NCBI GenBank assembly: GCA_937925475.1
Contig: CALEWH010000003.1
Span: 1 to 56,101 of the forward strand
Direction: 5' to 3'
From: an uncultured Clostridia bacterium
GTDB taxonomy: Bacteria; Bacillota; Clostridia; Christensenellales; UBA1242
Length of the DNA: 56,101 nt
Shown here: positions 1-56,101 of the stretch, piece after piece
How positions within the stretch are numbered: position 1 is the first letter of the stretch
How the letters are laid out: every line of letters begins with the position of its first letter
The notes under the pieces: generated by a model
What the model was told of the DNA's origin: nothing
What the model saw: the letters and a program-made list of their open reading frames with translations, nothing else
The model's database searches: none
Position numbers and translations under genes: made by a program

Positions 1-600
1 AATTGTTATGTTATTGTAAAAATGAAAAGTGACAAGCTAGACGAGGCAGTGTATGAAATACAAAAGGGAGCATACTACTGCTATGTGACTGCATTGTATT
101 TCATACACTAACAAAGTATAGCAAACTTTGATTTATTATTGCAGTAAAAATGAAAAGAAACAAGTGAGATGAAATAATGTGAAAAAAATAAGACGGGAGC
201 ATACTATTGCTATGTGACCGCCTTATTTTTTGTATTCACAATTGTTATGTTATTGTAAAAATGAAAAGTGACAAGCTAGACGAGGCAGTGTATGAAATAC
301 AAAAAGGAGCATACTTCGCTATGTGACCGCATTGTATTTCATGCACTAACAAAGTATAGCAAACTTTGATTTATTATATTGCAGTAAAAATGAAAAGAAT
401 CAAGTGAGATGAAATAATGTAAAAAAAATAAGACGGGAGCATACTACTGCTATGTGACCGCCTTATTTTTTGTATTCACAATTGTTATGTTATTGTAAAA
501 ATGAAAAGTGACAAGCTAGACGAGGCAGTGTATGAAATACAAAAAGGAGCATACTTCGCTATGTGACCGCATTGTATTTCATGCACTAACAAAGTATAGC
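1..600. repeat. Composite tandem repeat with ~240-bp period, 2.5 copies (1-239, 240-479, 480-600). Each period holds two related modules (A ~135 bp, B ~105 bp). Each module has a conserved box GTAAAAATGAAAAG and a long hairpin. The hairpin apex GGAGCATACTnnTGCTATGTGACyGC is conserved while the stems differ.
   Basis: Direct reading: 241-360 is identical to 481-600. Copy 1 differs from copy 2 by a few substitutions and 1-nt indels. A-module hairpin arms: 49-63/94-108, 288-302/332-346, 528-542/572-586 (15 bp). B-module hairpin arms: 183-196/218-231 and 423-436/458-471 (14 bp, one mismatch, A-run before and T-run after). The array runs off the left window edge. Confidence 0.9.
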
Positions 601-617
601 GCAGTCAATTTTCATTT

Positions 618-1601
618 TTACCTGTACCAGATATTAACACTATCACTATACACCTCCACCCCATCATCATAGGAAACAGAGATGCTGATCATAACATTGG
701 ATTTGGTGAATTTGATGATACCTTGATCAATGAGAGTGTCATCAATGAAGGATATGTCGCCACCATTTAGAGTGTACCAGATGTCACCAGATGACACTGC
801 TGAAATGTCGATTGGAAGGTCTTTAATGAGAGTGATAAGTTTTAGATCATAGTTTTCGTTTGGCGCGATATCAGATGCTGTCAAAGTAATATAATCGTCA
901 TCGCCTTTATCCCACCAAATACCTTTTTGAAGGGCATTTGTTACATTTACTGTAAAGTGGTTTTTGATATCTGGGTTTTGTACAGATTTTACCCAAATTG
1001 TAGTAGTGCCATAGTTTATGCCAGTAACTTTTCCGCTTCTATCGACTGTGGCAATGTTTGGGTTTTCACTCCACCATTCTAGTCCACGCATATTTGCCGG
1101 AACAGTATATGGAACAATAGTGTGTTCGACAGATTTGCTACGATTTTTGTTTATATTTAGCACTCCTGGGACACCAACACCTAGGTCTGTCGAAAGATTG
1201 ATTGCTTGTATTTCGTCTTCTGCCACCTTGATAGTTATCGAAAACTGAACATCTGTTTTGTCTTGCGATGTAATGATAATTGTTGCTTCGCCAAGTTCGA
1301 GCCCAGTAACCATATGGGTCTCTTTGTCAACGCTACACACACTGCCACCACCGCTTATGCTTATGGCTTTGTTTGAGGCGTACTCAGGATAAACCTTTAT
1401 GCGAAGTTTGTCACCTTTGCCTTCGCCCTTACCTATTTTTATTATCGAGTTTTCTTTGTACTCATCACCTTCGCTATCAAGTACTGCAATGCGTTCGACC
1501 GCAATGTATGTGTATTGCGACAAGATGCGACCAGTAAACGATATGAAGTAGATTAGTAGAAATGGAAGAACTAATAAGATTGTTACAACTGCTTTTTTCA
1601 T
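618..1601 (-). CDS. Membrane-anchored protein with bacterial Ig-like (Big_2-type) domains
   Basis: 327-aa ORF. N-terminal hydrophobic anchor MKKAVVTILLVLPFLLIYFI. Big_2-like segments, e.g. NIATVDRSGKVTGINYGTTTIWV. The start lies 4 nt after the stop of the upstream permease gene. Confidence 0.6.
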   Translation of the reverse strand: MKKAVVTILLVLPFLLIYFISFTGRILSQYTYIAVERIAVLDSEGDEYKENSIIKIGKGEGKGDKLRIKVYPEYASNKAISISGGGSVCSVDKETHMVTGLELGEATIIITSQDKTDVQFSITIKVAEDEIQAINLSTDLGVGVPGVLNINKNRSKSVEHTIVPYTVPANMRGLEWWSENPNIATVDRSGKVTGINYGTTTIWVKSVQNPDIKNHFTVNVTNALQKGIWWDKGDDDYITLTASDIAPNENYDLKLITLIKDLPIDISAVSSGDIWYTLNGGDISFIDDTLIDQGIIKFTKSNVMISISVSYDDGVEVYSDSVNIWYR

Positions 1602-1605
1602 ACGC

Positions 1606-3201
1606 CTATATCTCCATCCTTGTGTAATAGTAGTTTAGGCGGATACTTAGCAAGTGTATGCGTCCAACAAGGTAGACCACGCTCACCGCAAGTGCGATAA
1701 ATATTCCTTTTATTCCAAACAAAGTGACTATCAAGCAAAGCAAAACTGGCAAAGCCAAAGCATATATCATACTTTTAGTGGTGTTTTTGCCTATGGTAGA
1801 AATCTCCGAGTTGTCGTACCAGTCCAATACAGGATGTTGGAGATCAAGGTCAAAACTATGACAAATATGACCTAGCGCCAAAATAGTCACAGTCAAACTA
1901 CTAAGTAGTGTAACCCAGACATTAAGGTTTGTAAATATTAGCGCAATAATTGTTGTGACCAAAATTGCACCAACAGTAAATATCGCATTAAAAGTAAGTT
2001 TTGCCATTGCTTGAACTTTGTAATTTATAGGAGTGGTTTTTGCAATATAGAAAGTGCCACCTTCCTTAGAAATCGCAATCGATGATATGGTGTTGCTCAT
2101 AAGTGCGATGATGCCAAGTATCAGCATATGCGAACCGAAAATCATATTTTGTCCCGCTTGATTAACTGCGATATTGATTAGCAGTTTGTCGTATGTAAAC
2201 ACGATAAGTGGCATAAATAGTGGAAACAAAAAGAATTGGAAAATGTAGCCTGGGCTACGGAAAACCATTCGGATTTCGTTTACAAGGAGTTCTGCAAAAA
2301 CGCTACGATATTTGAATGGTCGGTGTTTGCTTCTAATAACTGATGTGGTTTCCATATTGATGGTCGAGACCTTATAATAGAAAGGCTTAATAAGCGCAAA
2401 ACAAAGCACGACCAAAAGTAAACTTCCCATCAAAAATGCAAGTGGGAAATAGAAATATTTAAACGACAACATTGAAAGTGCAATTTGATAATATATCCAG
2501 ATTTTAGGGCCGGTCGAAACAAGCCAGTTGTTGATTTTAAGACCAGTCGAAACTTGTTTTTCGGCGATATTGATGACGCTTGAAAGTTTTGTAACAAAAC
2601 TCATATATGCAACAAACACAGTCGCCACAATTACTAAGATTGTGATTATTGAAAGCACAGTGTGTCTTTTGAAAAATTTTAAAACAAACATTATAGGAAT
2701 ACTAATTATGCTTGCAAGTGCAATAGGCAAAAGTGGAAGTAGCGGAATAATAAATATTAATGATGCAAAATACACTCCGCTAAGTTTGCCAAGCCAGCCC
2801 AAGCACAAAAATACGGGCAACATATAAAGTGTATTAAAGATGAGTTCGGACACATACAAAACCATAATTTTTGACACAAAAAGTTGGTTGAATGTGACAG
2901 GCAAAACCATTAATAGTTCGTTGTCTTTGCTAAGATACAAGGTGCTAATCGTGTTTGCAATCGCAAACGCAAACGATATGCCCTGTGTCACCAGCAACAC
3001 TATGCTTATAGCATTTTGGTCGACCTTTATAAACAACAAATTGAATATCTTTTTCATTATCAAATACAACACGAGCGTGATTGCAAGAATTAGACAAATC
3101 GACTTGAAAAGCGAGATAAAAAACGCCTTTTTATCACGCGATTTAAACAAATTGTATTTGTTGTCTAATTGAAATTTAAACAGTTTTAATATTTGTGACA
3201 T
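1606..3201 (-). CDS. Polytopic membrane protein, putative permease partner of the adjacent ABC ATPase
   Basis: 531-aa ORF that is hydrophobic throughout (>=10 predicted TM segments by eye). The start lies 3 nt downstream of the ABC ATPase stop, so an operon is likely. Confidence 0.5.
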   Translation of the reverse strand: MSQILKLFKFQLDNKYNLFKSRDKKAFFISLFKSICLILAITLVLYLIMKKIFNLLFIKVDQNAISIVLLVTQGISFAFAIANTISTLYLSKDNELLMVLPVTFNQLFVSKIMVLYVSELIFNTLYMLPVFLCLGWLGKLSGVYFASLIFIIPLLPLLPIALASIISIPIMFVLKFFKRHTVLSIITILVIVATVFVAYMSFVTKLSSVINIAEKQVSTGLKINNWLVSTGPKIWIYYQIALSMLSFKYFYFPLAFLMGSLLLVVLCFALIKPFYYKVSTINMETTSVIRSKHRPFKYRSVFAELLVNEIRMVFRSPGYIFQFFLFPLFMPLIVFTYDKLLINIAVNQAGQNMIFGSHMLILGIIALMSNTISSIAISKEGGTFYIAKTTPINYKVQAMAKLTFNAIFTVGAILVTTIIALIFTNLNVWVTLLSSLTVTILALGHICHSFDLDLQHPVLDWYDNSEISTIGKNTTKSMIYALALPVLLCLIVTLFGIKGIFIALAVSVVYLVGRIHLLSIRLNYYYTRMEI

Positions 3202-3204
3202 TTT

Positions 3205-3990
3205 CTACTCTTTTATTTTTCTTTTAGTTTTGATTTTTGGTTGGTTTAGTTGTTTGTTGACATCTTTTACTGGATTGTCAGAAATAGTGTTCATAAACAA
3301 CTCTTCAAGTGATTCGCCCTTGGCTTTTAGTTCGTGCAAATCGTATATTCCTTGAAGTTGACCTTTCTTTATGATGCACACCCTGTCACATAGGTTTTCT
3401 ACTACATCTAATATGTGCGAACTGAAAAATACTGTGTTTCCGTCATTTGCGTGTTTGCGCATAACCGCTTTAAGTTGGTATGCACTTTGTGGGTCTAGTC
3501 CAGTAAGTGGCTCGTCTAGCACCCATAGTTTTGGTTGGTGCACTAGCGCCGCAATAACCGATATCTTTTGTTTCATTCCGTGGCTATAACTCTTGATTGG
3601 ATTGTCAAACGCGTTTTGCAAATTGAATAGTTTTACATAGTAGTCGCTTATCTCTTCCCTTTGCTTGACCGAAACATTGTATAGATTTGCAATATGATTG
3701 ACATACTCGCGTCCTGTAAGGCGCTCAAAAACTGCGTGGTTGTCCGGCACATATCCTATCATTTGTTTGGCTTTTAGTGGATTTTTTACAAGGTTGACTC
3801 CGCATATGTCCACTTCGCCTTCTTCAAATGGCAATATGCCAACTATGGATTTGATTGTTGTACTTTTTCCCGCTCCGTTTGGGCCAAGAAAACCAAACAC
3901 TTCGCCCGGTTTTAATTCGAGCGACAAATTGTCGACAGATTTGACTGTGCTGTTTCCATATCTTTTGGATAAGTTTTTAATTGTTAACAT
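3205..3990 (-). CDS. ABC transporter ATP-binding protein (ABC-2/DrrA-like)
   Basis: Walker A GPNGAGKST, signature-like YSHGMKQK, Walker B LWVLDEPLTGLD, H-loop SSHIL. GAGG Shine-Dalgarno (SD) sequence upstream of the ATG. Confidence 0.9.
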   Translation of the reverse strand: MLTIKNLSKRYGNSTVKSVDNLSLELKPGEVFGFLGPNGAGKSTTIKSIVGILPFEEGEVDICGVNLVKNPLKAKQMIGYVPDNHAVFERLTGREYVNHIANLYNVSVKQREEISDYYVKLFNLQNAFDNPIKSYSHGMKQKISVIAALVHQPKLWVLDEPLTGLDPQSAYQLKAVMRKHANDGNTVFFSSHILDVVENLCDRVCIIKKGQLQGIYDLHELKAKGESLEELFMNTISDNPVKDVNKQLNQPKIKTKRKIKE

Positions 3991-4001
3991 ATATACCTCG
4001 T

Positions 4002-5447
4002 TTAATCTTCATATTTTTGTTTTGGCACGCGTTTACGATAGCGACCTTTTTCGATGTTTGAAGCAATTTTGATGTTGCGAACATTGAAGTGGTCATCTCC
4101 CACTCTACAAAGTTGGAGATAAAACCAATAGAACACCATACAGAATACGCTATAAAGTATGTATATCATAAGCATATATAGCGGATAGAATGTGTACCCA
4201 CCCCAAGTGACCGGATACTTGCTTGTAAACGCCAAGAACGGCAATGCTTTAAGTACTGTTGTGTCGAAAATGTAGAAATAGTTTACTTTATTGAAAAATA
4301 TACTTGTAGGGTCGTACCAAACACAGTTGGCAAGTAGTCCCGAGATTACGCAGAACATAAAATACATTGTAAAGCCAATAAAGAAATGTTTGAAACCGCT
4401 CTTTTTAGGTCTATCCACCACCCTAAGTGCAACCATTAGAAGTGGAATAACAAAAACCCAAGTGTGTTCGATGTAAAAGTGGATATTCCAGTAAGAAAGC
4501 ATACCTTCTTTTACGTCCGGAACGCAAAATGCTATCATCGAACCAGGAACATTTGCCAGCAATACAAAGTCAAAAAAAGCTGGTTTTTTAATAAGAATAG
4601 CGATAAGTACAAGGTACGAACCAAGATTGCAAAGTTGGAAAGGAAGGCGGGACATCACGAAGTCCATAAGGTAAATTTGGTTGTAGTGCAAAAACAAGAA
4701 CAACGCCAAAAATGTACAAAGGCTAACACGACTCTCACGATCTTTAAAGCGATATATAAAATACAAGACCACGAAAATAAGTAATATTGTAAGAAGCCAT
4801 AACACGTGTGGAAGTGAAAAGACTTTCATATATCTTTTTGAAAAACCAAAAAGCGATTGTGGAAGTGTAACCGGAACTGTCACAAGCAAAGCAAACGGCA
4901 ACACTCCAAAAAAGTACGCCCATTCAGTTTTGTTTTTTACATCAAATTTGTGTCCAGCGCAAAACCTAAGAAGTATAGGGAATGCAATAAGGATAATAAG
5001 TTCGAGCGAAAACTCAATGTGTCTTACAATTTCAGGTGCCCAAATAGCGCGTCCCGAGTTTGTGGTGAAATAGTACAAAAACCTATCATAATAAGCAAGA
5101 CAAACTAGCGCAACTGGAAGACAAAAATATATCGCCCAGTTTTTAAAAATGCGTTTTTTGTAGAAGGCAGCGCAAGGATATACAATAAAGGCAAATGTCA
5201 TACCCCATCTAAGCAAACTTTGCAAAACATCTTTATCTTTATAATAACTCTCGCCATATGTTCCGCCATTAATAACCCATATAAAGCGGTCGTTTAGAAA
5301 ACTGCGCAAAAATGCAAGCACAAAAAGAGATATTGAAAGTATCTTCAATATCAAGGCGACTTTTTTCTCACCAAGTTTGTTTTTGCATATTATTAGCGGA
5401 ACTACTGTGGCGACAACTACACCGAGGATTATAAATATGTTTAGCAT
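4002..5447 (-). CDS. Polytopic integral membrane protein of unknown function (C-terminal half possibly YwaF/TMEM164-like)
   Basis: 481-aa hydrophobic ORF. The motif LPFQLCNLGSY resembles the LPLHLC motif of the YwaF family. The functional assignment is tentative. Confidence 0.45.
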   Translation of the reverse strand: MLNIFIILGVVVATVVPLIICKNKLGEKKVALILKILSISLFVLAFLRSFLNDRFIWVINGGTYGESYYKDKDVLQSLLRWGMTFAFIVYPCAAFYKKRIFKNWAIYFCLPVALVCLAYYDRFLYYFTTNSGRAIWAPEIVRHIEFSLELIILIAFPILLRFCAGHKFDVKNKTEWAYFFGVLPFALLVTVPVTLPQSLFGFSKRYMKVFSLPHVLWLLTILLIFVVLYFIYRFKDRESRVSLCTFLALFLFLHYNQIYLMDFVMSRLPFQLCNLGSYLVLIAILIKKPAFFDFVLLANVPGSMIAFCVPDVKEGMLSYWNIHFYIEHTWVFVIPLLMVALRVVDRPKKSGFKHFFIGFTMYFMFCVISGLLANCVWYDPTSIFFNKVNYFYIFDTTVLKALPFLAFTSKYPVTWGGYTFYPLYMLMIYILYSVFCMVFYWFYLQLCRVGDDHFNVRNIKIASNIEKGRYRKRVPKQKYED

Positions 5448-5592
5448 AAGACACTCTTTTGATTGTTACTTTCTGTCATTATATCATCATAACAATAAAA
5501 AAGCCACTTTTTGACACAAAGTTGTATATTTATTGGCTAGATTTTCGGACTTTTGGTTGGTTTTATAAAAAAGAACAAAACACAAGCGTGTT

Positions 5593-6129
5593 TTATTCTT
5601 TTACTTCCTTTCTCATCGAAAACTCACAGCCACAATAGTTTTGGCGATAAAGGCCATATTTTTTGGAGTTTTGGATACTTTTTAGATAACCATCTTTCTT
5701 TTTGAAATTAAACGGCAAAAACTTTGTATTTTCATCCGAATACATATTCCCTATTTTTACAATGTTGTCATAATTTTTATATGGACTAACACTAAGAGTG
5801 GTTGTGTAGGCGTCAAAGCCGTGCGATTTGGCATACTCATATGTGTGGCTAAGTCTTAACTTAAAACACTCGATACATCTACTCCCGCCTTCTTTCTCGT
5901 TTTCAAGTCCCTTAACGACAGCATAAAAGTCGTCTGAGTGATGTTGTTCGACAACATATTTTATTCCAAGTTGGTCAAGAAAACGCATTTGTTCTTTGGC
6001 GCGCAAGTCGTACTCTTGGGCAGGATAAATGTTTGGATTGTAAAAATACACCGTAACATCATAATCTTTTAAAGTGTCAAGCACCCCACTACTGCAAGGC
6101 GCACAACAACTATGCAACAACAATTTCAT
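5593..6129 (-). CDS. queH: Epoxyqueuosine reductase QueH (DUF208)
   Basis: MKLLLHSCCAPCSS N-terminus and C-terminal YRQNYCGCEFS Cys motifs typical of QueH. I moved the start to the ATG at 6129 (SD GGTGAG), which removes the overlap with the upstream gene. Confidence 0.85.
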   Translation of the reverse strand: MKLLLHSCCAPCSSGVLDTLKDYDVTVYFYNPNIYPAQEYDLRAKEQMRFLDQLGIKYVVEQHHSDDFYAVVKGLENEKEGGSRCIECFKLRLSHTYEYAKSHGFDAYTTTLSVSPYKNYDNIVKIGNMYSDENTKFLPFNFKKKDGYLKSIQNSKKYGLYRQNYCGCEFSMRKEVKE

Positions 6130-6139
6130 ACTCTCACCC

Positions 6140-7111
6140 CTATATAAGCAGTAGCAGATATCCCACAATAATTGACGAAACAAGTATTACTGACACTATC
6201 TTTAAGGCGTTTTTTCGAGCATTTCCCCTAAACAAAACCGCATATGCTATGCCCGCATTGACACATAGCCCTGTAAACAACGCTCCAAACATAAGCCCGC
6301 TAGACAAGTAAAGTTGGGTCAAAATAACCGACGATGCACAATTTGGGATAAGTCCCACAAGTGCGGTCACAATAGGTTGGAACCATTTTCCAGTCGACAA
6401 AAACTCGGCTATATTTTGCTCACCGACAAAGTAGATTATTAGTCCCATTACAATATTGACTAAAAGTATAAAAGCAAATATTTTTAGCGAGTGCATAAGT
6501 GGGTGCAAAAAGTATTTTTTCCATACTTTTTCATCACTCTCTTCAAGAGTGTGTCCACAACACCCTTTATGATGTTGGTCTTCATCAAGATACACATCGG
6601 CGACCAAATAATGCTCTTCCTTGTCCGCATTTGCCTTTTGCGTGTCTATTGGCAAGTATATTTCACCAGTCACTACTGCTTGCTTTACTTGTTTTTTGCT
6701 GACAATAGGATTTTTTCTTATTCTCAAAATATACAAATCGACAAGATAACCCAAAACCACTGCAAAGACAAATTTTAACACAAGTAGTGGCAACAACATC
6801 TTTATTCCATAACTACTGCCAAGCATAATAGGAATGGCTTCGTCCGATGTGGCGACATAAACCGCAATTAATGTGCCGGCAGTAATGCGACTTTTGTTGT
6901 AAAGATCAGTGGCGACTACTGAGAACCCGCATTGTGGAATAAGACCAATCCCACCACCTACAAGTGGCGCAAAACGATTTTTTAGTAGTTTTTCATTATT
7001 AAACTTTTTCGACGAGTATTGTTCGACCCATTCGATAAGTAAGTACACCGCAAATAATACGGGCAAAACTTTTAATGAGTCGATGAGTGCGTCAAGCAAA
7101 ACTTCACCCAT
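6140..7111 (-). CDS. Putative metal-ion permease (ArsP_2-like 10-TM family)
   Basis: MGEVLLDALIDSLKVLPVLFAVYLLIEWVEQ N-terminus plus a central His/Cys-rich loop HHKGCCGHTLEESDEK between two hydrophobic halves. The ATG at 7111 is preceded by AGGAGG. Confidence 0.55.
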   Translation of the reverse strand: MGEVLLDALIDSLKVLPVLFAVYLLIEWVEQYSSKKFNNEKLLKNRFAPLVGGGIGLIPQCGFSVVATDLYNKSRITAGTLIAVYVATSDEAIPIMLGSSYGIKMLLPLLVLKFVFAVVLGYLVDLYILRIRKNPIVSKKQVKQAVVTGEIYLPIDTQKANADKEEHYLVADVYLDEDQHHKGCCGHTLEESDEKVWKKYFLHPLMHSLKIFAFILLVNIVMGLIIYFVGEQNIAEFLSTGKWFQPIVTALVGLIPNCASSVILTQLYLSSGLMFGALFTGLCVNAGIAYAVLFRGNARKNALKIVSVILVSSIIVGYLLLLI

Positions 7112-7256
7112 ATTATTTCCTCCTAAAACTCTCATATATTATACTATTTTATTTCAAAATGTAAATACATTTTGCTTTTTTAGCCCAATAATTTCCATTG
7201 TGCACAAGGTATAATTTGTGCCAAATTTCAAAAGATAAAACAAAAAGGAGGGGACT

Positions 7257-7688
7257 ATGACAGAAAGCGGTAAAAAGATTTTGCAATACATAGCCTACTA
7301 TGGAATGATACTTACTATGCTTGCTTATATTGTTTTCTTTATTTTTGGTTTGCAATCAGATAGAGTGTCAAATTGGGCAAGAATATGTTATATCATTATT
7401 TGCGGATTGCTTGTAGGTCTTGTTGTGTTTGACCTTATCTGCAACTATATGGGAAATTATAAGTTTATCTCAGGTCTTATACTTGTAGCCATAACTATTT
7501 TCACCATCGCTATGTCTTTTGCAGTATATGGCGCTGTCGCAGTAAGAGGCGCAATTCCTGCTGGACTTCTAGATATTTTCTATCTACAAATTGCAATGAG
7601 TTATGGCATTAATATCCTTACTATTGTGATTTATTGTGTCGGCGGTATGATGCGAAATCGCAAACTTACAAATAAAATAGGTAAATAG
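7257..7688 (+). CDS. Small multi-pass membrane protein, function unknown
   Basis: 143-aa ORF with four hydrophobic segments and a strong SD (AAAGGAGGGG) 6 nt upstream. Confidence 0.6.
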   Translation: MTESGKKILQYIAYYGMILTMLAYIVFFIFGLQSDRVSNWARICYIIICGLLVGLVVFDLICNYMGNYKFISGLILVAITIFTIAMSFAVYGAVAVRGAIPAGLLDIFYLQIAMSYGINILTIVIYCVGGMMRNRKLTNKIGK

Positions 7689-7785
7689 TTTTTAACAATA
7701 AATATATACTTATTGACAAATTGTCAAAATGTATTTGCAAAAACTTAATAAATGTAAAATAAAAGAATAGGCACAACCTATTCTT

Positions 7786-8745
7786 TTATTTATTATCATT
7801 TTCATTATTTTTATCATTTTTGTCTTTATTGTTTTCAATATTTGATGCATCTAATTTATCAATACTTGCATCAACATTATTTACATTTTCTTGGTCTTTA
7901 AAGTCCCTTGGAAGTTTTATCTTCTTTTCGCTTTTGATTATGTCCACATTGTTTTCACTCTCTACTGGACTTTCGATAGCCAAGTCAGTGTTTTGGATAT
8001 TACTATCTTCTTGTATGATTCGTATCTTTTCGATGCTTGTATCAGTCTTTGTGTTTGGCACACCGCTAAACACTTCTTTGCAGTATTTATTGGTCATTTT
8101 ATCGCCGACCTTGCACAAGCACACAATGATATATGTAGGCACCATGATACAAAATGTAGCATAAAAATCTGCAATATAGTGTTGTTTTAAAAATACAGTC
8201 GCAAGCACTGTCATAACAGCACTAAACATAACTGCTATTTTTGCCCACCATTTCATATCTTTTTGATTGTATACGCACAAAAACGAACCTATCGCCATCA
8301 TACAATGACCTGATGGAAAACAACAGTTTGGATTGCCAGTTTGCCAAGTATTAACCATCATTCTATCTGATAGCGACTTAATTGGATATGTATCAATAGG
8401 TTTTATCATCTCAGTAGGATAAAAATAGTAAAACAATCCACTAATAAATGTCGTTATCCACACAGTGACAATTACATTGAATGTGCGCTTTTTGTTTACG
8501 CTTGCACAGTAAAAATAACTCACAATTCCGACCGGAAAAGTCAAATAGTAAAACCATATAAACCAACTCACTATCGGAATATACTTATCTAATGCTGTCC
8601 AAGGATGATTGACTCCTGGTGTATAGATAAGTTGGTTTCCACCCCACGCAAGCATTTGCAAAACTAAAAATACACAAAATGGCAAAATGGCAAAAGATAT
8701 TGACTTAAACCACTTTTTAAATTTGTTTTCTTTTGTTTTGTTCAT
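7786..8745 (-). CDS. PAP2-superfamily membrane phosphatase/transferase with an Asn/Asp/Lys-rich C-terminal tail
   Basis: PAP2-type motifs PSGHCMMA and KQHYIADF in a polytopic protein. Low-complexity tail ...NIENNKDKNDKNNENDNK. Paralogue of 22509-23213. Confidence 0.6.
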   Translation of the reverse strand: MNKTKENKFKKWFKSISFAILPFCVFLVLQMLAWGGNQLIYTPGVNHPWTALDKYIPIVSWFIWFYYLTFPVGIVSYFYCASVNKKRTFNVIVTVWITTFISGLFYYFYPTEMIKPIDTYPIKSLSDRMMVNTWQTGNPNCCFPSGHCMMAIGSFLCVYNQKDMKWWAKIAVMFSAVMTVLATVFLKQHYIADFYATFCIMVPTYIIVCLCKVGDKMTNKYCKEVFSGVPNTKTDTSIEKIRIIQEDSNIQNTDLAIESPVESENNVDIIKSEKKIKLPRDFKDQENVNNVDASIDKLDASNIENNKDKNDKNNENDNK

Positions 8746-8752
8746 AACTTAC

Positions 8753-9175
8753 CTATAATGTTTTTAATACTTCGCTTACTGTTTTCATCTCGCACTTGCC
8801 ATTGTAATTGGTCTTAAAGTGACGCATTACACTAGGAACTGTTTTGTCGTCAAGTGTCATTATTATTTTCTTTATTTCTTCGGCACTTAACATACTTGGA
8901 AGATATTTTTCAATCGCTTGTTTTTGAAGACCTATGTTGTTGTACTCTTCCATATTGCCTACTTTTTTGTAGTTTTCAGCTTCTTCGTCAAGTTCTTTTA
9001 TAGTCTTTTGTATGATTTTTATCATATCAACATCTGTTACTTCGGTGTTGTTGGCTCTTGCGTTTACTGTTGCTTGCATATGTTTGTTGATAAGCACACT
9101 GTAAATCGAACGCAAGTTTTGATTTCTACTTTTCAATGCTTCTATATTTGCTTTTTTGATTTCATCAATAATCAT
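8753..9175 (-). CDS. yqeY: GatB/YqeY domain protein
   Basis: 140 aa. The N-terminus IDEIKKANIEALKSRNQNLRSIYSVLINK and overall length match the YqeY family. Confidence 0.8.
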   Translation of the reverse strand: MIIDEIKKANIEALKSRNQNLRSIYSVLINKHMQATVNARANNTEVTDVDMIKIIQKTIKELDEEAENYKKVGNMEEYNNIGLQKQAIEKYLPSMLSAEEIKKIIMTLDDKTVPSVMRHFKTNYNGKCEMKTVSEVLKTL

Positions 9176-9202
9176 TTTATATTCCTTCTTTAAACAAAAT
9201 TT

Positions 9203-10255
9203 TTACATATATTTCATAGGGTTTTTAAGTCTGTCATCATTAATGTTTTCCATTATAATGCTCTTTTCGTCTCTTGCTATCTCATCTAGGATTGTGGCAA
9301 GCTGAGTGCAATATGGCACAACTATGTTGTTGGCTTTTGCTATCTCTGTCACGCGTTTTATTAGACAGTCAAGTTCGGTCGGACGATTGTTTTCAAGATT
9401 TCTTAGTACAGATGACACTGTATTGTGGTTTTGGTTGATAAGACGGCGGAACATACTAGATCTATAAAGCACACCACTTATACTATCTTCGACAAATTTG
9501 TAATAGTCAAATCCAAAATTGAATCCGCTTACTCTATGTCTAAGCATTGCTTCTGCGACAATAATTTCTTCTTTGATAAGATTGATATAAAGTCTTTTGC
9601 CTTCTTTTGTTTTTAGTATGTGCGCAAGGTTGTATCCAGTAAGAGCGCCTAGGCTTGAAGTAAGTGATGTAAGTATAAACTTGCTCCATATAAAATCAAG
9701 CATATCTTCTTCAACTATGGTGTTTGTGACATTATCCATAAGTTTTTTGACAATAGGTACAAACATTTTGGCTTTTGGATTAAGTACACCGATGTGGTTA
9801 TCGCCAGCGTGATTTACTATAACAAGCTTTCTATCGACATATCTAAATGCATTCCAGTCAACAACAAGGCTTACATACTTGCTACTTGGAATGACTGAGA
9901 AAAACTCTTCAAGATTAAGTACATTTTGGATACCAACCACAATACCATCTTCTTTCAAGTATTGCATAGTATCACTCAACGCGTCTTTTATTTTAAAGGA
10001 TTTTGTCATTACAAAGATAATGTCTTTGGGGGATGTAAACTTATTGCTAAGTACATAAGGCACAAGCACATTTTTCTCACCAAACGCACCACATATCTCG
10101 ACATTGATCATATTGTCGATCACAAGGTCTTCGTTTAGTTTTGTGGTCATTTCAACATCATAGCCAGCGTCAGTCAAAAACAATGATATTATTCGACCCA
10201 CTGAGCCCGAACCTACTACTCCTATTTTTAGTTTTCTTTCTGTTGTTTCAGCCAT
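9203..10255 (-). CDS. Ketopantoate reductase (ApbA/PanE) family oxidoreductase
   Basis: N-terminal Rossmann motif KIGVVGSGSVGRI. C-terminal ...RNLENNRPTELDCLIKRVTEIAKANNIVVP resembles the ApbA_C motif. Its ATG overlaps the tmk stop (TAATG). Confidence 0.6.
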   Translation of the reverse strand: MAETTERKLKIGVVGSGSVGRIISLFLTDAGYDVEMTTKLNEDLVIDNMINVEICGAFGEKNVLVPYVLSNKFTSPKDIIFVMTKSFKIKDALSDTMQYLKEDGIVVGIQNVLNLEEFFSVIPSSKYVSLVVDWNAFRYVDRKLVIVNHAGDNHIGVLNPKAKMFVPIVKKLMDNVTNTIVEEDMLDFIWSKFILTSLTSSLGALTGYNLAHILKTKEGKRLYINLIKEEIIVAEAMLRHRVSGFNFGFDYYKFVEDSISGVLYRSSMFRRLINQNHNTVSSVLRNLENNRPTELDCLIKRVTEIAKANNIVVPYCTQLATILDEIARDEKSIIMENINDDRLKNPMKYM

Positions 10256-10929
10256 TACAATCTTTCCTTTACATATTGATATATTTGCTCGTGAATATCT
10301 TCTATGCTACGAACTTTGCCGTCTTTAACACAGTTTACGAGCAAGTATCCGTCACGACTAGCAACTTCCAAGCACGCCCTAATGCTAGCCCTTTGATATA
10401 CAAGGTCTTTTTCTACATCGTCTGCTTCTTCGGCACGATTTTTTTGCAAAATCTCACGATATTCGAGTGGCATAAACAACATTATCTTAATGTCAGGTTT
10501 TGGAAGTCCCAACAAGTCATATTCGAGTTTTTCTATAAACTCATATTGTTTTTCTCTCAAAACATCGTCATCAATTTTGCTACATTGATGTACTTTATTG
10601 CTATCAACATATCTATCAAGTATAACACTTGTGCCCGAATCAAGTTTTGATGTGACCTTGTCTATATTGTAGAGTCTATCAGCAGCAAAGTACAGCGACG
10701 CAACTTTTCCGTTCATTTTGCCAGCGCCTTCGTCGAAATACGATTTTCCATATGCTGGTTTGCCAAGCATAGGACCTGCGATAATGCGACCAGTCGGAGT
10801 GTCGTACATAGGAAATTGCATCCGAAGTGTAGAAAAACCTTCACTATTTAGCCTTGTAAAAAGCAATTTGGTTTGGGTCTCTTTTCCGCTACAATCAGTA
10901 CCTTCAACAACTATCAACTTTCCTCGCAT
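10255..10929 (-). CDS. tmk: Thymidylate (dTMP) kinase
   Basis: P-loop KLIVVEGTDCSGKETQ, DRY-type motif LDRYVDSN, length 224 aa. Confidence 0.9.
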   Translation of the reverse strand: MRGKLIVVEGTDCSGKETQTKLLFTRLNSEGFSTLRMQFPMYDTPTGRIIAGPMLGKPAYGKSYFDEGAGKMNGKVASLYFAADRLYNIDKVTSKLDSGTSVILDRYVDSNKVHQCSKIDDDVLREKQYEFIEKLEYDLLGLPKPDIKIMLFMPLEYREILQKNRAEEADDVEKDLVYQRASIRACLEVASRDGYLLVNCVKDGKVRSIEDIHEQIYQYVKERL

Positions 10930-11022
10930 CTTAGCCTCCCATATCTATATTATTATATAACAAACTCGTTCTTTTTTACAAATTATTGTATACGACTTTT
11001 AAAAAAATATAGAGCATATGCT

Positions 11023-12786
11023 CTATATTAGTTTTTCCATTTCCTTTAACGCCCAATTAAGTTCGCCAAAGATAGTATCATATGGAGTGTCTGTAAGCAA
11101 ATCAACTCCTGTGCGTTTTAGTATCTCATTTGGATAGTCGCTATCGCCACTCTTCAAAAACTGCATATATTTGTCAGTTTTGCCCGCCAAAACATCATTG
11201 GCAATCGAGCAAGCACTAGTGATGCCTGTCGCATACTTAAACACATAATATGCTCTATAAAAATGACTTATTCGATACCATTTATAACCGTTTTCTTTAA
11301 TGCAAGTGACCTTATTTCCGGCGTATTTTTTATATAACTCATACCACTTGTCATTTAGCATATCTTTTGTTACGCTTTCGCCTTTGGAGATTTTTGTATG
11401 CAACCAGTATTCCCATTCGCTATACATAGTTTGATTGTACAAAGTACCAACGATAGTATTTACAAATCTATCAAGCACAAACATCTTCTCGCTTGATTTT
11501 GTACAAGTACTATACAAATATTTCATAAGCAAAACTTCATTGACTGTACTTGCTATCTCAGCTGTAAAAATGTCGTTGTCGCTAGTAGGATATGGTTGGT
11601 TTTCCATACTGTATTGGTGGTGCATAGCGTGGCCAAGTTCGTGAGCAAGTGTAAACATACAGTCTATTGTGCCCACATTATTAAGCATAATATATGAATG
11701 AACTCCATACACGCCCAAATTGTATCCACCTGTATCCTTGTTTGGAGTAGGATAAACATCTATCCAGTTGTTATCCATAGCATTTTTTATGCGTCTGACA
11801 TAATCTTCACCCATTGGCGCTAATGCTTTCAAAACAGTTTCTTTCATTGTTTCGTAGTCAAGTTTGCGTGTCCACTTGCCCATTGGCGCATTTAGGTCAT
11901 AGGTGTATAGTTTGTCATATCCCAAAACTTTTTTCTTTATCGCATTGTATTTGTGCAAGTATTTTAGGTTTTTATTAACATTGGCGATAAGATTTGTGAA
12001 TATTTCGCGTGGCAAATTGTCGCCATATAGCGCTTGTGACAATGTGTCACCATAATGGAAAATATCACTGTATGTTTCGTCCGCCTTGACGCTACTTGTA
12101 AGGGTCGCACAAATTGTATCACCTAGTGAGTTGTATCCGGCATACAATTTTTCAAACGCTTGTTTTCGGATTTCACGATTTGGATTTTGCAAATATCCTA
12201 TAAAATTGGCAGTGTTTAGTGGCAAGGTCTTTCCGCCTGCTTTTATGTCGTCAAACTTTACATCAACCACATCTATATTGTCAAATATCTTACTAAATCC
12301 GCTTGCAAAACTACTGACTTTGGACATAATAAGTTCTTCGCTCTCACTTAGAGTGTGTGCCCTGTGACGCTTGGTCTCCATCAAATCAAGTTTGTGCGAA
12401 GAAAAATCTTTGTCGGCCATGAGTTTGTCGAGATACTTGTCGGACAATGTGGCAAGTTCGCTATCCACCCACGCAAAAGTTTTGCTGACCTTTTCTTCCA
12501 AATATTCGACTTCATTAAACAACGCAACACTTGTGCTCTTGCTCATATCTTCGCTTCTAAGCAAATATGCATAACCCGCAATTTTTTCAAGCATCATTCC
12601 CATAGTGTCTTGATACTCGAAAAAGTCCAAAAGCACTTTGCGACTGTCCAACTTGCCTTTGTATTTTGGCGCATCTTTCAACATTTCTTCGACCTTATTC
12701 ATATCGGCTTTTAGGTCGGCGCCAGTCTTGTATATGTGGGTCAAATCCCATTTGTATTTGCTATCAATAGAACTGCGTTTTTTCAT
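11023..12786 (-). CDS. pepF: Oligoendopeptidase F (M3B metallopeptidase)
   Basis: 587 aa. Zinc motif HELGHAMHH. AGGAG SD upstream. Confidence 0.9.
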   Translation of the reverse strand: MKKRSSIDSKYKWDLTHIYKTGADLKADMNKVEEMLKDAPKYKGKLDSRKVLLDFFEYQDTMGMMLEKIAGYAYLLRSEDMSKSTSVALFNEVEYLEEKVSKTFAWVDSELATLSDKYLDKLMADKDFSSHKLDLMETKRHRAHTLSESEELIMSKVSSFASGFSKIFDNIDVVDVKFDDIKAGGKTLPLNTANFIGYLQNPNREIRKQAFEKLYAGYNSLGDTICATLTSSVKADETYSDIFHYGDTLSQALYGDNLPREIFTNLIANVNKNLKYLHKYNAIKKKVLGYDKLYTYDLNAPMGKWTRKLDYETMKETVLKALAPMGEDYVRRIKNAMDNNWIDVYPTPNKDTGGYNLGVYGVHSYIMLNNVGTIDCMFTLAHELGHAMHHQYSMENQPYPTSDNDIFTAEIASTVNEVLLMKYLYSTCTKSSEKMFVLDRFVNTIVGTLYNQTMYSEWEYWLHTKISKGESVTKDMLNDKWYELYKKYAGNKVTCIKENGYKWYRISHFYRAYYVFKYATGITSACSIANDVLAGKTDKYMQFLKSGDSDYPNEILKRTGVDLLTDTPYDTIFGELNWALKEMEKLI

Positions 12787-12799
12787 ACTTTTTATACTC

Positions 12800-13498
12800 C
12801 TAAATGTGCAATTTTTTACGACTTTCGTTTTTGATTATGCGATAGCCCAACAAAAGTGTGCCAAGTATCGCCATAATAGTGTAAAGCATATTGATTTGAT
12901 TTAAAATTTTGAAGTCGTCATATTTTCCCGCAACAAGCACGATTGACATAACCAGTGACAAAATATATATCGCCAAAAAACTAAGCAAAAACTGACTGCG
13001 ATGTTGTTTTCCGATAAGCGAAATCATAATCAAAACAGTAGTAGTCACAATCGCGACAGACGGCAAAACATAATCGATAAGCCATTTGCCACCGCCCGAA
13101 AGATTGTTGGACGAAACCAAAATAGCGATAATATTGAGCACTTGGAAAAGTATTTTTTCAAAAACACTGCGCTTGCTCAAAATGGTGTGGCTTACAAGCA
13201 CCCACACATAAAGCACGCTAAGTGCAACAAGCACGCTCCACGCACTGCCTTTTACTAAAACATTTATAAACACGCAAGTGCCAACGCACATAATACTCAA
13301 AAACAAAAACAATCTTGCAAGAAAATATGATTTTTTCTCATATGTTTCGTTTTTCTCACGATGTTTGTAATACGGAACACTCTCGACTTCGGCTTTTTTG
13401 TCCGAATTGACAGGAGTGACCGATTCGAGTTCGTTGTAACAAAGCGGGCAGTACTTGCCTGTTTCGACATCTACTTTACATATTGGACAATGTTTCAT
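12800..13498 (-). CDS. Zinc-ribbon plus multi-TM membrane protein (DUF6320-like)
   Basis: N-terminal CPICKVDVETGKYCPLC ribbon followed by about 5 hydrophobic segments. Start overlaps the upstream gene's stop by 4 nt; GGAGGAG SD upstream. Confidence 0.55.
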   Translation of the reverse strand: MKHCPICKVDVETGKYCPLCYNELESVTPVNSDKKAEVESVPYYKHREKNETYEKKSYFLARLFLFLSIMCVGTCVFINVLVKGSAWSVLVALSVLYVWVLVSHTILSKRSVFEKILFQVLNIIAILVSSNNLSGGGKWLIDYVLPSVAIVTTTVLIMISLIGKQHRSQFLLSFLAIYILSLVMSIVLVAGKYDDFKILNQINMLYTIMAILGTLLLGYRIIKNESRKKLHI

Positions 13499-14769
13499 AG
13501 TTTCTCCTCCCAGTAGTTGCTAAATAGTGTAACATCTACACCATTTGATGTAAGCATTCTGAAAAACTCGCGTTCGATTTTGTTTTCGACAAACGCACGA
13601 GAGAATGTAATATACAAGTTGTTGTTGTAACCTACGACCGCACAATGTGTTTTGCACGAAAAACTTGTGCCAAGATTAAACACAATATCCTTGACATATT
13701 TGCTCATACTTTCAGGCAGATTGACATATCCCAAATTGCTCATATTGGCTGTATGCAAATTGTCGCCAACATGTTTGTATGCAATTCGCATCGCAACATC
13801 TTTTACAAACAATGGCATTATCTTTAATATAAAGTTTTTCTCAACTTTAACATTGCTATATATTATTGCATCAAGTTTGTCTTTTTGTATTCCTTCGTGG
13901 AGTTGGGTCTTGCAAGTATCTACACACTCTTCAAATGTAATCTCGTTTTCCCAGTTGTGTGTAAGGCGGGCAAAAAGAGCAAAGTTTCGCATTGTTTCGC
14001 TTGGATAAACCTTGCGCATATTGACCGGCACCAATATGGATATGTTTTTATTTTTGACCTTTCTATTTTTGATGCACTCTTTATAAATGCAATACATATA
14101 TAGTGCACTTATATACTCACTTATTGTCGCATTGTATTTTTTGCAAAGAGTTTTCAAATTGTCGACACTGACCTTGCCAGTGATTATTCCACAGCCGTCA
14201 CTATCAAATGGTGTTCCGTCAGTCTTAAAAGCATTGACTTCTTTTTTGTTTTTGGTCTTTGGCTTGTGAAATTCGCGCAAAAATGTGTCTTCAACTTCAC
14301 CTTCGGTATGCGGTGAGTTTTCGCTAATAACTAGCCCTTCGGTCTTTATGTCAAATCCTTTAAGTTTGAGATACTCAGCAAGTAGAGCTTTGAAAAAGTT
14401 TAGACCGCCTGTGCCGTCACAAAGGCAGTGGAAAAAGCAAACTGTTATTTTGTCTTCGCGATACATCACCCTAAACAAATACTCGTTTGAATGGGTGTCG
14501 CCGATATAGCGCATAAAATATGCGTCTTCGGGCTCGACCTTAAACGGGCGATTGTTTTCTTCGAGATAATACCAAAAAACACCCCTTTTCAGACGCACCT
14601 TAAACATAGGAAATCTTTCAAACAGTGTATTTACTGCTTCGTTTAGGATCTCTGGATTAACTTTTTCAGTAAGACGAGCAGAAAGTGCAAACATTCCACC
14701 GCGCCTGCTACTACTAACTGGCGGATATATCTTTGCTGCATTGTCAAGTGGATACCAAGTTCGTTTCAT
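13495..14769 (-). CDS. Condensation/alcohol-acetyltransferase-like HxxxD acyltransferase
   Basis: WYPLDNAAKIYPP N-terminus and HCLCDGTGG (HxxxDG) motif. Start set to the ATG at 14769 (SD AAGAGGA) rather than the TTG at 14793. Confidence 0.55.
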   Translation of the reverse strand: MKRTWYPLDNAAKIYPPVSSSRRGGMFALSARLTEKVNPEILNEAVNTLFERFPMFKVRLKRGVFWYYLEENNRPFKVEPEDAYFMRYIGDTHSNEYLFRVMYREDKITVCFFHCLCDGTGGLNFFKALLAEYLKLKGFDIKTEGLVISENSPHTEGEVEDTFLREFHKPKTKNKKEVNAFKTDGTPFDSDGCGIITGKVSVDNLKTLCKKYNATISEYISALYMYCIYKECIKNRKVKNKNISILVPVNMRKVYPSETMRNFALFARLTHNWENEITFEECVDTCKTQLHEGIQKDKLDAIIYSNVKVEKNFILKIMPLFVKDVAMRIAYKHVGDNLHTANMSNLGYVNLPESMSKYVKDIVFNLGTSFSCKTHCAVVGYNNNLYITFSRAFVENKIEREFFRMLTSNGVDVTLFSNYWEEKL

Positions 14770-14918
14770 AATTCCTCTTTTTATTATGGACAAAAAAATG
14801 TCTTTTTTTCTTACTTTAATTCAAATCACACTTTTTGTAAATCTAAATAGTCCACATCATAGCCTACAATTTTAAAAAGTGCAGTAGAGTAAATAAAGCC
14901 ACTCTACTGAGAGTAGAA

Positions 14919-15794
14919 TCATACTCCCGTGCCATCAAAATGTGGGATTTGGTCAGTGCCTGTGCTTTCAAGTGATTGCATAAATCCGTCCTTAAAACCA
15001 AGACTAATAAAGTGAGTAATTACTCTTTTGTATTCGAGTGGACGAAGTTTGCGATTTATGTCAGGATAGTTTTTCGCATCAAAAAGCGGTGTGTATTGTC
15101 CCATTATTGACACAATAGTGTTCACTCCAAGATTGTCTTTTATCCAGTCCAAAACCTTGCACGAGTCATCAGTGTGATTTGGCAAAACCAAGTGTCGGAC
15201 AATTACGCCCTTTTTCATTATCCCATCTGTCTGCTCATCAACTGGTTGGTTTTTGCGCATTTGAAGGATTGCTGATGTGGCGACTTCAAAATAGTCACCT
15301 GCATCGGAGTACAATTTTGCTAGACTATCATCAGTGTATTTTAGATCTGTAAGATATATATCAACATAGTCTTTTAGTCGGATTATACTATCCACACTAT
15401 CATATCCATTTGTGTTGTAGACAATGGGGATATGTGGTCTATATATGTCCAGCGCTTCTATAATTTGATCGACATAAATAGACGGGCTAACAAGATTTAT
15501 GTTGTTTGCGCCTTGTTGTTCGAGTTCGTAAAAAATTTCGCTTAGGCGTTTTGCGTCAATATGCTTGCCCCAGTTTCCGTGGCTTATGCCATAGTTTTGG
15601 CAAAAAACACATCGCAAATTGCAACCACTAAAAAAGATTGTGCCACTTCCATTTGCGCCACTTATTATAGGCTCTTCGCCATAGTGCAAACTCGCTCGCG
15701 CAACCACTATGTCGTTATTGATTTTACAATATCCCTTGCCACTCTCACGCAATTTTCCACATTGGCGGGGACAGTTTTTGCATATTTTTGACAT
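14919..15794 (-). CDS. Radical SAM protein, PflX-like putative activase
   Basis: CNLRCVFCQN (CxxxCxxC) cluster motif and N-terminal Cys cluster CKNCPRQCG. Start set to the ATG at 15794, because 15811-15836 forms the terminator hairpin of the upstream gene. Confidence 0.75.
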   Translation of the reverse strand: MSKICKNCPRQCGKLRESGKGYCKINNDIVVARASLHYGEEPIISGANGSGTIFFSGCNLRCVFCQNYGISHGNWGKHIDAKRLSEIFYELEQQGANNINLVSPSIYVDQIIEALDIYRPHIPIVYNTNGYDSVDSIIRLKDYVDIYLTDLKYTDDSLAKLYSDAGDYFEVATSAILQMRKNQPVDEQTDGIMKKGVIVRHLVLPNHTDDSCKVLDWIKDNLGVNTIVSIMGQYTPLFDAKNYPDINRKLRPLEYKRVITHFISLGFKDGFMQSLESTGTDQIPHFDGTGV

Positions 15795-15846
15795 ACCTAT
15801 ATACACAAATATTCTCACTTTTTTGTGAGAATATTTTTACTTTTTA

Positions 15847-16830
15847 TTAATCTTCTTTTGTTTGCTTTTTCGACTTTTTTGTCTTTTTCTCTTTTTTAGA
15901 CTTTTTGTTTGACTCAGTTTCGTTTTGCTTTTTAAGTTTTGCTTCTTTTTTAAGGCGTTTTTTACGCTCTTTTGGACTTTCGATAGGCTCAATGTCTAGT
16001 CTTTCTTCCATTTTTGTAGGGTCGTCAAGTAGGCTTTTCCATAGACGCATTGATTTTAACATATAAAATCCGTCGGCATAACGCTCGTCTGTTGTGATGC
16101 CTAGTGTCATAACCTTGCCCACTTCAAGTTTTTCATCAGCATTTACGCAAGGCTCCAATTTTTCCTTGCCCATACTTACAAACATACCTGTTGTGCCAAA
16201 GTTGTAAAGGTGGTGGAAAATCCAGTCGCCCTTAATAGATTTTAGGTTGGTGAAATAAAAACTTGTATGAAATGGGCTGATGCCAATAAGTTTGTTTCCA
16301 AGAAGTCCATATCTATCAAGCAGTCTAATTAGTCCCACGCCAGTGCCCAACAAAAACGAAGGGATTGATGTGATTTTGCCCGCAGTCTTTGTCGAACCAT
16401 TTTCGCGGTCAGCGTCCGCCGATGCTTTTATCGCGCTGTCAAGTTTTTCTTTTACATCATAGATGTTTTCTTGACCTGTAAAACGAATCTTTGTAGTAAG
16501 TTCGGGCGCATCATCGGACAAACTTACTTTGGTCGAGATGGACATATATAGGCCGTTGCGTTGATAAATACGGCCATTTACAACAAAGCGATTAAGCCTT
16601 TGTCTTAGCGCATAAGTCCTGACCATACTTGCCACAACTACATGCATATAACTAAATCGCACGCCTTCTTTGTCGCTTTTTTCTCTTATCCATTTGTCAA
16701 TATTTTCTACCCTTATAGGCATAGTATTATAGTTCATAGCGTCATTTCTTGTACGCATAAGTTGGGGAATCATTTGGTCAATAGGGTCAAGACCTTTGAC
16801 TAAATATCCGTCTTTTCTAAATCCAAACAT
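15847..16830 (-). CDS. 2-oxoacid dehydrogenase E2 catalytic-domain-like (CAT-fold) acyltransferase lacking a lipoyl domain, with a Lys-rich tail
   Basis: TTDERYADGFY resembles the DHRxxDG catalytic motif of E2/CAT-fold enzymes. No lipoyl or E3-binding domain. C-terminal KKRLKKEAKLKKQ...KKSKKQTKED. Confidence 0.5.
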   Translation of the reverse strand: MFGFRKDGYLVKGLDPIDQMIPQLMRTRNDAMNYNTMPIRVENIDKWIREKSDKEGVRFSYMHVVVASMVRTYALRQRLNRFVVNGRIYQRNGLYMSISTKVSLSDDAPELTTKIRFTGQENIYDVKEKLDSAIKASADADRENGSTKTAGKITSIPSFLLGTGVGLIRLLDRYGLLGNKLIGISPFHTSFYFTNLKSIKGDWIFHHLYNFGTTGMFVSMGKEKLEPCVNADEKLEVGKVMTLGITTDERYADGFYMLKSMRLWKSLLDDPTKMEERLDIEPIESPKERKKRLKKEAKLKKQNETESNKKSKKEKKTKKSKKQTKED

Positions 16831-16953
16831 TGTTTACTTCCTTTATCTTTACTCTAAATTTTATTATACAACAATCTTTTTCAAATCAAAAATGAAAATT
16901 GTACATAATTGAAAAAGAACAAAAAAACACCACACAAATGGTGTTTTTGACCG

Positions 16954-17508
16954 CTAAAACTTGTCTGATTTTCTAGATGTAGAGTATTTTTCTAGCAAAG
17001 CATTAAATTCTTCGTTCCATTTTTCTTCACTTATGACGCCCTTATCTCTAAGTATGCGGAGTTTTTCGACTTCGTGTGCAAGCACGCTAAGTTTGGCAGT
17101 GCCACGATTTGCCCACACACTGCGATTTAGTCTTGTAGCGACCACAAGAGATATTGTCGCAGAAAATATATTGGCTGTAAACAAAAACTGAAATATCGCA
17201 ACATTGATAAGCACTCTCGAACTGCCCACAACAATGTAGTTGCGTTTTGCAAGCGACAACTGTATGTATGCCGAATATATGTTTAGAAAACACGCAAGCA
17301 ACATCTCGCCCACTACTACAAATCGCACAAAATCAAAGTCGTGTTTGTATGTCATATTTTTGATAAGGTTGTGCACAAAATCGTCAAATATTTTTTGAGC
17401 ATTAAAGAAATTAAAAAGTATGCAAAGACTGCCAAAAACTATAAGGCTTGCAAAGCAAATGCTAATAATTCCCGCAGTCCTAAGCCACACTTTATGCGAT
17501 TTTTGCAA
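16954..17508 (-). CDS. Multi-pass membrane protein with C-terminal SHOCT-like domain
   Basis: Four hydrophobic segments, then LRILRDKGVISEEKWNEEFNALL (SHOCT-like). Only a TTG start is available at 17508, 1 nt after the upstream stop, so the start is uncertain. Confidence 0.5.
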   Translation of the reverse strand: MQKSHKVWLRTAGIISICFASLIVFGSLCILFNFFNAQKIFDDFVHNLIKNMTYKHDFDFVRFVVVGEMLLACFLNIYSAYIQLSLAKRNYIVVGSSRVLINVAIFQFLFTANIFSATISLVVATRLNRSVWANRGTAKLSVLAHEVEKLRILRDKGVISEEKWNEEFNALLEKYSTSRKSDKF

Positions 17509-17509
17509 A

Positions 17510-18055
17510 CTAGCCTACGATGAGTTTGTTTAGAAGTTCGATATATTCTTCTTGGGTGATGGCTTTGTCTTTTTTAAGTTCTTTTATTTGCTCAATTTTG
17601 ATTTTCATTGTTTCTTTGTCGACTTTCTCTTCGACCTTAAAGCCATCGGCTTGGTTTTTGTCTACAAGCATGGCTATATAAGTAAGGATGCTTGGCACAA
17701 TACTTGCTAGTGTCAAAAGGTTTATTGTCGCAATAACCGCCATAAGCAATCTATGTTGCAATGGATTTCTGCCACTTCTTGATGCTTCTAGACTTATTAT
17801 CCCTGCTACAAAGTTTAGCGCGATAGCAACTGCCAAAAATATAAATATTCCCACAACCGCAAGTGTGATAAGTTTGTCACCTTGTTCGGCCGATGAGTAT
17901 CTATAAACATCTGTGCCTATGATTTGTATCTTCAACCACAAATATACAATATCAAAGCTTAGTGCAATCATAAGCAAAGTTATGCAGTACAAAAAACTCT
18001 TTACGATATTGATTACTCCACCTACTAAAAGTAGTGTATTTCTATTGTTTCTCAT
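17510..18055 (-). CDS. Multi-pass membrane protein with C-terminal SHOCT-like domain (paralogue of 16954-17508)
   Basis: Four hydrophobic segments, then IKELKKDKAITQEEYIELLNKLI. GGGAGA SD before the ATG. Confidence 0.55.
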   Translation of the reverse strand: MRNNRNTLLLVGGVINIVKSFLYCITLLMIALSFDIVYLWLKIQIIGTDVYRYSSAEQGDKLITLAVVGIFIFLAVAIALNFVAGIISLEASRSGRNPLQHRLLMAVIATINLLTLASIVPSILTYIAMLVDKNQADGFKVEEKVDKETMKIKIEQIKELKKDKAITQEEYIELLNKLIVG

Positions 18056-18118
18056 ATTTTTCTCCCAAAACTAATTATTATATTATACCAAGTTTTGCAC
18101 TATATTAAAAGTAAATTT

Positions 18119-18436
18119 TTACCTTCTAAAAGCATTTTCGCGGTTTATTTTTAGTATAACTTCAAAATCATCATCAGTCGCACTCACATTTGTGCTTTCA
18201 GCCCCACAACGCGTGCATTTATAATGAATGACACGACCTTTTTTCGATGTGTCTTCCACATACACTGGTCGCATAAGTCCCTTGCAGTCGTTTGCCCTAT
18301 CGCCCGGCATAACATCGACATGCAGTGAATACAGACAATATGGGCAGTGGTTTCGCGAAGTGTAACCAAGCGGGCTTACTGTTTTGCCACAATGTTGACA
18401 AACAAAGCCTTCGTCGCGTTTTGTAAATCTTTTCAT
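18119..18436 (-). CDS. RNHCP-domain zinc-ribbon protein
   Basis: Literal SRNHCPYCLYSLHVD motif plus CQHCGK and CTRCG Cys pairs. The ATG at 18436 lies 1 nt after the radC TGA, with GAGG upstream. Confidence 0.7.
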   Translation of the reverse strand: MKRFTKRDEGFVCQHCGKTVSPLGYTSRNHCPYCLYSLHVDVMPGDRANDCKGLMRPVYVEDTSKKGRVIHYKCTRCGAESTNVSATDDDFEVILKINRENAFRR

Positions 18437-18437
18437 A

Positions 18438-19202
18438 TCACGCCTCGTAGTGCGCATGGTCTTGCGCTATCATACTTGTACCCACATACTTACTGACTTC
18501 ATCGCGATATTCTTGGAGTTTGTGACTTATAAAATAACTATAATATCCGTCAGCGTTTATGATTATATGATCGAGCACCAATATGTCCATAATATCCATT
18601 GCACACACTAGCGCCTTTGTAAACCTATCATCTTCGGCAGACGGACGCGCCACTCCACCAGGGTGATTGTGTGTAACTATCACATTTGTAGCACCATAGT
18701 GTACTAGAAGTTCGGCAATCGAGCGGATAGAAACATTGTTCTTGTTGACAGTGCCTGTACCTATTTTCTTTGTAAACAAAAGGTGATTTTTGTTATCAAG
18801 TCCAATCACATACATCTCTTCGACAAGTTTGTTTTTCAAAAACCAACTCATATACAAGTATGCTTCGCGCGAGTTGTTGAGAGTGGTGACATTTTTGGCT
18901 TTTGAGTTTTGATAGTACAAAAACATATTTCGAAAATTTGCTAGATAGTGTGCCACAACCTCACCTATTCCGTCAGTTTCGGCAAGCGAAGTTTGATTTG
19001 CTTCGAGCACATTTGTGATATTGCCATACTTTTCAATAAGTCTATGTGCTATGACATTTGTGTCTTTTTGTGGCATAACAAAAGAGAGCATATACTCCAA
19101 AACTTGATGTTCGGGCATACCCTCCAATCCTTTTTTATCTACCATCGCTCTTAGTCTTTGACGATGTCCTTGATGTATGTTTTTCTTCTCAGTATTTTCC
19201 AC
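18438..19202 (-). CDS. radC: RadC-like JAB/MPN domain protein
   Basis: HQGHRQRLR N-terminus, helix-hairpin-helix-like GIGEVVAHYL, JAB motif THNHPGG. Only a GTG start at 19202 covers the conserved N-terminus. Confidence 0.8.
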   Translation of the reverse strand: MENTEKKNIHQGHRQRLRAMVDKKGLEGMPEHQVLEYMLSFVMPQKDTNVIAHRLIEKYGNITNVLEANQTSLAETDGIGEVVAHYLANFRNMFLYYQNSKAKNVTTLNNSREAYLYMSWFLKNKLVEEMYVIGLDNKNHLLFTKKIGTGTVNKNNVSIRSIAELLVHYGATNVIVTHNHPGGVARPSAEDDRFTKALVCAMDIMDILVLDHIIINADGYYSYFISHKLQEYRDEVSKYVGTSMIAQDHAHYEA

Positions 19203-19208
19203 ACTAAT

Positions 19209-19237
19209 ATTTTACAACAAATTTGAAGTTATGACAA
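19209..19237 (-). promoter_or_regulatory. Sigma-A-type promoter abutting the radC start codon
   Basis: On the minus strand: TTGTCA (19237-19232), 17-nt spacer, TAAAAT (19214-19209), then 6 nt, then the GTG at 19202. Confidence 0.45.
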
Positions 19238-19318
19238 TCATTAGTTTGCATTTATTAAACTTGACAACTTTTAAAAATACCAGTATACTTTGCTAGATTT
19301 TATTTTTAGGAGAAAACA

Positions 19319-20179
19319 ATGGCAGTAAAAATTGCGTGTGATAGTTCGACCGATTTAGGTCAAGAGTTTTACAAACAAAACAATATCGGTGTGCTTCCAT
19401 TTACTATAAATCTTGGCGAAGAGTCTTTTCGTGACGGGGTCGACATCAACAACAATATGATATTCGAATATGTTTCGGCATACAAGGTTTTGCCAAAAAC
19501 CAGCGCCATCAACATATATCAATATGAAGAGTTTTTTAAAGAAAATGCAGGAAATGACGGACTTGTTTTCGTGTCGCTTTCTAGCAAACTAAGTAGCACC
19601 TTCAACAATGCCCTTATAGCTTCACAAAACTTTGACAATGTCTATGTGGTGGACTCTTTAAGTCTATCAACAGGCGGTGGACTTCTTGTGATGTATGCGT
19701 GCGAACTAGCAAAGAAAGGAATGAGTGCAAAAGAGATTTATGACGCACTTGAAAGTCGCAAACAATATGTGCAAGCAAGTTTTACAATCGACAAACTCGA
19801 CTTTTTACACAAGGGCGGAAGATGCTCTGTGCTAAAAATGTTGGGCGCAAACCTACTAAAACTACACCCACAAATCCAACTTAAAAATGGCGCAATGGGC
19901 ATGAACAGAAAATATCGTGGCAAAATGAAAGACTTGGTCAAAGACTACATTGACGACACCCTAAACGAGTTTGACAATCCCGACAAGTCATATTGTTTTG
20001 TCACCCACTCAAACTGTGACGAAGAGATAGTAGACTCCGCCATATCACACTTGAAAAGCAAAAATATCTTTGACAAAATTATCGAAACAAGTGCGGGCTC
20101 AACAATTACTTCTCACTGTGGCAAAAACACAATCGGAATACTATATTTTAATGATGGCGGAACCATGGCCACAAAATAA
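19319..20179 (+). CDS. degV: DegV-family fatty-acid-binding protein
   Basis: N-terminus KIACDSSTDLGQEF...VLPFTINLGEESFRDGVDI typical of DegV. 286 aa. Upstream TTGACA-17-TATACT promoter and AGGAGA SD. Confidence 0.85.
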   Translation: MAVKIACDSSTDLGQEFYKQNNIGVLPFTINLGEESFRDGVDINNNMIFEYVSAYKVLPKTSAINIYQYEEFFKENAGNDGLVFVSLSSKLSSTFNNALIASQNFDNVYVVDSLSLSTGGGLLVMYACELAKKGMSAKEIYDALESRKQYVQASFTIDKLDFLHKGGRCSVLKMLGANLLKLHPQIQLKNGAMGMNRKYRGKMKDLVKDYIDDTLNEFDNPDKSYCFVTHSNCDEEIVDSAISHLKSKNIFDKIIETSAGSTITSHCGKNTIGILYFNDGGTMATK

Positions 20180-20289
20180 CTGGTCAGATAATCAATATGG
20201 ATTTAGACGAATAAAACAGAAAAACAAAATATAGAAATAGAAAAAATGCACAAATGAAAAACAAATTAATCTGCGCAAAATAAAAAAAT

Positions 20290-20316
20290 AAAAACGGCAA
20301 TCGAAGCCGTTTTTTT
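20290..20316. terminator. Bidirectional intrinsic terminator between degV and rdgB
   Basis: AAAAACGGC-AATCGAA-GCCGTTTTT with flanking A- and T-runs, in a convergent intergene. Confidence 0.7.
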
Positions 20317-20375
20317 ATTTTCACATTAATCGCTATACTTTTTCATATTGGTCACTAGACTTTTTACATTAATCG

Positions 20376-20975
20376 CTAGCCCAAAAACAATTTTGCCTTA
20401 TCAAGCAGTCCGACAATGGCTCTGCCCCTATGCGAAACGCTATTTTTCTCATCATCACTGGACTCACCAAAAGTCTTTTTAAGGTCGTCCGAATAAAACA
20501 AACAATCATAGCCAAAACTTGTATCCCCGTGATACTCTTTTGTGATGTGACCAAAGGTTTTGCCTTCGCTGTAAATATAACTTCCATTTGAAAACAACCA
20601 CACAATCACACAGTTGAAGTACGCTGAGCGGTCGGTTTTGTCAGCAAGAAGCGACAATAGTTTTTGACGATTTTTTTCACTGTCACCATGTCCGCCTGCA
20701 AACCTTGCGCTATATATCCCCGGTGCACCATCAAGTGCATTTACACAAAGCCCGCTATCGTCTGCCAAAACTCCCGCAACAATGCCTTTTTCTTTCAAAT
20801 ACTCTTGCATTTTTTTTGCTTTGATTAGAGCGTTTTCCAAAAAAGTTGTGCCAGTCTCATCAATATCGCAGTCAAATCCGATATCTTTTAGCGACAATAT
20901 TTCTCTGTCTTTAAGCAGTTCTCTAAACTCTTTTATTTTGTGGCTGTTGTTTGAAGCCAACACCAATTTTTCCAT
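20376..20975 (-). CDS. rdgB: Non-canonical purine NTP (XTP/dITP) pyrophosphatase RdgB
   Basis: LVLASNNSHKIKEF N-terminus, internal DDSGL, C-terminal SHRGRA. 199 aa. Confidence 0.85.
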   Translation of the reverse strand: MEKLVLASNNSHKIKEFRELLKDREILSLKDIGFDCDIDETGTTFLENALIKAKKMQEYLKEKGIVAGVLADDSGLCVNALDGAPGIYSARFAGGHGDSEKNRQKLLSLLADKTDRSAYFNCVIVWLFSNGSYIYSEGKTFGHITKEYHGDTSFGYDCLFYSDDLKKTFGESSDDEKNSVSHRGRAIVGLLDKAKLFLG

Positions 20976-20984
20976 TTTTATCTC

Positions 20985-21869
20985 CTAATTCATTATAGCT
21001 TGTGCAAACAAATATCCAAGTTTGATTTGCGACATAGTATCATAATGTGCTAAATCGGGATTGTTTGCTGGTTCGAGATTGTAAGTTAGTCCCTCACCAA
21101 TAGTGTCAATATAATAGTTTTTGTCCGACAATTTGCTATATTTTTTCTTGCAGTTGTTGATGGTCTTATACTCTTTCCAATACGGACTATCACTAATGCC
21201 CGCATCTATCCACTTTATATCGCCATATTCCTTTCTAAGCGACTCTACAAGTTTTTTGGTATTTTTATAATACTTTTTTGATGTTTTACCAAAAGCGTCG
21301 CTTTCCCCCTGCATCCAACATATTCCTTCAATAGTTGGAACATAGTTTTTACTTGTGAGATAATCGAGCGAAGTATTAACAAATTTTACAAAACCCTTAT
21401 ACAAACATTCGTTTTCTTTGTTCCAGTTTTCATATAGATTGCTTCCACCATACGAATATTTTATTATGAAATAGGTATCGTTAGTTTGGCTTAGTTTTTC
21501 CGCTAGCCCTATCTCTGACCCAAAATATTGATATGACATCACATTTGTATGTACGAAGCCATCCGATTTGTTTGTTCCATTTTCAGTATTGTAGTTTATG
21601 TATACATTTTTATAGCCATGTGTATATTCATCAAATTTTGCCTTTGACACTTTTTCTTTTAAAATGTCGGTTTGTGCTACTCCAGTCGCATTTGATTGAC
21701 CAGCAATCATAACAACCTTGACTTTTTCACCTTTTCCATCTTCTAGTGTGTCATTAACCACAAAATCAAAGTTAAGATTAAGACTATTTTTCTCTACTTC
21801 TTTTTTACAACCACAAAATCCCATAGCCCCTACTAGCATTAATAAAAAACAACATATTTTTTTCATCAT
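20985..21869 (-). CDS. Secreted lipoprotein, sialate O-acetylesterase-like (SASA/SGNH) esterase
   Basis: Lipobox-type signal MMKKICCFLLMLVGAMGFCGC. IAGQSNATG and WMQGESD motifs. Start set to the ATG at 21869 (SD GGGGGAT). Confidence 0.65.
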   Translation of the reverse strand: MMKKICCFLLMLVGAMGFCGCKKEVEKNSLNLNFDFVVNDTLEDGKGEKVKVVMIAGQSNATGVAQTDILKEKVSKAKFDEYTHGYKNVYINYNTENGTNKSDGFVHTNVMSYQYFGSEIGLAEKLSQTNDTYFIIKYSYGGSNLYENWNKENECLYKGFVKFVNTSLDYLTSKNYVPTIEGICWMQGESDAFGKTSKKYYKNTKKLVESLRKEYGDIKWIDAGISDSPYWKEYKTINNCKKKYSKLSDKNYYIDTIGEGLTYNLEPANNPDLAHYDTMSQIKLGYLFAQAIMN

Positions 21870-21880
21870 ATCCCCCACTT

Positions 21881-21920
21881 GTCGTAATTTGTCGTAAAAC
21901 ATCGCAAATTGTCGCAAATT
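21881..21920. repeat. Four tandem, helically phased 10-bp repeats (GTCGTAATTT GTCGTAAAAC ATCGCAAATT GTCGCAAATT) between the tdk stop and the esterase SD
   Basis: Read directly from the sequence. The last unit overlaps the tdk stop codon by 1 nt (21920; stop at 21920-21922). The block contains one of the three AAATTGTCGnAAATT sites. Confidence 0.8.
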
Positions 21921-22507
21921 TACCTATCTTGCTCTGATTTTAGTTTTTGATAACAGTTGTAGCAAAGTGCTTCGTATGACTCGTCACCGCCTAAAAATAT
22001 TTCGTCACCTTCGGTCACAAGTCTGCCATCTACAAAACGCCCGTTTGTGTTTGCTTTTCTGCCACAGCGACACACAGATTTTAGTTCTTGCAAGGAGTCG
22101 GCTATCTCGACTAAGCGTTTGCTCCCTTCAAAAAGATAGGTTTTAAAATTTGTAAGCAGACCATAACAAAGCACAGGCACATATTTTGACACTTCCTTTA
22201 ACTGTTCGATTTGTTTTGCCGATAAAAATTGGGCTTCGTCAACAATGACCACACTTTTCTCGTCCAAATATCCAGCTGTTTTTACAAATTCAAACATATC
22301 AGTGTTTTTATTTACAACATTACATTTTGCAGTAAGACCTATTCGGCTTTTAATAACTATCTCATCATCGCACAAATCACGCGTGTCAATCTCTGACTTA
22401 ATCAGCAAAACCTTATAGCCCTTTTCCATATAGTTAAACCTACACATTAGTGCTTGTGCCGACTTCGAACTTCCCATAACACCATATTTAAAATACAATT
22501 TTGCCAT
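21920..22507 (-). CDS. tdk: Thymidine kinase
   Basis: P-loop GVMGSSKSAQ, Walker B VVIVDEAQF, zinc-ribbon CRCGRKA...CYNCY. 195 aa. Confidence 0.9.
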   Translation of the reverse strand: MAKLYFKYGVMGSSKSAQALMCRFNYMEKGYKVLLIKSEIDTRDLCDDEIVIKSRIGLTAKCNVVNKNTDMFEFVKTAGYLDEKSVVIVDEAQFLSAKQIEQLKEVSKYVPVLCYGLLTNFKTYLFEGSKRLVEIADSLQELKSVCRCGRKANTNGRFVDGRLVTEGDEIFLGGDESYEALCYNCYQKLKSEQDR

Positions 22508-22508
22508 A

Positions 22509-23213
22509 TTACTTGTCCTTTTTCAAATCAGTAGTTTTGTGATTATATTTAGACACCAACTCAACAACAACATATGTGGCTATTGCGATAAATACACCAG
22601 ATAGTGCGTCGAGAAAATAGTGTTGTTTGATAAATAGTGTCGACATAACAATCAACACCGCTAGTACAAGCGAATATACCCTGTACCACTTTGCAATGTT
22701 TTGGTTTTTGCGCACTATCAAATAACTATATGTGCTTGTCAAACAATGATAAGACGGGAAAAGATTGAACGCAATTTTTCCACCGTCCAGTGAGTAAATG
22801 AGTTTTAATAGCCAGTGGTTTTTGGAGTATTCCAAAATTCCTTCGTCCACTCTATCCATGTATGTGGGCATAAAAATGTAGATTACAAAACAAATAAAGT
22901 ACGCACTTAATTGACCGATGATGTATTTTTTAAACTGCTCTTTGCCCGATAATGACGCAACCGCTCCCGCACTTATCCAAAAAATGTATGAGTACACATA
23001 CGGAATAGCAAAAACCGCTATTATAGGGATAGCATTGTCAATTACTGCCACCTTTGTTGAAATGGGCGTAAATCCAAAAGCACCAGCAAGGAAATTGGAC
23101 AAATAGTAAAAAACCGCTTGTATTCCCAGCGACAAAAAACCGGCAAGCCAACCCCACCAAGGAACTTGTTTTAGCCTTTTTATAAAACTGTACTTTTGTT
23201 TTTCTTCGTTCAT
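22509..23213 (-). CDS. PAP2-superfamily membrane protein (paralogue of 7786-8745)
   Basis: FPSYHCLTS and IKQHYFLDALSGV motifs. 234-aa polytopic protein. Extended -10 TGcTATACT at 23234-23242 (minus strand). Confidence 0.6.
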   Translation of the reverse strand: MNEEKQKYSFIKRLKQVPWWGWLAGFLSLGIQAVFYYLSNFLAGAFGFTPISTKVAVIDNAIPIIAVFAIPYVYSYIFWISAGAVASLSGKEQFKKYIIGQLSAYFICFVIYIFMPTYMDRVDEGILEYSKNHWLLKLIYSLDGGKIAFNLFPSYHCLTSTYSYLIVRKNQNIAKWYRVYSLVLAVLIVMSTLFIKQHYFLDALSGVFIAIATYVVVELVSKYNHKTTDLKKDK

Positions 23214-23264
23214 GTCCGACCTTTTTCGTGACTAGTATAGCACAAACATATTTTTTCGCTAAAT

Positions 23265-23290
23265 AAAAATAGGCCTTGTAGCCTATTTTT
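23265..23290. terminator. Orphan A/T-flanked hairpin in a divergent intergene
   Basis: AAAAATAGGC-CTTGTA-GCCTATTTTT (10-bp stem, only 3 GC pairs). It sits just upstream of the PAP2 promoter, with no annotated gene to terminate. Confidence 0.4.
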
Positions 23291-23495
23291 ATTTTGTGTC
23301 ACCAACACTCTTTTCTTTGCCTATCGAAATCTCTTTTTCACACTCCAAATTTAGACAAAACATCTCTGTGCTTATATGTTGTCTTAGTGTAAGCAACCTT
23401 AGTTTTGGGTCAATAAGTGTACAAGTATCTATCGTCCAATAGTGCCAGTATAAAGGTCTATAAAAATGTACAAAAGGTGACTTTGAAATAAAAAG

Positions 23496-23524
23496 TTGAC
23501 AAATACAAAAAAATGGCATAAACT
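23496..23524 (+). promoter_or_regulatory. Sigma-A-type promoter of the asnA leader
   Basis: TTGACA (23496-23501), 17-nt spacer, TAAACT (23519-23524). Confidence 0.6.
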
Positions 23525-23549
23525 ATCTATATAACACAAGGAGAAAAAT

Positions 23550-23633
23550 ATGTTTAGACTTATCAACAACAATAACAATAATAATTCAAACACATATAAT
23601 ATGGGTTTCATTTTTGTTGTTGAAAGTCTTTAA
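23550..23633 (+). CDS. Asn-rich leader peptide MFRLINNNNNNNSNTYNMGFIFVVESL (27 aa)
   Basis: AAGGAG SD at 23538-23543, 6 nt before the ATG. Codons 6-12 are seven consecutive Asn codons (AAC AAC AAT AAC AAT AAT AAT), with two more at codons 14 and 17. TAA stop 17 nt before a strong terminator. asnA lies downstream. Confidence 0.7.
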   Translation: MFRLINNNNNNNSNTYNMGFIFVVESL

Positions 23634-23650
23634 TAAATAATACAAATCAG

Positions 23651-23686
23651 CACTCTCTTGAAACTCAATTCAAGGGAGTGTTTTTT
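23651..23686 (+). terminator. Intrinsic terminator T1 of the asnA leader
   Basis: CACTCTCTTGAA-ACTCAA-TTCAAGGGAGTG (12-bp stem with one G-U) followed by TTTTTT. Confidence 0.8.
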
Positions 23687-23706
23687 ATAAATATGACATT
23701 TATAAA

Positions 23707-23736
23707 ACAGTGCACTCCAAATGCACTGTTTTTTTA
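23707..23736 (+). terminator. Second intrinsic terminator T2 of the asnA leader
   Basis: ACAGTGCA-CTCCAAA-TGCACTGT followed by TTTTTTT. Confidence 0.7.
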
Positions 23737-23750
23737 TTTTAGGAGGAGAT

Positions 23751-23840
23751 ATGAGAAAGCGTAACGCCGTAGCGGGCGAAAATGACAATATAGTAAAAAA
23801 TAAAATAGTTAATAAGAAAAACAAAATTAATAAAAAATAA
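23751..23840 (+). CDS. Second upstream mini-ORF MRKRNAVAGENDNIVKNKIVNKKNKINKK (29 aa, Asn/Lys-rich)
   Basis: AGGAGG SD 5 nt before the ATG, immediately after the T2 U-run. The stop lies 23 nt before the asnA ATG. Whether it is translated is unproven. Confidence 0.4.
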   Translation: MRKRNAVAGENDNIVKNKIVNKKNKINKK

Positions 23841-23863
23841 AAAGTAAATAGGAGAACAAAGAA

Positions 23864-24856
23864 ATGTTTATCAAAGAAAAGTATACAAAACTAACATTAA
23901 TAGAAAAACAAAAATATATAAAATTAATAAAAGACAGATTTGAAAAAGAACTCAGCATAGCGCTTGACCTACTAAGAGTGTCAGCTCCACTGCTAGTTAC
24001 ACGAGAGTCGGGTCTACAAGACGACCTGTCGGGTGTCGAACGCACCGTAAGTTTTGACGTAGCAAAGGACGGCAAAGAAATAGAAATCGTACAATCGCTT
24101 GCAAAGTGGAAAAGATTTGCTCTTGCAAAATATGGTTTTGAAGTACATAAGGGACTTTACACTGATATGACTGCAATCAGGCGTGACGACAAAATGGACG
24201 AAACACATTCGATATATGTAGATCAATGGGACTGGGAAAAAGTAATAACCACAAAAGATCGAACAATGGCATATCTAAAAAGAACAGTGCGTCAAATTGT
24301 CAAAGCAATAATCAAAACAAGTGAGTATCTTGCAAAAAAAGGTTTTGACAAAGTAAAACTTGAAAAAGATGTGCATTTTGTCACATCCCAACAACTACTT
24401 GATATGTATCCCACACTCACTCCAAAACAACGCGAGTACGAGATAACAAAAAAGTACAAAACTGTGTTTATAATGCAAATAGGTGACACATTGAGTGACG
24501 GAAAACCACACGACCTTAGAGCGCCCGACTACGACGATTGGACTCTTGATGGTGACCTAATGTTTTATCACGAAGTATTGGATATGGCACTTGAAATATC
24601 CAGTATGGGAATCAGAGTCGACAAGGATAGTCTTATGTCCCAACTTCAAAAGGCAGACAAATTGGATCGACTTAAATACACTTATCACCAACTTATCCTA
24701 CAAGACAAACTTCCACTTACTATAGGTGGTGGAATTGGACAAAGCCGACTTTGTCAGTTGTTGTTGGGTCGAGCACATATTGGTGAAGTTCAATCATCGT
24801 ATTGGGACACCGAAACTTTGCGCGATTGCAAAGAAAAAGACATCGAATTGTTGTAA
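23864..24856 (+). CDS. asnA: Aspartate--ammonia ligase (asparagine synthetase A)
   Basis: 330 aa, collinear with E. coli AsnA: VQSLAKWKR, YVDQWDWEKV, HDLRAPDYDDW, SSMGIRVD, IGGGIGQSRL. Confidence 0.95.
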   Translation: MFIKEKYTKLTLIEKQKYIKLIKDRFEKELSIALDLLRVSAPLLVTRESGLQDDLSGVERTVSFDVAKDGKEIEIVQSLAKWKRFALAKYGFEVHKGLYTDMTAIRRDDKMDETHSIYVDQWDWEKVITTKDRTMAYLKRTVRQIVKAIIKTSEYLAKKGFDKVKLEKDVHFVTSQQLLDMYPTLTPKQREYEITKKYKTVFIMQIGDTLSDGKPHDLRAPDYDDWTLDGDLMFYHEVLDMALEISSMGIRVDKDSLMSQLQKADKLDRLKYTYHQLILQDKLPLTIGGGIGQSRLCQLLLGRAHIGEVQSSYWDTETLRDCKEKDIELL

Positions 24857-24954
24857 TAAAAAACTTTGTAAAAATAATAGTTTAAAATATTAAAGTAATA
24901 AGATTAATATAAAAAGACATCAAAAATATAAATAATATATCCACAAAAGACATA

Positions 24955-24981
24955 AAAAAGCAGTCACTTCGACTGCTTTTT
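24955..24981. terminator. Bidirectional terminator between asnA and the GNAT gene
   Basis: AAAAAGCAGTC-ACTTC-GACTGCTTTTT in a convergent intergene. Confidence 0.75.
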
Positions 24982-25008
24982 GTTTTCAAAAACGCGTTCA
25001 TCACACTT

Positions 25009-25533
25009 TTAATATACATTTTTCATAACCACATCTCGCAAAAAGTTTTGGAAAAATGTGGTTTGGCTTTGTGTAAGACCTTTTGGGCTACTCATTATTA
25101 CAAGGTCGTGACCTTTGTTTGCCTTATGATAAGGCGGGTGAACATGTGGATAAGGGTTTTCAACAAATCCACAACGCTCATAAAAGCCTTTGCGTCTAAC
25201 AGATATTTCATCGACTGGTGGGTCGATTTCAAGGATTAGTGGGCGGTCTTGATACATCTTCAAAACATTTTGACCGTAGTGTTTGTTTCGCATTTCGGGG
25301 CGTATGCAAAAGTGCTCGATATACAAAAACTCCCCTACTTGCCAGTATAGTATTTCACCTATAAATGTGTTGTCGTCAAAAATAGTATCAAAATGATAAA
25401 GTGGATTGCCCAAAATCTCTTTTTGAGATTTGCTTTCTCTAAGTTCGTGTGATGGAAAACTGCCCATATACAATGCTATTGCATCGTCATAATTAGGGTC
25501 AATCGCGTCGGTTATACGATGAATTGTGAGCAT
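25009..25533 (-). CDS. GNAT-family N-acetyltransferase
   Basis: 174 aa. GNAT-like core ...YIEHFCIRPEMRNKHYGQNVL... and C-terminal FYERCGF. Confidence 0.65.
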   Translation of the reverse strand: MLTIHRITDAIDPNYDDAIALYMGSFPSHELRESKSQKEILGNPLYHFDTIFDDNTFIGEILYWQVGEFLYIEHFCIRPEMRNKHYGQNVLKMYQDRPLILEIDPPVDEISVRRKGFYERCGFVENPYPHVHPPYHKANKGHDLVIMSSPKGLTQSQTTFFQNFLRDVVMKNVY

Positions 25534-25549
25534 ATTTTCTCCTAAAATA

Positions 25550-26662
25550 TTAATGTTTTTTAAGCATTATAAGCGGAACCAACATTTCTTTTGTAAGTGA
25601 TGTATGGTGTCCCTTAAAACGCGTGCAATTTTCGCTATACAAAAACAACTTGTTTGTGTAAGTTCCTATCGCTATGTAGTCACCTAGCAAATAACCTTTG
25701 TCACCGGTTTTGCCAAAGTAACCTTTCTTTATAAGGTCGCTTGATTTGTACAAAACAAAATCCTTGTTGTACTTTGCCCTAAATTTCTTTTCAAACTCCT
25801 TTTTGCACTCGTCCTTAACTCTAAAAGCGGGTGTTCGTGCGTCAAGATATGGTGGGCAAATCAACATATCGTAAAGTTCTTTGTCATTGTAGAAATCAAC
25901 ATAACCTTCTATATCTACTTGACCGTGATCGGCAGTGATAACAAACAAAGTATCACTACACTCGTCATACAATTTTTGGATTTGGTCATTGATGCTTTGG
26001 ATGTTCTCTTTGGCTTCCTTGCTCGAAACCCCATATCTGTGCATTATCTGATCAGGGTTTTCGTAGTATGCATATACAAACTGCTTTGTAGGACGAGCGA
26101 TAATCTCTTTTATCTTTTCACATAACTGAAATTGGTCAGTAACATATGTGTTTTGCTCGGCGTTTTGCACTCTGCAATATGGCATAAAAATAGAGTTTAT
26201 CTGGTAGTCAGTGTGCGCTTTATCAAAATAGTATTCGGTGTTGTCCGCTAGTGGCATATTGTAGCAAACCTTCTCTTCGGTTTGGGAGTCTACCCCCATA
26301 TAGATGTCTAGATTTCGGTGTATCTCAGGGAAGTTTAGACTCCAACCTAGCCAGCCGTGTTGCAATGGATATGTGTTGGTCGCAAGCGATGTTGTGGCAT
26401 TGGTTGTGGTCGAAGGAAATGTCGAAACAAGTGTTTTTGCCACACCTTTTCTTAGTATCGCATTTTTGTCCAAGTTGATTTTTAGCGGATTTATTCCTAG
26501 CCCGTCAAAGATTATAAAAACCACATTTTTGTAGTTTTTATTAAGTTCGTTTTTCAAAACACGCAATGTAGGGTTTGAGTTTGGCGCACCCAAAAACTCC
26601 GCCAAAGTCGACGAAATGTTTAGGTTGCTCTTTTTAAAATTTGGTTTTACAAATCTGACCAT
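25550..26662 (-). CDS. Alkaline-phosphatase-superfamily phosphodiesterase/nucleotide pyrophosphatase-like protein
   Basis: IIFDGLG (metal-binding Asp), FPSTTTNATTSL (nucleophile Thr region), ITADHGQ motif. 370 aa. Confidence 0.6.
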   Translation of the reverse strand: MVRFVKPNFKKSNLNISSTLAEFLGAPNSNPTLRVLKNELNKNYKNVVFIIFDGLGINPLKINLDKNAILRKGVAKTLVSTFPSTTTNATTSLATNTYPLQHGWLGWSLNFPEIHRNLDIYMGVDSQTEEKVCYNMPLADNTEYYFDKAHTDYQINSIFMPYCRVQNAEQNTYVTDQFQLCEKIKEIIARPTKQFVYAYYENPDQIMHRYGVSSKEAKENIQSINDQIQKLYDECSDTLFVITADHGQVDIEGYVDFYNDKELYDMLICPPYLDARTPAFRVKDECKKEFEKKFRAKYNKDFVLYKSSDLIKKGYFGKTGDKGYLLGDYIAIGTYTNKLFLYSENCTRFKGHHTSLTKEMLVPLIMLKKH

Positions 26663-26847
26663 TTTGATGTCTCACCTTTTCAAGATTGAATTAAAACACC
26701 CTTATTATACTATTTTCGCTCTTTTATGTCAAACTCTCGCACACTTGCCACATTTTAGCACTTTTCAAAAATCTTTTGCCCTTTAATGTCGCTACAAACA
26801 AAAACAACTGGCTAAATAAAAACCAGTTGTTTTGCTTATTCGTTTGC

Positions 26848-27147
26848 TTACTTATCTTCACTTGTTAGACCTTTGATCGTATCCAAAACCAAAGATTCTA
26901 TTGTTTCTTTATCGTCGACATTTTCCACTATATACATAGGTTTTGCGTTTGTGTAAGGCAATTCTTTCTTCAAATTGTATTTGCTGTTTGTGTTAGTGAT
27001 TTTCACCAGCAACCTATCATCAAAAATCCCGCCAAAGTACACGCCATTGACATATAGCAAATACTCACCCATCATTGACCTAGTCCTTGGTTTTAATCGC
27101 CCCAACTGCTCTACTATATAATCCCTATATTCTTTACTCGACGCCAT
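26848..27147 (-). CDS. TfoX N-terminal-domain protein
   Basis: 99 aa. SSKEYRDYIVEQL...MMGEYLLYVNGVYFGGIFDDRLLVK matches the TfoX_N pattern. Confidence 0.7.
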   Translation of the reverse strand: MASSKEYRDYIVEQLGRLKPRTRSMMGEYLLYVNGVYFGGIFDDRLLVKITNTNSKYNLKKELPYTNAKPMYIVENVDDKETIESLVLDTIKGLTSEDK

Positions 27148-27173
27148 AACTTTTCCTTATTGATTGTAATTTA

Positions 27174-27247
27174 TGGAGCAGGTAGCGGGAATCGAACCCG
27201 CAACTAATGCTTGGGAAGCACTTGTTTTACCACTAAACTATACCTGC
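27174..27247 (-). tRNA. tRNA-Gly (anticodon CCC), CCA encoded
   Basis: The reverse complement folds as a cloverleaf: acceptor GCAGGTA/TACCTGC, D stem GTTT/AAAC, anticodon stem AGTGC/GCATT with loop TTCCCAA, T arm GCGGG-TTCGATT-CCCGC, discriminator U, then CCA. Confidence 0.9.
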
Positions 27248-27420
27248 AAATTGGCAATGTTTTTACACAAAACATTATATACCATTTAAAAAAATATATC
27301 ACTTAAAATATAGCAATTTTGTACTTTATAAAAAAATAACCTTATTTTAAGAACATGTCGGACTATACTTTTTGAGAGTAAATATTAAGAGTACGATAAA
27401 AAATAGGGACTCATACATTT

Positions 27421-27918
27421 TTAACTATCTCGAGAAACAAATATTTGTCGCTCGATTCGATAGTATTTAAAAGCTTCATCTTCTCCAACAAGGTTAAAAC
27501 CAGCCTTTTCTAACACATGCTGACTTCGAGTATTCTTTGTGATAGTATCTGCGTTTACAGCATTCATACCCAGACAATAAAAAGCATATTTCACTGCTAA
27601 ACACTCCGCTTGCGTTCCATATCCTTTTCCCTTCACGGCGTCATTTTGCATATGGATACTCATCGTGCATTCTTTTTTCATATGATCGATTTGTTTTAAC
27701 TGCAATTCACCAATTACCTTATCCCCCAGCATGATTGCAAATAACATACATGATGAGTTTTGTACTTTCTTATCAAAGTATTGATTTACCGCAGTTTCGT
27801 CATAAACATATGGCTTAAATAAATGCATATCCCTATAAATAGACGGGTCATTCGTCCAATGTTTGTATAGTTTGTGACATAGTTCTCTCGTCATCACCTT
27901 TAAACAAATTGTTTGCAT
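27421..27918 (-). CDS. GNAT-family (RimJ/RimL-like) N-acetyltransferase
   Basis: ...NDAVKGKGYGTQAECLAVKYAF...NTRSQHVLEKAGF. Start set to the ATG at 27918 (SD GAGAGG) instead of the TTG at 27945. Confidence 0.65.
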   Translation of the reverse strand: MQTICLKVMTRELCHKLYKHWTNDPSIYRDMHLFKPYVYDETAVNQYFDKKVQNSSCMLFAIMLGDKVIGELQLKQIDHMKKECTMSIHMQNDAVKGKGYGTQAECLAVKYAFYCLGMNAVNADTITKNTRSQHVLEKAGFNLVGEDEAFKYYRIERQIFVSRDS

Positions 27919-28044
27919 CTTAGACCTCTCAAAATTTCTATTCAACTTTACATATATTTTAGCATACTATACGATATTTTTCAATTAATAGAAAACTTGT
28001 GAAAAATAATGATCTACAAGATAAGACTTATAGACCACTACATT

Positions 28045-28119
28045 TGGTGCGCCTAGAAGGATTCGAACCCTCGCTAATGGTTCCGAAGACCATTGTGCTA
28101 TCCATTACACCATAAGCGC
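28045..28119 (-). tRNA. tRNA-Arg (anticodon UCG), CCA encoded
   Basis: Reverse complement: acceptor GCGCTTA/TAGGCGC (one G-U), anticodon stem ATGGT/ACCAT with loop CTTCGGA, T arm GAGGG-TTCGAAT-CCTTC, discriminator A, then CCA. Confidence 0.85.
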
Positions 28120-28352
28120 ATATCTCTGTTTATTATATATTCTATTGTACATCACTTCAAGACAAACTAATCCATATATAACAACATAAATATTATACAC
28201 CAAAGGAATAACAAATGCACTAAAAATGTTGAGATTTGACAAAGACCAAGACATAATTTTGCAAAAAAAGAATGCAAAACCATTTTGAAAAGTATATTTG
28301 TTGTGCAAAACCTAAAAATATGTTATGATTTTTGCTGGAAACAGGAGAGCGC

Positions 28353-28811
28353 ATGAACAAATATATGCAAATGGCTATTAAAGAAGCCGAGTCTGGCATA
28401 GCCAAAAACGAGGGTGGTCCTTTTGGCAGTGTAATAGTAAAAGACGGTCAAGTGATAAGCAAAGGACACAACCATGTCATAAGCCACAACGACCCTACAT
28501 GTCATGGTGAAATAGACGCCATACGAAAAGCGTGTAAAAAACTTGGCACATTTGATTTGAGCGGTTGTGAAATATACACAACAGGAGAACCTTGTACAAT
28601 GTGTGCGTGTGCCATAATGTGGGCAAACATCGACAAAGTTTACTATGGCGCAACAATCAAAGACAACACCCAAATTGGTTTTCGTGACGAAAAGTTTGCA
28701 AAGATTTTTAAGATGACAAAACCCGTCGGAATGTACCAACAAATAGACCGCAACGAGTGTCTAAAACTGTTTGAAAAATACAACTTGCTTAAAAACAAAA
28801 CCAACTATTAG
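28353..28811 (+). CDS. guaD: Guanine deaminase (CDA-fold, B. subtilis GuaD-like)
   Basis: GGPFGSVIVKDG, DPTCHGEIDAIRKACK, EPCTMCACAIMWA and GFRDEKF are collinear with B. subtilis GuaD as I recall it. ATG at 28353 with SD AGGAGA. Confidence 0.75.
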   Translation: MNKYMQMAIKEAESGIAKNEGGPFGSVIVKDGQVISKGHNHVISHNDPTCHGEIDAIRKACKKLGTFDLSGCEIYTTGEPCTMCACAIMWANIDKVYYGATIKDNTQIGFRDEKFAKIFKMTKPVGMYQQIDRNECLKLFEKYNLLKNKTNY

Positions 28812-28865
28812 TAAAAACATACAATAATGTTTTTAAAAAGGTCACACTTGTGATAAGATAAAAAT

Positions 28866-29504
28866 ATGGAAAATCAATACAAAAAAACTGTTTTTACAAG
28901 GCCAAAATTTCCACTTGGTGACATTCTATCATGGATTGCCATAATATTTCTTATTTATGTAGGGATAGTTTTTTTTGCGTTTTCGCGATATTTTGAAGCG
29001 ATATCGGTTAAGGGCAGAAGCATGATCCCCACCTACAACAAAAACGGTGGCGAAGACACTGTATATGTACACAAAGCCAACTACGCATATGGCGACATAG
29101 TGCTTATCGACACCGAAGACAAAACCATAATCAAACGCATTATTGCCATGCCCGGTGACAAGGTCGAATTAAAACTACAAGACGGAGAATACACAGTTTT
29201 TGTAAACGGCGAAGCGCTAACTGAGCCTTACATCAACGGTCCAAGCGGAAACCGCACAACTTTCCAAAACCTTATCCACTACAAATCTATGCACCCTGGT
29301 GAGTTTGACGAAAACTCATATGTAGTAGGTGAAAATATGATATTTGCACTTGGTGACAATCGTGCCGAGAGCAAAGACTCGTCATACTATGGTGCGTTTT
29401 CACTAGACAAAGTCAAAGGCAAGGTTTTTTATAGCGTTGACAGTCACTCAAACACCACTTTGTCGCTATTTATCCAATTATTTTTACCAATATTATGCAA
29501 ATAA
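28866..29504 (+). CDS. lepB: Signal peptidase I
   Basis: N-terminal TM segment, catalytic Ser box GRSMIPT, Lys box IKRIIAMPGD, GDNRAESKDS box. Confidence 0.9.
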   Translation: MENQYKKTVFTRPKFPLGDILSWIAIIFLIYVGIVFFAFSRYFEAISVKGRSMIPTYNKNGGEDTVYVHKANYAYGDIVLIDTEDKTIIKRIIAMPGDKVELKLQDGEYTVFVNGEALTEPYINGPSGNRTTFQNLIHYKSMHPGEFDENSYVVGENMIFALGDNRAESKDSSYYGAFSLDKVKGKVFYSVDSHSNTTLSLFIQLFLPILCK

Positions 29505-29635
29505 AACGGCTACAAATAGTCGTTTTTTATTTTACAAATTTTGACAGCAAGCCAAACAAAACGATTAGGTCTTGTAAATTGTCGGAAATTGTAGTATACT
29601 TATAGCATAACAAAACATTGTTTGAAGGAGAAAGT

Positions 29636-30838
29636 ATGGACAGAATCCAACGCATATACTATGACTATGTTGATGGTTTGATCACCAAAGCCGAAATCCC
29701 CGAAGAAGCCAAAAAGTACCAACTTGAAATGGACAAGTGGTACAAAAAGTTTGTCGAGTTGAAGATAAACATACAAGGGCTTGAATACACATTGAAAAAT
29801 GGAAAGGTCGACATAAACGGCCGAACTTACGAACTTCGCAATGGTGTCGTAAATATCAATGGATCCGAGTTTACTCCTACAAGCAACAACATAAAATACA
29901 GCGACTTGCCAGAAGGCGCAAAACACAAAGTCAATATGATGGTTGCGCGCGCAAACCTATACAAAGAGAGCAAAAACTTGTCACGAGTGATTTCAGCATA
30001 TGCCATACTTACAAACTCACTATATCCCCCATACGAAGAGATATATGATGATTGCTTTTATGCCGAGTCAGACAAAAACACTCGTATCGGAACATTTGCT
30101 GGGCTAGTAAAGAAAAAATTTGACGACAAACTTGACATAGACTTTGGTCACGGCTCACTAAACACATATGGGCTAAAAACCTTAATCGATTACAAACGAA
30201 TGATAATAAACGATATGGACAGCAATGAGTTGTTTGACAAATCAGTATCCGAATATGCTTCATTTCCCAATCAACAAGCCCGTCTAGAATCCATGGCCTT
30301 TAACAGCCAAATGCTAGAAGAGAGCATTAGAAGATGTGCACGCAAGTTGGATTGTAATCCCGACCTTATCGGCAAACACTCCAATCAAATAAGCGAAGAC
30401 TCTGCCACAAAATATTTGCTTCAAATCGAACAACTTGGTTTGTCGCCTGACTTTGTAAAACAATGCACCAAAAACGCAATTGAATATCTAACAGGAAGCG
30501 AAAGTGAAATAGCCAATTCTGAAAACATCACACACAAAGTAGTTTTGCCAGAGCCAAATATGGACGAATACGAAACTTACTTTGACGAAAACGACTACCC
30601 TTTGCGCAAAAATTCGAGCGGAAACTGGGAATATTGTGCAGATGGCAGAAGATATTATGGCGTAGTATACAGCGAAGACCATTGTCCCGTAATGGATCCT
30701 ATCGAAGAATACAAATACTACAAACAAAGCCTTCCACCAAAAGTTACAAAATCCGTTTGGTCACCAAAAGGTGATGATGACGAAAGACAAAGACAAATGC
30801 TTCCTAAGAAAAGTCGCGGTGAAGAAAACACAAGATAG
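29636..30838 (+). CDS. Hypothetical protein (400 aa) with no domain I recognise
   Basis: Long ORF with the ATG at 29636 preceded by GAAGGAGA. Upstream TTGTAA-17-TATACT promoter and downstream terminator at 30929-30957. Confidence 0.6.
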   Translation: MDRIQRIYYDYVDGLITKAEIPEEAKKYQLEMDKWYKKFVELKINIQGLEYTLKNGKVDINGRTYELRNGVVNINGSEFTPTSNNIKYSDLPEGAKHKVNMMVARANLYKESKNLSRVISAYAILTNSLYPPYEEIYDDCFYAESDKNTRIGTFAGLVKKKFDDKLDIDFGHGSLNTYGLKTLIDYKRMIINDMDSNELFDKSVSEYASFPNQQARLESMAFNSQMLEESIRRCARKLDCNPDLIGKHSNQISEDSATKYLLQIEQLGLSPDFVKQCTKNAIEYLTGSESEIANSENITHKVVLPEPNMDEYETYFDENDYPLRKNSSGNWEYCADGRRYYGVVYSEDHCPVMDPIEEYKYYKQSLPPKVTKSVWSPKGDDDERQRQMLPKKSRGEENTR

Positions 30839-30988
30839 TTTGTAACAACTCAAAATAAGGTTAAAATAGTATAATAAGGTTTTATAAAAAATATAAGATT
30901 CCAAATAAAAACAAATTAGATTAAAACAAAAAAGACCAAATAATTTGGTCTTTTTTTACGCTTAAACATATTATTTTTTATATTATTC

Positions 30989-31303
30989 TTATTTTGAAAT
31001 ATCGTCTTCTACATCGTCAGATGTTTTTGTTTCGTCAATAGTAGGTGCTTGATTTACAATGCTTCCTTTGCTTGTGTCATGATGTGACATTATCAAAGGC
31101 ACGCTTATACATAGCACCGCAATAATTATCACCATACAACTTGCAAGCACTGCAAACCACCTATGGCTTTTTGAATACTTTTCGTTTATGATAGTTACGC
31201 GTTTTTTAGAAGTAACTTCTTGGTTTTTGATATCGGGCAAAATATTAGGAGTCATACTATCGACTTCGGCTTTCAACATTTTAAGCAGTTTTTTATCTTT
31301 CAA
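30989..31303 (-). CDS. Putative anti-sigma factor (single-pass membrane protein)
   Basis: 104 aa with one TM segment (WFAVLASCMVIIIAVLCISVPLIM). Overlaps the 3' end of the ECF sigma gene by 11 nt. Confidence 0.5.
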   Translation of the reverse strand: MKDKKLLKMLKAEVDSMTPNILPDIKNQEVTSKKRVTIINEKYSKSHRWFAVLASCMVIIIAVLCISVPLIMSHHDTSKGSIVNQAPTIDETKTSDDVEDDISK

Positions 31304-31817
31304 AATCCCCTCCCATATTTTTCTTCAACTTTTCAAGTGCATTTCGATACGACCATAGCACTGTTCCAAGAGGTTTTTCTAATATCTCGGCGATTTCGCG
31401 GTGTTTGTATCCGCTCACGCAATACAACAACACTATGCTTAGTTCGTCTGGGCTGAGTATTTGCTTTGCAATTTTGAATATTGGCACTTGCAAATCCCTT
31501 GTTTCACTCTCAAACGGGGTTACATCAAAATCGGTCGCAACTTCGCGAACACGCTTTTTGTTTTCATTGATGCTAAGGTTTCGTGTGATTGTAAGTATCC
31601 ACGCATATGCATTTGTGTCTGGTCTATAAAGATGTATTTTCTCTTTGATTTTCAAGTATGTTTGTTGGGTCAAATCGCACGCTTCTTCATAGTTTTGCAC
31701 AACACTTAGAGATACTGAAAAAACACTCTTATGCGTAAGACGATAGATCGTGTCTAGTGCATCTAAGTCGTTTTTTTGCAAAGATAGTAGTGCTTTGTTT
31801 AACGCCCTTTTATCCAT
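31293..31817 (-). CDS. ECF-type sigma-70 family RNA polymerase sigma factor
   Basis: Region 2 (...DLTQQTYLKIKEKIHLYRPDTNAYAWILTITRN) and region 4 HTH (GYKHREIAEILEKPLGTVLWSYRNALEKLKK). Confidence 0.85.
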   Translation of the reverse strand: MDKRALNKALLSLQKNDLDALDTIYRLTHKSVFSVSLSVVQNYEEACDLTQQTYLKIKEKIHLYRPDTNAYAWILTITRNLSINENKKRVREVATDFDVTPFESETRDLQVPIFKIAKQILSPDELSIVLLYCVSGYKHREIAEILEKPLGTVLWSYRNALEKLKKNMGGDFER

Positions 31818-32051
31818 AGTATCTCCTTTGTACTACTATAATAGCACATCTTAGACACCGATTTCAAGGCTTTTACTATCTTTACTATTACAACAATTTT
31901 ATTTACACTTTTATTGGGTTGTTTTTAATTATTTTGAAAAAATTTTTAAGGTCTATTTTGTAAAATTTGTGATTTTATGAGTCCCTAATATTATTGGAAA
32001 ACAAGGAGTTTTGTGTTATACTATTATTATAAGGTATATTGGGAGGATAAA

Positions 32052-32582
32052 ATGACAAGATTTAATATCAAGAGTTTTATTGGTGACGAAGAATTGCACG
32101 ACATTATCGAACTTGACAAGCAAAATTTTAGTGGTGAAAACTTTACTAGTTTTGAAATATGTAAAGAGTGGATTGATGTCAATCCCTTTATATGTACTTG
32201 CGCATATGACCGCGACAAACTTGGCGGATATATCGCTTTTATGCCTATCACCAAAGAGTGTTATTTGCGCCACATAAACGGCGAGATGAAAGACTGCGAA
32301 ATAAGGGGCGAAGATGTGCTTCCTTTTGTAAAGGGTGCTGAGCATTATTGCCTAATAGTTTCGCTGGTTGTCGCAAAAGAGTATCGCGACGGCGACCTTC
32401 TTGTGTCACTTCTAAATAGTTTTTACAAACGCGTCAAAGACTACGAAAGAAATGGCGTCAAAATAAAAACCGTTATTGCCGACTGCGTAAATCCACGCGT
32501 CGAAGAGTTTGCCAAAAACAGCGGTTTTAAGTGCGTGATCAAAAACAAACATTGCAAAATTTACGAAGGAAACATTGTTTAG
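32052..32582 (+). CDS. GNAT-like acetyltransferase (tentative)
   Basis: 176 aa. ...LIVSLVVAKEYRDGDLLVSLLNSF...EEFAKNSGF has a GNAT-like layout. ATG at 32052 after GGGAGGA. Confidence 0.45.
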   Translation: MTRFNIKSFIGDEELHDIIELDKQNFSGENFTSFEICKEWIDVNPFICTCAYDRDKLGGYIAFMPITKECYLRHINGEMKDCEIRGEDVLPFVKGAEHYCLIVSLVVAKEYRDGDLLVSLLNSFYKRVKDYERNGVKIKTVIADCVNPRVEEFAKNSGFKCVIKNKHCKIYEGNIV

Positions 32583-32692
32583 TAGATCGAGTTTATCAAA
32601 ACAATGCTTGTTTTCACACAATGTATACAACATTTTAGTATTGACAAACATATATTTTTGTTGTAAAATGTTGTTGATTTAGGAGGAGTGTT

Positions 32693-32899
32693 ATGTCAAA
32701 ACGAATTATCAACATTGTCGTAATTATGTTAATTAGTTTTTTTGTTGTGTTCTTTGGACTTAAAATCGGATATGACACTTCGGTTATTGACAAAGCGGAC
32801 AGCGATTACAACAATGACTATAAAGACAAATATGAGTCATCTTTTAGTGCGACCACTGATTATAAATATTACAATCTTGACAATGTAAAATTTTTATAA
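32693..32899 (+). CDS. Small single-pass membrane protein
   Basis: 68 aa. AGGAGGAG SD, TTGACA-17-TAAAAT promoter (32641-32669), terminator at 32909-32940. Confidence 0.55.
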   Translation: MSKRIINIVVIMLISFFVVFFGLKIGYDTSVIDKADSDYNNDYKDKYESSFSATTDYKYYNLDNVKFL

Positions 32900-33044
32900 A
32901 AATCATATAAAAAAGACAACTGAAAAGTTGTCTTTTTTTGTTTCTCTTTTTCATTTTTCTTTTTATTGTTTCTTATCTCGATTGTTATTTTCTTATCTCC
33001 ATATTTTAATATTGTGTTTTATCCAACTCTACAATCCTAAAAAG

Positions 33045-33662
33045 TTATTTCTTTTTGGATTGTTTTTTGGTCTTTTTTCCACCACAACCACAGTCTTTTT
33101 TGTCTTTCTCACAGTCGCAGTTGTCATCGCAGTGGCACTCGCCACCGCAAGTACACTCTTTGCCTTCTTGACAACCACAAGTGCAGTCTGGTGAGCAGTT
33201 ACATTTGCTGTCATTACAACCACAATCATCTCCGCAAGTGCAGTCCTTGCCGTCAGCACAGCCACAATCGCACTCATCGTCACTACTAAAATAGTGCTTT
33301 TTTAAAGCTTTTTTAAGACTCTTGAAATACAATTTTTGGGCTTTTTCTAGTTGTTCGACAATATATGGATTGTGACAACCTAAAAAGCTTGTAAGTATGC
33401 GACCGTCATTGCTTAGCATAATGTTGATGCAAGTACAACAATTTTCATTTAAAAGCAAGTCTTTATTGTTTTTAATTATTGCTACATTAAGGTCGTTTTC
33501 AGTATCAAAAACAGCGTCACCGCAGTGGCAATCATCGTCGCAAGTGCAGTCTTTACCATCGGCACAACCGCAATCACAATCTTCGTCGCAGTGGCAGTCT
33601 TTTTCTTCACAACCACAGTCACAAGTATTATCTTTTACTTTTTTATCTTTATCTTTTTTCAT
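33045..33662 (-). CDS. Cys/Asp-rich, metallothionein-like repeat protein with a unique central domain
   Basis: 205 aa with about 36 Cys by hand count. The motif CDCGCADGKDCTC(D/G)DDC occurs in both the N- and C-terminal arrays. GGAGGA SD. Sits directly downstream of ychF. Confidence 0.7.
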   Translation of the reverse strand: MKKDKDKKVKDNTCDCGCEEKDCHCDEDCDCGCADGKDCTCDDDCHCGDAVFDTENDLNVAIIKNNKDLLLNENCCTCINIMLSNDGRILTSFLGCHNPYIVEQLEKAQKLYFKSLKKALKKHYFSSDDECDCGCADGKDCTCGDDCGCNDSKCNCSPDCTCGCQEGKECTCGGECHCDDNCDCEKDKKDCGCGGKKTKKQSKKK

Positions 33663-33671
33663 AATTTCCTC

Positions 33672-34769
33672 CTAAACATTAAATCTAAACAACATTACAT
33701 CGCCGTCATTAACTACATAGTCTTTGCCTTCTATGCGGACTTTGCCGTGTTCTTTGGCAGAAAGCATACTTCCTTCTTTTACAAGTTCGTCATATGACAC
33801 AACTTCGGCTTTTATAAAACCTTTTTCAAAGTCAGTGTGGATTTTGCCCGCCGCTTGTGGAGCTTTTGTTCCTTTCTTAATTGTCCACGCACGCACTTCT
33901 GGTTCGCCCGCTGTAAGATAACTTATTAGTCCAAGCAAAGCATAACTAGCTACAATTAGTTTGTTTAATCCAAGATTTGTTATTCCTAATTCTTGCTTAA
34001 ATATTTCCACTTCTTCGTCAGTAAGTTGGCTCAACTCTTCTTCAAGTTTTGCACTAATAACTACTACTTGACTATTTTCTTTTTGGGCATAGTTTTTAAC
34101 TTTGGCTACATTAATTATGTCGTCTTCTTTTAGTCCTTGTTGAACTTCGGAGATGTTTGCACAATAAATAACTGGCTTGCTGGTGATTAGGAAAAATCCT
34201 TTTATCATTTCACTTTCTTCGGGAGTCGCATCATAACTTCTTACAGCCTTGCCACTTTCCAAAAGTGCTTTTAGTTTTAACAATAATTCTTTCTCAGCCA
34301 CAGCGCTCTTGTCACCAGCTTTTACTCCACGCTCTACTCTTTCAAGGCGTTTTGTCACGCTTTCAAGGTCGGACAAAACAAGTTCGAGATTGATCTCTTC
34401 GATATCGCGTATCGGATCAATGTCACCGTCAACATGAATGATTTTGCTGTTTTCAAAACATCTAACCACATGTATGATTGCGTCCACTTCTCTTATGTGA
34501 CTCAAAAACTTGTTTCCAAGTCCTTCACCTTTCGACGCACCTTTTACAAGTCCCGCAATATCCACAAATTCAATGGTGGCGGGGGTTATCTTTTTTGTGT
34601 GATACATATCAGCAAGCACTTTCAATCTATCATCTGGCACCATAACCACACCAGTGTTTGGCTCTATTGTGCAAAATGGATAGTTTTCGCTTGGTATATG
34701 ATTTTTTGTTATCGCATTAAAGAGCGTGCTCTTTCCGACATTTGGTAGTCCTACAATTCCTAGTTTCAT
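33672..34769 (-). CDS. ychF: Ribosome-binding ATPase YchF
   Basis: MKLGIVGLPNVGKSTLFNA P-loop, TGS-type C-terminus ...GKDYVVNDGDVMLFRFNV. Start set to the ATG at 34769. Confidence 0.95.
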   Translation of the reverse strand: MKLGIVGLPNVGKSTLFNAITKNHIPSENYPFCTIEPNTGVVMVPDDRLKVLADMYHTKKITPATIEFVDIAGLVKGASKGEGLGNKFLSHIREVDAIIHVVRCFENSKIIHVDGDIDPIRDIEEINLELVLSDLESVTKRLERVERGVKAGDKSAVAEKELLLKLKALLESGKAVRSYDATPEESEMIKGFFLITSKPVIYCANISEVQQGLKEDDIINVAKVKNYAQKENSQVVVISAKLEEELSQLTDEEVEIFKQELGITNLGLNKLIVASYALLGLISYLTAGEPEVRAWTIKKGTKAPQAAGKIHTDFEKGFIKAEVVSYDELVKEGSMLSAKEHGKVRIEGKDYVVNDGDVMLFRFNV

Positions 34770-34884
34770 AATTTTTTCCTTTTTTGTCACCATATTATAC
34801 TACACAAAGTTGTTTTGTAAAAGTATTTTTTAAAGTATATTTGACTATATTTATTAATAACATAGTATAAAAAAGAGTGTAACA

Positions 34885-35844
34885 ATGTTGTTTTTATTTA
34901 TAATAACTATATCTATCGTGCAAGGCATAACTGAGTTTTTGCCCATTAGTAGTAGCGGTCATCTGATACTTGTCTACAATCTTTTTGGCGTAAAAGACGA
35001 AACTCTACTACTAAGTATCATACTACATCTTGCCACACTTGTGTCTGTCATCATTTACTATCGCAAAGACATATGGGCACTTATCACTCACCCACTATGC
35101 AAAACAAACAAACTCTTAGTTGTAGCCACAATCCCCACAATCATTTTTGTGTTGATTTTTAAAAAACTGCTCGACAATTCATTTGGTGGCGACTACATTA
35201 TCTATGGGTTTATAATAACAGCACTTATACTTGCAATAGCCGACTATTTGTCAGAAAGTGGCAACAAAAAGACAAAAAGTGGGCGATATATTACAGAAAC
35301 ATCGCTTTTAGTAAATTTGCCAGACAGTGACAAAAATATAAAATCTCGACAAAATAACACTTCTTATGAAAGACTAAAACAAACCGATATTGAGCCATCA
35401 AGACACAATGTGAGTCTAAACAAAAAAGTCAAAAATGAAAATCCCATTCTTGACCTGCCTTTAACATATGGCAAAAGTATTATTCTAGGGATAGTGCAAG
35501 GATTTGCATGTTTTCCAGCAATCAGCCGAAGCGGAAGCACTATCTCCGCAGGGTTAATGATGAAACTCGACAAAGAGACCGCAACAAAGTTTTCTTTTCT
35601 AATGAGCATTCCTATAATAATCGCGTCCCTTGTATATGAGATTGTTTTTGATAAAAGTCAGCCTATAAGTATGCCAGCAATATATATTATACTTGCATTT
35701 GTCATAACAAGCATTGTTGGATATTTTAGCATACTTTTTGTAAGTGAAATGGTCAAAAACAGCAAACTCTCATATTTCTCATACTATCTACTCGCCCTTG
35801 TATTTATAATTCTCACAGCAAAGTTTTTTATTAGATTTGCCTGA
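34885..35844 (+). CDS. uppP: Undecaprenyl-diphosphate phosphatase (UppP/BacA) with an enlarged hydrophilic loop
   Basis: ITEFLPISSSGHL and PAISRSGSTIS motifs. 319 aa, against about 270-280 aa as I recall for typical UppP. Confidence 0.85.
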   Translation: MLFLFIITISIVQGITEFLPISSSGHLILVYNLFGVKDETLLLSIILHLATLVSVIIYYRKDIWALITHPLCKTNKLLVVATIPTIIFVLIFKKLLDNSFGGDYIIYGFIITALILAIADYLSESGNKKTKSGRYITETSLLVNLPDSDKNIKSRQNNTSYERLKQTDIEPSRHNVSLNKKVKNENPILDLPLTYGKSIILGIVQGFACFPAISRSGSTISAGLMMKLDKETATKFSFLMSIPIIIASLVYEIVFDKSQPISMPAIYIILAFVITSIVGYFSILFVSEMVKNSKLSYFSYYLLALVFIILTAKFFIRFA

Positions 35845-35923
35845 ATCACTAAAAAAGAACTCTATTTGAGTTCTTTTTGTTTTTGTATTTTCATTGTGAA
35901 TATCATTGCAGTATTTGGTCTAA

Positions 35924-36385
35924 TCACATCTCTATTACATCGTCATCGGACTTGTCTGCCGATTTTGTCTTGCGCGGATTGCTTTGAGCATATTTATATG
36001 CTTTATATTCGTTTACACTATGATAATGTGAAGAGTGCTCAAATCCTGTCATATATCCTTCATCGTAAAACATTTGCTCGCTCATTGGATCAAAGCCATA
36101 CATTTGTTCGTTGATAAAACGGTCATTTAGATGATTGTTGATATATGTGCCCGACCAAATTCGCTTAACTACGGGAGAAGGGACATGTTCGTCTTTGACA
36201 TAGTCGTTGCACATTATGTACTCTTTTATTTTTGCCAAAAGCCCTTTCTTTTTGCTTTTCTTTGTCGCTTTTTTGTCGTCTACTTTTTCTTCAACTAGTT
36301 TTGCTTTGTCTTGGGTTTTTTGAGAGTCCATATATGCTTTTATTTCGTCTGCTTTACTTGATTGTTTGCGACTATTTTTTCTCAT
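35924..36385 (-). CDS. Hypothetical protein with Lys-rich N-terminus
   Basis: 153-aa ORF. GAGGAGGGA SD. Terminator 35852-35880 shared with uppP. Confidence 0.5.
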   Translation of the reverse strand: MRKNSRKQSSKADEIKAYMDSQKTQDKAKLVEEKVDDKKATKKSKKKGLLAKIKEYIMCNDYVKDEHVPSPVVKRIWSGTYINNHLNDRFINEQMYGFDPMSEQMFYDEGYMTGFEHSSHYHSVNEYKAYKYAQSNPRKTKSADKSDDDVIEM

Positions 36386-36682
36386 ATTCCCTCCTCAAAA
36401 ACCACTTAGTAAGTATATTTTAATTGCAAAACTCTTAGGTGTCAATACCTTTTTAAAAATATATTTTAAAAATTATTAATAAATAACTATTTTTGACAAA
36501 TTTCTTTATTTGCAAGAAAAAAATTGGCATCTATTTTTACAAATTGTCGAAAATTAATAAGAAATATACATATTACATATTCTCTATTATATATGAAATA
36601 AAATGAAAATCGTTTTACTTTTTTGCTAGTTTTATTTATAATAAATTATCAAAAACTATATATGTTTGTAAGGATTTGATAA

Positions 36683-37915
36683 ATGGAAAACAAAAAACAT
36701 ATAAATCCACTTGTCAGTGGAGGCATACTAGTCGATGATCAAGACTATTTTAAAAAGGACGAAGTGAATATGGAAAACAATTCTCTAAAAGCATCTTTGG
36801 CACTTTTGACTAAAATCAAAAATCAAAAAAAGGGCGAAATAAACAGCGCACTTCAAAACACATATCTTAAAGAAGAAAACATAACTCCTAATAACAGTTA
36901 TGCTTTTGACGAGCCAAAAATTAGTACAAACGCTCAAAACAATCAAGCTGATTATATAACTACAAACCCTTCAAACACATACACTCAATCAGAGTTTAAT
37001 GCTACACAAGCAGAGTCTAACGCTCAAAACAATGTAGTTTCTCCACAAGTGAGTCAACCTACTACTCCATTGTACACCACTCAAAATACAGTAAATCCAA
37101 TGTATGAGAGCCAAAACAATTTTGGTCAAGATACAAATCAAAACAATGGTCAAACATATAGCGAAAACAATTTTGGTTTTGATGCACAAGATGCAAACAA
37201 TGCAAGCACACAAGGCGCAGGCATAACAGTAGCCGACCTTGACGACGAAAACCAAAATTCGCTAGTAGAAAAAGACGAATACATTCCTGAATACAGAAAA
37301 CTTATTGACGAGTATCTAAATCAAAGTGGTGACACTGCCCAACCTAGTCAAAGTCCATTTGACTATCAAAGTTATCAAAATCAAGAGAGCACACAAAACC
37401 AAGGTGCGCCTTTGTACAACGTAAACCAAACTGCTCCAATCGAATACGACAACAATCAATATATGGGCGAAAACACAATTGATGAGCCACAAGGCGAACC
37501 ACAATATATCGTAAACGAGAAAGACAAAAAAGGTAAAAGGGGTAAAAAAGAAAAACTTGCTCCTACTTGCACAAAAGAAGAGATAAAAGAAGGCAAAGGG
37601 GTCGCTTGGCTAGCATACATTGTATTCTTCTTGCCACTTCTATTTAAGAAAAACAATCCATTTGTAAGATGGCACGCAAATGAAGGACTAGAACTATTCT
37701 TTATGGATATACTAGGCGTGGGATTTTTCTGCATTGGCTGGTTTTTGAAAAGCAACAACGCATACATCACAGCGCTATATCTAGTATCACTTACAGTGGG
37801 TGCAATCCTTATTATATTGTCGATATTTACTCGAATAATGATGATATTCTTTACACTTGCTGGAAAAGAAGCTCAACACCCTTGGTTCTTTAAAAAGTTC
37901 CGCTTTATAAAATAA
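36683..37915 (+). CDS. Membrane protein: ~300-aa Gln/Asn/Thr-rich low-complexity N-terminal region plus C-terminal DUF4870-like TM domain
   Basis: Q/N-rich sequence (...NAQNNQADYITTNPSNTYTQ...QNNFGQDTNQNNGQTY...). C-terminus GVAWLAYIVFFLPLLFKKNNPFVRWHANEGLELF followed by two TM segments. Confidence 0.6.
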   Translation: MENKKHINPLVSGGILVDDQDYFKKDEVNMENNSLKASLALLTKIKNQKKGEINSALQNTYLKEENITPNNSYAFDEPKISTNAQNNQADYITTNPSNTYTQSEFNATQAESNAQNNVVSPQVSQPTTPLYTTQNTVNPMYESQNNFGQDTNQNNGQTYSENNFGFDAQDANNASTQGAGITVADLDDENQNSLVEKDEYIPEYRKLIDEYLNQSGDTAQPSQSPFDYQSYQNQESTQNQGAPLYNVNQTAPIEYDNNQYMGENTIDEPQGEPQYIVNEKDKKGKRGKKEKLAPTCTKEEIKEGKGVAWLAYIVFFLPLLFKKNNPFVRWHANEGLELFFMDILGVGFFCIGWFLKSNNAYITALYLVSLTVGAILIILSIFTRIMMIFFTLAGKEAQHPWFFKKFRFIK

Positions 37916-38136
37916 CAAGGTTAGTGATTGATTTCTAATCAGATACAAATAAATCATTTTTATCAATATAAAATCGATGCGTCACTTGAATTAATGTGTC
38001 GCTTGAATCAATACAACACTTGATACATTATAAGTAAAAGCATAAATCAATAAAAAAATAACAAAAAAATAAAACCACAATTTGTGGTTTTATTTTTCTT
38101 TTTTCATCTATTTCTTTTTTTCATCTGTATTGATTT

Positions 38137-40719
38137 TTAGATATCGTCATCTTGCGAAGGATTTTCTTCGACAGTGTCATTATCTACAATGTCCAAACTA
38201 TCTTCAACAACAAAGTTTTCAACTGGATTGTCAGGGAGTTCTTCCGCAAGGGCTTCTTCCTCTTCTTCACTCAAAACTACTGCAACATTAACAATCTTAG
38301 ATTTGCCGTGAAGTTTCATAATCCTTACACCTTTTGTGTTTCTGCCGATTCGGCTTATTTCTGTCGCCTTAACTCTTATTGTTTGGCCATCGTCAGTAAT
38401 CATAATAACATCGTTTTCGTCGTTGATTTGTTTAAGATTTACAAGGTTTCCGGTTTGCTCATTGAATATGCCCGCCTTAATACCTTTTCCGTTACGCGAT
38501 TGAACTCTATACTCGTCTTGGTTTGTACGCTTGCCATAACCATTTTCTGAGATTGTCAACATATCACAATCGGCCTTGATTATACTCATATCAACAATGT
38601 ATTCGTTTTCGTCAAGTTTTATCGACTTAACACCCATACTTCCGCGTCCAGTAATGCGGACATTTTTCTCGTTAAACCTTATACACTTGCCATTGTTGCT
38701 TGCCATAATGACTTCATTGTCACCACTTGTAAAGTATGTGTTGATAAGTTCGTCACCCTCAGTAAGACTTATTGCTATCTTTCCGTTTTTGCGGATATTT
38801 TCAAATTCTTCGACTTTTGTACGCTTGATTAGTCCGTTTTTAGTAGCCATCAACAAATATTTTGCATCTGCCTTATCGCTTGTCGAAATCAATGTTGTGA
38901 TACGCTCGTCTTGGTCAAGTGGAAGCAAGTTTACAAATGCTCTGCCCTTGCCGGCTTTTTGCGCTTCTGGGATCTCATAACCTTTTAGAGTGTATACTCT
39001 ACCTTTATTGCTGAAACACATAATTTCGTCATGTGTATTGCTTACAAATATACTCTCTACAAAGTCTTCTTCCTTTGTCTTGTGACCCACAACACCTTTT
39101 CCGCCACGATGTTGGCTCTTATACTCATCAACCGGCATACGTTTAATATATCCGCCGTGAGTAAGTGAAATAACAACATCTTCTTTAGCGATAAGGTCTT
39201 CGATATCAATATCGCCATAATCGACCGATATCTCGCTCTTACGAGGAACACCATAATTGGCTTTAATGTCTTGAAGGTCACGCTTGATAATAGCATAAAC
39301 CTTGTTTTCGTCAGCCAAAATCTCTTTATATTCTTTTATTGCAAGTTCGACCGAAGACAACTCTTGTTTTAGTTTTTCAACTTCAAGACCAGTAAGTCTT
39401 TGTAGTCGCATATCAAGTATTGCGGCTGCTTGTTTTTCGGACAACTCAAATAGTTTTATAAGTTTTGCAATAGCATCGTTTTTATCGTCAGAAAGTTTGA
39501 TAACTCTAATTACTTCGTCAATATTGGCTTGTGCAATAACAAGTCCTTGAAGAATGTGGGCTCTTTGTTCGGCTTTGTCAAGGTCAAACTTTGTGCGTCT
39601 TACAATAATTTCTTTTTGGAAATCAAGATAAGCTGAAAGGATTTCTTTCAAATTAAGCACTTTTGGAACACCATTTATAAGCGCCAAATTGATAGCACCA
39701 AAGGATACTTGCAACATTGTGTGTTTGTACAATGTGTTAAGCACAACTTGTGCATTTGCGTCACGCTTAACTTCGATAACAATACGCATACCTTCTCTAT
39801 CACTTTCTTCTTTAATGTCGGATATGCCTTCAATCTTTTTGTTTTTAACCATATCGGCTATTTGCACGATAAGTTTTGCTTTGTTGACTTGATAAGGGAT
39901 TTCAGTAACAACTATGCGAGTACGAGTGCCATTTGCATAGTCTTCGATCTCGGCTTTACTTCTAATAAGGAAACTACCCTTACCTGTGCGATACATTTGT
40001 TTGATACCATTTCGACCCATAATGATACCTTTTGTAGGAAAGTCTGGGCCAGGGATAATCTTCATTAATTCGTCAATATCTATATCTCTATTGTCAATAA
40101 GTGCTATTACGCCGTCACAAACCTCACTTAAATTGTGTGGTGGAACATTTGTCGCCATACCTACGGCGATACCGTCACTACCATTGACTAGCAAGTTTGG
40201 AAAACGAGCAGGAAGTACAGTAGGTTGCATTTCAGTATCGTCAAAGTTTGGATAAAAGTCGACAACTTCTTTGTCGATATCGGCAAGCATCTCTTTACTT
40301 ATTTTGCTTAGACGCGCTTCTGTATAACGCATCGCAGCGGGAGAGTCACCATCGACGCTACCAAAGTTTCCGTGACCGTCTACAAGTGGACAGTTGATGG
40401 AAAAGTCTTGGGCAAGTCTAACCAATGCATCATAGATTGCTGAGTCACCATGTGGGTGATATTTACCCATAGTGTCACCGACGATACGCGCACACTTTTT
40501 GTATGGGCTTCCGCTAAACAAGTTCATTTCACCCATACTGTATAGTATTCGACGATGTACTGGTTTTAGTCCGTCACGCACATCAGGAATGGCACGGCTT
40601 ACATTAACCGCCATTGCGTACGCTATAAAACTCTTTTCCATCTCTTCTTTAAGTTTGACATCAACCACTTTGCTAGGGTCAAGGTCTTTCATTATATCTT
40701 TTATTTCGTTGTTATCCAT
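38137..40719 (-). CDS. gyrA: DNA gyrase subunit A
   Basis: 860 aa. PDVRDGLKPVHRR, active-site region AAMRYTEARL, acidic C-terminal tail. Confidence 0.97.
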   Translation of the reverse strand: MDNNEIKDIMKDLDPSKVVDVKLKEEMEKSFIAYAMAVNVSRAIPDVRDGLKPVHRRILYSMGEMNLFSGSPYKKCARIVGDTMGKYHPHGDSAIYDALVRLAQDFSINCPLVDGHGNFGSVDGDSPAAMRYTEARLSKISKEMLADIDKEVVDFYPNFDDTEMQPTVLPARFPNLLVNGSDGIAVGMATNVPPHNLSEVCDGVIALIDNRDIDIDELMKIIPGPDFPTKGIIMGRNGIKQMYRTGKGSFLIRSKAEIEDYANGTRTRIVVTEIPYQVNKAKLIVQIADMVKNKKIEGISDIKEESDREGMRIVIEVKRDANAQVVLNTLYKHTMLQVSFGAINLALINGVPKVLNLKEILSAYLDFQKEIIVRRTKFDLDKAEQRAHILQGLVIAQANIDEVIRVIKLSDDKNDAIAKLIKLFELSEKQAAAILDMRLQRLTGLEVEKLKQELSSVELAIKEYKEILADENKVYAIIKRDLQDIKANYGVPRKSEISVDYGDIDIEDLIAKEDVVISLTHGGYIKRMPVDEYKSQHRGGKGVVGHKTKEEDFVESIFVSNTHDEIMCFSNKGRVYTLKGYEIPEAQKAGKGRAFVNLLPLDQDERITTLISTSDKADAKYLLMATKNGLIKRTKVEEFENIRKNGKIAISLTEGDELINTYFTSGDNEVIMASNNGKCIRFNEKNVRITGRGSMGVKSIKLDENEYIVDMSIIKADCDMLTISENGYGKRTNQDEYRVQSRNGKGIKAGIFNEQTGNLVNLKQINDENDVIMITDDGQTIRVKATEISRIGRNTKGVRIMKLHGKSKIVNVAVVLSEEEEEALAEELPDNPVENFVVEDSLDIVDNDTVEENPSQDDDI

Positions 40720-40723
40720 AATT

Positions 40724-41010
40724 TCACCTATTATTTAATCTCAATAATGTGCGTTTTAATTTTTCATCGCGGATCGACTCTATCTCGTCTTTTCCAAACA
40801 TTATTTCAAGTTGGGAAACACAATTTAGTACATCTGCTATTTCTTCTTTGATATGTTGTTCGACTTCTTCGTGCTTATAGCCCGATATCCCACAACGTTT
40901 TAATTTGCAAAGTTCTTTTGTGAGTTCGGCCATTTCTTCTATGCAAACATTGTGTTGGGCTTCATCTCCCCACGCATCTCTAAAAATCTCATAATACTCG
41001 TCTCTTGTCA

Positions 41011-41011
<1 letters not shown>
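40724..41011 (-). CDS. Small MazG-like (all-alpha NTP pyrophosphohydrolase-type) protein inserted between gyrB and gyrA
   Basis: 95 aa. EEMAELTKEL and EEIADVLN acidic helices resemble MazG-type metal-binding motifs. Its ATG overlaps the gyrB TAA (TAATG). Its TGA lies inside the gyrA SD (AGGTGA). Confidence 0.5.
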
Positions 41012-42945
<1,934 letters not shown>

Positions 42946-43104
42946 TTATATCGGGTCGTGCCCTAATTTAACACGCTAATTATATCACAATTATTTAATA
43001 TAATAAAGTAAATTATATAAAATATTTATATTTATACTATATATTTGTATATTTATATATAACTATAATAAAAATAAAAAAGTCTCCTAATTTATAAGAG
43101 ACTT

Positions 43105-43632
43105 TTAAAACAATTTAGAGTAAAGAAACACATCTTCCCATTTATTATTTTTAGTAAAATACTTTTGTTTGGCACAACCTTCCAAATTAAAATCACACTT
43201 TTTTAGCATATTACAACATTTATCATTTCTTGTTAAAACTTCACATTGAAATCTGTGAATTTTATAATTTTCATTTAAAAACTTCATAACACAAGTTAAA
43301 GCTTCTGACATCAAAGACTTTCCCTACCAATTAACACCTAAACAAAATGCCAAATCACAATATTTGTGCTTATTGTTAATACAACAGGTTATTGTACCAA
43401 TAGCTTCTTGTGTTGATTTTTCCATTAATACAAGCTGACAATAGTTATCTTCTAGATTATTTTTTTCCCATATTTTTATAATATTTTTTACTTGGTCAAG
43501 ATTATTGTTGGTTTTCCATAACATCCATCTTGAAACTCTTTCGTCACATCCCCAATTTTTATACATATCCTGAGCGTTTTTTAGTTTTATGTCTTCAATT
43601 ATTAAATTTGGAGTTTTTAAATTTACTTTCAT
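43105..43632 (-). pseudogene. GNAT (RimJ/L-like) acetyltransferase interrupted by a single in-frame TAG
   Basis: ORFs 43324-43632 and 43105-43314 are in the same frame. The translation reads ...CLGVNW*GKSLMSEALTCV..., so the stop (43324-43326) falls in the acetyl-CoA-binding GKG-type motif region. Confidence 0.7.
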
Positions 43633-43705
43633 TTTTACTCTCCCTTATAGTTTAGAATATCAAAAAATAGAAAATAAGTAAACTACAACAAAAAAAGAGT
43701 GAATA

Positions 43706-44242
43706 TCACTCTTTGGATTTGTTTTGAGATTTGTCGCTGTTTTTAATGGCGCGTCTAATTAGTGTCACCGCACTTGGAGTAGTTACTCTTTTTCGTTTGG
43801 CTTTCTTTTGCATATAATCTTGCACTGGGCATTTATGAAACTCAGTAACATCAGTTATTTTATATTTTTTATCGCCAGCCACATATTCGCTCACTTGCTC
43901 AAATTTGTAAAACTTTCCGCTTAGTCCCACAAGTTTGTTGTCGTCAAGCACAAACTCTTTAAGTCTGTCTTTTGTTTCAATTTTCGACCATTTGCGAGTT
44001 TTTCTATCAAATCTATATGTTGTGTCAGGTGTGCATACATCAAGCCCCATCAGCCCCATCATAAAGTGGATATGTTGGCGAGCACTTCCTTCCCACATAC
44101 TAACTGTGCCTGTTGTTTTGAGAGTGTTGTATGCGTCAATCACATTTTGTGAATATTTGCCATTTCCATTATAGTCGTTTAGCATATCCAAAAATGCCAA
44201 CACTTCAAGTTTATTATTAATTAAAACATAACTTCTTTTCAT
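43706..44242 (-). CDS. Hypothetical protein (178 aa) with basic C-terminal tail
   Basis: ORF with terminator 43689-43710 at its 3' end. It is the last minus-strand gene before the strand switch. No motif recognised. Confidence 0.5.
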   Translation of the reverse strand: MKRSYVLINNKLEVLAFLDMLNDYNGNGKYSQNVIDAYNTLKTTGTVSMWEGSARQHIHFMMGLMGLDVCTPDTTYRFDRKTRKWSKIETKDRLKEFVLDDNKLVGLSGKFYKFEQVSEYVAGDKKYKITDVTEFHKCPVQDYMQKKAKRKRVTTPSAVTLIRRAIKNSDKSQNKSKE

Positions 44243-44357
44243 ATAGTTATTATATCAAAAAATCTAGACATTGTCAATGCGAGTTTATTTTAAATAGCCG
44301 GCAAAATCCTTTATATTTGACAAACAAATATGTTATAATAAATCTAGAAGGGAAGAA

Positions 44358-45452
44358 ATGATAATACGCAGTTTAGAGTTGAACAATTACAGAAATTATG
44401 CCAACCAACAAATCTTTTTTGGTGACCACATAAATGTTCTTGTGGGCAAAAACGCTCAGGGCAAAACAAATATGCTCGAAGGTGTTTTTTTGTGTGCAAT
44501 CGGGCGCAGTCCGCGCACAACAAAGGACAAAGAACTTATAAAGTGGAATGCGTCGTTTAGTAAAATCACGCTCGAACTTACAAAATCCAGTGGTGACAAA
44601 AAAATCGAAGTGTATCTGTTTAACAATCAAAACAAAGCAATCAAAATCAATGGATTTCCGATAAAGCGAATGGGCGAACTTATGGGCGAACTAAACGCGA
44701 TATATTTCTCACCGGACGAGATGAAACTTGTAAAAGAGAGCCCTGACGAGCGTAGGCGATTTATGGATATAGACTTGTCGCAGTTTGACAAAAACTATTT
44801 CTACAACCTAAACAAGTACAATCTCATACTTAATCAACGCAACAAATTACTCAAAACTTCCTACAACAATACAAAGGTTCTTAGTGACACAATAAGCATC
44901 TGGAACGAACAACTAGCAAGTGTGGGTTGTAAGATAATCAAGAGCCGACTAGGGCTTATAGAAAAACTAAAAAAATATGCGACCGCTTGTCAAGAGTACT
45001 TGACCGACAGCAAAGAATCGCTCGAACTAACTTACACAGGTTTTTGCGGGGACAGCGAAGAGTCGCTCAAACAAATGCTTCTTGACGGATACAATGCGTC
45101 ACTAGAAAAGGATATGAGTCTTGGATTTACGACCGTAGGCCCACATAGAGACGACATTAAGATACTTTTAAACGGCATTGATGTAAGGCACTTTGGCTCG
45201 CAAGGCCAACAACGCACAGTTGCGCTCGCACTCAAACTTGCCGAACTTGAAGTCTTCAACGACTACTTTAAAGAGTATCCAGTTTTGTTACTTGACGATG
45301 TTTTGTCCGAACTCGACGAAACCCGCCAACTAAAACTACTAAACAAAATAAAAAATATTCAAACAATCATTACTTGCACATCGTTTCCGTTTGATGTGCC
45401 GGCAAGCAAGTTTGAAGTGGAAAACGGAAATATAAAGTGTCTACAAGGGTAG
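44358..45452 (+). CDS. recF: DNA replication/repair protein RecF
   Basis: Walker A GKNAQGKTNMLE, signature GSQGQQRT, Walker B LLLDDVLSELD. 364 aa. Confidence 0.95.
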   Translation: MIIRSLELNNYRNYANQQIFFGDHINVLVGKNAQGKTNMLEGVFLCAIGRSPRTTKDKELIKWNASFSKITLELTKSSGDKKIEVYLFNNQNKAIKINGFPIKRMGELMGELNAIYFSPDEMKLVKESPDERRRFMDIDLSQFDKNYFYNLNKYNLILNQRNKLLKTSYNNTKVLSDTISIWNEQLASVGCKIIKSRLGLIEKLKKYATACQEYLTDSKESLELTYTGFCGDSEESLKQMLLDGYNASLEKDMSLGFTTVGPHRDDIKILLNGIDVRHFGSQGQQRTVALALKLAELEVFNDYFKEYPVLLLDDVLSELDETRQLKLLNKIKNIQTIITCTSFPFDVPASKFEVENGNIKCLQG

Positions 45453-45495
45453 ACAACAAGGTATTTTTTTGATAATATAAATGAAAGGAGAAATT

Positions 45496-46848
45496 ATGAT
45501 ACGACTAGACGAAACTTGGAACAAAGCCTTAGGCATACTAGAAAAAGAAGTAACAGCAGTGTCGTTTGACCTATGGATAAACTCGCTTGCCCCAGTGGAT
45601 TTTAAAAATGGCGTTTTTTATCTAAGCACAACCAGCGAAACTGCCAAAACTCGTATTATAAAATTGCACAGCACACAAATACTTATGGCACTTAAAAGCA
45701 TAAGTGACGAGATAAAAGATTTTGTAGTTTTTGCGCCAGACGAGAGAGAAAAGTATGAGACACAAAAACTAGAAAACCCTACTCAAAACGAAACCACTGA
45801 TGAAAGTGTCGAACTTTGCAAGTTTAATCCCAAATACACATTTGACTCGTTTGTAGTCGGAAACAGCAACAAATATGTTTATGCTGCGTGTCGTGGCGTT
45901 GCGGAAAATCCTTTTAGTAAGATAAACCCACTATTTATATATGGCGGAGTAGGACTAGGCAAAACTCACCTACTTCAATCAATAGGAAACTATATCAGAG
46001 CCAACAGACCCGAACTTAAAGTATTGTATGTGACTTGCAACAACTTCACAAACGACTATATAGGTTCGCTTCGCTCGGGCAAGGACTACACAAACAGTCA
46101 ATTTAGGGAAAAATATCGCAATCTTGATGTTCTTATCATTGATGATATTCAATTTATATCCAATCGCACAAGCACGCAAGAACAATTTTTTGATACATTC
46201 AATGACCTATATCAAAACAACAAACAAATCATAATCGCAAGTGACCGACCACCAAAAGAGATCGCCACACTTGAAGAAAGACTTAGAAGTAGATTTAGTA
46301 TGGGTCTAATACAAGACATTCAATCGCCAGACTTCGAAACAAGGCTTGCAATACTTCAAAAGAAAGCCCAACAAGACAATCACAAGGTCGATGACGAAGT
46401 TTTGACATACATCGCCGAAAACTGCGACACAAACATAAGAGAAATGGAAGGCGTCCTATCAAAAGTATGTTTTTATTCCGAACTACTTGGAAAAGAGAAA
46501 GCCACACTTGAAGATGTCGAAGAAGCGCTTAAAGACCACATAGACCACAACAAAGCCGACCTTACAGCCGACCGCATAATAGACTGTGTATGCAAGTACT
46601 TTTCAATTAGTAAAGACGACCTTGTAGGCAAAAAGAAAAACAAAGAGATAGTAGAGCCAAGACAAATATGTATGTACATAATTTGCGAAATGCTTGACCT
46701 GCCACTTACATCAATCGGCGAGTTGTTTGGCGGTCGTGATCACACAACAGTTATACACGCGCGCGAGAAAGTAAGCCAAAGCATAAAGGAAAACAATCGT
46801 ATCAAAATCATTGTTAGCGACATCAAAAATATGGCAAATCGCACATAA
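45496..46848 (+). CDS. dnaA: Chromosomal replication initiator DnaA
   Basis: GGVGLGKTHLLQ, LIIDDIQF, domain IV ...GGRDHTTVIHAREKV. ATG at 45496 after AAAGGAGA, only 43 nt after the recF stop. Confidence 0.95.
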   Translation: MIRLDETWNKALGILEKEVTAVSFDLWINSLAPVDFKNGVFYLSTTSETAKTRIIKLHSTQILMALKSISDEIKDFVVFAPDEREKYETQKLENPTQNETTDESVELCKFNPKYTFDSFVVGNSNKYVYAACRGVAENPFSKINPLFIYGGVGLGKTHLLQSIGNYIRANRPELKVLYVTCNNFTNDYIGSLRSGKDYTNSQFREKYRNLDVLIIDDIQFISNRTSTQEQFFDTFNDLYQNNKQIIIASDRPPKEIATLEERLRSRFSMGLIQDIQSPDFETRLAILQKKAQQDNHKVDDEVLTYIAENCDTNIREMEGVLSKVCFYSELLGKEKATLEDVEEALKDHIDHNKADLTADRIIDCVCKYFSISKDDLVGKKKNKEIVEPRQICMYIICEMLDLPLTSIGELFGGRDHTTVIHAREKVSQSIKENNRIKIIVSDIKNMANRT

Positions 46849-47053
46849 TTGGGGATATGTGGAAAACTTTTCTGACTTATCAACACACTTATTAACATAG
46901 TCAAAAACAATATATTGATTAGATTTGACAATTTTATGCAAAATATGACACAATATATTGTGTCTAAAAAAGTTATCCACATTTACACACAACATAATAA
47001 TTATAATAACTATTTAAAAATATAAAAATTAATTTGAATTAGGGGACGAAAAA
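46849..47053. other. Candidate oriC segment: DnaA boxes plus an AT-rich unwinding region in the dnaA-dnaN spacer
   Basis: Perfect TTATCCACA at 46973-46981. One-mismatch boxes TGTGGAAAA (46858-46866, reverse orientation) and TTATCAACA (46877-46885). Two-mismatch TTATTAACA (46889-46897). A stretch of about 45 bp that is almost entirely A/T at 46995-47040. Confidence 0.65.
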
Positions 47054-48154
47054 ATGAAACTAGTATGCGAAGGATTAGAACTTAGTGATGCACTTTTGAA
47101 AGTAAGTAAAGGAACAAGCAATCGTACTACAAATCCAATCCTTGAAGGAATAAAACTTACAGCCGATGAAGATCATCTTACACTTAGTGCTACAGATCTT
47201 GAGTTGTCTATTGAAAAAACAATAAGAGCCGAAGTAAAGATAGAAGGTCAAACAGTTGTTCCGGGCAAACTTTTTGCAGAGTATGTAAAAAAACTAAGCA
47301 ATGAGCAAATCGAACTTAATTTGTCAGACAAAAATTTGCTTAACATCAAATATACAGATAGCGTAGGTAAAATCCAATGTTTAAATCCACTCGAATTTCC
47401 TACTATCAAACAACCTGATTTTAGTGACTACTTTGAAATCACTCAAAAGGATTTTAAGTCGCTTATATCAAAGAGTATATTTGCAGTAGCAGTCGAAGAT
47501 AGTAGACCTATTCTTAAAGGTGTAAAGATAGAAGTAAATGGCAATGTTATAAAAGCGGTTGCACTTGACGGATACAGACTAGCGCTAGCCAAGAAAAACA
47601 TTGTAAGAGCGACAAACAACTTTAACATAATAGTTCCTGCACGCAGTCTTAGCGAGATTTCAAAACTCCTTGAAGACAGCGATGAAGTAGTAAAAGTTTT
47701 TGTACAAAAAAATCACCTTATGATAGACTTAAACGCTACAAAAATCACTACTCGCCTACTTGACGGAGATTATCTAAACTACAATCAAATCATTCCACAA
47801 AACTTTAATACTACACTTATCCTTAATAAAGAACAACTTGAAGACGCAATAGAGAGAGCTTCCCTACTTTCCCGAATTGATAAAAACAATATGATTAAGT
47901 TTGATATTACAGATAAGGTTATGGTTTTGTCGAGTAAGAGCGACCTTGGAGATATCAAAGAAAACATCACCATATCTCTTACAGGCAATGACCTTACTAT
48001 TGCTTTCAATGCTCGTTATTTTAGTGAAGCACTAAGAGCGGTAAACGACGAATTTTTAAAACTAAGTTTTGTGTCGTCTGTCGGACCTTGTATTATTACT
48101 TCAAACGAAAGCGACGAGTTTTTGTTCCTTATCCTTCCGGTCCGCATTGTATAA
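47054..48154 (+). CDS. dnaN: DNA polymerase III beta sliding clamp
   Basis: 366 aa. NPILEGIKL, LSATDLELSIE, VALDGYRLA, canonical position after dnaA. Confidence 0.95.
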   Translation: MKLVCEGLELSDALLKVSKGTSNRTTNPILEGIKLTADEDHLTLSATDLELSIEKTIRAEVKIEGQTVVPGKLFAEYVKKLSNEQIELNLSDKNLLNIKYTDSVGKIQCLNPLEFPTIKQPDFSDYFEITQKDFKSLISKSIFAVAVEDSRPILKGVKIEVNGNVIKAVALDGYRLALAKKNIVRATNNFNIIVPARSLSEISKLLEDSDEVVKVFVQKNHLMIDLNATKITTRLLDGDYLNYNQIIPQNFNTTLILNKEQLEDAIERASLLSRIDKNNMIKFDITDKVMVLSSKSDLGDIKENITISLTGNDLTIAFNARYFSEALRAVNDEFLKLSFVSSVGPCIITSNESDEFLFLILPVRIV

Positions 48155-48192
48155 TCTGGTTTGTATTATTTAGTCAAAAAATCGATTGTATC

Positions 48193-48221
48193 ATAACCCA
48201 CGAAATGTGGGTTATTTTTTG
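48193..48221 (+). terminator. Intrinsic terminator after dnaN
   Basis: ATAACCCAC-GAAAT-GTGGGTTAT followed by TTTTTT. Confidence 0.8.
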
Positions 48222-48297
48222 TTTTTGTGTCGAATTGAAAATCCTTAGTATTTACATACTATGTTTTGTGTGATATACTAATTATATGGAGTAAATT

Positions 48298-49290
48298 ATG
48301 GAAAATAAAGAAATTGTAAAACCAAAATTATATAAACTATTTAGTTATAAAGAATTTTCGGATATAGAAGACAATATTATAGTAAAAGACGACTTTTTGA
48401 AAATAGGTGAAGTGGGCGAATATTATTTTAAAAAGGCTAAAAAAGAGAATCCAAGAGAGTTTTTGCTTGTGGACGAAAATACCAAAAACTTGCTTACTTA
48501 TGCTACTCTATCGGATAGTTTGCTATCAGAAAATGTTTTGCATATCAATTTTATAACCACTCCAAATAGAGAAATTCGCGGAAAAGGTTATGCAAGCCTT
48601 ATGCTTGATGAAATATGTAAGTATGCTAGAAGTGAAGGTTATCAAAAAGTTCACCTTGACGGTCTAGGCCAAGAAGGCAGATATTTGTACTACAAAAAAG
48701 GATTTTTGCCTGTCGAGAAAGAGTGTATAAATATGGTTTCGATGTACAAAATGCTTAATCAACAAGACTGGGCGTATAGCGTTGTGTTTAACGAAGCCAT
48801 AAAGATTGCAAAGAAAAACAATGTGCGTGTCGGAGATGCTCTACACTATATTGTAAAAAACAATGCTTATGACAATATGTTTCAATATGTTATGTTTGAA
48901 GAAAACGAGTATAAAAACACTAAAAGTGAAGCCAAGAGTAAATATATAGGCTGGTGCAATTATTTTAAGCGAATGTATCTAGAAGATCCATTAATCCCAG
49001 TGCTTAGTGGAATATTTGATGAAGGATTAAAAAAGGGCGATTTGGATTTTAGTAAGACGCTTGGAAAACTCGCAATTGAGAAAAATGACATTTCTTCGGT
49101 CAGACAAAAACTACTTACAAAAAAGTTTGAAAACATCAAAAATGTTGTTGATGGCGTCAATCTTATTAATGATAGCAATGCGTATGAAGAAGCTCAACGA
49201 CAAAGACAAATGTTGAAAAAGTCTTCAAAAACAAAGAATAAGTCAAATAGAAAAAATAAATCGAACGCAAATAAAGATTGTGTTAAATAA
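48298..49290 (+). CDS. GNAT-domain protein with an uncharacterised ~180-aa C-terminal extension and a basic tail
   Basis: REIRGKGYASLMLDEICKYARSEGYQKVHLDG (GNAT motif A). The C-terminal half has no recognisable motif. Tail KKSSKTKNKSNRKNKSNANK. Confidence 0.55.
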   Translation: MENKEIVKPKLYKLFSYKEFSDIEDNIIVKDDFLKIGEVGEYYFKKAKKENPREFLLVDENTKNLLTYATLSDSLLSENVLHINFITTPNREIRGKGYASLMLDEICKYARSEGYQKVHLDGLGQEGRYLYYKKGFLPVEKECINMVSMYKMLNQQDWAYSVVFNEAIKIAKKNNVRVGDALHYIVKNNAYDNMFQYVMFEENEYKNTKSEAKSKYIGWCNYFKRMYLEDPLIPVLSGIFDEGLKKGDLDFSKTLGKLAIEKNDISSVRQKLLTKKFENIKNVVDGVNLINDSNAYEEAQRQRQMLKKSSKTKNKSNRKNKSNANKDCVK

Positions 49291-49305
49291 TTTTTCCAAA
49301 AAATG

Positions 49306-49334
49306 TTGACTTAGTGGGAAGTTTTTTATATAAT
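49306..49334 (+). promoter_or_regulatory. Near-consensus sigma-A promoter upstream of rpmH
   Basis: TTGACT (49306-49311), 17-nt spacer, TATAAT (49329-49334). Confidence 0.65.
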
Positions 49335-49410
49335 AAAATCGCTAATGTAGTAATTAGCGATTTTTTTCAATGAGAAAGGTCGCTTAAAATATAAAAAGGA
49401 AGGGCGAATT

Positions 49411-49560
49411 ATGAAAAGGACTTATCAACCTAAGAAAAAACACAGAATTAAAGTTCATGGTTTTAGAAAAAGAATGCAAACTAAGGGTGGCAGAAATGTT
49501 TTAGCTCGTAGAAGAAATCGTGGCAGAAAACAACTTACACCTACAAACAACTCAAAATAG
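49411..49560 (+). CDS. rpmH: 50S ribosomal protein L34
   Basis: 49 aa, [43 protein letters not shown].... Below the ORF-track cutoff. SD AAGGAAGGG. Confidence 0.95.
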
Positions 49561-49620
49561 ATTACACTTTAAGTGCCTAAAACTTAGGCACTTAATTTGT
49601 ATAAAGACAAGGTATATACT

Positions 49621-49968
49621 ATGTTAAACAAAACAAATCGTCTTACAAAAAGAAAGGAATATGGATACATTTACAAGAAAGGTGTTGTGACATACAGCAA
49701 CTTTTTAGTGTTGTACTCTATCCCTACAAATAAGACACATTCGCGCATAGGGTTTTCGATAAGCAAGAAGGTGGGCAAAGCCTTTAAGCGAAACCTTGTA
49801 AAGCGCAGGCTTAGTGAAATAATCAGGTTAAACCTTGACCACCTAAACAGCAAATACAATTATATTATTGTGTGCAAAGAAGGCGTGGCCGAACTTGATT
49901 ATGATACACTATTTGGTCAAGTAAAATATTTGTTTTGCAAGGCCGAAAAGTGGGTAGAAAATGAATAA
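49621..49968 (+). CDS. rnpA: Ribonuclease P protein component
   Basis: [21 protein letters not shown]... basic protein of 115 aa directly after rpmH. Start set to the ATG at 49621. Confidence 0.9.
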
Positions 49969-50236
49969 AGTACTTTATGTAGTATTTTATCCAGTAAGAC
50001 TAATTTGTTATGGTTTGATATATTTATATAAAATTTTCATATCACCACTTATTCCCAAATCCTGCATATACTATCCTACATGTTCGACTTATATGCTCGA
50101 ATGCATAAAAGAATGGGGCATAATAAAGGGTATATATCTAGGTAGTAGACGAATTGCTCGTTGTACTCCTTTCCATAAAGGTGGTGTGGACTTAGTCCCA
50201 ATAAACATTAAAGGAGGAAACAAATGGGTGTTTTAA
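49961..50236 (+). CDS. yidD: Membrane protein insertion efficiency factor YidD
   Basis: [27 protein letters not shown]...[13 protein letters not shown]. Overlaps the rnpA stop. Confidence 0.9.
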
Positions 50237-51273
50237 ATCTTTTCAACTTCTTACTAGAAGTAAAAGCACCAAAAGGTCTTTGGGCTAGTATCATAAACTG
50301 GCTTGAAGGTGGCATCGGAAACTATGCAGTAGTAATCATTGTGCTTACAATTATGATAAAACTTGTTATGTTGCCGTTTGACCTACTAAACAAATCGTTA
50401 AATTCGAGAAATAGCGCCAAACAAGCGGCTATGAAACCCGAACTTGACAAAATAAACAAGCGTTATGCAAACAACAAACAACTACTTAATCAAAAGACTA
50501 TGGAGTTGTACAAACGCGAACACTTCAATCTATATGGCACTTGTGCTGGTATGCTTGTGTATTTGATATTGACTTTTGTTATTTTTATGACTTTGTTTGG
50601 CGCATTGCGTACAATGAGTAGTTATAAAATACAAGAAGAATTCAAACAACTTCAAACTACCTACACCACTGTTTATACAGATGCTAGCAATAGTTTTGTT
50701 GGCGATGAAGCCGAGAAGGACGCATATTGTACAGATGTTGCTGAAAAAGCAGTTGTGAAAAAGTATGGCGAGATAAAAACTGGATTTCTTTGGATAAAGA
50801 GTATCTGGCGTGCTGACAACTGGTCAAGTGTTGTTCTTGATTACAATTCGTACATTTCCCAAACAAAAACTGACAAAGATACTTTGAGTAAAGCCGACTA
50901 TGACAAAATTATGACCCCAATACATAAAGAGTATAATGGTTGGAATGGTTATTTGATTTTGGCAGTGCTTACTGTTCTTGCGCAAATAGGTACAACTTAC
51001 CTAAACCGCCTTGTAAGCAGGTTGAGACTTAAAAAGAAAGGCATACCATATGTCAAGGGTATAAATGACCCTAGTCAATCGTTAAACATTATTATGCCAC
51101 TTATTATGGGTATATTTACATTGTTCTACACAGCATCATTTGGTATTTATATCTTGGCTGGTGCAGTGTTTACAATGATAACTACCCCACTTACTACTCT
51201 TATTGTTGATTCGATAAACGATAAGAAAGAAGCAAAAAATAAAAATAACAACAAAGTTTCGTACAGTAGATAA
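50224..51273 (+). CDS. yidC: YidC/Oxa1-family membrane protein insertase
   Basis: Polytopic. ...[19 protein letters not shown]... motif. Canonical position after rnpA/yidD. GGAGGA SD. Confidence 0.85.
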
Positions 51274-51282
51274 GGAGAAATT

Positions 51283-51996
51283 ATGAGAAAGATAGAAGTT
51301 GTGTCCACATCAGTCGAAAAAGCGATTGAAAAAGGACTTATTATGCTAGGTGCTAGCAAAGAAAATGTTGATGTAAAAGTGCTTGAAGAAAACTCAGTTA
51401 TGAAAAAAGCCAAAATTGAAATGACTGTTTATGCCGAAGGTGAAGAACATATCCCTACTCCACTTCCTGCAAGCAAACCTAAAAAGGTTGTGGTTAAAAA
51501 GATTAAAGAACAAAAAGAATATTCTTATGACCCCGAACAAAACAAACTTGCAATGGACGCTGCTCAAAAATATATGGAAGGATTTTTGTCTGCAACAGGA
51601 TATGAGTACACTTTGAAAGTTGAAGAAGTGGACAAAAATGTTAAAGTAACCGTTGGCGGTGAAAAGATGGGAAACCTTATCGGTTATCACGGCGAAGGTA
51701 TGGACGCTATCCAATTTTTGCTAAATCAATATGTAAAAGATACTGTTGAAGGTTATGAGAGAAAGGTTTATCTTGATATTGAAGAGTATCGCAGTAAAAG
51801 AGAAAATACTTTGAAAGATATGGCTATGCGCCTTGCAGAAAAAGTTGTGAAAAATCGTCGCAGTCTCAAACTTGAACCTATGACAAGTTATGACCGTCGC
51901 ATCATCCACACTACCCTTGCTGAATTGCCACATATCGATACTCACAGCGAAGGAACCGAACCACATAGATATTTGGTTATTGATTATGTAGATTAA
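51283..51996 (+). CDS. jag: Jag/KhpB RNA-binding protein (Jag_N, KH, R3H)
   Basis: KH-like GNLIGYHGEGMDAIQFLLN and R3H motif SYDRRIIHTTLAE. Canonical position after yidC. Confidence 0.85.
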   Translation: MRKIEVVSTSVEKAIEKGLIMLGASKENVDVKVLEENSVMKKAKIEMTVYAEGEEHIPTPLPASKPKKVVVKKIKEQKEYSYDPEQNKLAMDAAQKYMEGFLSATGYEYTLKVEEVDKNVKVTVGGEKMGNLIGYHGEGMDAIQFLLNQYVKDTVEGYERKVYLDIEEYRSKRENTLKDMAMRLAEKVVKNRRSLKLEPMTSYDRRIIHTTLAELPHIDTHSEGTEPHRYLVIDYVD

Positions 51997-52000
51997 AATT

Positions 52001-52022
52001 GACTCCATTTGGAGTCTTTTTT
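52001..52022 (+). terminator. Intrinsic terminator after jag
   Basis: GACTCC-ATTT-GGAGTC followed by TTTTTT. Confidence 0.65.
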
Positions 52023-52201
52023 ATTTCTATTTTAGTTTTTGTATCTGTCGTTGTTTCGTTTATTTTTACGTTTTGTTGACATATATAAACTGATAGTTGT
52101 TATCCCCTATCAAAGATGGTTTTGCGACTTACTGGATAGTGTTTTTTATATTTTACAAAATATGTCTTTCAATTTTTTACACTTGTGCTATAATATATCG
52201 T

Positions 52202-53551
52202 ATGGAAAACACAATAGTAGCAATATCTACACCTATTGGTGTGGGTGGAATTTCAATAGTTAGAGTAAGCGGAGTTGATGCATTAAAGATTGCATCAAAG
52301 GTTTTTTCGTGTAAAACAAAGGTAAGTGATTTTGTACCTAGATATATGTACTTTGGTACTTTCCACTTAAAAAATTACAATGAAAAATGTCTTTGTGTTT
52401 ATTTTAAGGCCCCACACTCGTATACAGGTGAAGATTTGGTCGAATTTCAATGTCATGGCGGGGTCGCCATCACAAAAGAAATACTCACTACTCTACTTGA
52501 AAATGGTTGTAGACTGGCCGAAGGTGGCGAATTTACAAAACGCGCTTTCTTAAATGGCAAAATATCGCTTGACGAAGCTGAAGGTGTAATGGATATAATT
52601 TCAGCAGAAAGTGACAGCGAACTTAAAGCTGGATATAATCTAATGGACGGAAATTTGCACTCTATTGTAAACAAACTACAAAAAGAACTTACAGACACTA
52701 TTGCTTTTTTGGAAGTGGTCTTCGATTATCCCGAACATGATATTGAAGAGATTACTACTAAAAAAGTAAAGTCTCAAATTGAAGATATTAAGCAAAAATT
52801 GGGTGACCTTATTGCGACACATAATACAGGTATGCAAATCAAAAACGGTTGTAGGGTTGTGATTTTGGGTCGACCAAATGTAGGTAAAAGTAGTCTTATG
52901 AATGCTCTTCTAAATTTTGACCGTGCGATCGTAACAGATATACAGGGCACTACTCGTGATACACTTGAAGAAACATATGTTTACAATGGTGTAAAGTTTG
53001 TGCTTACAGATACAGCAGGTGTAAGAGATAGTAAAGACATAGTCGAAAAAATAGGAATAGAAAAAGCAAAAAATAGTATAAAGTCTGCTGATCTTGTACT
53101 ACTTGTACTTGACGGAAGTGAAAAATTAACCAAAGATGATGTAGAGATTATAGATTTGGTGAAAAACAAGAAAGTGTTAGTTATTGTCAATAAGATAGAC
53201 CTTTCTGACAATATTGACATAGATAAATACAATTTCTCTAATGTTTTACGAGTGAGTGCTACCAATAAAACAAATATAGATAAAGTAAAACAAAAGATAT
53301 ATGATATGATAATAGATGAAAATATACTCAGTAGCAATGTTGTCATAACATCGACTAGACACTACTCTATCTTGCGAAAAGCATATAAAGTTTGCGATGA
53401 AATACTTAGCGGAATATTGAGTGGTAATTCGGTTGAGCTTATATCTATCGACTTAAACAATTTGTGGTTGACTTTGGGTGAAATCACTGGTGAAACAAAC
53501 AATGAAGAAATAATCAATTCTATTTTTAAAAATTTTTGTGTAGGTAAGTAA
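52202..53551 (+). CDS. mnmE: tRNA modification GTPase MnmE (TrmE)
   Basis: MENTIVAISTPIGVGGISIVRVSG N-terminus, G1 GRPNVGKSS, G3 DTAG, C-terminal CVGK. The upstream in-frame extension to 52097 looks spurious. Confidence 0.95.
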   Translation: MENTIVAISTPIGVGGISIVRVSGVDALKIASKVFSCKTKVSDFVPRYMYFGTFHLKNYNEKCLCVYFKAPHSYTGEDLVEFQCHGGVAITKEILTTLLENGCRLAEGGEFTKRAFLNGKISLDEAEGVMDIISAESDSELKAGYNLMDGNLHSIVNKLQKELTDTIAFLEVVFDYPEHDIEEITTKKVKSQIEDIKQKLGDLIATHNTGMQIKNGCRVVILGRPNVGKSSLMNALLNFDRAIVTDIQGTTRDTLEETYVYNGVKFVLTDTAGVRDSKDIVEKIGIEKAKNSIKSADLVLLVLDGSEKLTKDDVEIIDLVKNKKVLVIVNKIDLSDNIDIDKYNFSNVLRVSATNKTNIDKVKQKIYDMIIDENILSSNVVITSTRHYSILRKAYKVCDEILSGILSGNSVELISIDLNNLWLTLGEITGETNNEEIINSIFKNFCVGK

Positions 53552-53552
53552 A

Positions 53553-54002
53553 ATGGATAAATGGGATAAAAGGTTTATGGATATGACTACTCTTGTTGGA
53601 TCTTGGAGTTCGTGCTTTAAATCTAATAGGCAAGTTGGCGCTGTGATTGTTAAAAACAAACGCATTCTTACTACTGGCTATAATGGCGCACCAAGTGGAA
53701 TAAGTAGTTGTGTTGAGCGTGGTGAGTGTATTAGAGTTAAAAATGGCATCGAGTCGGGTACTCGTGCTGAGTATTGTTATGCTGTTCACGCTGAGCAAAA
53801 CGCCCTTATTCAAGCGGCAAAACTTGGAGTTAGTGTTGATGGTGCAACCTTGTATTGTACGCACCAACCTTGTTCGATGTGCACTCGCCTTATTATAAAT
53901 GCAGGGATAAAAAGAGTTGTGTATAAAGAAGGGTATCCGGACGAGTTTTCTTTAAGCCTTTTTGCTCAATCTGATGTTGTACTTGAAAAATACGAGGAAT
54001 AA
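53553..54002 (+). CDS. dCMP deaminase (ComEB-type CDA-fold)
   Basis: GYNGAPSG, HAEQNAL, PCSMCTRLIINAGIKRVVY. 149 aa. Confidence 0.85.
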   Translation: MDKWDKRFMDMTTLVGSWSSCFKSNRQVGAVIVKNKRILTTGYNGAPSGISSCVERGECIRVKNGIESGTRAEYCYAVHAEQNALIQAAKLGVSVDGATLYCTHQPCSMCTRLIINAGIKRVVYKEGYPDEFSLSLFAQSDVVLEKYEE

Positions 54003-54003
54003 A

Positions 54004-55869
54004 ATGAAATTTACTAATTATGATGCAATAGTAGTTGGAAGTGGACACGCTGGTTGTGAGGCGTGTCTTGCTCTTGCTAGAAAAGGAATAAAAACATTAT
54101 TACTAACATTAAATTTGGATAGTATTGCTTTTTTGGCGTGCAATCCGTCTATTGGTGGAACTGCTAAGGGTCAACTTGTAAGTGAAATTGATGCTTTGGG
54201 CGGTGAAATGGGAATTATTGCTGATAAAGCGACCATTCAAAGACGAATGTTAAACTCTTCTAAGGGTGCGGCTGTTCAAAGTCTTAGAGCTCAAACTGAT
54301 AAAGTCAAATACCATACTTTGATGAAAGAAGTTTTGGAAAAACAAAAAAATCTTGATATTAAACAAGGTGAAGCCAGTGAAATTTTGGTAGAAAATGGGG
54401 TAGTTGTGGGTTTGAAAACTACTCGTGGCGAAGAATATACTTGTAAAGCGGTGGTTTTGTGTACGGGTGTTTACTTAAATAGCCGTGTAATAGTTGGTAC
54501 TCATATAAAAAATGAAGGGCCAAATGGTTTTGCCAATGCCACCGAACTTACTAAAAACTTGATCAAACTAGGTTTTAAAATCAATCGCTTTAAAACAGGT
54601 ACCCCTGTGCGCATTCATAGAGACAGTGTTGATTATAGTAAGGTTGAAGTGCAAAAAGGTGAGGATGATATACAATGTTTTTCTTTTGTTACTAAGAAAA
54701 AACCGCGTAATGTAGCCGATTGTTATCTTACATATACTACACCCATCACACACAAAATCATTCTTGACAATCTTGATAAGGCTCCTATGTATTCTGGTAT
54801 TATTACATCAGAAGGTCCAAGATATTGTCCAAGTATCGAAACAAAAGTTGTTAGATTTGCTGATAAGGATAGACATCAGTTGTTTCTAGAACCTGAGGCT
54901 CTTACTACTAAGGAAATGTATGTTCAAGGTTTTAGTACAAGTATGCCTGTCGATATTCAGTATGATATGGTTCATTCGGTTATTGGTCTTGAAAATGCTC
55001 ACATTATGAGAGATGCTTATGCGATAGAATATGATTGTATTGATAGTACACAATTATATCCATCTCTTGAATACAAAAATATTCGTGGTATTTTTTGCGC
55101 TGGACAAATTAATGGTACAAGCGGTTATGAAGAAGCAGGTGCACAAGGACTTGTTGCTGGTATAAATGCTGGTCAATATATTTTGAGTGGTGATCCTTTA
55201 ATTTTGAAGCGTAGTGATGCTTATATAGGTGTGCTTATTGACGATCTTGTGACTAAGGGTACAAACGAACCTTATCGAATGATGACATCACGAGCAGAGT
55301 ATAGATTGTGGCTTAGACAAGACAATGCTGACATTAGACTTACAGATATTGGCAGAAAGTATGGACTTGTTGACAAAAAGCGGTATGATGTGTATAATGC
55401 AAAAATGTCGCAAATTAATGAAGTGTTAGAGAAGTCTAAGATTATTCAAGGTGAAAAATCACCGCTAGCAAAGTTATTTAAAGAAGTGAATGAAACCTTT
55501 GTTAAAAATGGCTTGACTATATTTGATGCTATGAAAAGACATAATATATACTTTAATAATATTATTAAGTATTATCCTGAATTTAGCGATTATCCTTGTG
55601 AAGTATTGAATCAAGTAGAAATTATGTCTAAGTACGAAGGATATCTTGCTCGACAAGAAAAACAAATAGAGCAAAGTCTTAAAAATGAAAATGTTAAGTT
55701 AGGTCCTGATATTGACTATAAACTAATCAAAGGCTTGCGAATTGAAGCCCAACAAAAACTTAATGATATCAAACCATTAAGTATTGGCCAAGCTAGTCGT
55801 ATTTCTGGTGTAAGTCCTGCTGATATAGCGGTTTTACTTGTTTATGTTAAAAGCAAAAAGATTAAATAG
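54004..55869 (+). CDS. mnmG: tRNA uridine 5-carboxymethylaminomethyl modification enzyme MnmG (GidA)
   Basis: YDAIVVGSGHAGCEA FAD motif. 621 aa. ATG at 54004 after GAGGAA. Confidence 0.95.
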   Translation: MKFTNYDAIVVGSGHAGCEACLALARKGIKTLLLTLNLDSIAFLACNPSIGGTAKGQLVSEIDALGGEMGIIADKATIQRRMLNSSKGAAVQSLRAQTDKVKYHTLMKEVLEKQKNLDIKQGEASEILVENGVVVGLKTTRGEEYTCKAVVLCTGVYLNSRVIVGTHIKNEGPNGFANATELTKNLIKLGFKINRFKTGTPVRIHRDSVDYSKVEVQKGEDDIQCFSFVTKKKPRNVADCYLTYTTPITHKIILDNLDKAPMYSGIITSEGPRYCPSIETKVVRFADKDRHQLFLEPEALTTKEMYVQGFSTSMPVDIQYDMVHSVIGLENAHIMRDAYAIEYDCIDSTQLYPSLEYKNIRGIFCAGQINGTSGYEEAGAQGLVAGINAGQYILSGDPLILKRSDAYIGVLIDDLVTKGTNEPYRMMTSRAEYRLWLRQDNADIRLTDIGRKYGLVDKKRYDVYNAKMSQINEVLEKSKIIQGEKSPLAKLFKEVNETFVKNGLTIFDAMKRHNIYFNNIIKYYPEFSDYPCEVLNQVEIMSKYEGYLARQEKQIEQSLKNENVKLGPDIDYKLIKGLRIEAQQKLNDIKPLSIGQASRISGVSPADIAVLLVYVKSKKIK

Positions 55870-55963
55870 AGTATTTTTATATACATTGGTATTATATTAT
55901 TTTTATATTTATATTATATTGATAGAATGTCGTCGTAGTAATAATAACTATTCTATAAAGAGA

Positions 55964-55979
55964 TGTTTCACGTGAAACA
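55964..55979. other. parS site (perfect 16-bp palindrome TGTTTCACGTGAAACA), embedded in the mnmG terminator hairpin 55957-55994
   Basis: Matches the Firmicute parS consensus TGTTNCACGTGAAACA. The flanks AAAGAGA/TCTCTTT extend the palindrome to 30 bp, followed by TGTTTTTT. Confidence 0.8.
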
Positions 55980-56040
55980 TCTCTTTTGTTTTTTATTTGA
56001 TTATTAGAAATTGATTATTTGATAATCGCTTGTGTCTAAT

Positions 56041-56056
56041 TGTTTCACGTGAAACA
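56041..56056. other. Second parS site (TGTTTCACGTGAAACA)
   Basis: Identical 16-mer starting 77 bp downstream of the start of the first site. Confidence 0.8.
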
Positions 56057-56101
56057 CATAAGGCCTTGTATTATAGGCTTATATTGCTAGTTTTGTTTGT
56101 G

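Follow-up and report, generated by a model that had tools for sequence, protein, structure and literature searches.

ERIC elements, whose centre is extremely conserved, have been a fingerprinting target for three decades. An ERIC is a 127-bp imperfect palindrome found in transcribed intergenic regions, with an RNase E-mediated effect on mRNA stability that depends on orientation (PMC2229807, PMC10969869, PMC2267715); in Yersinia an RNase E site is unmasked, again in an orientation-dependent manner (PMC2229807, PMC10969869). In the reviews and surveys consulted, which reach to 2024, the described range of ERIC comprises only Enterobacteriaceae, Vibrionaceae and other Gammaproteobacteria (PMC10969869, PMC3184786, PMC2267715, PMC2229807).

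Here we analyse a 56,101-nucleotide stretch of DNA from an uncultured Clostridia bacterium (the window), which begins with a tandem array of hairpins. What is new, on the scans and alignments described below, is the presence of the ERIC-core hairpin in Clostridia, where it stands in the spacers of rRNA operons (in sense) and on unrelated terminator stems.

The tandem array at the start of the window

The array holds 2.5 copies of a repeat with a 240-bp period (97% matches over 1-600 in Tandem Repeats Finder). Over 224 nt copies 2 and 3 agree at 99%, and copy 1 deviates at several positions; units that differ in this way are separate copies, not the product of assembling a single unit over and over. 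As a preliminary description of the window had it, the array is built of two hairpin modules, A and B, with a common 14-nt box and a common apex, which we delimit to 22-23 nt. We located the basal stems in the sequence and find, again in agreement with that description, that they are unlike while the apex is kept: GTGTATGAAATACAA / TTGTATTTCAT[A/G]CAC in A and AAAAAATAAGACGG / CCGCCTTATTTTTT in B. The box, GTAAAAATGAAAAG, occurs five times on the plus strand of the window. The core at the apex, GGAGCATACT(N1-3)GCTATGTGAC, likewise has five copies, on the plus strand only, at 67-89 in A1, 196-218 in B1, 306-327 in A2, 436-458 in B2 and 546-567 in A3; there is no further core in the 56 kb outside the array, and the shuffle expectation is 0. 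The 240-nt unit folds at -64.9 kcal/mol on the plus strand (z -6.1 against shuffles) and at -47.5 kcal/mol on the minus strand (z -3.7).

All modules lie on the plus strand. The first 15 nt of the window (1-15, AATTGTTATGTTATT) are the tail end of one more B-type module, the rest of which falls beyond the edge; they are identical to 240-254 and 480-494, the stretches after B1 and B2. Module A1 (16-143) has its left inverted repeat and box at 16-33 and its basal stem at 48-63 and 94-109; module B1 (144-254) has its box at 144-157 and a terminator-like hairpin at 183-231, with an A-run before it and a T-run after it. The same layout recurs in A2 (255-383; box 255-272, basal stem 287-302 and 332-347) and in B2 (384-494; box 384-397, hairpin 420-474). 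The last module, A3 (495-621), is bounded by terminal inverted repeats at 495-512 and 604-621 and has its basal stem at 527-542 and 572-587. As to the proposal that the array runs on past the window edge, the window does start 15 nt inside a further B tail, but other strains have a single B-A pair.

We agree that the array is neither coding nor CRISPR. The 29-codon open reading frame of copy 1 is frame-shifted in copies 2 and 3, as had been noticed, the cause being a loop that is 1 nt shorter, and the 'spacers' that would separate the cores of a CRISPR are repeated themselves. Searched with Rfam 15, positions 1-700 gave no family at gathering score and nothing meaningful at E <= 10. ARAGORN found no tRNA or tmRNA in the array and only two distant tRNAs, and the AT-rich motif AAGATTAAAA, picked up from other Tandem Repeats Finder rows of the window, is no more frequent than chance predicts.

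A sixth copy of the box, overlooked in the preliminary description, lies inverted at 604-621 (18 nt, 94% complementary). Not part of the tandem array, this copy includes the stop codon (618-620) of the Big_2-domain protein gene (618-1601, minus strand), which therefore ends within the right inverted repeat of A3; this gene is the last of a TMEM164 / ABC ATPase / ABC permease / Big_2 cluster. With the boxes at 495-512 and 604-621 as its two ends, A3 is an imperfect palindrome of 127 bp and forms a single long hairpin (-51.3 kcal/mol and z -9.7 on the plus strand, -42.0 kcal/mol on the minus strand). Because the inverted copy closes a palindrome, a terminal inverted repeat accounts for the box better, on this arrangement, than a promoter spacer does. 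Module B is shorter than A and has neither a right inverted repeat nor a palindrome of ~127 bp. The inverted-repeat sequence of A3, GTAAAAATGAAAAGTGAC, is unlike the TATACTC ends of ERIC, and no TA target-site duplication is visible flanking the elements in the window or in the related locus L039. A degenerate right inverted repeat in the internal A copies was considered and dropped, the stretch in question being a better match to the left flank of B in L039.

The core in other genomes and in rRNA operons

An exact-core scan of one genome per species, with a 20-base pattern in 596 Gb for which we calculate ~4 matches by chance, gave seven loci. Three of them, in Selenomonas and two Malaciobacter, are without hairpin context and look like chance. 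In the other four the core tips a hairpin whose stem is unrelated: these are a Christensenella-like MAG related to the window, with a solitary copy of the core on another contig (L003); a gammaproteobacterial MAG with two inverted ~170-bp palindromic copies at separate sites (L004); a MAG labelled Bacteroidales (L007); and [Eubacterium] yurii (L009). The core copies in L003 and L007 are at gene 3' ends, and for the window, L003 and L004, transcription from the closest upstream gene or tRNA would yield the core as antisense. Scanning metagenomes for the core added 13 more stretches, nine of which resemble the E. yurii copy. Recurring as it does in both scans, the core is not a local duplication only, an outcome that the preliminary description had allowed for. 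A scan of viral contigs gave 0 matches to the core, blastn of the 240-bp unit against plasmids gave no real match, and a full-text search of the literature for the core sequence returned unrelated primers only. The lead to ERIC came from the arms of the ~170-bp palindromes of L004.

Among the loci that we scanned with Rfam, copies of the core are found in rRNA operons, in 23S-5S and 16S-23S spacers and between tRNA and 5S, with 2-4 copies per operon. Every one of these copies (18/18, from 7 loci, some overlapping) is in the rRNA sense and lies between mature RNAs, and each is the tip of an irregular 100-125-nt hairpin. The carriers are Peptostreptococcales, [Eubacterium] yurii included, and their spacer core shows compensatory changes. 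An rRNA spacer carrying the hairpins matched no family in Rfam 15, also at E <= 10. Literature searches on ERIC-like elements in Firmicutes or rRNA operons found nothing relevant, and we found no prior description of ERIC-like hairpins in the rRNA spacers of Peptostreptococcales.

Relation of the apex to the centre of ERIC

We assembled a query for the ERIC centre from the published primers ERIC1R and ERIC2, both of which occur in 205 papers. At 100% identity this centre is present in all 5426 of 5426 complete E. coli genomes, at a median of 9 places per genome. We then compared ERIC copies from E. coli, Citrobacter, Proteus, Klebsiella and Pectobacterium. Their centre reads CCCCAG-GAGCUUAC-AUAA-GUAAGUGA-CUGGGG in E. 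coli, CCCCAGGAGCATAGATAACTATGTGACTGGGG in Citrobacter (L029) and AAGAGCATACATAAGTATGTGAC in Proteus (L030). The window arms GGAGCATA...TATGTGAC recur in the Citrobacter and Proteus copies, all five window cores carry GGAGCATAC...TATGTGAC, and the E. coli core and the window core are one compensatory pair apart. Judged by its sequence, the window apex is the central core of ERIC/IRU, GGAGC-WUAC-loop-GUAW-GUGAC. The earlier remark that the array could not be placed in any familiar RNA family has to be revised to this extent, given that the same arms are found in Citrobacter and Proteus ERIC.

A sequence profile of 28 members, built with the window excluded, finds exactly the five window modules in the 56 kb (E 2e-6 to 7e-5, with 1.5e-5 for A1, 7.3e-5 for B1 and 2.9e-6 for A2), and all other matches are at E >= 0.6. 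How far the likeness extends beyond the core differs between elements. An ERIC-only covariance model (R1), built from nine enterobacterial ERICs and searched over 220 kb of loci, matched 17 rRNA-spacer hairpins and the two L004 copies, in each case over the whole model and on the core strand, with scores of 16.7-28.7 bits, a best E of 3e-4 and no off-target match in the 220 kb. The E-values of this model are rough. The same full-length model, with filters off, gave at best a misaligned 13.6 bits (E 0.57) against the window modules, and it left L003, L007 and L012 unmatched. These failures act as a control: since generic hairpins that bear the core fail the model, the spacer copies resemble ERIC beyond the core.

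Flanking sequence gives weaker signals. Anchored pairwise tests on the flanks alone are weakly positive for the rRNA-spacer copies. Beyond the 22-nt core, the resemblance of A to ERIC and to rRNA-spacer copies is at most suggestive (17-41 of 500 shuffles do as well), and shuffle-tested alignment finds no resemblance of the flanks of B to either. A profile of the family flanks has no match at the window modules, its matches in the whole window being at E 0.6 or worse, and a profile of the ERIC flanks has a single match in the Firmicute loci (E 0.15), away from the elements. Module A and one subtype of the rRNA-spacer hairpins have CGAGGCAG, TGAAATAC and CTAACRAAG (CTAACAAAG) in common at equal offsets. 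On these models and alignments we distinguish a first class that is ERIC-like over its full length (ERIC itself, L004 and the rRNA spacers) from a second class in which the ERIC core sits on other stems (window modules A and B, L003, L007 and L012).

Structure and strand of the apex

The apex has the form 5'-G-GA-G-CAUA(N)-loop-(N')UAUG-U-GA-C-3', comprising a G-C pair, two tandem G.A mismatches, an invariant G.U, a stem of 5-6 bp and a variable loop of 4-8 nt. We counted pairs in 32 distinct aligned copies from all sources, which span several phyla. The apex helix is paired at 91.5% in these copies; one stem pair is A-U in 22, G-C in 5, U-A in 4 and G-U in 1, with no copy left unpaired there, and the G.U pair is present in 32/32. 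These counts support the earlier view that the apex hairpin is under structural constraint. The two positions that separate the G.U from the closing G-C read as tandem G.A/A.G mismatches, and they covary (GGAGC..GUGAC to GGCGC..GUAAC) or shift from G.A to A.A.

The invariant G.U and the tandem G.A exist on the core strand only, the opposite strand giving C.A and pyrimidine mismatches. Folding of E. coli ERIC gives -50.5 kcal/mol on the core strand and -36.1 on the opposite strand; for an rRNA-spacer copy (L017) the values are -21.2 (z -3.4) and -6.0 (z +0.25). As the antisense of L017 folds no better than shuffles, the spacer copies are RNA hairpins rather than DNA palindromes. The preliminary description placed its promoter-like elements on the minus strand; the structured motif is on the plus strand, which corresponds to the rRNA strand of the operon copies. 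That description had also pointed to a substitution in the A basal stem (CATACAC to CATGCAC) that retains a U-G pair on the plus-strand RNA. As an argument on strand this does not hold: L039 and L040 carry the reciprocal variant, GTGCATG/CATACAC, which makes C.A on the plus strand and G.U on the minus strand, so that the A basal stem indicates no strand.

Several other identities for the core were tried and rejected. A mimic of the anticodon loop is at odds with the loop length, which ranges over 4-8 nt, and a K-turn with the lack of a 3-nt bulge and with the ERIC helix being continuous on either side of the tandem G.A. The ssoA/CS-6 sequences of rolling-circle plasmids have only a partial hexamer match, on the wrong strand, and for a CRP-like site with a promoter within the core the spacing is wrong.

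The locus in related strains

The Big_2 cluster is syntenic with the window in L001, L023, L026 and L039. The window Big_2 is 65% identical to that of a syntenic 'uncultured Christensenella sp.' MAG; exact-protein look-ups of the window Big_2 and permease returned no identical record. By this synteny and identity the host of the window, a gut Firmicute, is Christensenellales-like; like [Eubacterium] yurii it belongs to the Bacillota. Few contigs were reached from the proteins of the window itself, and loci that read through the site were reached via members of the 90%-identity cluster of Big_2. Read in the direction of the window, L039 and L040, which stem from independent assemblies, both run from a 600-aa gene through a 33-aa HMA-like mini-ORF and a terminator (T0) to a single B, then a single A and the Big_2 stop. 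The elements thus sit between convergent genes, directly after the Big_2 stop, and the B-A pair matches the terminal B2-A3 unit of the window, though a single pair could also be a collapsed short-read assembly. Five further loci (L023-L025, L037 and L038), whose Big_2 is 93% identical to that of the window, have no element within 20 kb, and instead show an ordinary terminator and a different downstream gene. The contig of L001 breaks 47 nt past the Big_2 stop, inside an A-type element; that of a more distant relative in which we found no ERIC-core element (L027) also ends soon after Big_2.

Copy number by strain is therefore none, one B-A pair, or at least 2.5 units. With one pair in L039/L040 and none in closer relatives, the window would represent a tandem amplification of the B-A pair. 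Mobility of the element is suggested only by its presence or absence among strains whose flanking genes differ too. No transposase was seen near the locus. A MAFFT alignment suggested that the core had been inserted into a hairpin still empty in L023, an idea that we rejected, the alignment being no better than dinucleotide shuffles (z ~0).

Module B as a probable terminator

Module B had been called terminator-like for the A/U-runs that flank its hairpin, and this is borne out on both strands: a stem of ~14 bp is followed by U6 on the plus strand and by U8 on the minus strand. Module B was missed by a simple terminator scan because its loop is longer than that scan allows. Local alignment of B with the neighbouring terminator T0 of L039 scores 45, against 17.6 +/- 2.8 for shuffles (0/2000 as good), and on this alignment B is a paralogue of the ordinary terminator T0. 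The loop of T0, moreover, looks like a decayed core. With its minus-strand stem followed by eight U, B2 is probably the intrinsic terminator of the Big_2/ABC operon.

Discussion

Our analysis leads us to favour, with moderate confidence, a reading in which positions 1-621 are an amplified ERIC-core palindromic pair placed between convergent operons, with its members forming RNA hairpins at 3' ends and B as a predicted bidirectional terminator. How could such an array work? Both A and B would be transcribed as 3' parts of the flanking operons, without promoters of their own. From its stem and U-runs, B would act as an intrinsic terminator in both directions, and the Big_2 mRNA would read through the antisense of A3 and stop at the antisense of B2, where a 14-bp stem is followed by U8. 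Module A would then be a 3'-UTR stem-loop that, by analogy with ERIC in Yersinia, may influence mRNA stability in an orientation-dependent manner. The array itself may have grown by unequal recombination between 240-bp units, and the conserved apex could be the recognition module for a putative trans-acting factor.

More generally, it is conceivable, and we hold this tentatively, that the ERIC centre is an RNA module common to several phyla: a tandem-G.A hairpin with an invariant G.U, read by a putative conserved factor, which in Peptostreptococcales would lie in pre-rRNA between mature rRNAs and tRNAs, and in Christensenellales-like bacteria would have been grafted onto local terminator stems and amplified. 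If true, this would explain why the centre of ERIC, and not its ends, is the most conserved part. The Clostridial cores point either to a function at the RNA level or to repeated horizontal spread of a minimal module, and the rRNA operons of [Eubacterium] yurii and the ERIC copies of E. coli are systems in which these ideas can be tested.

We think it unlikely that the host uses the apex as an RNA signal, to be bound or processed by a conserved protein or RNase, for which the array would serve as a multi-site decoy, sponge or processing platform, and not merely as terminators. Such a signal would fit an apex that is near-invariant in Enterobacterales, in a gammaproteobacterial MAG, in Peptostreptococcales and in Christensenellales-like genomes while its surroundings vary, as it would fit the invariant G.U, the covariation at non-canonical positions, and rRNA-operon copies that are in the rRNA sense in 18 of 18 cases and fold only in that sense. 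However, we found no candidate protein and no co-occurring gene, the nearest gene or tRNA upstream would read the core in antisense at three loci (window, L003 and L004), and closely related strains do without the element.

The preliminary description had each module preceded by a minus-strand promoter of its own, and an array of independently transcribed small structured RNAs, with a promoter per module or per 240-bp unit and B as their terminator, is to our mind quite unlikely. The hairpins are strongly structured and B has U-runs on both strands; a plus-strand TTCACA-16-TGT-AAAAAT directly after each B would give an A+B transcript of ~210 nt, and a minus-strand TTGTCA-16-TAACAT occurs in every unit. 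Yet the promoter matches are all 9/12, they fall on both strands, and their number barely exceeds that in shuffles (7 against 3.7 +/- 1.9, the repeated copies not being independent). The box, which would have to supply the promoter spacer or -10, has an inverted copy at 604-621 that closes a palindrome, a better fit to an inverted repeat; family members elsewhere lie inside longer transcripts (rRNA operons) or at gene 3' ends (L003, L007); and there are strains with a single pair and strains with none.

A purely DNA-level selfish element, that is, a MITE or non-autonomous transposon whose hairpin acts as DNA (as a site for a transposase or recombinase, a cruciform or a single-strand hairpin) and whose effect on RNA, if any, is incidental, we regard as improbable. 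Terminal inverted repeats, the 127-bp size, presence or absence by strain and the two inverted ~170-bp copies at separate sites of L004 would all suit a MITE, and ERIC has been so classed (PMC2229807, PMC3184786). But in MITEs it is the ends that are conserved, whereas here it is the centre. The G.U and tandem G.A turn into C.A and pyrimidine mismatches on the other strand, the rRNA-spacer copies are not DNA palindromes (their antisense folds no better than shuffles), and neither a transposase nearby nor a target-site duplication was seen. An assembly artefact, in which a dispersed or single repeat was falsely concatenated at the contig end, is very improbable: the array does lie at a contig edge, and L001 ends inside an A-type element and L027 soon after Big_2, but the units differ at defined positions (97% matches) with regular A/B alternation, and the B2-A3 unit recurs in the independent assemblies L039 and L040.

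The amplified ERIC-core pair, our preferred reading, also bears on annotation, since a known repeat family that is absent from RNA databases can present itself, at the end of a contig, as a 'novel hairpin RNA array'. ERIC-like repeats, moreover, break short-read assemblies.

Comparison with known systems

Small non-coding modular hairpin repeats at gene ends, possibly acting as terminators or RNase targets, are familiar from SPRITE, BOX and RUP in Streptococcus pneumoniae and from Correia/NEMIS, and BOX is like the window array in being modular with a repeated internal module; unlike the window array, none of them has the ERIC core, and there is no sequence relationship. Head-to-tail repeats of small structured RNAs are also found in Listeria LhrC1-4 and in the arrays of ToxI type III antitoxins. 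Those arrays have demonstrated promoters or processing and a partner gene, whereas for the window neither promoter evidence nor a partner gene was found, and the window array falls to one or zero copies in close strains.

The rRNA-spacer hairpins of Peptostreptococcales are nearer, having the same core with compensatory variants, tandem copies and the short flank strings in common with A. They differ in matching the ERIC model over their full length, in lying inside a stable-RNA transcript and always in sense, and in not being DNA palindromes, with many G.U and G.A pairs and an antisense that does not fold.

The closest described system is ERIC/IRU/RU-1. The arms of its 22-nt central hairpin are identical in the window and in Citrobacter and Proteus ERIC, module A is likewise a 127-bp imperfect palindrome that forms a long single hairpin, better on one strand, and the window elements, too, are intergenic and at gene 3' ends. 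On the other hand, the host of the window is a Firmicute, neither its flanks nor its inverted repeats resemble the ERIC consensus, and the window modules fail the full-length ERIC covariance model. Unlike ERIC, finally, the window elements are amplified in tandem as a two-element unit, in which the core of B sits on a local terminator stem.

Results and Discussion

The stop codon of Big_2, the gene that adjoins the array, falls within element A's right-hand inverted repeat, both in the window (618-621) and in L039 (5842-5848), a relative's locus that carries one B-A pair; the counterpart in L023, a further locus with Big_2 synteny, is at 10982-10990. The final Big_2 codon varies among strains (AGG, ATG or AGA), and homology with strains without element A stops at the Big_2 stop codon. 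Two short-read contigs end shortly past this codon. One of them (L001, 13420) ends 47 nt beyond it, within the A-type element, as would be expected if this repeat interrupted the assembly. The other (L027, 11120) ends 145 nt beyond it, and in this relative an ERIC-core element was not found.

The terminator T0, a module B paralogue on the minus strand of L039 (6085-6175), is located 3' of an HMA-like mini-ORF of 33 aa. Since the T0 loop, GAATCAACTCTTGTAAC, can be aligned to the ERIC core, T0 is probably a decayed third element. The 33-aa ORF, MEAKVYLLKDLECAACSAKIEKALNTFDEINID (L039 6186-6287, minus strand; L040, the second locus with a single B-A pair, 2918-3019), aligns with no more than positions 1-26 of the heavy-metal-associated domain, slightly under the Pfam cut-off, and resembles a truncated remnant of a CopZ-like sequence. 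No Pfam family matches the 600-aa gene that adjoins this ORF in both loci.

Across the whole window the sole Rfam or ARAGORN calls are tRNA-Gly(CCC) (27174-27247) and tRNA-Arg(TCG) (28045-28119), both on the minus strand. In L026, another relative's locus, a stretch of ~165 nt (11196-11360), called by neither program, adjoins tRNA-Ser(GCU). Read on the tRNA strand, its 3' end repeats ~16 bases of the 3' end of that tRNA gene (TGGCGCGGAAAGAGGG on the locus plus strand), but the remainder is unrelated sequence. The stretch may be a tRNA-gene fragment remaining from an integration event.

ERIC-like long hairpins were also seen in [Eubacterium] yurii-like contigs, at 2-4 per rRNA operon, placed between 16S, 23S, tRNAs and 5S and all in rRNA sense (L019 696-798, 1121-1247, 4381-4485 and 4721-4848; L016 10401-10816; L017 1850-2111; L011 3502-3860). 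We found neither a description nor an Rfam family for these rRNA-operon hairpins.

Two ERIC-like palindromes of ~170 bp also occur, in inverted orientation, in the locus of a gammaproteobacterial MAG (L004 1881-2029, plus strand, and about 4370-4520, minus strand), where they bound a segment of ~2.5 kb that contains two ORFs and tRNA-Ser(CGA). This arrangement of paired palindromes around a segment resembles a composite transposon.

Follow-up and report, generated by a model that had tools for sequence, protein, structure and literature searches.

A Candidate Asparagine-Codon Leader-Peptide Attenuator Upstream of asnA in Uncultured Clostridia

Introduction

Leader-peptide attenuators are known with specificities for Trp, His, Thr, Leu, Phe, Ile/Val and a few other amino acids, mostly from Proteobacteria; asparagine is, to our knowledge, missing from this list. 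In the trp attenuator of Escherichia coli the terminator is the structure favored at equilibrium and the switch is kinetic. The his leader (hisL) of Salmonella and E. coli carries seven consecutive His codons and folds as a chain of hairpins in which A:B, C:D, and E:F compete with B:C and D:E. The known control of asnA and asnS is by T-boxes with an Asn specifier and by AsnC-type proteins. A different principle is realized in ermC, where a leader ORF and alternative pairings hide or expose the Shine-Dalgarno sequence (SD) of the main gene.

The general mechanism of leader-peptide attenuation is covered in PMC2965389 and PMC7968998, and translational attenuation of the ermC type is mentioned in PMC2965389. 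Leaders from Gram-positive organisms include the His leader of the hisS/hisZ paralogs in bacilli (PMC2965389) and the ilv-leu leaders of Listeria and S. aureus (PMC5864092, PMC5794164); uORF candidates have been put forward for cysS and aroF (PMC8632094), and background on T-boxes is found in PMC2494555. A full-text search of the literature found neither an Asn-codon leader nor an asnA attenuator described, which agrees with an earlier, sequence-only reading of the DNA considered here, whose author was likewise unaware of a described Asn-codon leader for asnA.

In the following we analyze a leader of approximately 330 nt located upstream of asnA in a 56-kb stretch of DNA from an uncultured member of the Clostridia; the whole stretch is referred to as the window. 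To judge from its sequence and that of its relatives, this leader very probably is an attenuator of the ribosome-mediated (leader-peptide) type, by which transcription of asnA is linked to the charging of tRNA-Asn. All features given below lie on the + strand unless indicated otherwise.

The asnA Gene and the Anatomy of Its Leader

The gene asnA (23864–24856), which is the regulated gene in the proposed model, encodes an aspartate-ammonia ligase of 330 amino acids, with matches to Pfam AsnA (PF03590, E = 1.4e-97) and to NCBIfam TIGR00669 (335.6 bits; cutoff 292.8). Its SD is AGGAG (23850–23854). Downstream of asnA there is a hairpin between runs of A and T (24955–24981; found on the − strand, but symmetric in sequence and therefore not assigned to either strand), which probably is a bidirectional terminator for a monocistronic asnA transcript and for a convergent GNAT gene. 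In one relative (L170) a gene for asparaginyl-tRNA synthetase (asnS, 595 bits) is found two genes 3′ of asnA on the same strand, and the lineage therefore charges tRNA-Asn from free asparagine, the product of AsnA. The genome is AT-rich (36% GC).

The leader transcript is driven by a sigma-A/sigma-70-type promoter (23496–23524) with 10 of 12 consensus matches, which consists of the −35 element TTGACA (23496–23501) and the −10 element TAAACT (23519–23524) separated by a spacer of 17 nt. It is followed by the SD AAGGAG (23538–23543) and, 6 nt downstream of the latter, by the ATG of the leader ORF (MFRLINNNNNNNSNTYNMGFIFVVESL; ORF1, 23550–23633), which has 27 codons plus stop. Nine of these codons specify Asn, seven of them consecutively (AAC AAC AAT AAC AAT AAT AAT, 23565–23585), and this run is the proposed sensor. 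Asn thus accounts for 33% of ORF1, whereas in the long ORFs of the window its share is 6.1%. ORF1 is the sole short ORF in the 56 kb that combines SD and ATG with such an Asn run, and no further codon-run leader ORFs were found in the window. The leader region folds with z = −6.7 relative to dinucleotide shuffles. The promoter with its 17-nt spacer, the SD and the 27-codon ORF with seven consecutive and nine total Asn codons had all been pointed out in the sequence-only reading, as had the succession of a first terminator (T1), a second terminator (T2) and asnA downstream of ORF1; each of these elements was found again at the place given there.

A search of the whole window against Rfam at the gathering threshold returned only two tRNAs and no leader family. 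When the stretch 23450–23900 was scanned permissively (E ≤ 10), only chance-level matches were obtained, the best being PyrR with 24 bits (gathering score 54; E = 0.34). The T-box family RF00230 matched neither in the window at the gathering threshold nor in 23450–23900 at E ≤ 10, and none of the curated amino-acid leader families (His, Thr, Trp, Leu, Leu/Phe, and others) was matched by the Rfam covariance models. It should be noted that gene callers miss leaders of this type or label them as hypothetical protein (L162, L168); the annotation of small ORFs would gain from their recognition.

Conservation and Distribution

In all 12 distinct AsnA relatives with 74–87% sequence identity the same order is found: SD, ATG, an Asn-rich short ORF and T1, and then asnA. 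These relatives are uncultured gut Clostridia from independent metagenomes and MAGs; they were found by protein search followed by look-up of the contigs. Since the genes flanking asnA differ at almost every relative's locus, the leader travels with asnA. A search of relatives for Asn-run ORFs upstream of asnA had been suggested in the sequence-only reading as a check, and its outcome, conservation in 12 of 12 lineages, speaks for that reading.

A promoter of the form TTGACA-16/17-TAnnnT is located 22–30 nt 5′ of the leader ATG in each of the 11 homologs examined. The ATG of ORF1 is invariant, and every homolog has an SD of the GGAG type. The first 14 codons of the 12 homologs contain 41 AAC versus 49 AAT codons, synonymous interchange being common, and the only replacements within the run are by Asp (L164) and by Ser (L163, L174). 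An additional Asn codon (23589–23591) is kept in almost all homologs. The 3′ part of ORF1 behaves differently: it is frameshifted in L161 and has early stops in L164, L166, and L173, and its nucleotides are conserved nonetheless. From the fact that GGGUUUC...UUGUUGUUGA is fixed despite frameshift and truncation it follows that the constraint on the 3′ part acts at the level of the RNA and that on the Asn run at the level of the codons.

It is extremely improbable that the Asn codons are a low-complexity (AAY)n tract that came to lie beside ordinary terminators by chance. AAT/AAC repeats arise easily in so AT-rich a genome, but this one has been kept across 12 lineages whose AsnA differs by 13–26%, with SD, ATG, and reading frame maintained, and both its uniqueness in the window and the low z-score of the leader fold argue in the same direction.

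Among the asnA loci listed, the leader is confined to one lineage. None of the 80 best asnA loci listed from GTDB species representatives (AsnA identity of 73% or less) is preceded by a short ORF in which three or more Asn codons follow one another, and the leader is absent from L001 (73% AsnA identity), the nearest outside species representative listed, and from 158 more distant asnA loci listed. A scan of metagenomes yielded at least one close relative (L081). The sequence-only reading had stated that amino-acid genes of Firmicutes, asnA in several lineages included, are usually controlled by a T-box; contrary to this, no T-box lies directly upstream of asnA in the first 20 of the 80 best species-representative loci listed.

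The Terminator T1 and the Antiterminator

T1, the proposed attenuator (23649–23686), has a 14-bp stem (23649–23662 with 23669–23682), the loop ACUCAA and six U residues, with an RNAfold energy of −17.7 kcal/mol. The stem covaries: six of 12 pairs have changed on both sides, 98.5% of the cells are paired and 0 of 500 shuffles were as good. The pairs of T1 were counted on the alignment, whereas those of the antiterminator were counted by anchoring because MAFFT put L163 and L174 one column off at GGGUUUC.

The 5′ arm of T1 can alternatively pair with a strand within the 3′ part of ORF1, and this antiterminator is, by computation, mutually exclusive with T1. Its 5′ strand (region 2, 23601–23624) contributes to two helices: helix a is formed by AUGGGUUUCA, which includes GGGUUUC (23603–23609), and helix b by G23616 together with UGUUGA (23618–23623). 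The 3′ strand (region 3, 23646–23668) comprises UCAGCAC (23647–23653) at the base of the T1 5′ arm and UGAAACUCA (23659–23667) at its top and in the loop; in helix b, UGUUGA pairs with UCAGCA (23647–23652). The sequence-only reading had drawn by eye a pairing of 23602–23610 with 23659–23667 over 9 bp, one of them G-U, and had cautioned that the helix is short. The pairing is present and the helix is conserved in the homologs. The caution, however, no longer applies, as the second helix extends the pairing over the whole T1 5′ arm, giving a region 2:3 duplex of −16.8 kcal/mol in the window (p = 0.002 versus shuffles).

In 11 of 11 homologs the antiterminator duplex has an energy between −13.7 and −19.8 kcal/mol with p = 0.0005–0.03 (2000 shuffles of either strand), the homologs being related so that these p-values are not independent of each other. 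The T1-loop variants GAAACUC, GAAAUCC, GAAACCC, and GGAACCC all pair with the invariant GGGUUUC, and the substitutions in the loop are restricted to C<->U opposite G and A<->G opposite U. Because region 2 and the T1 5′ arm hardly vary, the support for the antiterminator consists of such one-sided compatible changes and of the shuffle tests rather than of double compensatory changes.

When a footprint was placed on the Asn run and the nascent RNA ended before the T1 3′ arm, the minimum free energy (MFE) structure was the two-helix antiterminator in nearly all of 11 homologs. At equilibrium, in contrast, T1 and T2 remain the favored structures of the full-length leader, also under the stall footprint, and it is therefore assumed that the switch must be kinetic. 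Folding with a masked ribosome footprint had been recommended in the sequence-only reading as a way to look for exclusive structures; the expectation holds for the nascent RNA ending before the T1 3′ arm, but not for the full-length RNA, which retains T1 and T2.

The Second Terminator and Its Probable Coupling to T1

T2 (23704–23735) has a stem at 23704–23732, built from CAGUGCA (23708–23714) paired with UGCACUG (23722–23728) and an extension of A/U pairs, and a run of U, with an RNAfold energy of −11.6 kcal/mol. It is present in eight of 13 leaders (the window, L161, L162, L081, L166, L168, L170, and L175) and absent from four of the 12 relatives (L163, L164, L173, and L174).

Part of the T1 3′ arm, GGAGUGU (region 4, 23675–23681), has an alternative partner in the 5′ half of T2, namely GCACUCC (region 5, 23712–23718) in the 5′ arm and loop, which is a candidate relay strand. 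In the window the 4:5 pairing amounts to −11.9 kcal/mol. All seven T2-bearing homologs tested have the potential for pairing of the T1 3′ arm with the T2 5′ arm and loop (−11 to −16 kcal/mol, p = 0.001–0.0035), and the complementarity is found also in L175; it has been kept although the T2 sequences have diverged. T2 is thus probably coupled to T1 via this complementarity rather than being an independent back-up terminator, and the complementarity could in part be explained by T2 having arisen from T1 by duplication.

These properties bear on the possibility that ORF1, T1, and T2 form a separate small unit, a mini-gene or small RNA, and that asnA or ORF2-asnA (for ORF2 see below) is transcribed from an unrecognized promoter past T2. 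Both terminators are strong and always form at equilibrium, and terminated attenuator RNAs can work in trans, an example being rnTrpL (PMC7968998). Yet no promoter-like site with 10 or more of 12 matches was found between T1 and asnA in any of 11 homologs by a scan for sigma-70-type promoters, which would pass over promoters of other types, and all 11 have such a site upstream of ORF1. Moreover, the leader is linked to asnA in all contexts examined, and a separate unit would have no use for the conserved antiterminator or for relay pairings between T1 and T2. We therefore consider a separate unit very unlikely and an attenuator acting on asnA the better reading.

The Protector

Region 2 has a second partner upstream. 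The 5′ strand of this protector (region 1, 23551–23572; stems P0 and P1) extends over the start region as well as the first Asn codons, with UCAACAACAA at 23563–23572. The 3′ strand (23614–23635) contains UUGUUGUUGA (23614–23623), which pairs with the Asn codons and overlaps antiterminator helix b; AAGUCU/AAUA in the same strand closes P0. Between the two strands lies an apical hairpin, P1a (23588–23608; AAAC.CAUA with UAUG.GUUU), which is predicted to hide GGGUUU when there is no stalled ribosome. P1 is found in 10 of 11 single-sequence MFE structures, and P1 as well as P1a are in the RNAalifold consensus of 11 homologs. The partner strand of P0 covaries in L166 and L081. The nucleotides of the protector 3′ strand are kept also where they are untranslated (L164, L166, L173) or read in another frame (L161).

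Such a conserved fold raises the question of whether ORF1 has to be translated at all. In an RNA switch working without its translation, the choice between terminator and antiterminator would be made by a ligand, be it protein, tRNA or metabolite, that recognizes the GGGUUUC/UUGUUGUUGA region or the protector, and the Asn run would be just an A-rich hairpin strand. Indeed, the most conserved nucleotides (GGGUUUC and UUUUUGUUGUUGA) are constrained as RNA and not as codons, and the Asn codons form one strand of a conserved helix. But SD and ATG are found at fixed spacing in all homologs, the frame through the run is always kept, and substitutions in the run are synonymous or lead to Asp or Ser. 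In L163, where the run reads N S N N S N N S N, Asn codons are retained while the AAC:GUU helix is weakened. Neither a T-box nor any other Rfam family matched even at E ≤ 10, and the run codes for the very amino acid that AsnA produces. A switch of this kind therefore appears quite unlikely, and translation of ORF1 is assumed in the mechanism outlined next.

Ribosome Geometry and Proposed Mechanism

The ribosome positions given here are estimates based on a typical footprint size. When the last codon of the run (23583–23585) occupies the A site, the leading edge of the ribosome would be at approximately 23595–23597 and GGGUUUC, beginning at 23603, would be free. At the stop codon (23631–23633) the footprint would extend over approximately 23613–23646 and cover the helix b strand 23616–23623, but not helix a. 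In this point the sequence-only reading, according to which a ribosome at the stop covers 23602–23610, has to be corrected. As GGGUUUC (23603–23609) would be uncovered at the stop in the window, termination in the replete state would depend on the masking of helix b and on the re-formation of P1a. In L164, L166, and L173, on the other hand, the stop lies 1–5 nt before GGGUUUC, and a ribosome there would mask helix a.

The following sequence of events is proposed. Transcription would start a few nt past the −10 box (23519–23524), and the first ribosome would load on the 27-codon ORF1. With asparagine plentiful, the ribosome would cross the seven Asn codons and region 2 and reach the stop, masking the antiterminator strand; T1 would form, T2 if needed, and RNA polymerase would stop before asnA. 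If ORF1 is not translated, the Asn codons would pair with GUUGUUG and GGGUUU would be held in the apical hairpin (the 1:2 protector), so that region 2 is unavailable and T1 would form as well. With Asn-tRNA scarce, the ribosome would stall at 23565–23585 and open the protector, leaving region 2 (23601–23624) outside the ribosome. Region 2 would then pair with 23646–23668 while the T1 3′ arm is still to be transcribed, and T1 would be blocked. The orphan T1 3′ arm (23675–23681) would pair with the T2 5′ half (23712–23718) and thereby disable T2, and the polymerase would continue into ORF2 and asnA. Sequence and computation show the elements, their conservation, the covariation in T1 and alternative pairings with statistical support; that the ribosome stalls, that the helices fold in this kinetic order and that the leader responds to asparagine is inferred.

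Any stall within the first 12 codons would free region 2, and ORF1 could accordingly be a sensor of a general slowing of translation, caused by antibiotics or global starvation, like the erm, bmrCD, and vmlR leaders, rather than of asparagine specifically. Several of the leader-peptide attenuators known from Firmicutes do respond to antibiotics (PMC4191407, PMC9226507). Against this stand three observations: the regulated gene is asnA in 12 of 12 lineages and never a resistance gene, the conservation of seven codons for the same amino acid is a hallmark of amino-acid-specific attenuators, and a known arrest motif is absent. A sensor of general slowing is thus hardly to be expected, and specific sensing of Asn-tRNA is preferred.

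A Second Small ORF

Between T2 and asnA there is a second conserved uORF, ORF2 (MRKRNAVAGENDNIVKNKIVNKKNKINKK, 23751–23840), which is preceded by a strong SD (AGGAGGAG, 23741–23748) and whose stop lies 9 nt before the asnA SD. ORF2 does not appear in the account given by the sequence-only reading. All homologs carry a GGAG-type SD at this place, and the core M-(K/R)-K-x-N-A-V-A-G-(E/D) is found in 12 of 12. The three indels between ATG and core are of 3 nt each, and the tails are variable and often rich in Asn/Asp. Within the core a nearly invariant GC-rich segment (AACGCCGTAGCGGGCGA, 23763–23779) holds a small predicted hairpin of −7.2 kcal/mol. Apart from L173, variation in the core is restricted to third codon positions. 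There is no second copy of the GC-rich core in the window (up to 3 mismatches) and none was found in 160 more distant asnA loci listed, hence no sign that it is a regulon-wide operator. The core AAYGCCGUAGCGGGCGA and the NAVAGE peptide fit no known element; one or the other could be a new ribosome-arrest or ligand-sensing module.

In nine of the 12 relatives ORF2 enters an SD mimic (UUUAAGGAG), which rivals the asnA SD (UUUAAGGAG) for an anti-SD (CUCCUUAAA). The energies of the two pairings (A:B and B:C) in these nine are similar, −8 to −18 kcal/mol, mostly with p ≤ 0.03; SD mimic, anti-SD, and SD are likewise present in L175. In the ORF2 region of the window, neither an anti-SD nor an SD mimic was found, and the best B:C duplex has only −1.1 kcal/mol (p = 0.76). 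The window, L161, and L162 are without segments A and B, and in these ORF2 ends 3–10 nt before the asnA SD.

A two-tier sensor of asparagine is therefore conceivable, though we regard it as rather doubtful, in which the Asn-codon relay over two terminators would be supplemented by ORF2 setting the translation of asnA. In most relatives ORF2 would act via the SD-mimic/anti-SD/SD switch, and in the window by terminating directly on the asnA ribosome-binding site.

Comparison With Known Systems

The asnA leader adds asparagine to the amino acids for which ribosome-mediated attenuators have been proposed, and an Asn leader does not seem to have been described previously. Its host belongs to an uncultured gut Clostridia lineage currently beyond genetics, and the leader indicates that attenuators of this type emerge and are maintained in low-GC Gram-positive bacteria. 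It is a compact, well-defined RNA with clear predictions for each helix and could serve as an asparagine-responsive genetic part. The two-terminator relay and the location of ORF2 at the asnA ribosome-binding site could reveal design principles beyond the classical model.

With the trpL leader of E. coli and Salmonella the asnA leader shares a short SD-led ORF with tandem codons for the end product, the competition of 1:2 pairing, in which the regulatory codons are one strand, with 2:3 pairing, region 3:4 being an intrinsic terminator, and an antiterminator that is the weaker structure, so that the switch would be kinetic here too. A masking of region 2 by a ribosome at or near the stop, as in trpL, is proposed for the asnA leader. 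It differs in sensing Asn, with seven consecutive codons as compared with two Trp codons in trpL, in controlling a single amidation enzyme, in its host, an uncultured member of the Clostridia, and in having an antiterminator of two helices with an internal loop as well as a further terminator (T2) and a further small ORF (ORF2) downstream. The sequences of the two leaders are not similar, and no Rfam leader family was matched.

The leaders reported from Firmicutes and Tenericutes, most of which come from comparative genomics, have in common with the asnA leader an amino-acid-specific uORF followed by an intrinsic terminator, but none of them is Asn-specific or linked to asnA. Control by T-box or AsnC has the same outcome, as expression rises when the charging of tRNA-Asn or asparagine falls, and the T-box is also a case of antitermination in a 5′-leader. 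The proposed sensor here is, however, the translating ribosome rather than a direct binding of tRNA or protein, in line with the missing RF00230 match. The ermC type is approached in the nine of 12 relatives in which the SD mimic of ORF2 and the asnA SD compete for the anti-SD; this switch has three segments and not four, and the presumed signal is Asn codons and not an antibiotic.

The leader of hisL resembles that of asnA in its seven identical codons and in its relay, which here reads 1:2, 3:4, and 5:6 versus 2:3 and 4:5. The difference is that in the asnA leader both downstream hairpins are complete intrinsic terminators, of which T2 is optional. Since 3:4 (T1) and 5:6 (T2) are both complete with U tracts, the asnA relay would switch off two terminators in series.

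The leader upstream of asnA

The asnA gene of the window (23864–24856, plus strand; 330 amino acids; Pfam PF03590, E = 1.4e-97; NCBIfam TIGR00669 above cutoff) is preceded by a leader that we predict, with good confidence, to be an asparagine-responsive, ribosome-mediated attenuator. All elements that the sequence-only reading had described were located on the plus strand: a promoter TTGACA-17-TAAACT (23496–23524), which is the top-scoring promoter-like site within the surrounding 2.2 kb; a Shine-Dalgarno (SD) sequence AAGGAG (23538–23543); a 27-codon open reading frame (ORF1, ATG at 23550) for the peptide MFRLINNNNNNNSNTYNMGFIFVVESL, with seven consecutive Asn codons; and, ahead of the AsnA gene, two terminator-like hairpins with U runs, T1 (23649–23682) and T2 (23704–23732). 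Folding of the leader has a z-score of −6.7 versus dinucleotide shuffles. Asn accounts for 6.1% of the residues in the long ORFs of the window (GC content 36%), and a comparable Asn run is absent from every other SD-led short ORF within the 56 kb.

In the minimum free energy (MFE) fold the U tract of T1 and the A run before T2 form an AU-only hairpin (23683–23707, UUUUAUAAAU with AUUUAUAAAA), which is probably a mere AT-rich palindrome, though it could draw T1 and T2 close to each other. The asnA unit of the window is monocistronic and runs to a hairpin (24955–24981). The minus strand carries genes for tRNA-Gly(CCC) (27174–27247) and tRNA-Arg(TCG) (28045–28119); a tRNA-Asn gene was not found within the window. 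A short Arg/Lys-rich ORF (49411–49560) looks like ribosomal protein L34 (rpmH), in which case the region around the chromosomal origin may be part of the contig.

Conservation among relatives

Two collection scans by AsnA similarity, from which the best 80 species-representative genomes and the best 80 metagenome contigs were listed, returned AsnA identities of 53–60% for almost all of these 160 loci, and one of them, L081 from a human gut contig, has an Asn-run ORF upstream of asnA. The nearest species representative among the matches listed (L001, AsnA 73% identical) has an unrelated 5′ region. This locus, from a roe-deer caecum MAG, has a GTG start codon for asnA and no Asn leader; its 290-nt 5′ region (1830–2117) includes a hairpin and then a stretch of Ts (tgggtaggc…ctaccca agtagtttt) and is possibly a different, uncharacterised leader.

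A protein search revealed more than 100 AsnA clusters at 74–87% identity, and contigs were retrieved for eleven of them. The Asn-run ORF, whose absence from relatives would have spoken against the sequence-only reading, is kept before asnA in every one of them; the leader is present at each locus fetched (L161, L162, L163, L164, L166/L172, L168, L170, L173, L174 and L175) and also at L081. The leader-bearing contigs derive from gut metagenomes of humans and animals and from MAGs for which NCBI gives only the label "Clostridia bacterium". Since the neighbouring genes vary between loci, what the leader is tied to is asnA itself rather than a syntenic block. A promoter TTGACA-16/17-TAnnnT lies 22–30 nt 5′ of the leader ATG in 11/11 homologs tested, and none of the 11 has a promoter-like site with at least 10 of 12 matches between T1 and asnA. 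Gene callers annotated a second small ORF (ORF2) in L162 (2865–2984, 39 amino acids) and an N-terminally extended ORF1 in L168 (2576–2707, 43 amino acids) as hypothetical proteins; at the other loci the leader ORFs are uncalled.

The two halves of ORF1 are conserved in different ways. The ATG is invariant, an SD is present in all homologs, and the run is kept as Asn with free interchange of AAC and AAT (41:49 in 12 homologs); replacements are confined to L164, with Asp (NNDNNND), and to L163 (NSNNSNNSN) and L174, with Ser. The first half is therefore constrained as translated Asn codons. Beyond the run the peptide is unconserved (L161 is frameshifted, …YGFLFCC, and L164, L166 and L173 stop ahead of GGGUUUC), whereas the nucleotides AUGGGUUUCAUUUUUGUUGUUGA are almost invariant, so that the second half is constrained as RNA.

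Terminator, proposed antiterminator and ribosome position

For the termination state, single-sequence MFEs and the RNAalifold consensus agree on a long protector hairpin, in which Asn codons (23563–23572 in the window) are paired with UUGUUGUUGA (23614–23623), on an apical hairpin inside it holding GGGUUU, and then on T1. In T1, 6 of 12 pairs are altered on both sides and 98.5% of cells are paired, which 0 of 500 shuffles equalled.

When the stretch that a ribosome stalled in the Asn run would cover was blocked, and the RNA was folded only up to before the T1 3′ arm, a two-helix antiterminator was the MFE structure in nearly all 11 homologs. Helix a, AUGGGUUUCA (23601–23610) with UGAAACUCA(U) in the upper part of the T1 5′ arm and the loop, is the pairing drawn in the sequence-only reading. 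That proposal is supported and extended: folding of the blocked, nascent RNA adds helix b, UGUUGA (23618–23623, plus G23616) with UCAGCA(C) (23647–23653) at the foot of the same arm, and the two helices jointly span the whole arm. The antiterminator duplex, at −16.8 kcal/mol in the window and between −13.7 and −19.8 kcal/mol among the homologs, is comparable in energy to the T1 hairpin (−12 to −19 kcal/mol) and more stable than 2000 shuffles of either strand in every homolog (p = 0.0005–0.03). The loop is normally the least constrained portion of a terminator. That of T1 varies only among GAAACUC, GAAAUCC, GAAACCC and GGAACCC, so that C and U replace each other where the partner is G, and A and G where it is U, and all seven pairs with GGGUUUC are retained in 11/11 sequences.

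A ribosome whose A site is at the final Asn codon of the run (23583–23585) is estimated to extend to about 23595–23597. A ribosome stalled in the run would thus open the protector hairpin and cover the apical-hairpin partner of GGGUUU, leaving the antiterminator 5′ strand (region 2, 23601–23624) free. At the stop codon (23631–23633) the estimated cover is about 23613–23646, by which helix b would be masked; 23602–23610, the segment first proposed to be covered there, lies outside it. In L164, L166 and L173 the early stop is 1–5 nt 5′ of GGGUUUC and helix a would be masked instead. Ribosome masking, as suggested earlier, gave the antiterminator in RNA ending before the T1 3′ arm, but once the RNA is full-length, T1 and T2 prevail at equilibrium even under the stall mask. 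The switch would therefore have to be kinetic, as it is in classical attenuators.

The second terminator

T2 is present in 8/13 leader sequences examined; its sequences have diverged between loci and follow the local T1 sequence. Each of the eight shows complementarity between the 3′ arm of T1 and a stretch of T2 made up of its 5′ arm and part of its loop: GGAGUGU (23675–23681) with GCACUCC (23712–23718) in the window, UGAGAGUG with CACUCUCA in L081, AGAGGGUG with CACCCUCU in L166, AGGGUGU with ACGCCCU in L162 and GAGGGUG with CACCCUC in L175, for example. The duplex amounts to −11 to −16 kcal/mol (p = 0.001–0.0035 versus shuffles, seven loci tested). The similarity of T1 and T2 could partly stem from a shared origin by duplication; the complementary stretch, however, also takes in part of the T2 loop, where the folding of T2 by itself would impose no conservation. 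The complementarity is consistent with a relay of antitermination, in which region 2 would take the T1 5′ arm and the freed T1 3′ arm would take the T2 5′ arm, so that both terminators would be disarmed. The his leader contains the same sort of chain of alternative hairpins.

ORF2 and the asnA Shine-Dalgarno region

ORF2 (23751–23840, plus strand, encoding MRKRNAVAGENDNIVKNKIVNKKNKINKK) follows T2 directly, or T1 where T2 is absent, and has a strong SD (23741–23748 in the window). Common to 12/12 homologs is M-(K/R)-K-x-N-A-V-A-G-(E/D). Three indels between ATG and core are of 3 nt each, and the core varies at third codon positions (AAC/AAT, GTA/GTG, GAA/GAG/GAT); its GCC, GCG and GGC are nearly unvarying, which indicates constraint at the RNA level as well. 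The GC-rich core AACGCCGTAGCGGGCGA (23763–23779), nearly invariant as AAYGCCGTAGCGGGCGA in all 12 homologs, occurs once in the window and forms a small hairpin (−7.2 kcal/mol). The NAVAGE core could act as peptide, RNA hairpin or both. ORF2 tails are variable and often Asn/Asp-rich (e.g., DDNNNNNNLRRNFK in L170).

Within or beside the ORF2 end, 9 of 12 tabulated homologs have an SD mimic (A, UUUAAGGAG/U), followed by an anti-SD (B, CUCCUUAAA) and the asnA SD (C, UUUAAGGAG), and B can pair with either. Such elements are found in L170 (2914–2955 and 2983–2991) and also in L081, L163, L164, L166/L172, L168, L173, L174 and L175. The A:B and B:C energies are comparable and both significant versus shuffles. 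In whole-leader MFEs, A:B is the pairing formed in five homologs, against four with B:C. The two segments A and B covary, with GGAU facing AUCC in L163, L168 and L174. This looks like a translational attenuator atop the transcriptional one. Ribosomes finishing ORF2 would melt A:B, and B would hide the asnA SD. Where ribosomes stall at the conserved Asn codon or within the Asn run, A:B would stay intact and the SD of asnA free. Segments A and B were not found in the window, L161 and L162, where the ORF2 stop is 3–10 nt 5′ of the asnA SD; any effect there would therefore be direct occlusion or coupling.

Comparison with known systems

The leader matches neither the T-box nor any other Rfam family, even at E ≤ 10. 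A bona fide T-box (124 bits) was seen at 812–1045 in an Acutalibacteraceae MAG (L007), approximately 1.5 kb upstream of asnA, where its presumed target is either a gene lying in between or an operon with asnA as a member. In L170 (4020–6180) the strand of asnA carries, next after it, a 260-amino-acid ORF that matched no family and, after that, asnS (AsnRS, NF003037, 595 bits); the region L168 4007–4687 goes with this observation. With asnS two genes 3′ of asnA, tRNA-Asn charging should in this lineage reflect free asparagine, which AsnA makes, and the leader may control an asnA-x-asnS operon in L170.

Conservation, T1 covariation and the antiterminator pairings support and extend the attenuator interpretation, and, judged by the computationally testable criteria, the asnA leader is a predicted trp/his-type leader-peptide transcription attenuator. 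Leader attenuators of ilv-leu genes have reportedly been found in Listeria and S. aureus. A His leader attenuator is known in bacilli (PMC2965389), and there are Cys and Phe uORF candidates outside Proteobacteria (PMC8632094). The case is therefore less exceptional for a Firmicute than the sequence-only reading supposed. Its further remark, that it was aware of no described Asn-codon leader for asnA, agrees with the open-access full-text literature, in which neither such a leader nor an asnA attenuator was found.

The novelty is best filed as Asn specificity and asnA linkage within a known attenuator class. If ORF2 were a novel type of sensor, the significance would go beyond the classical mechanism. 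Rather than a new principle, the asnA leader offers a clean, testable extension of that mechanism, from an uncultured lineage of the gut; two features, the proposed relay across tandem terminators and the additional conserved upstream ORF, take it beyond the textbook layout.
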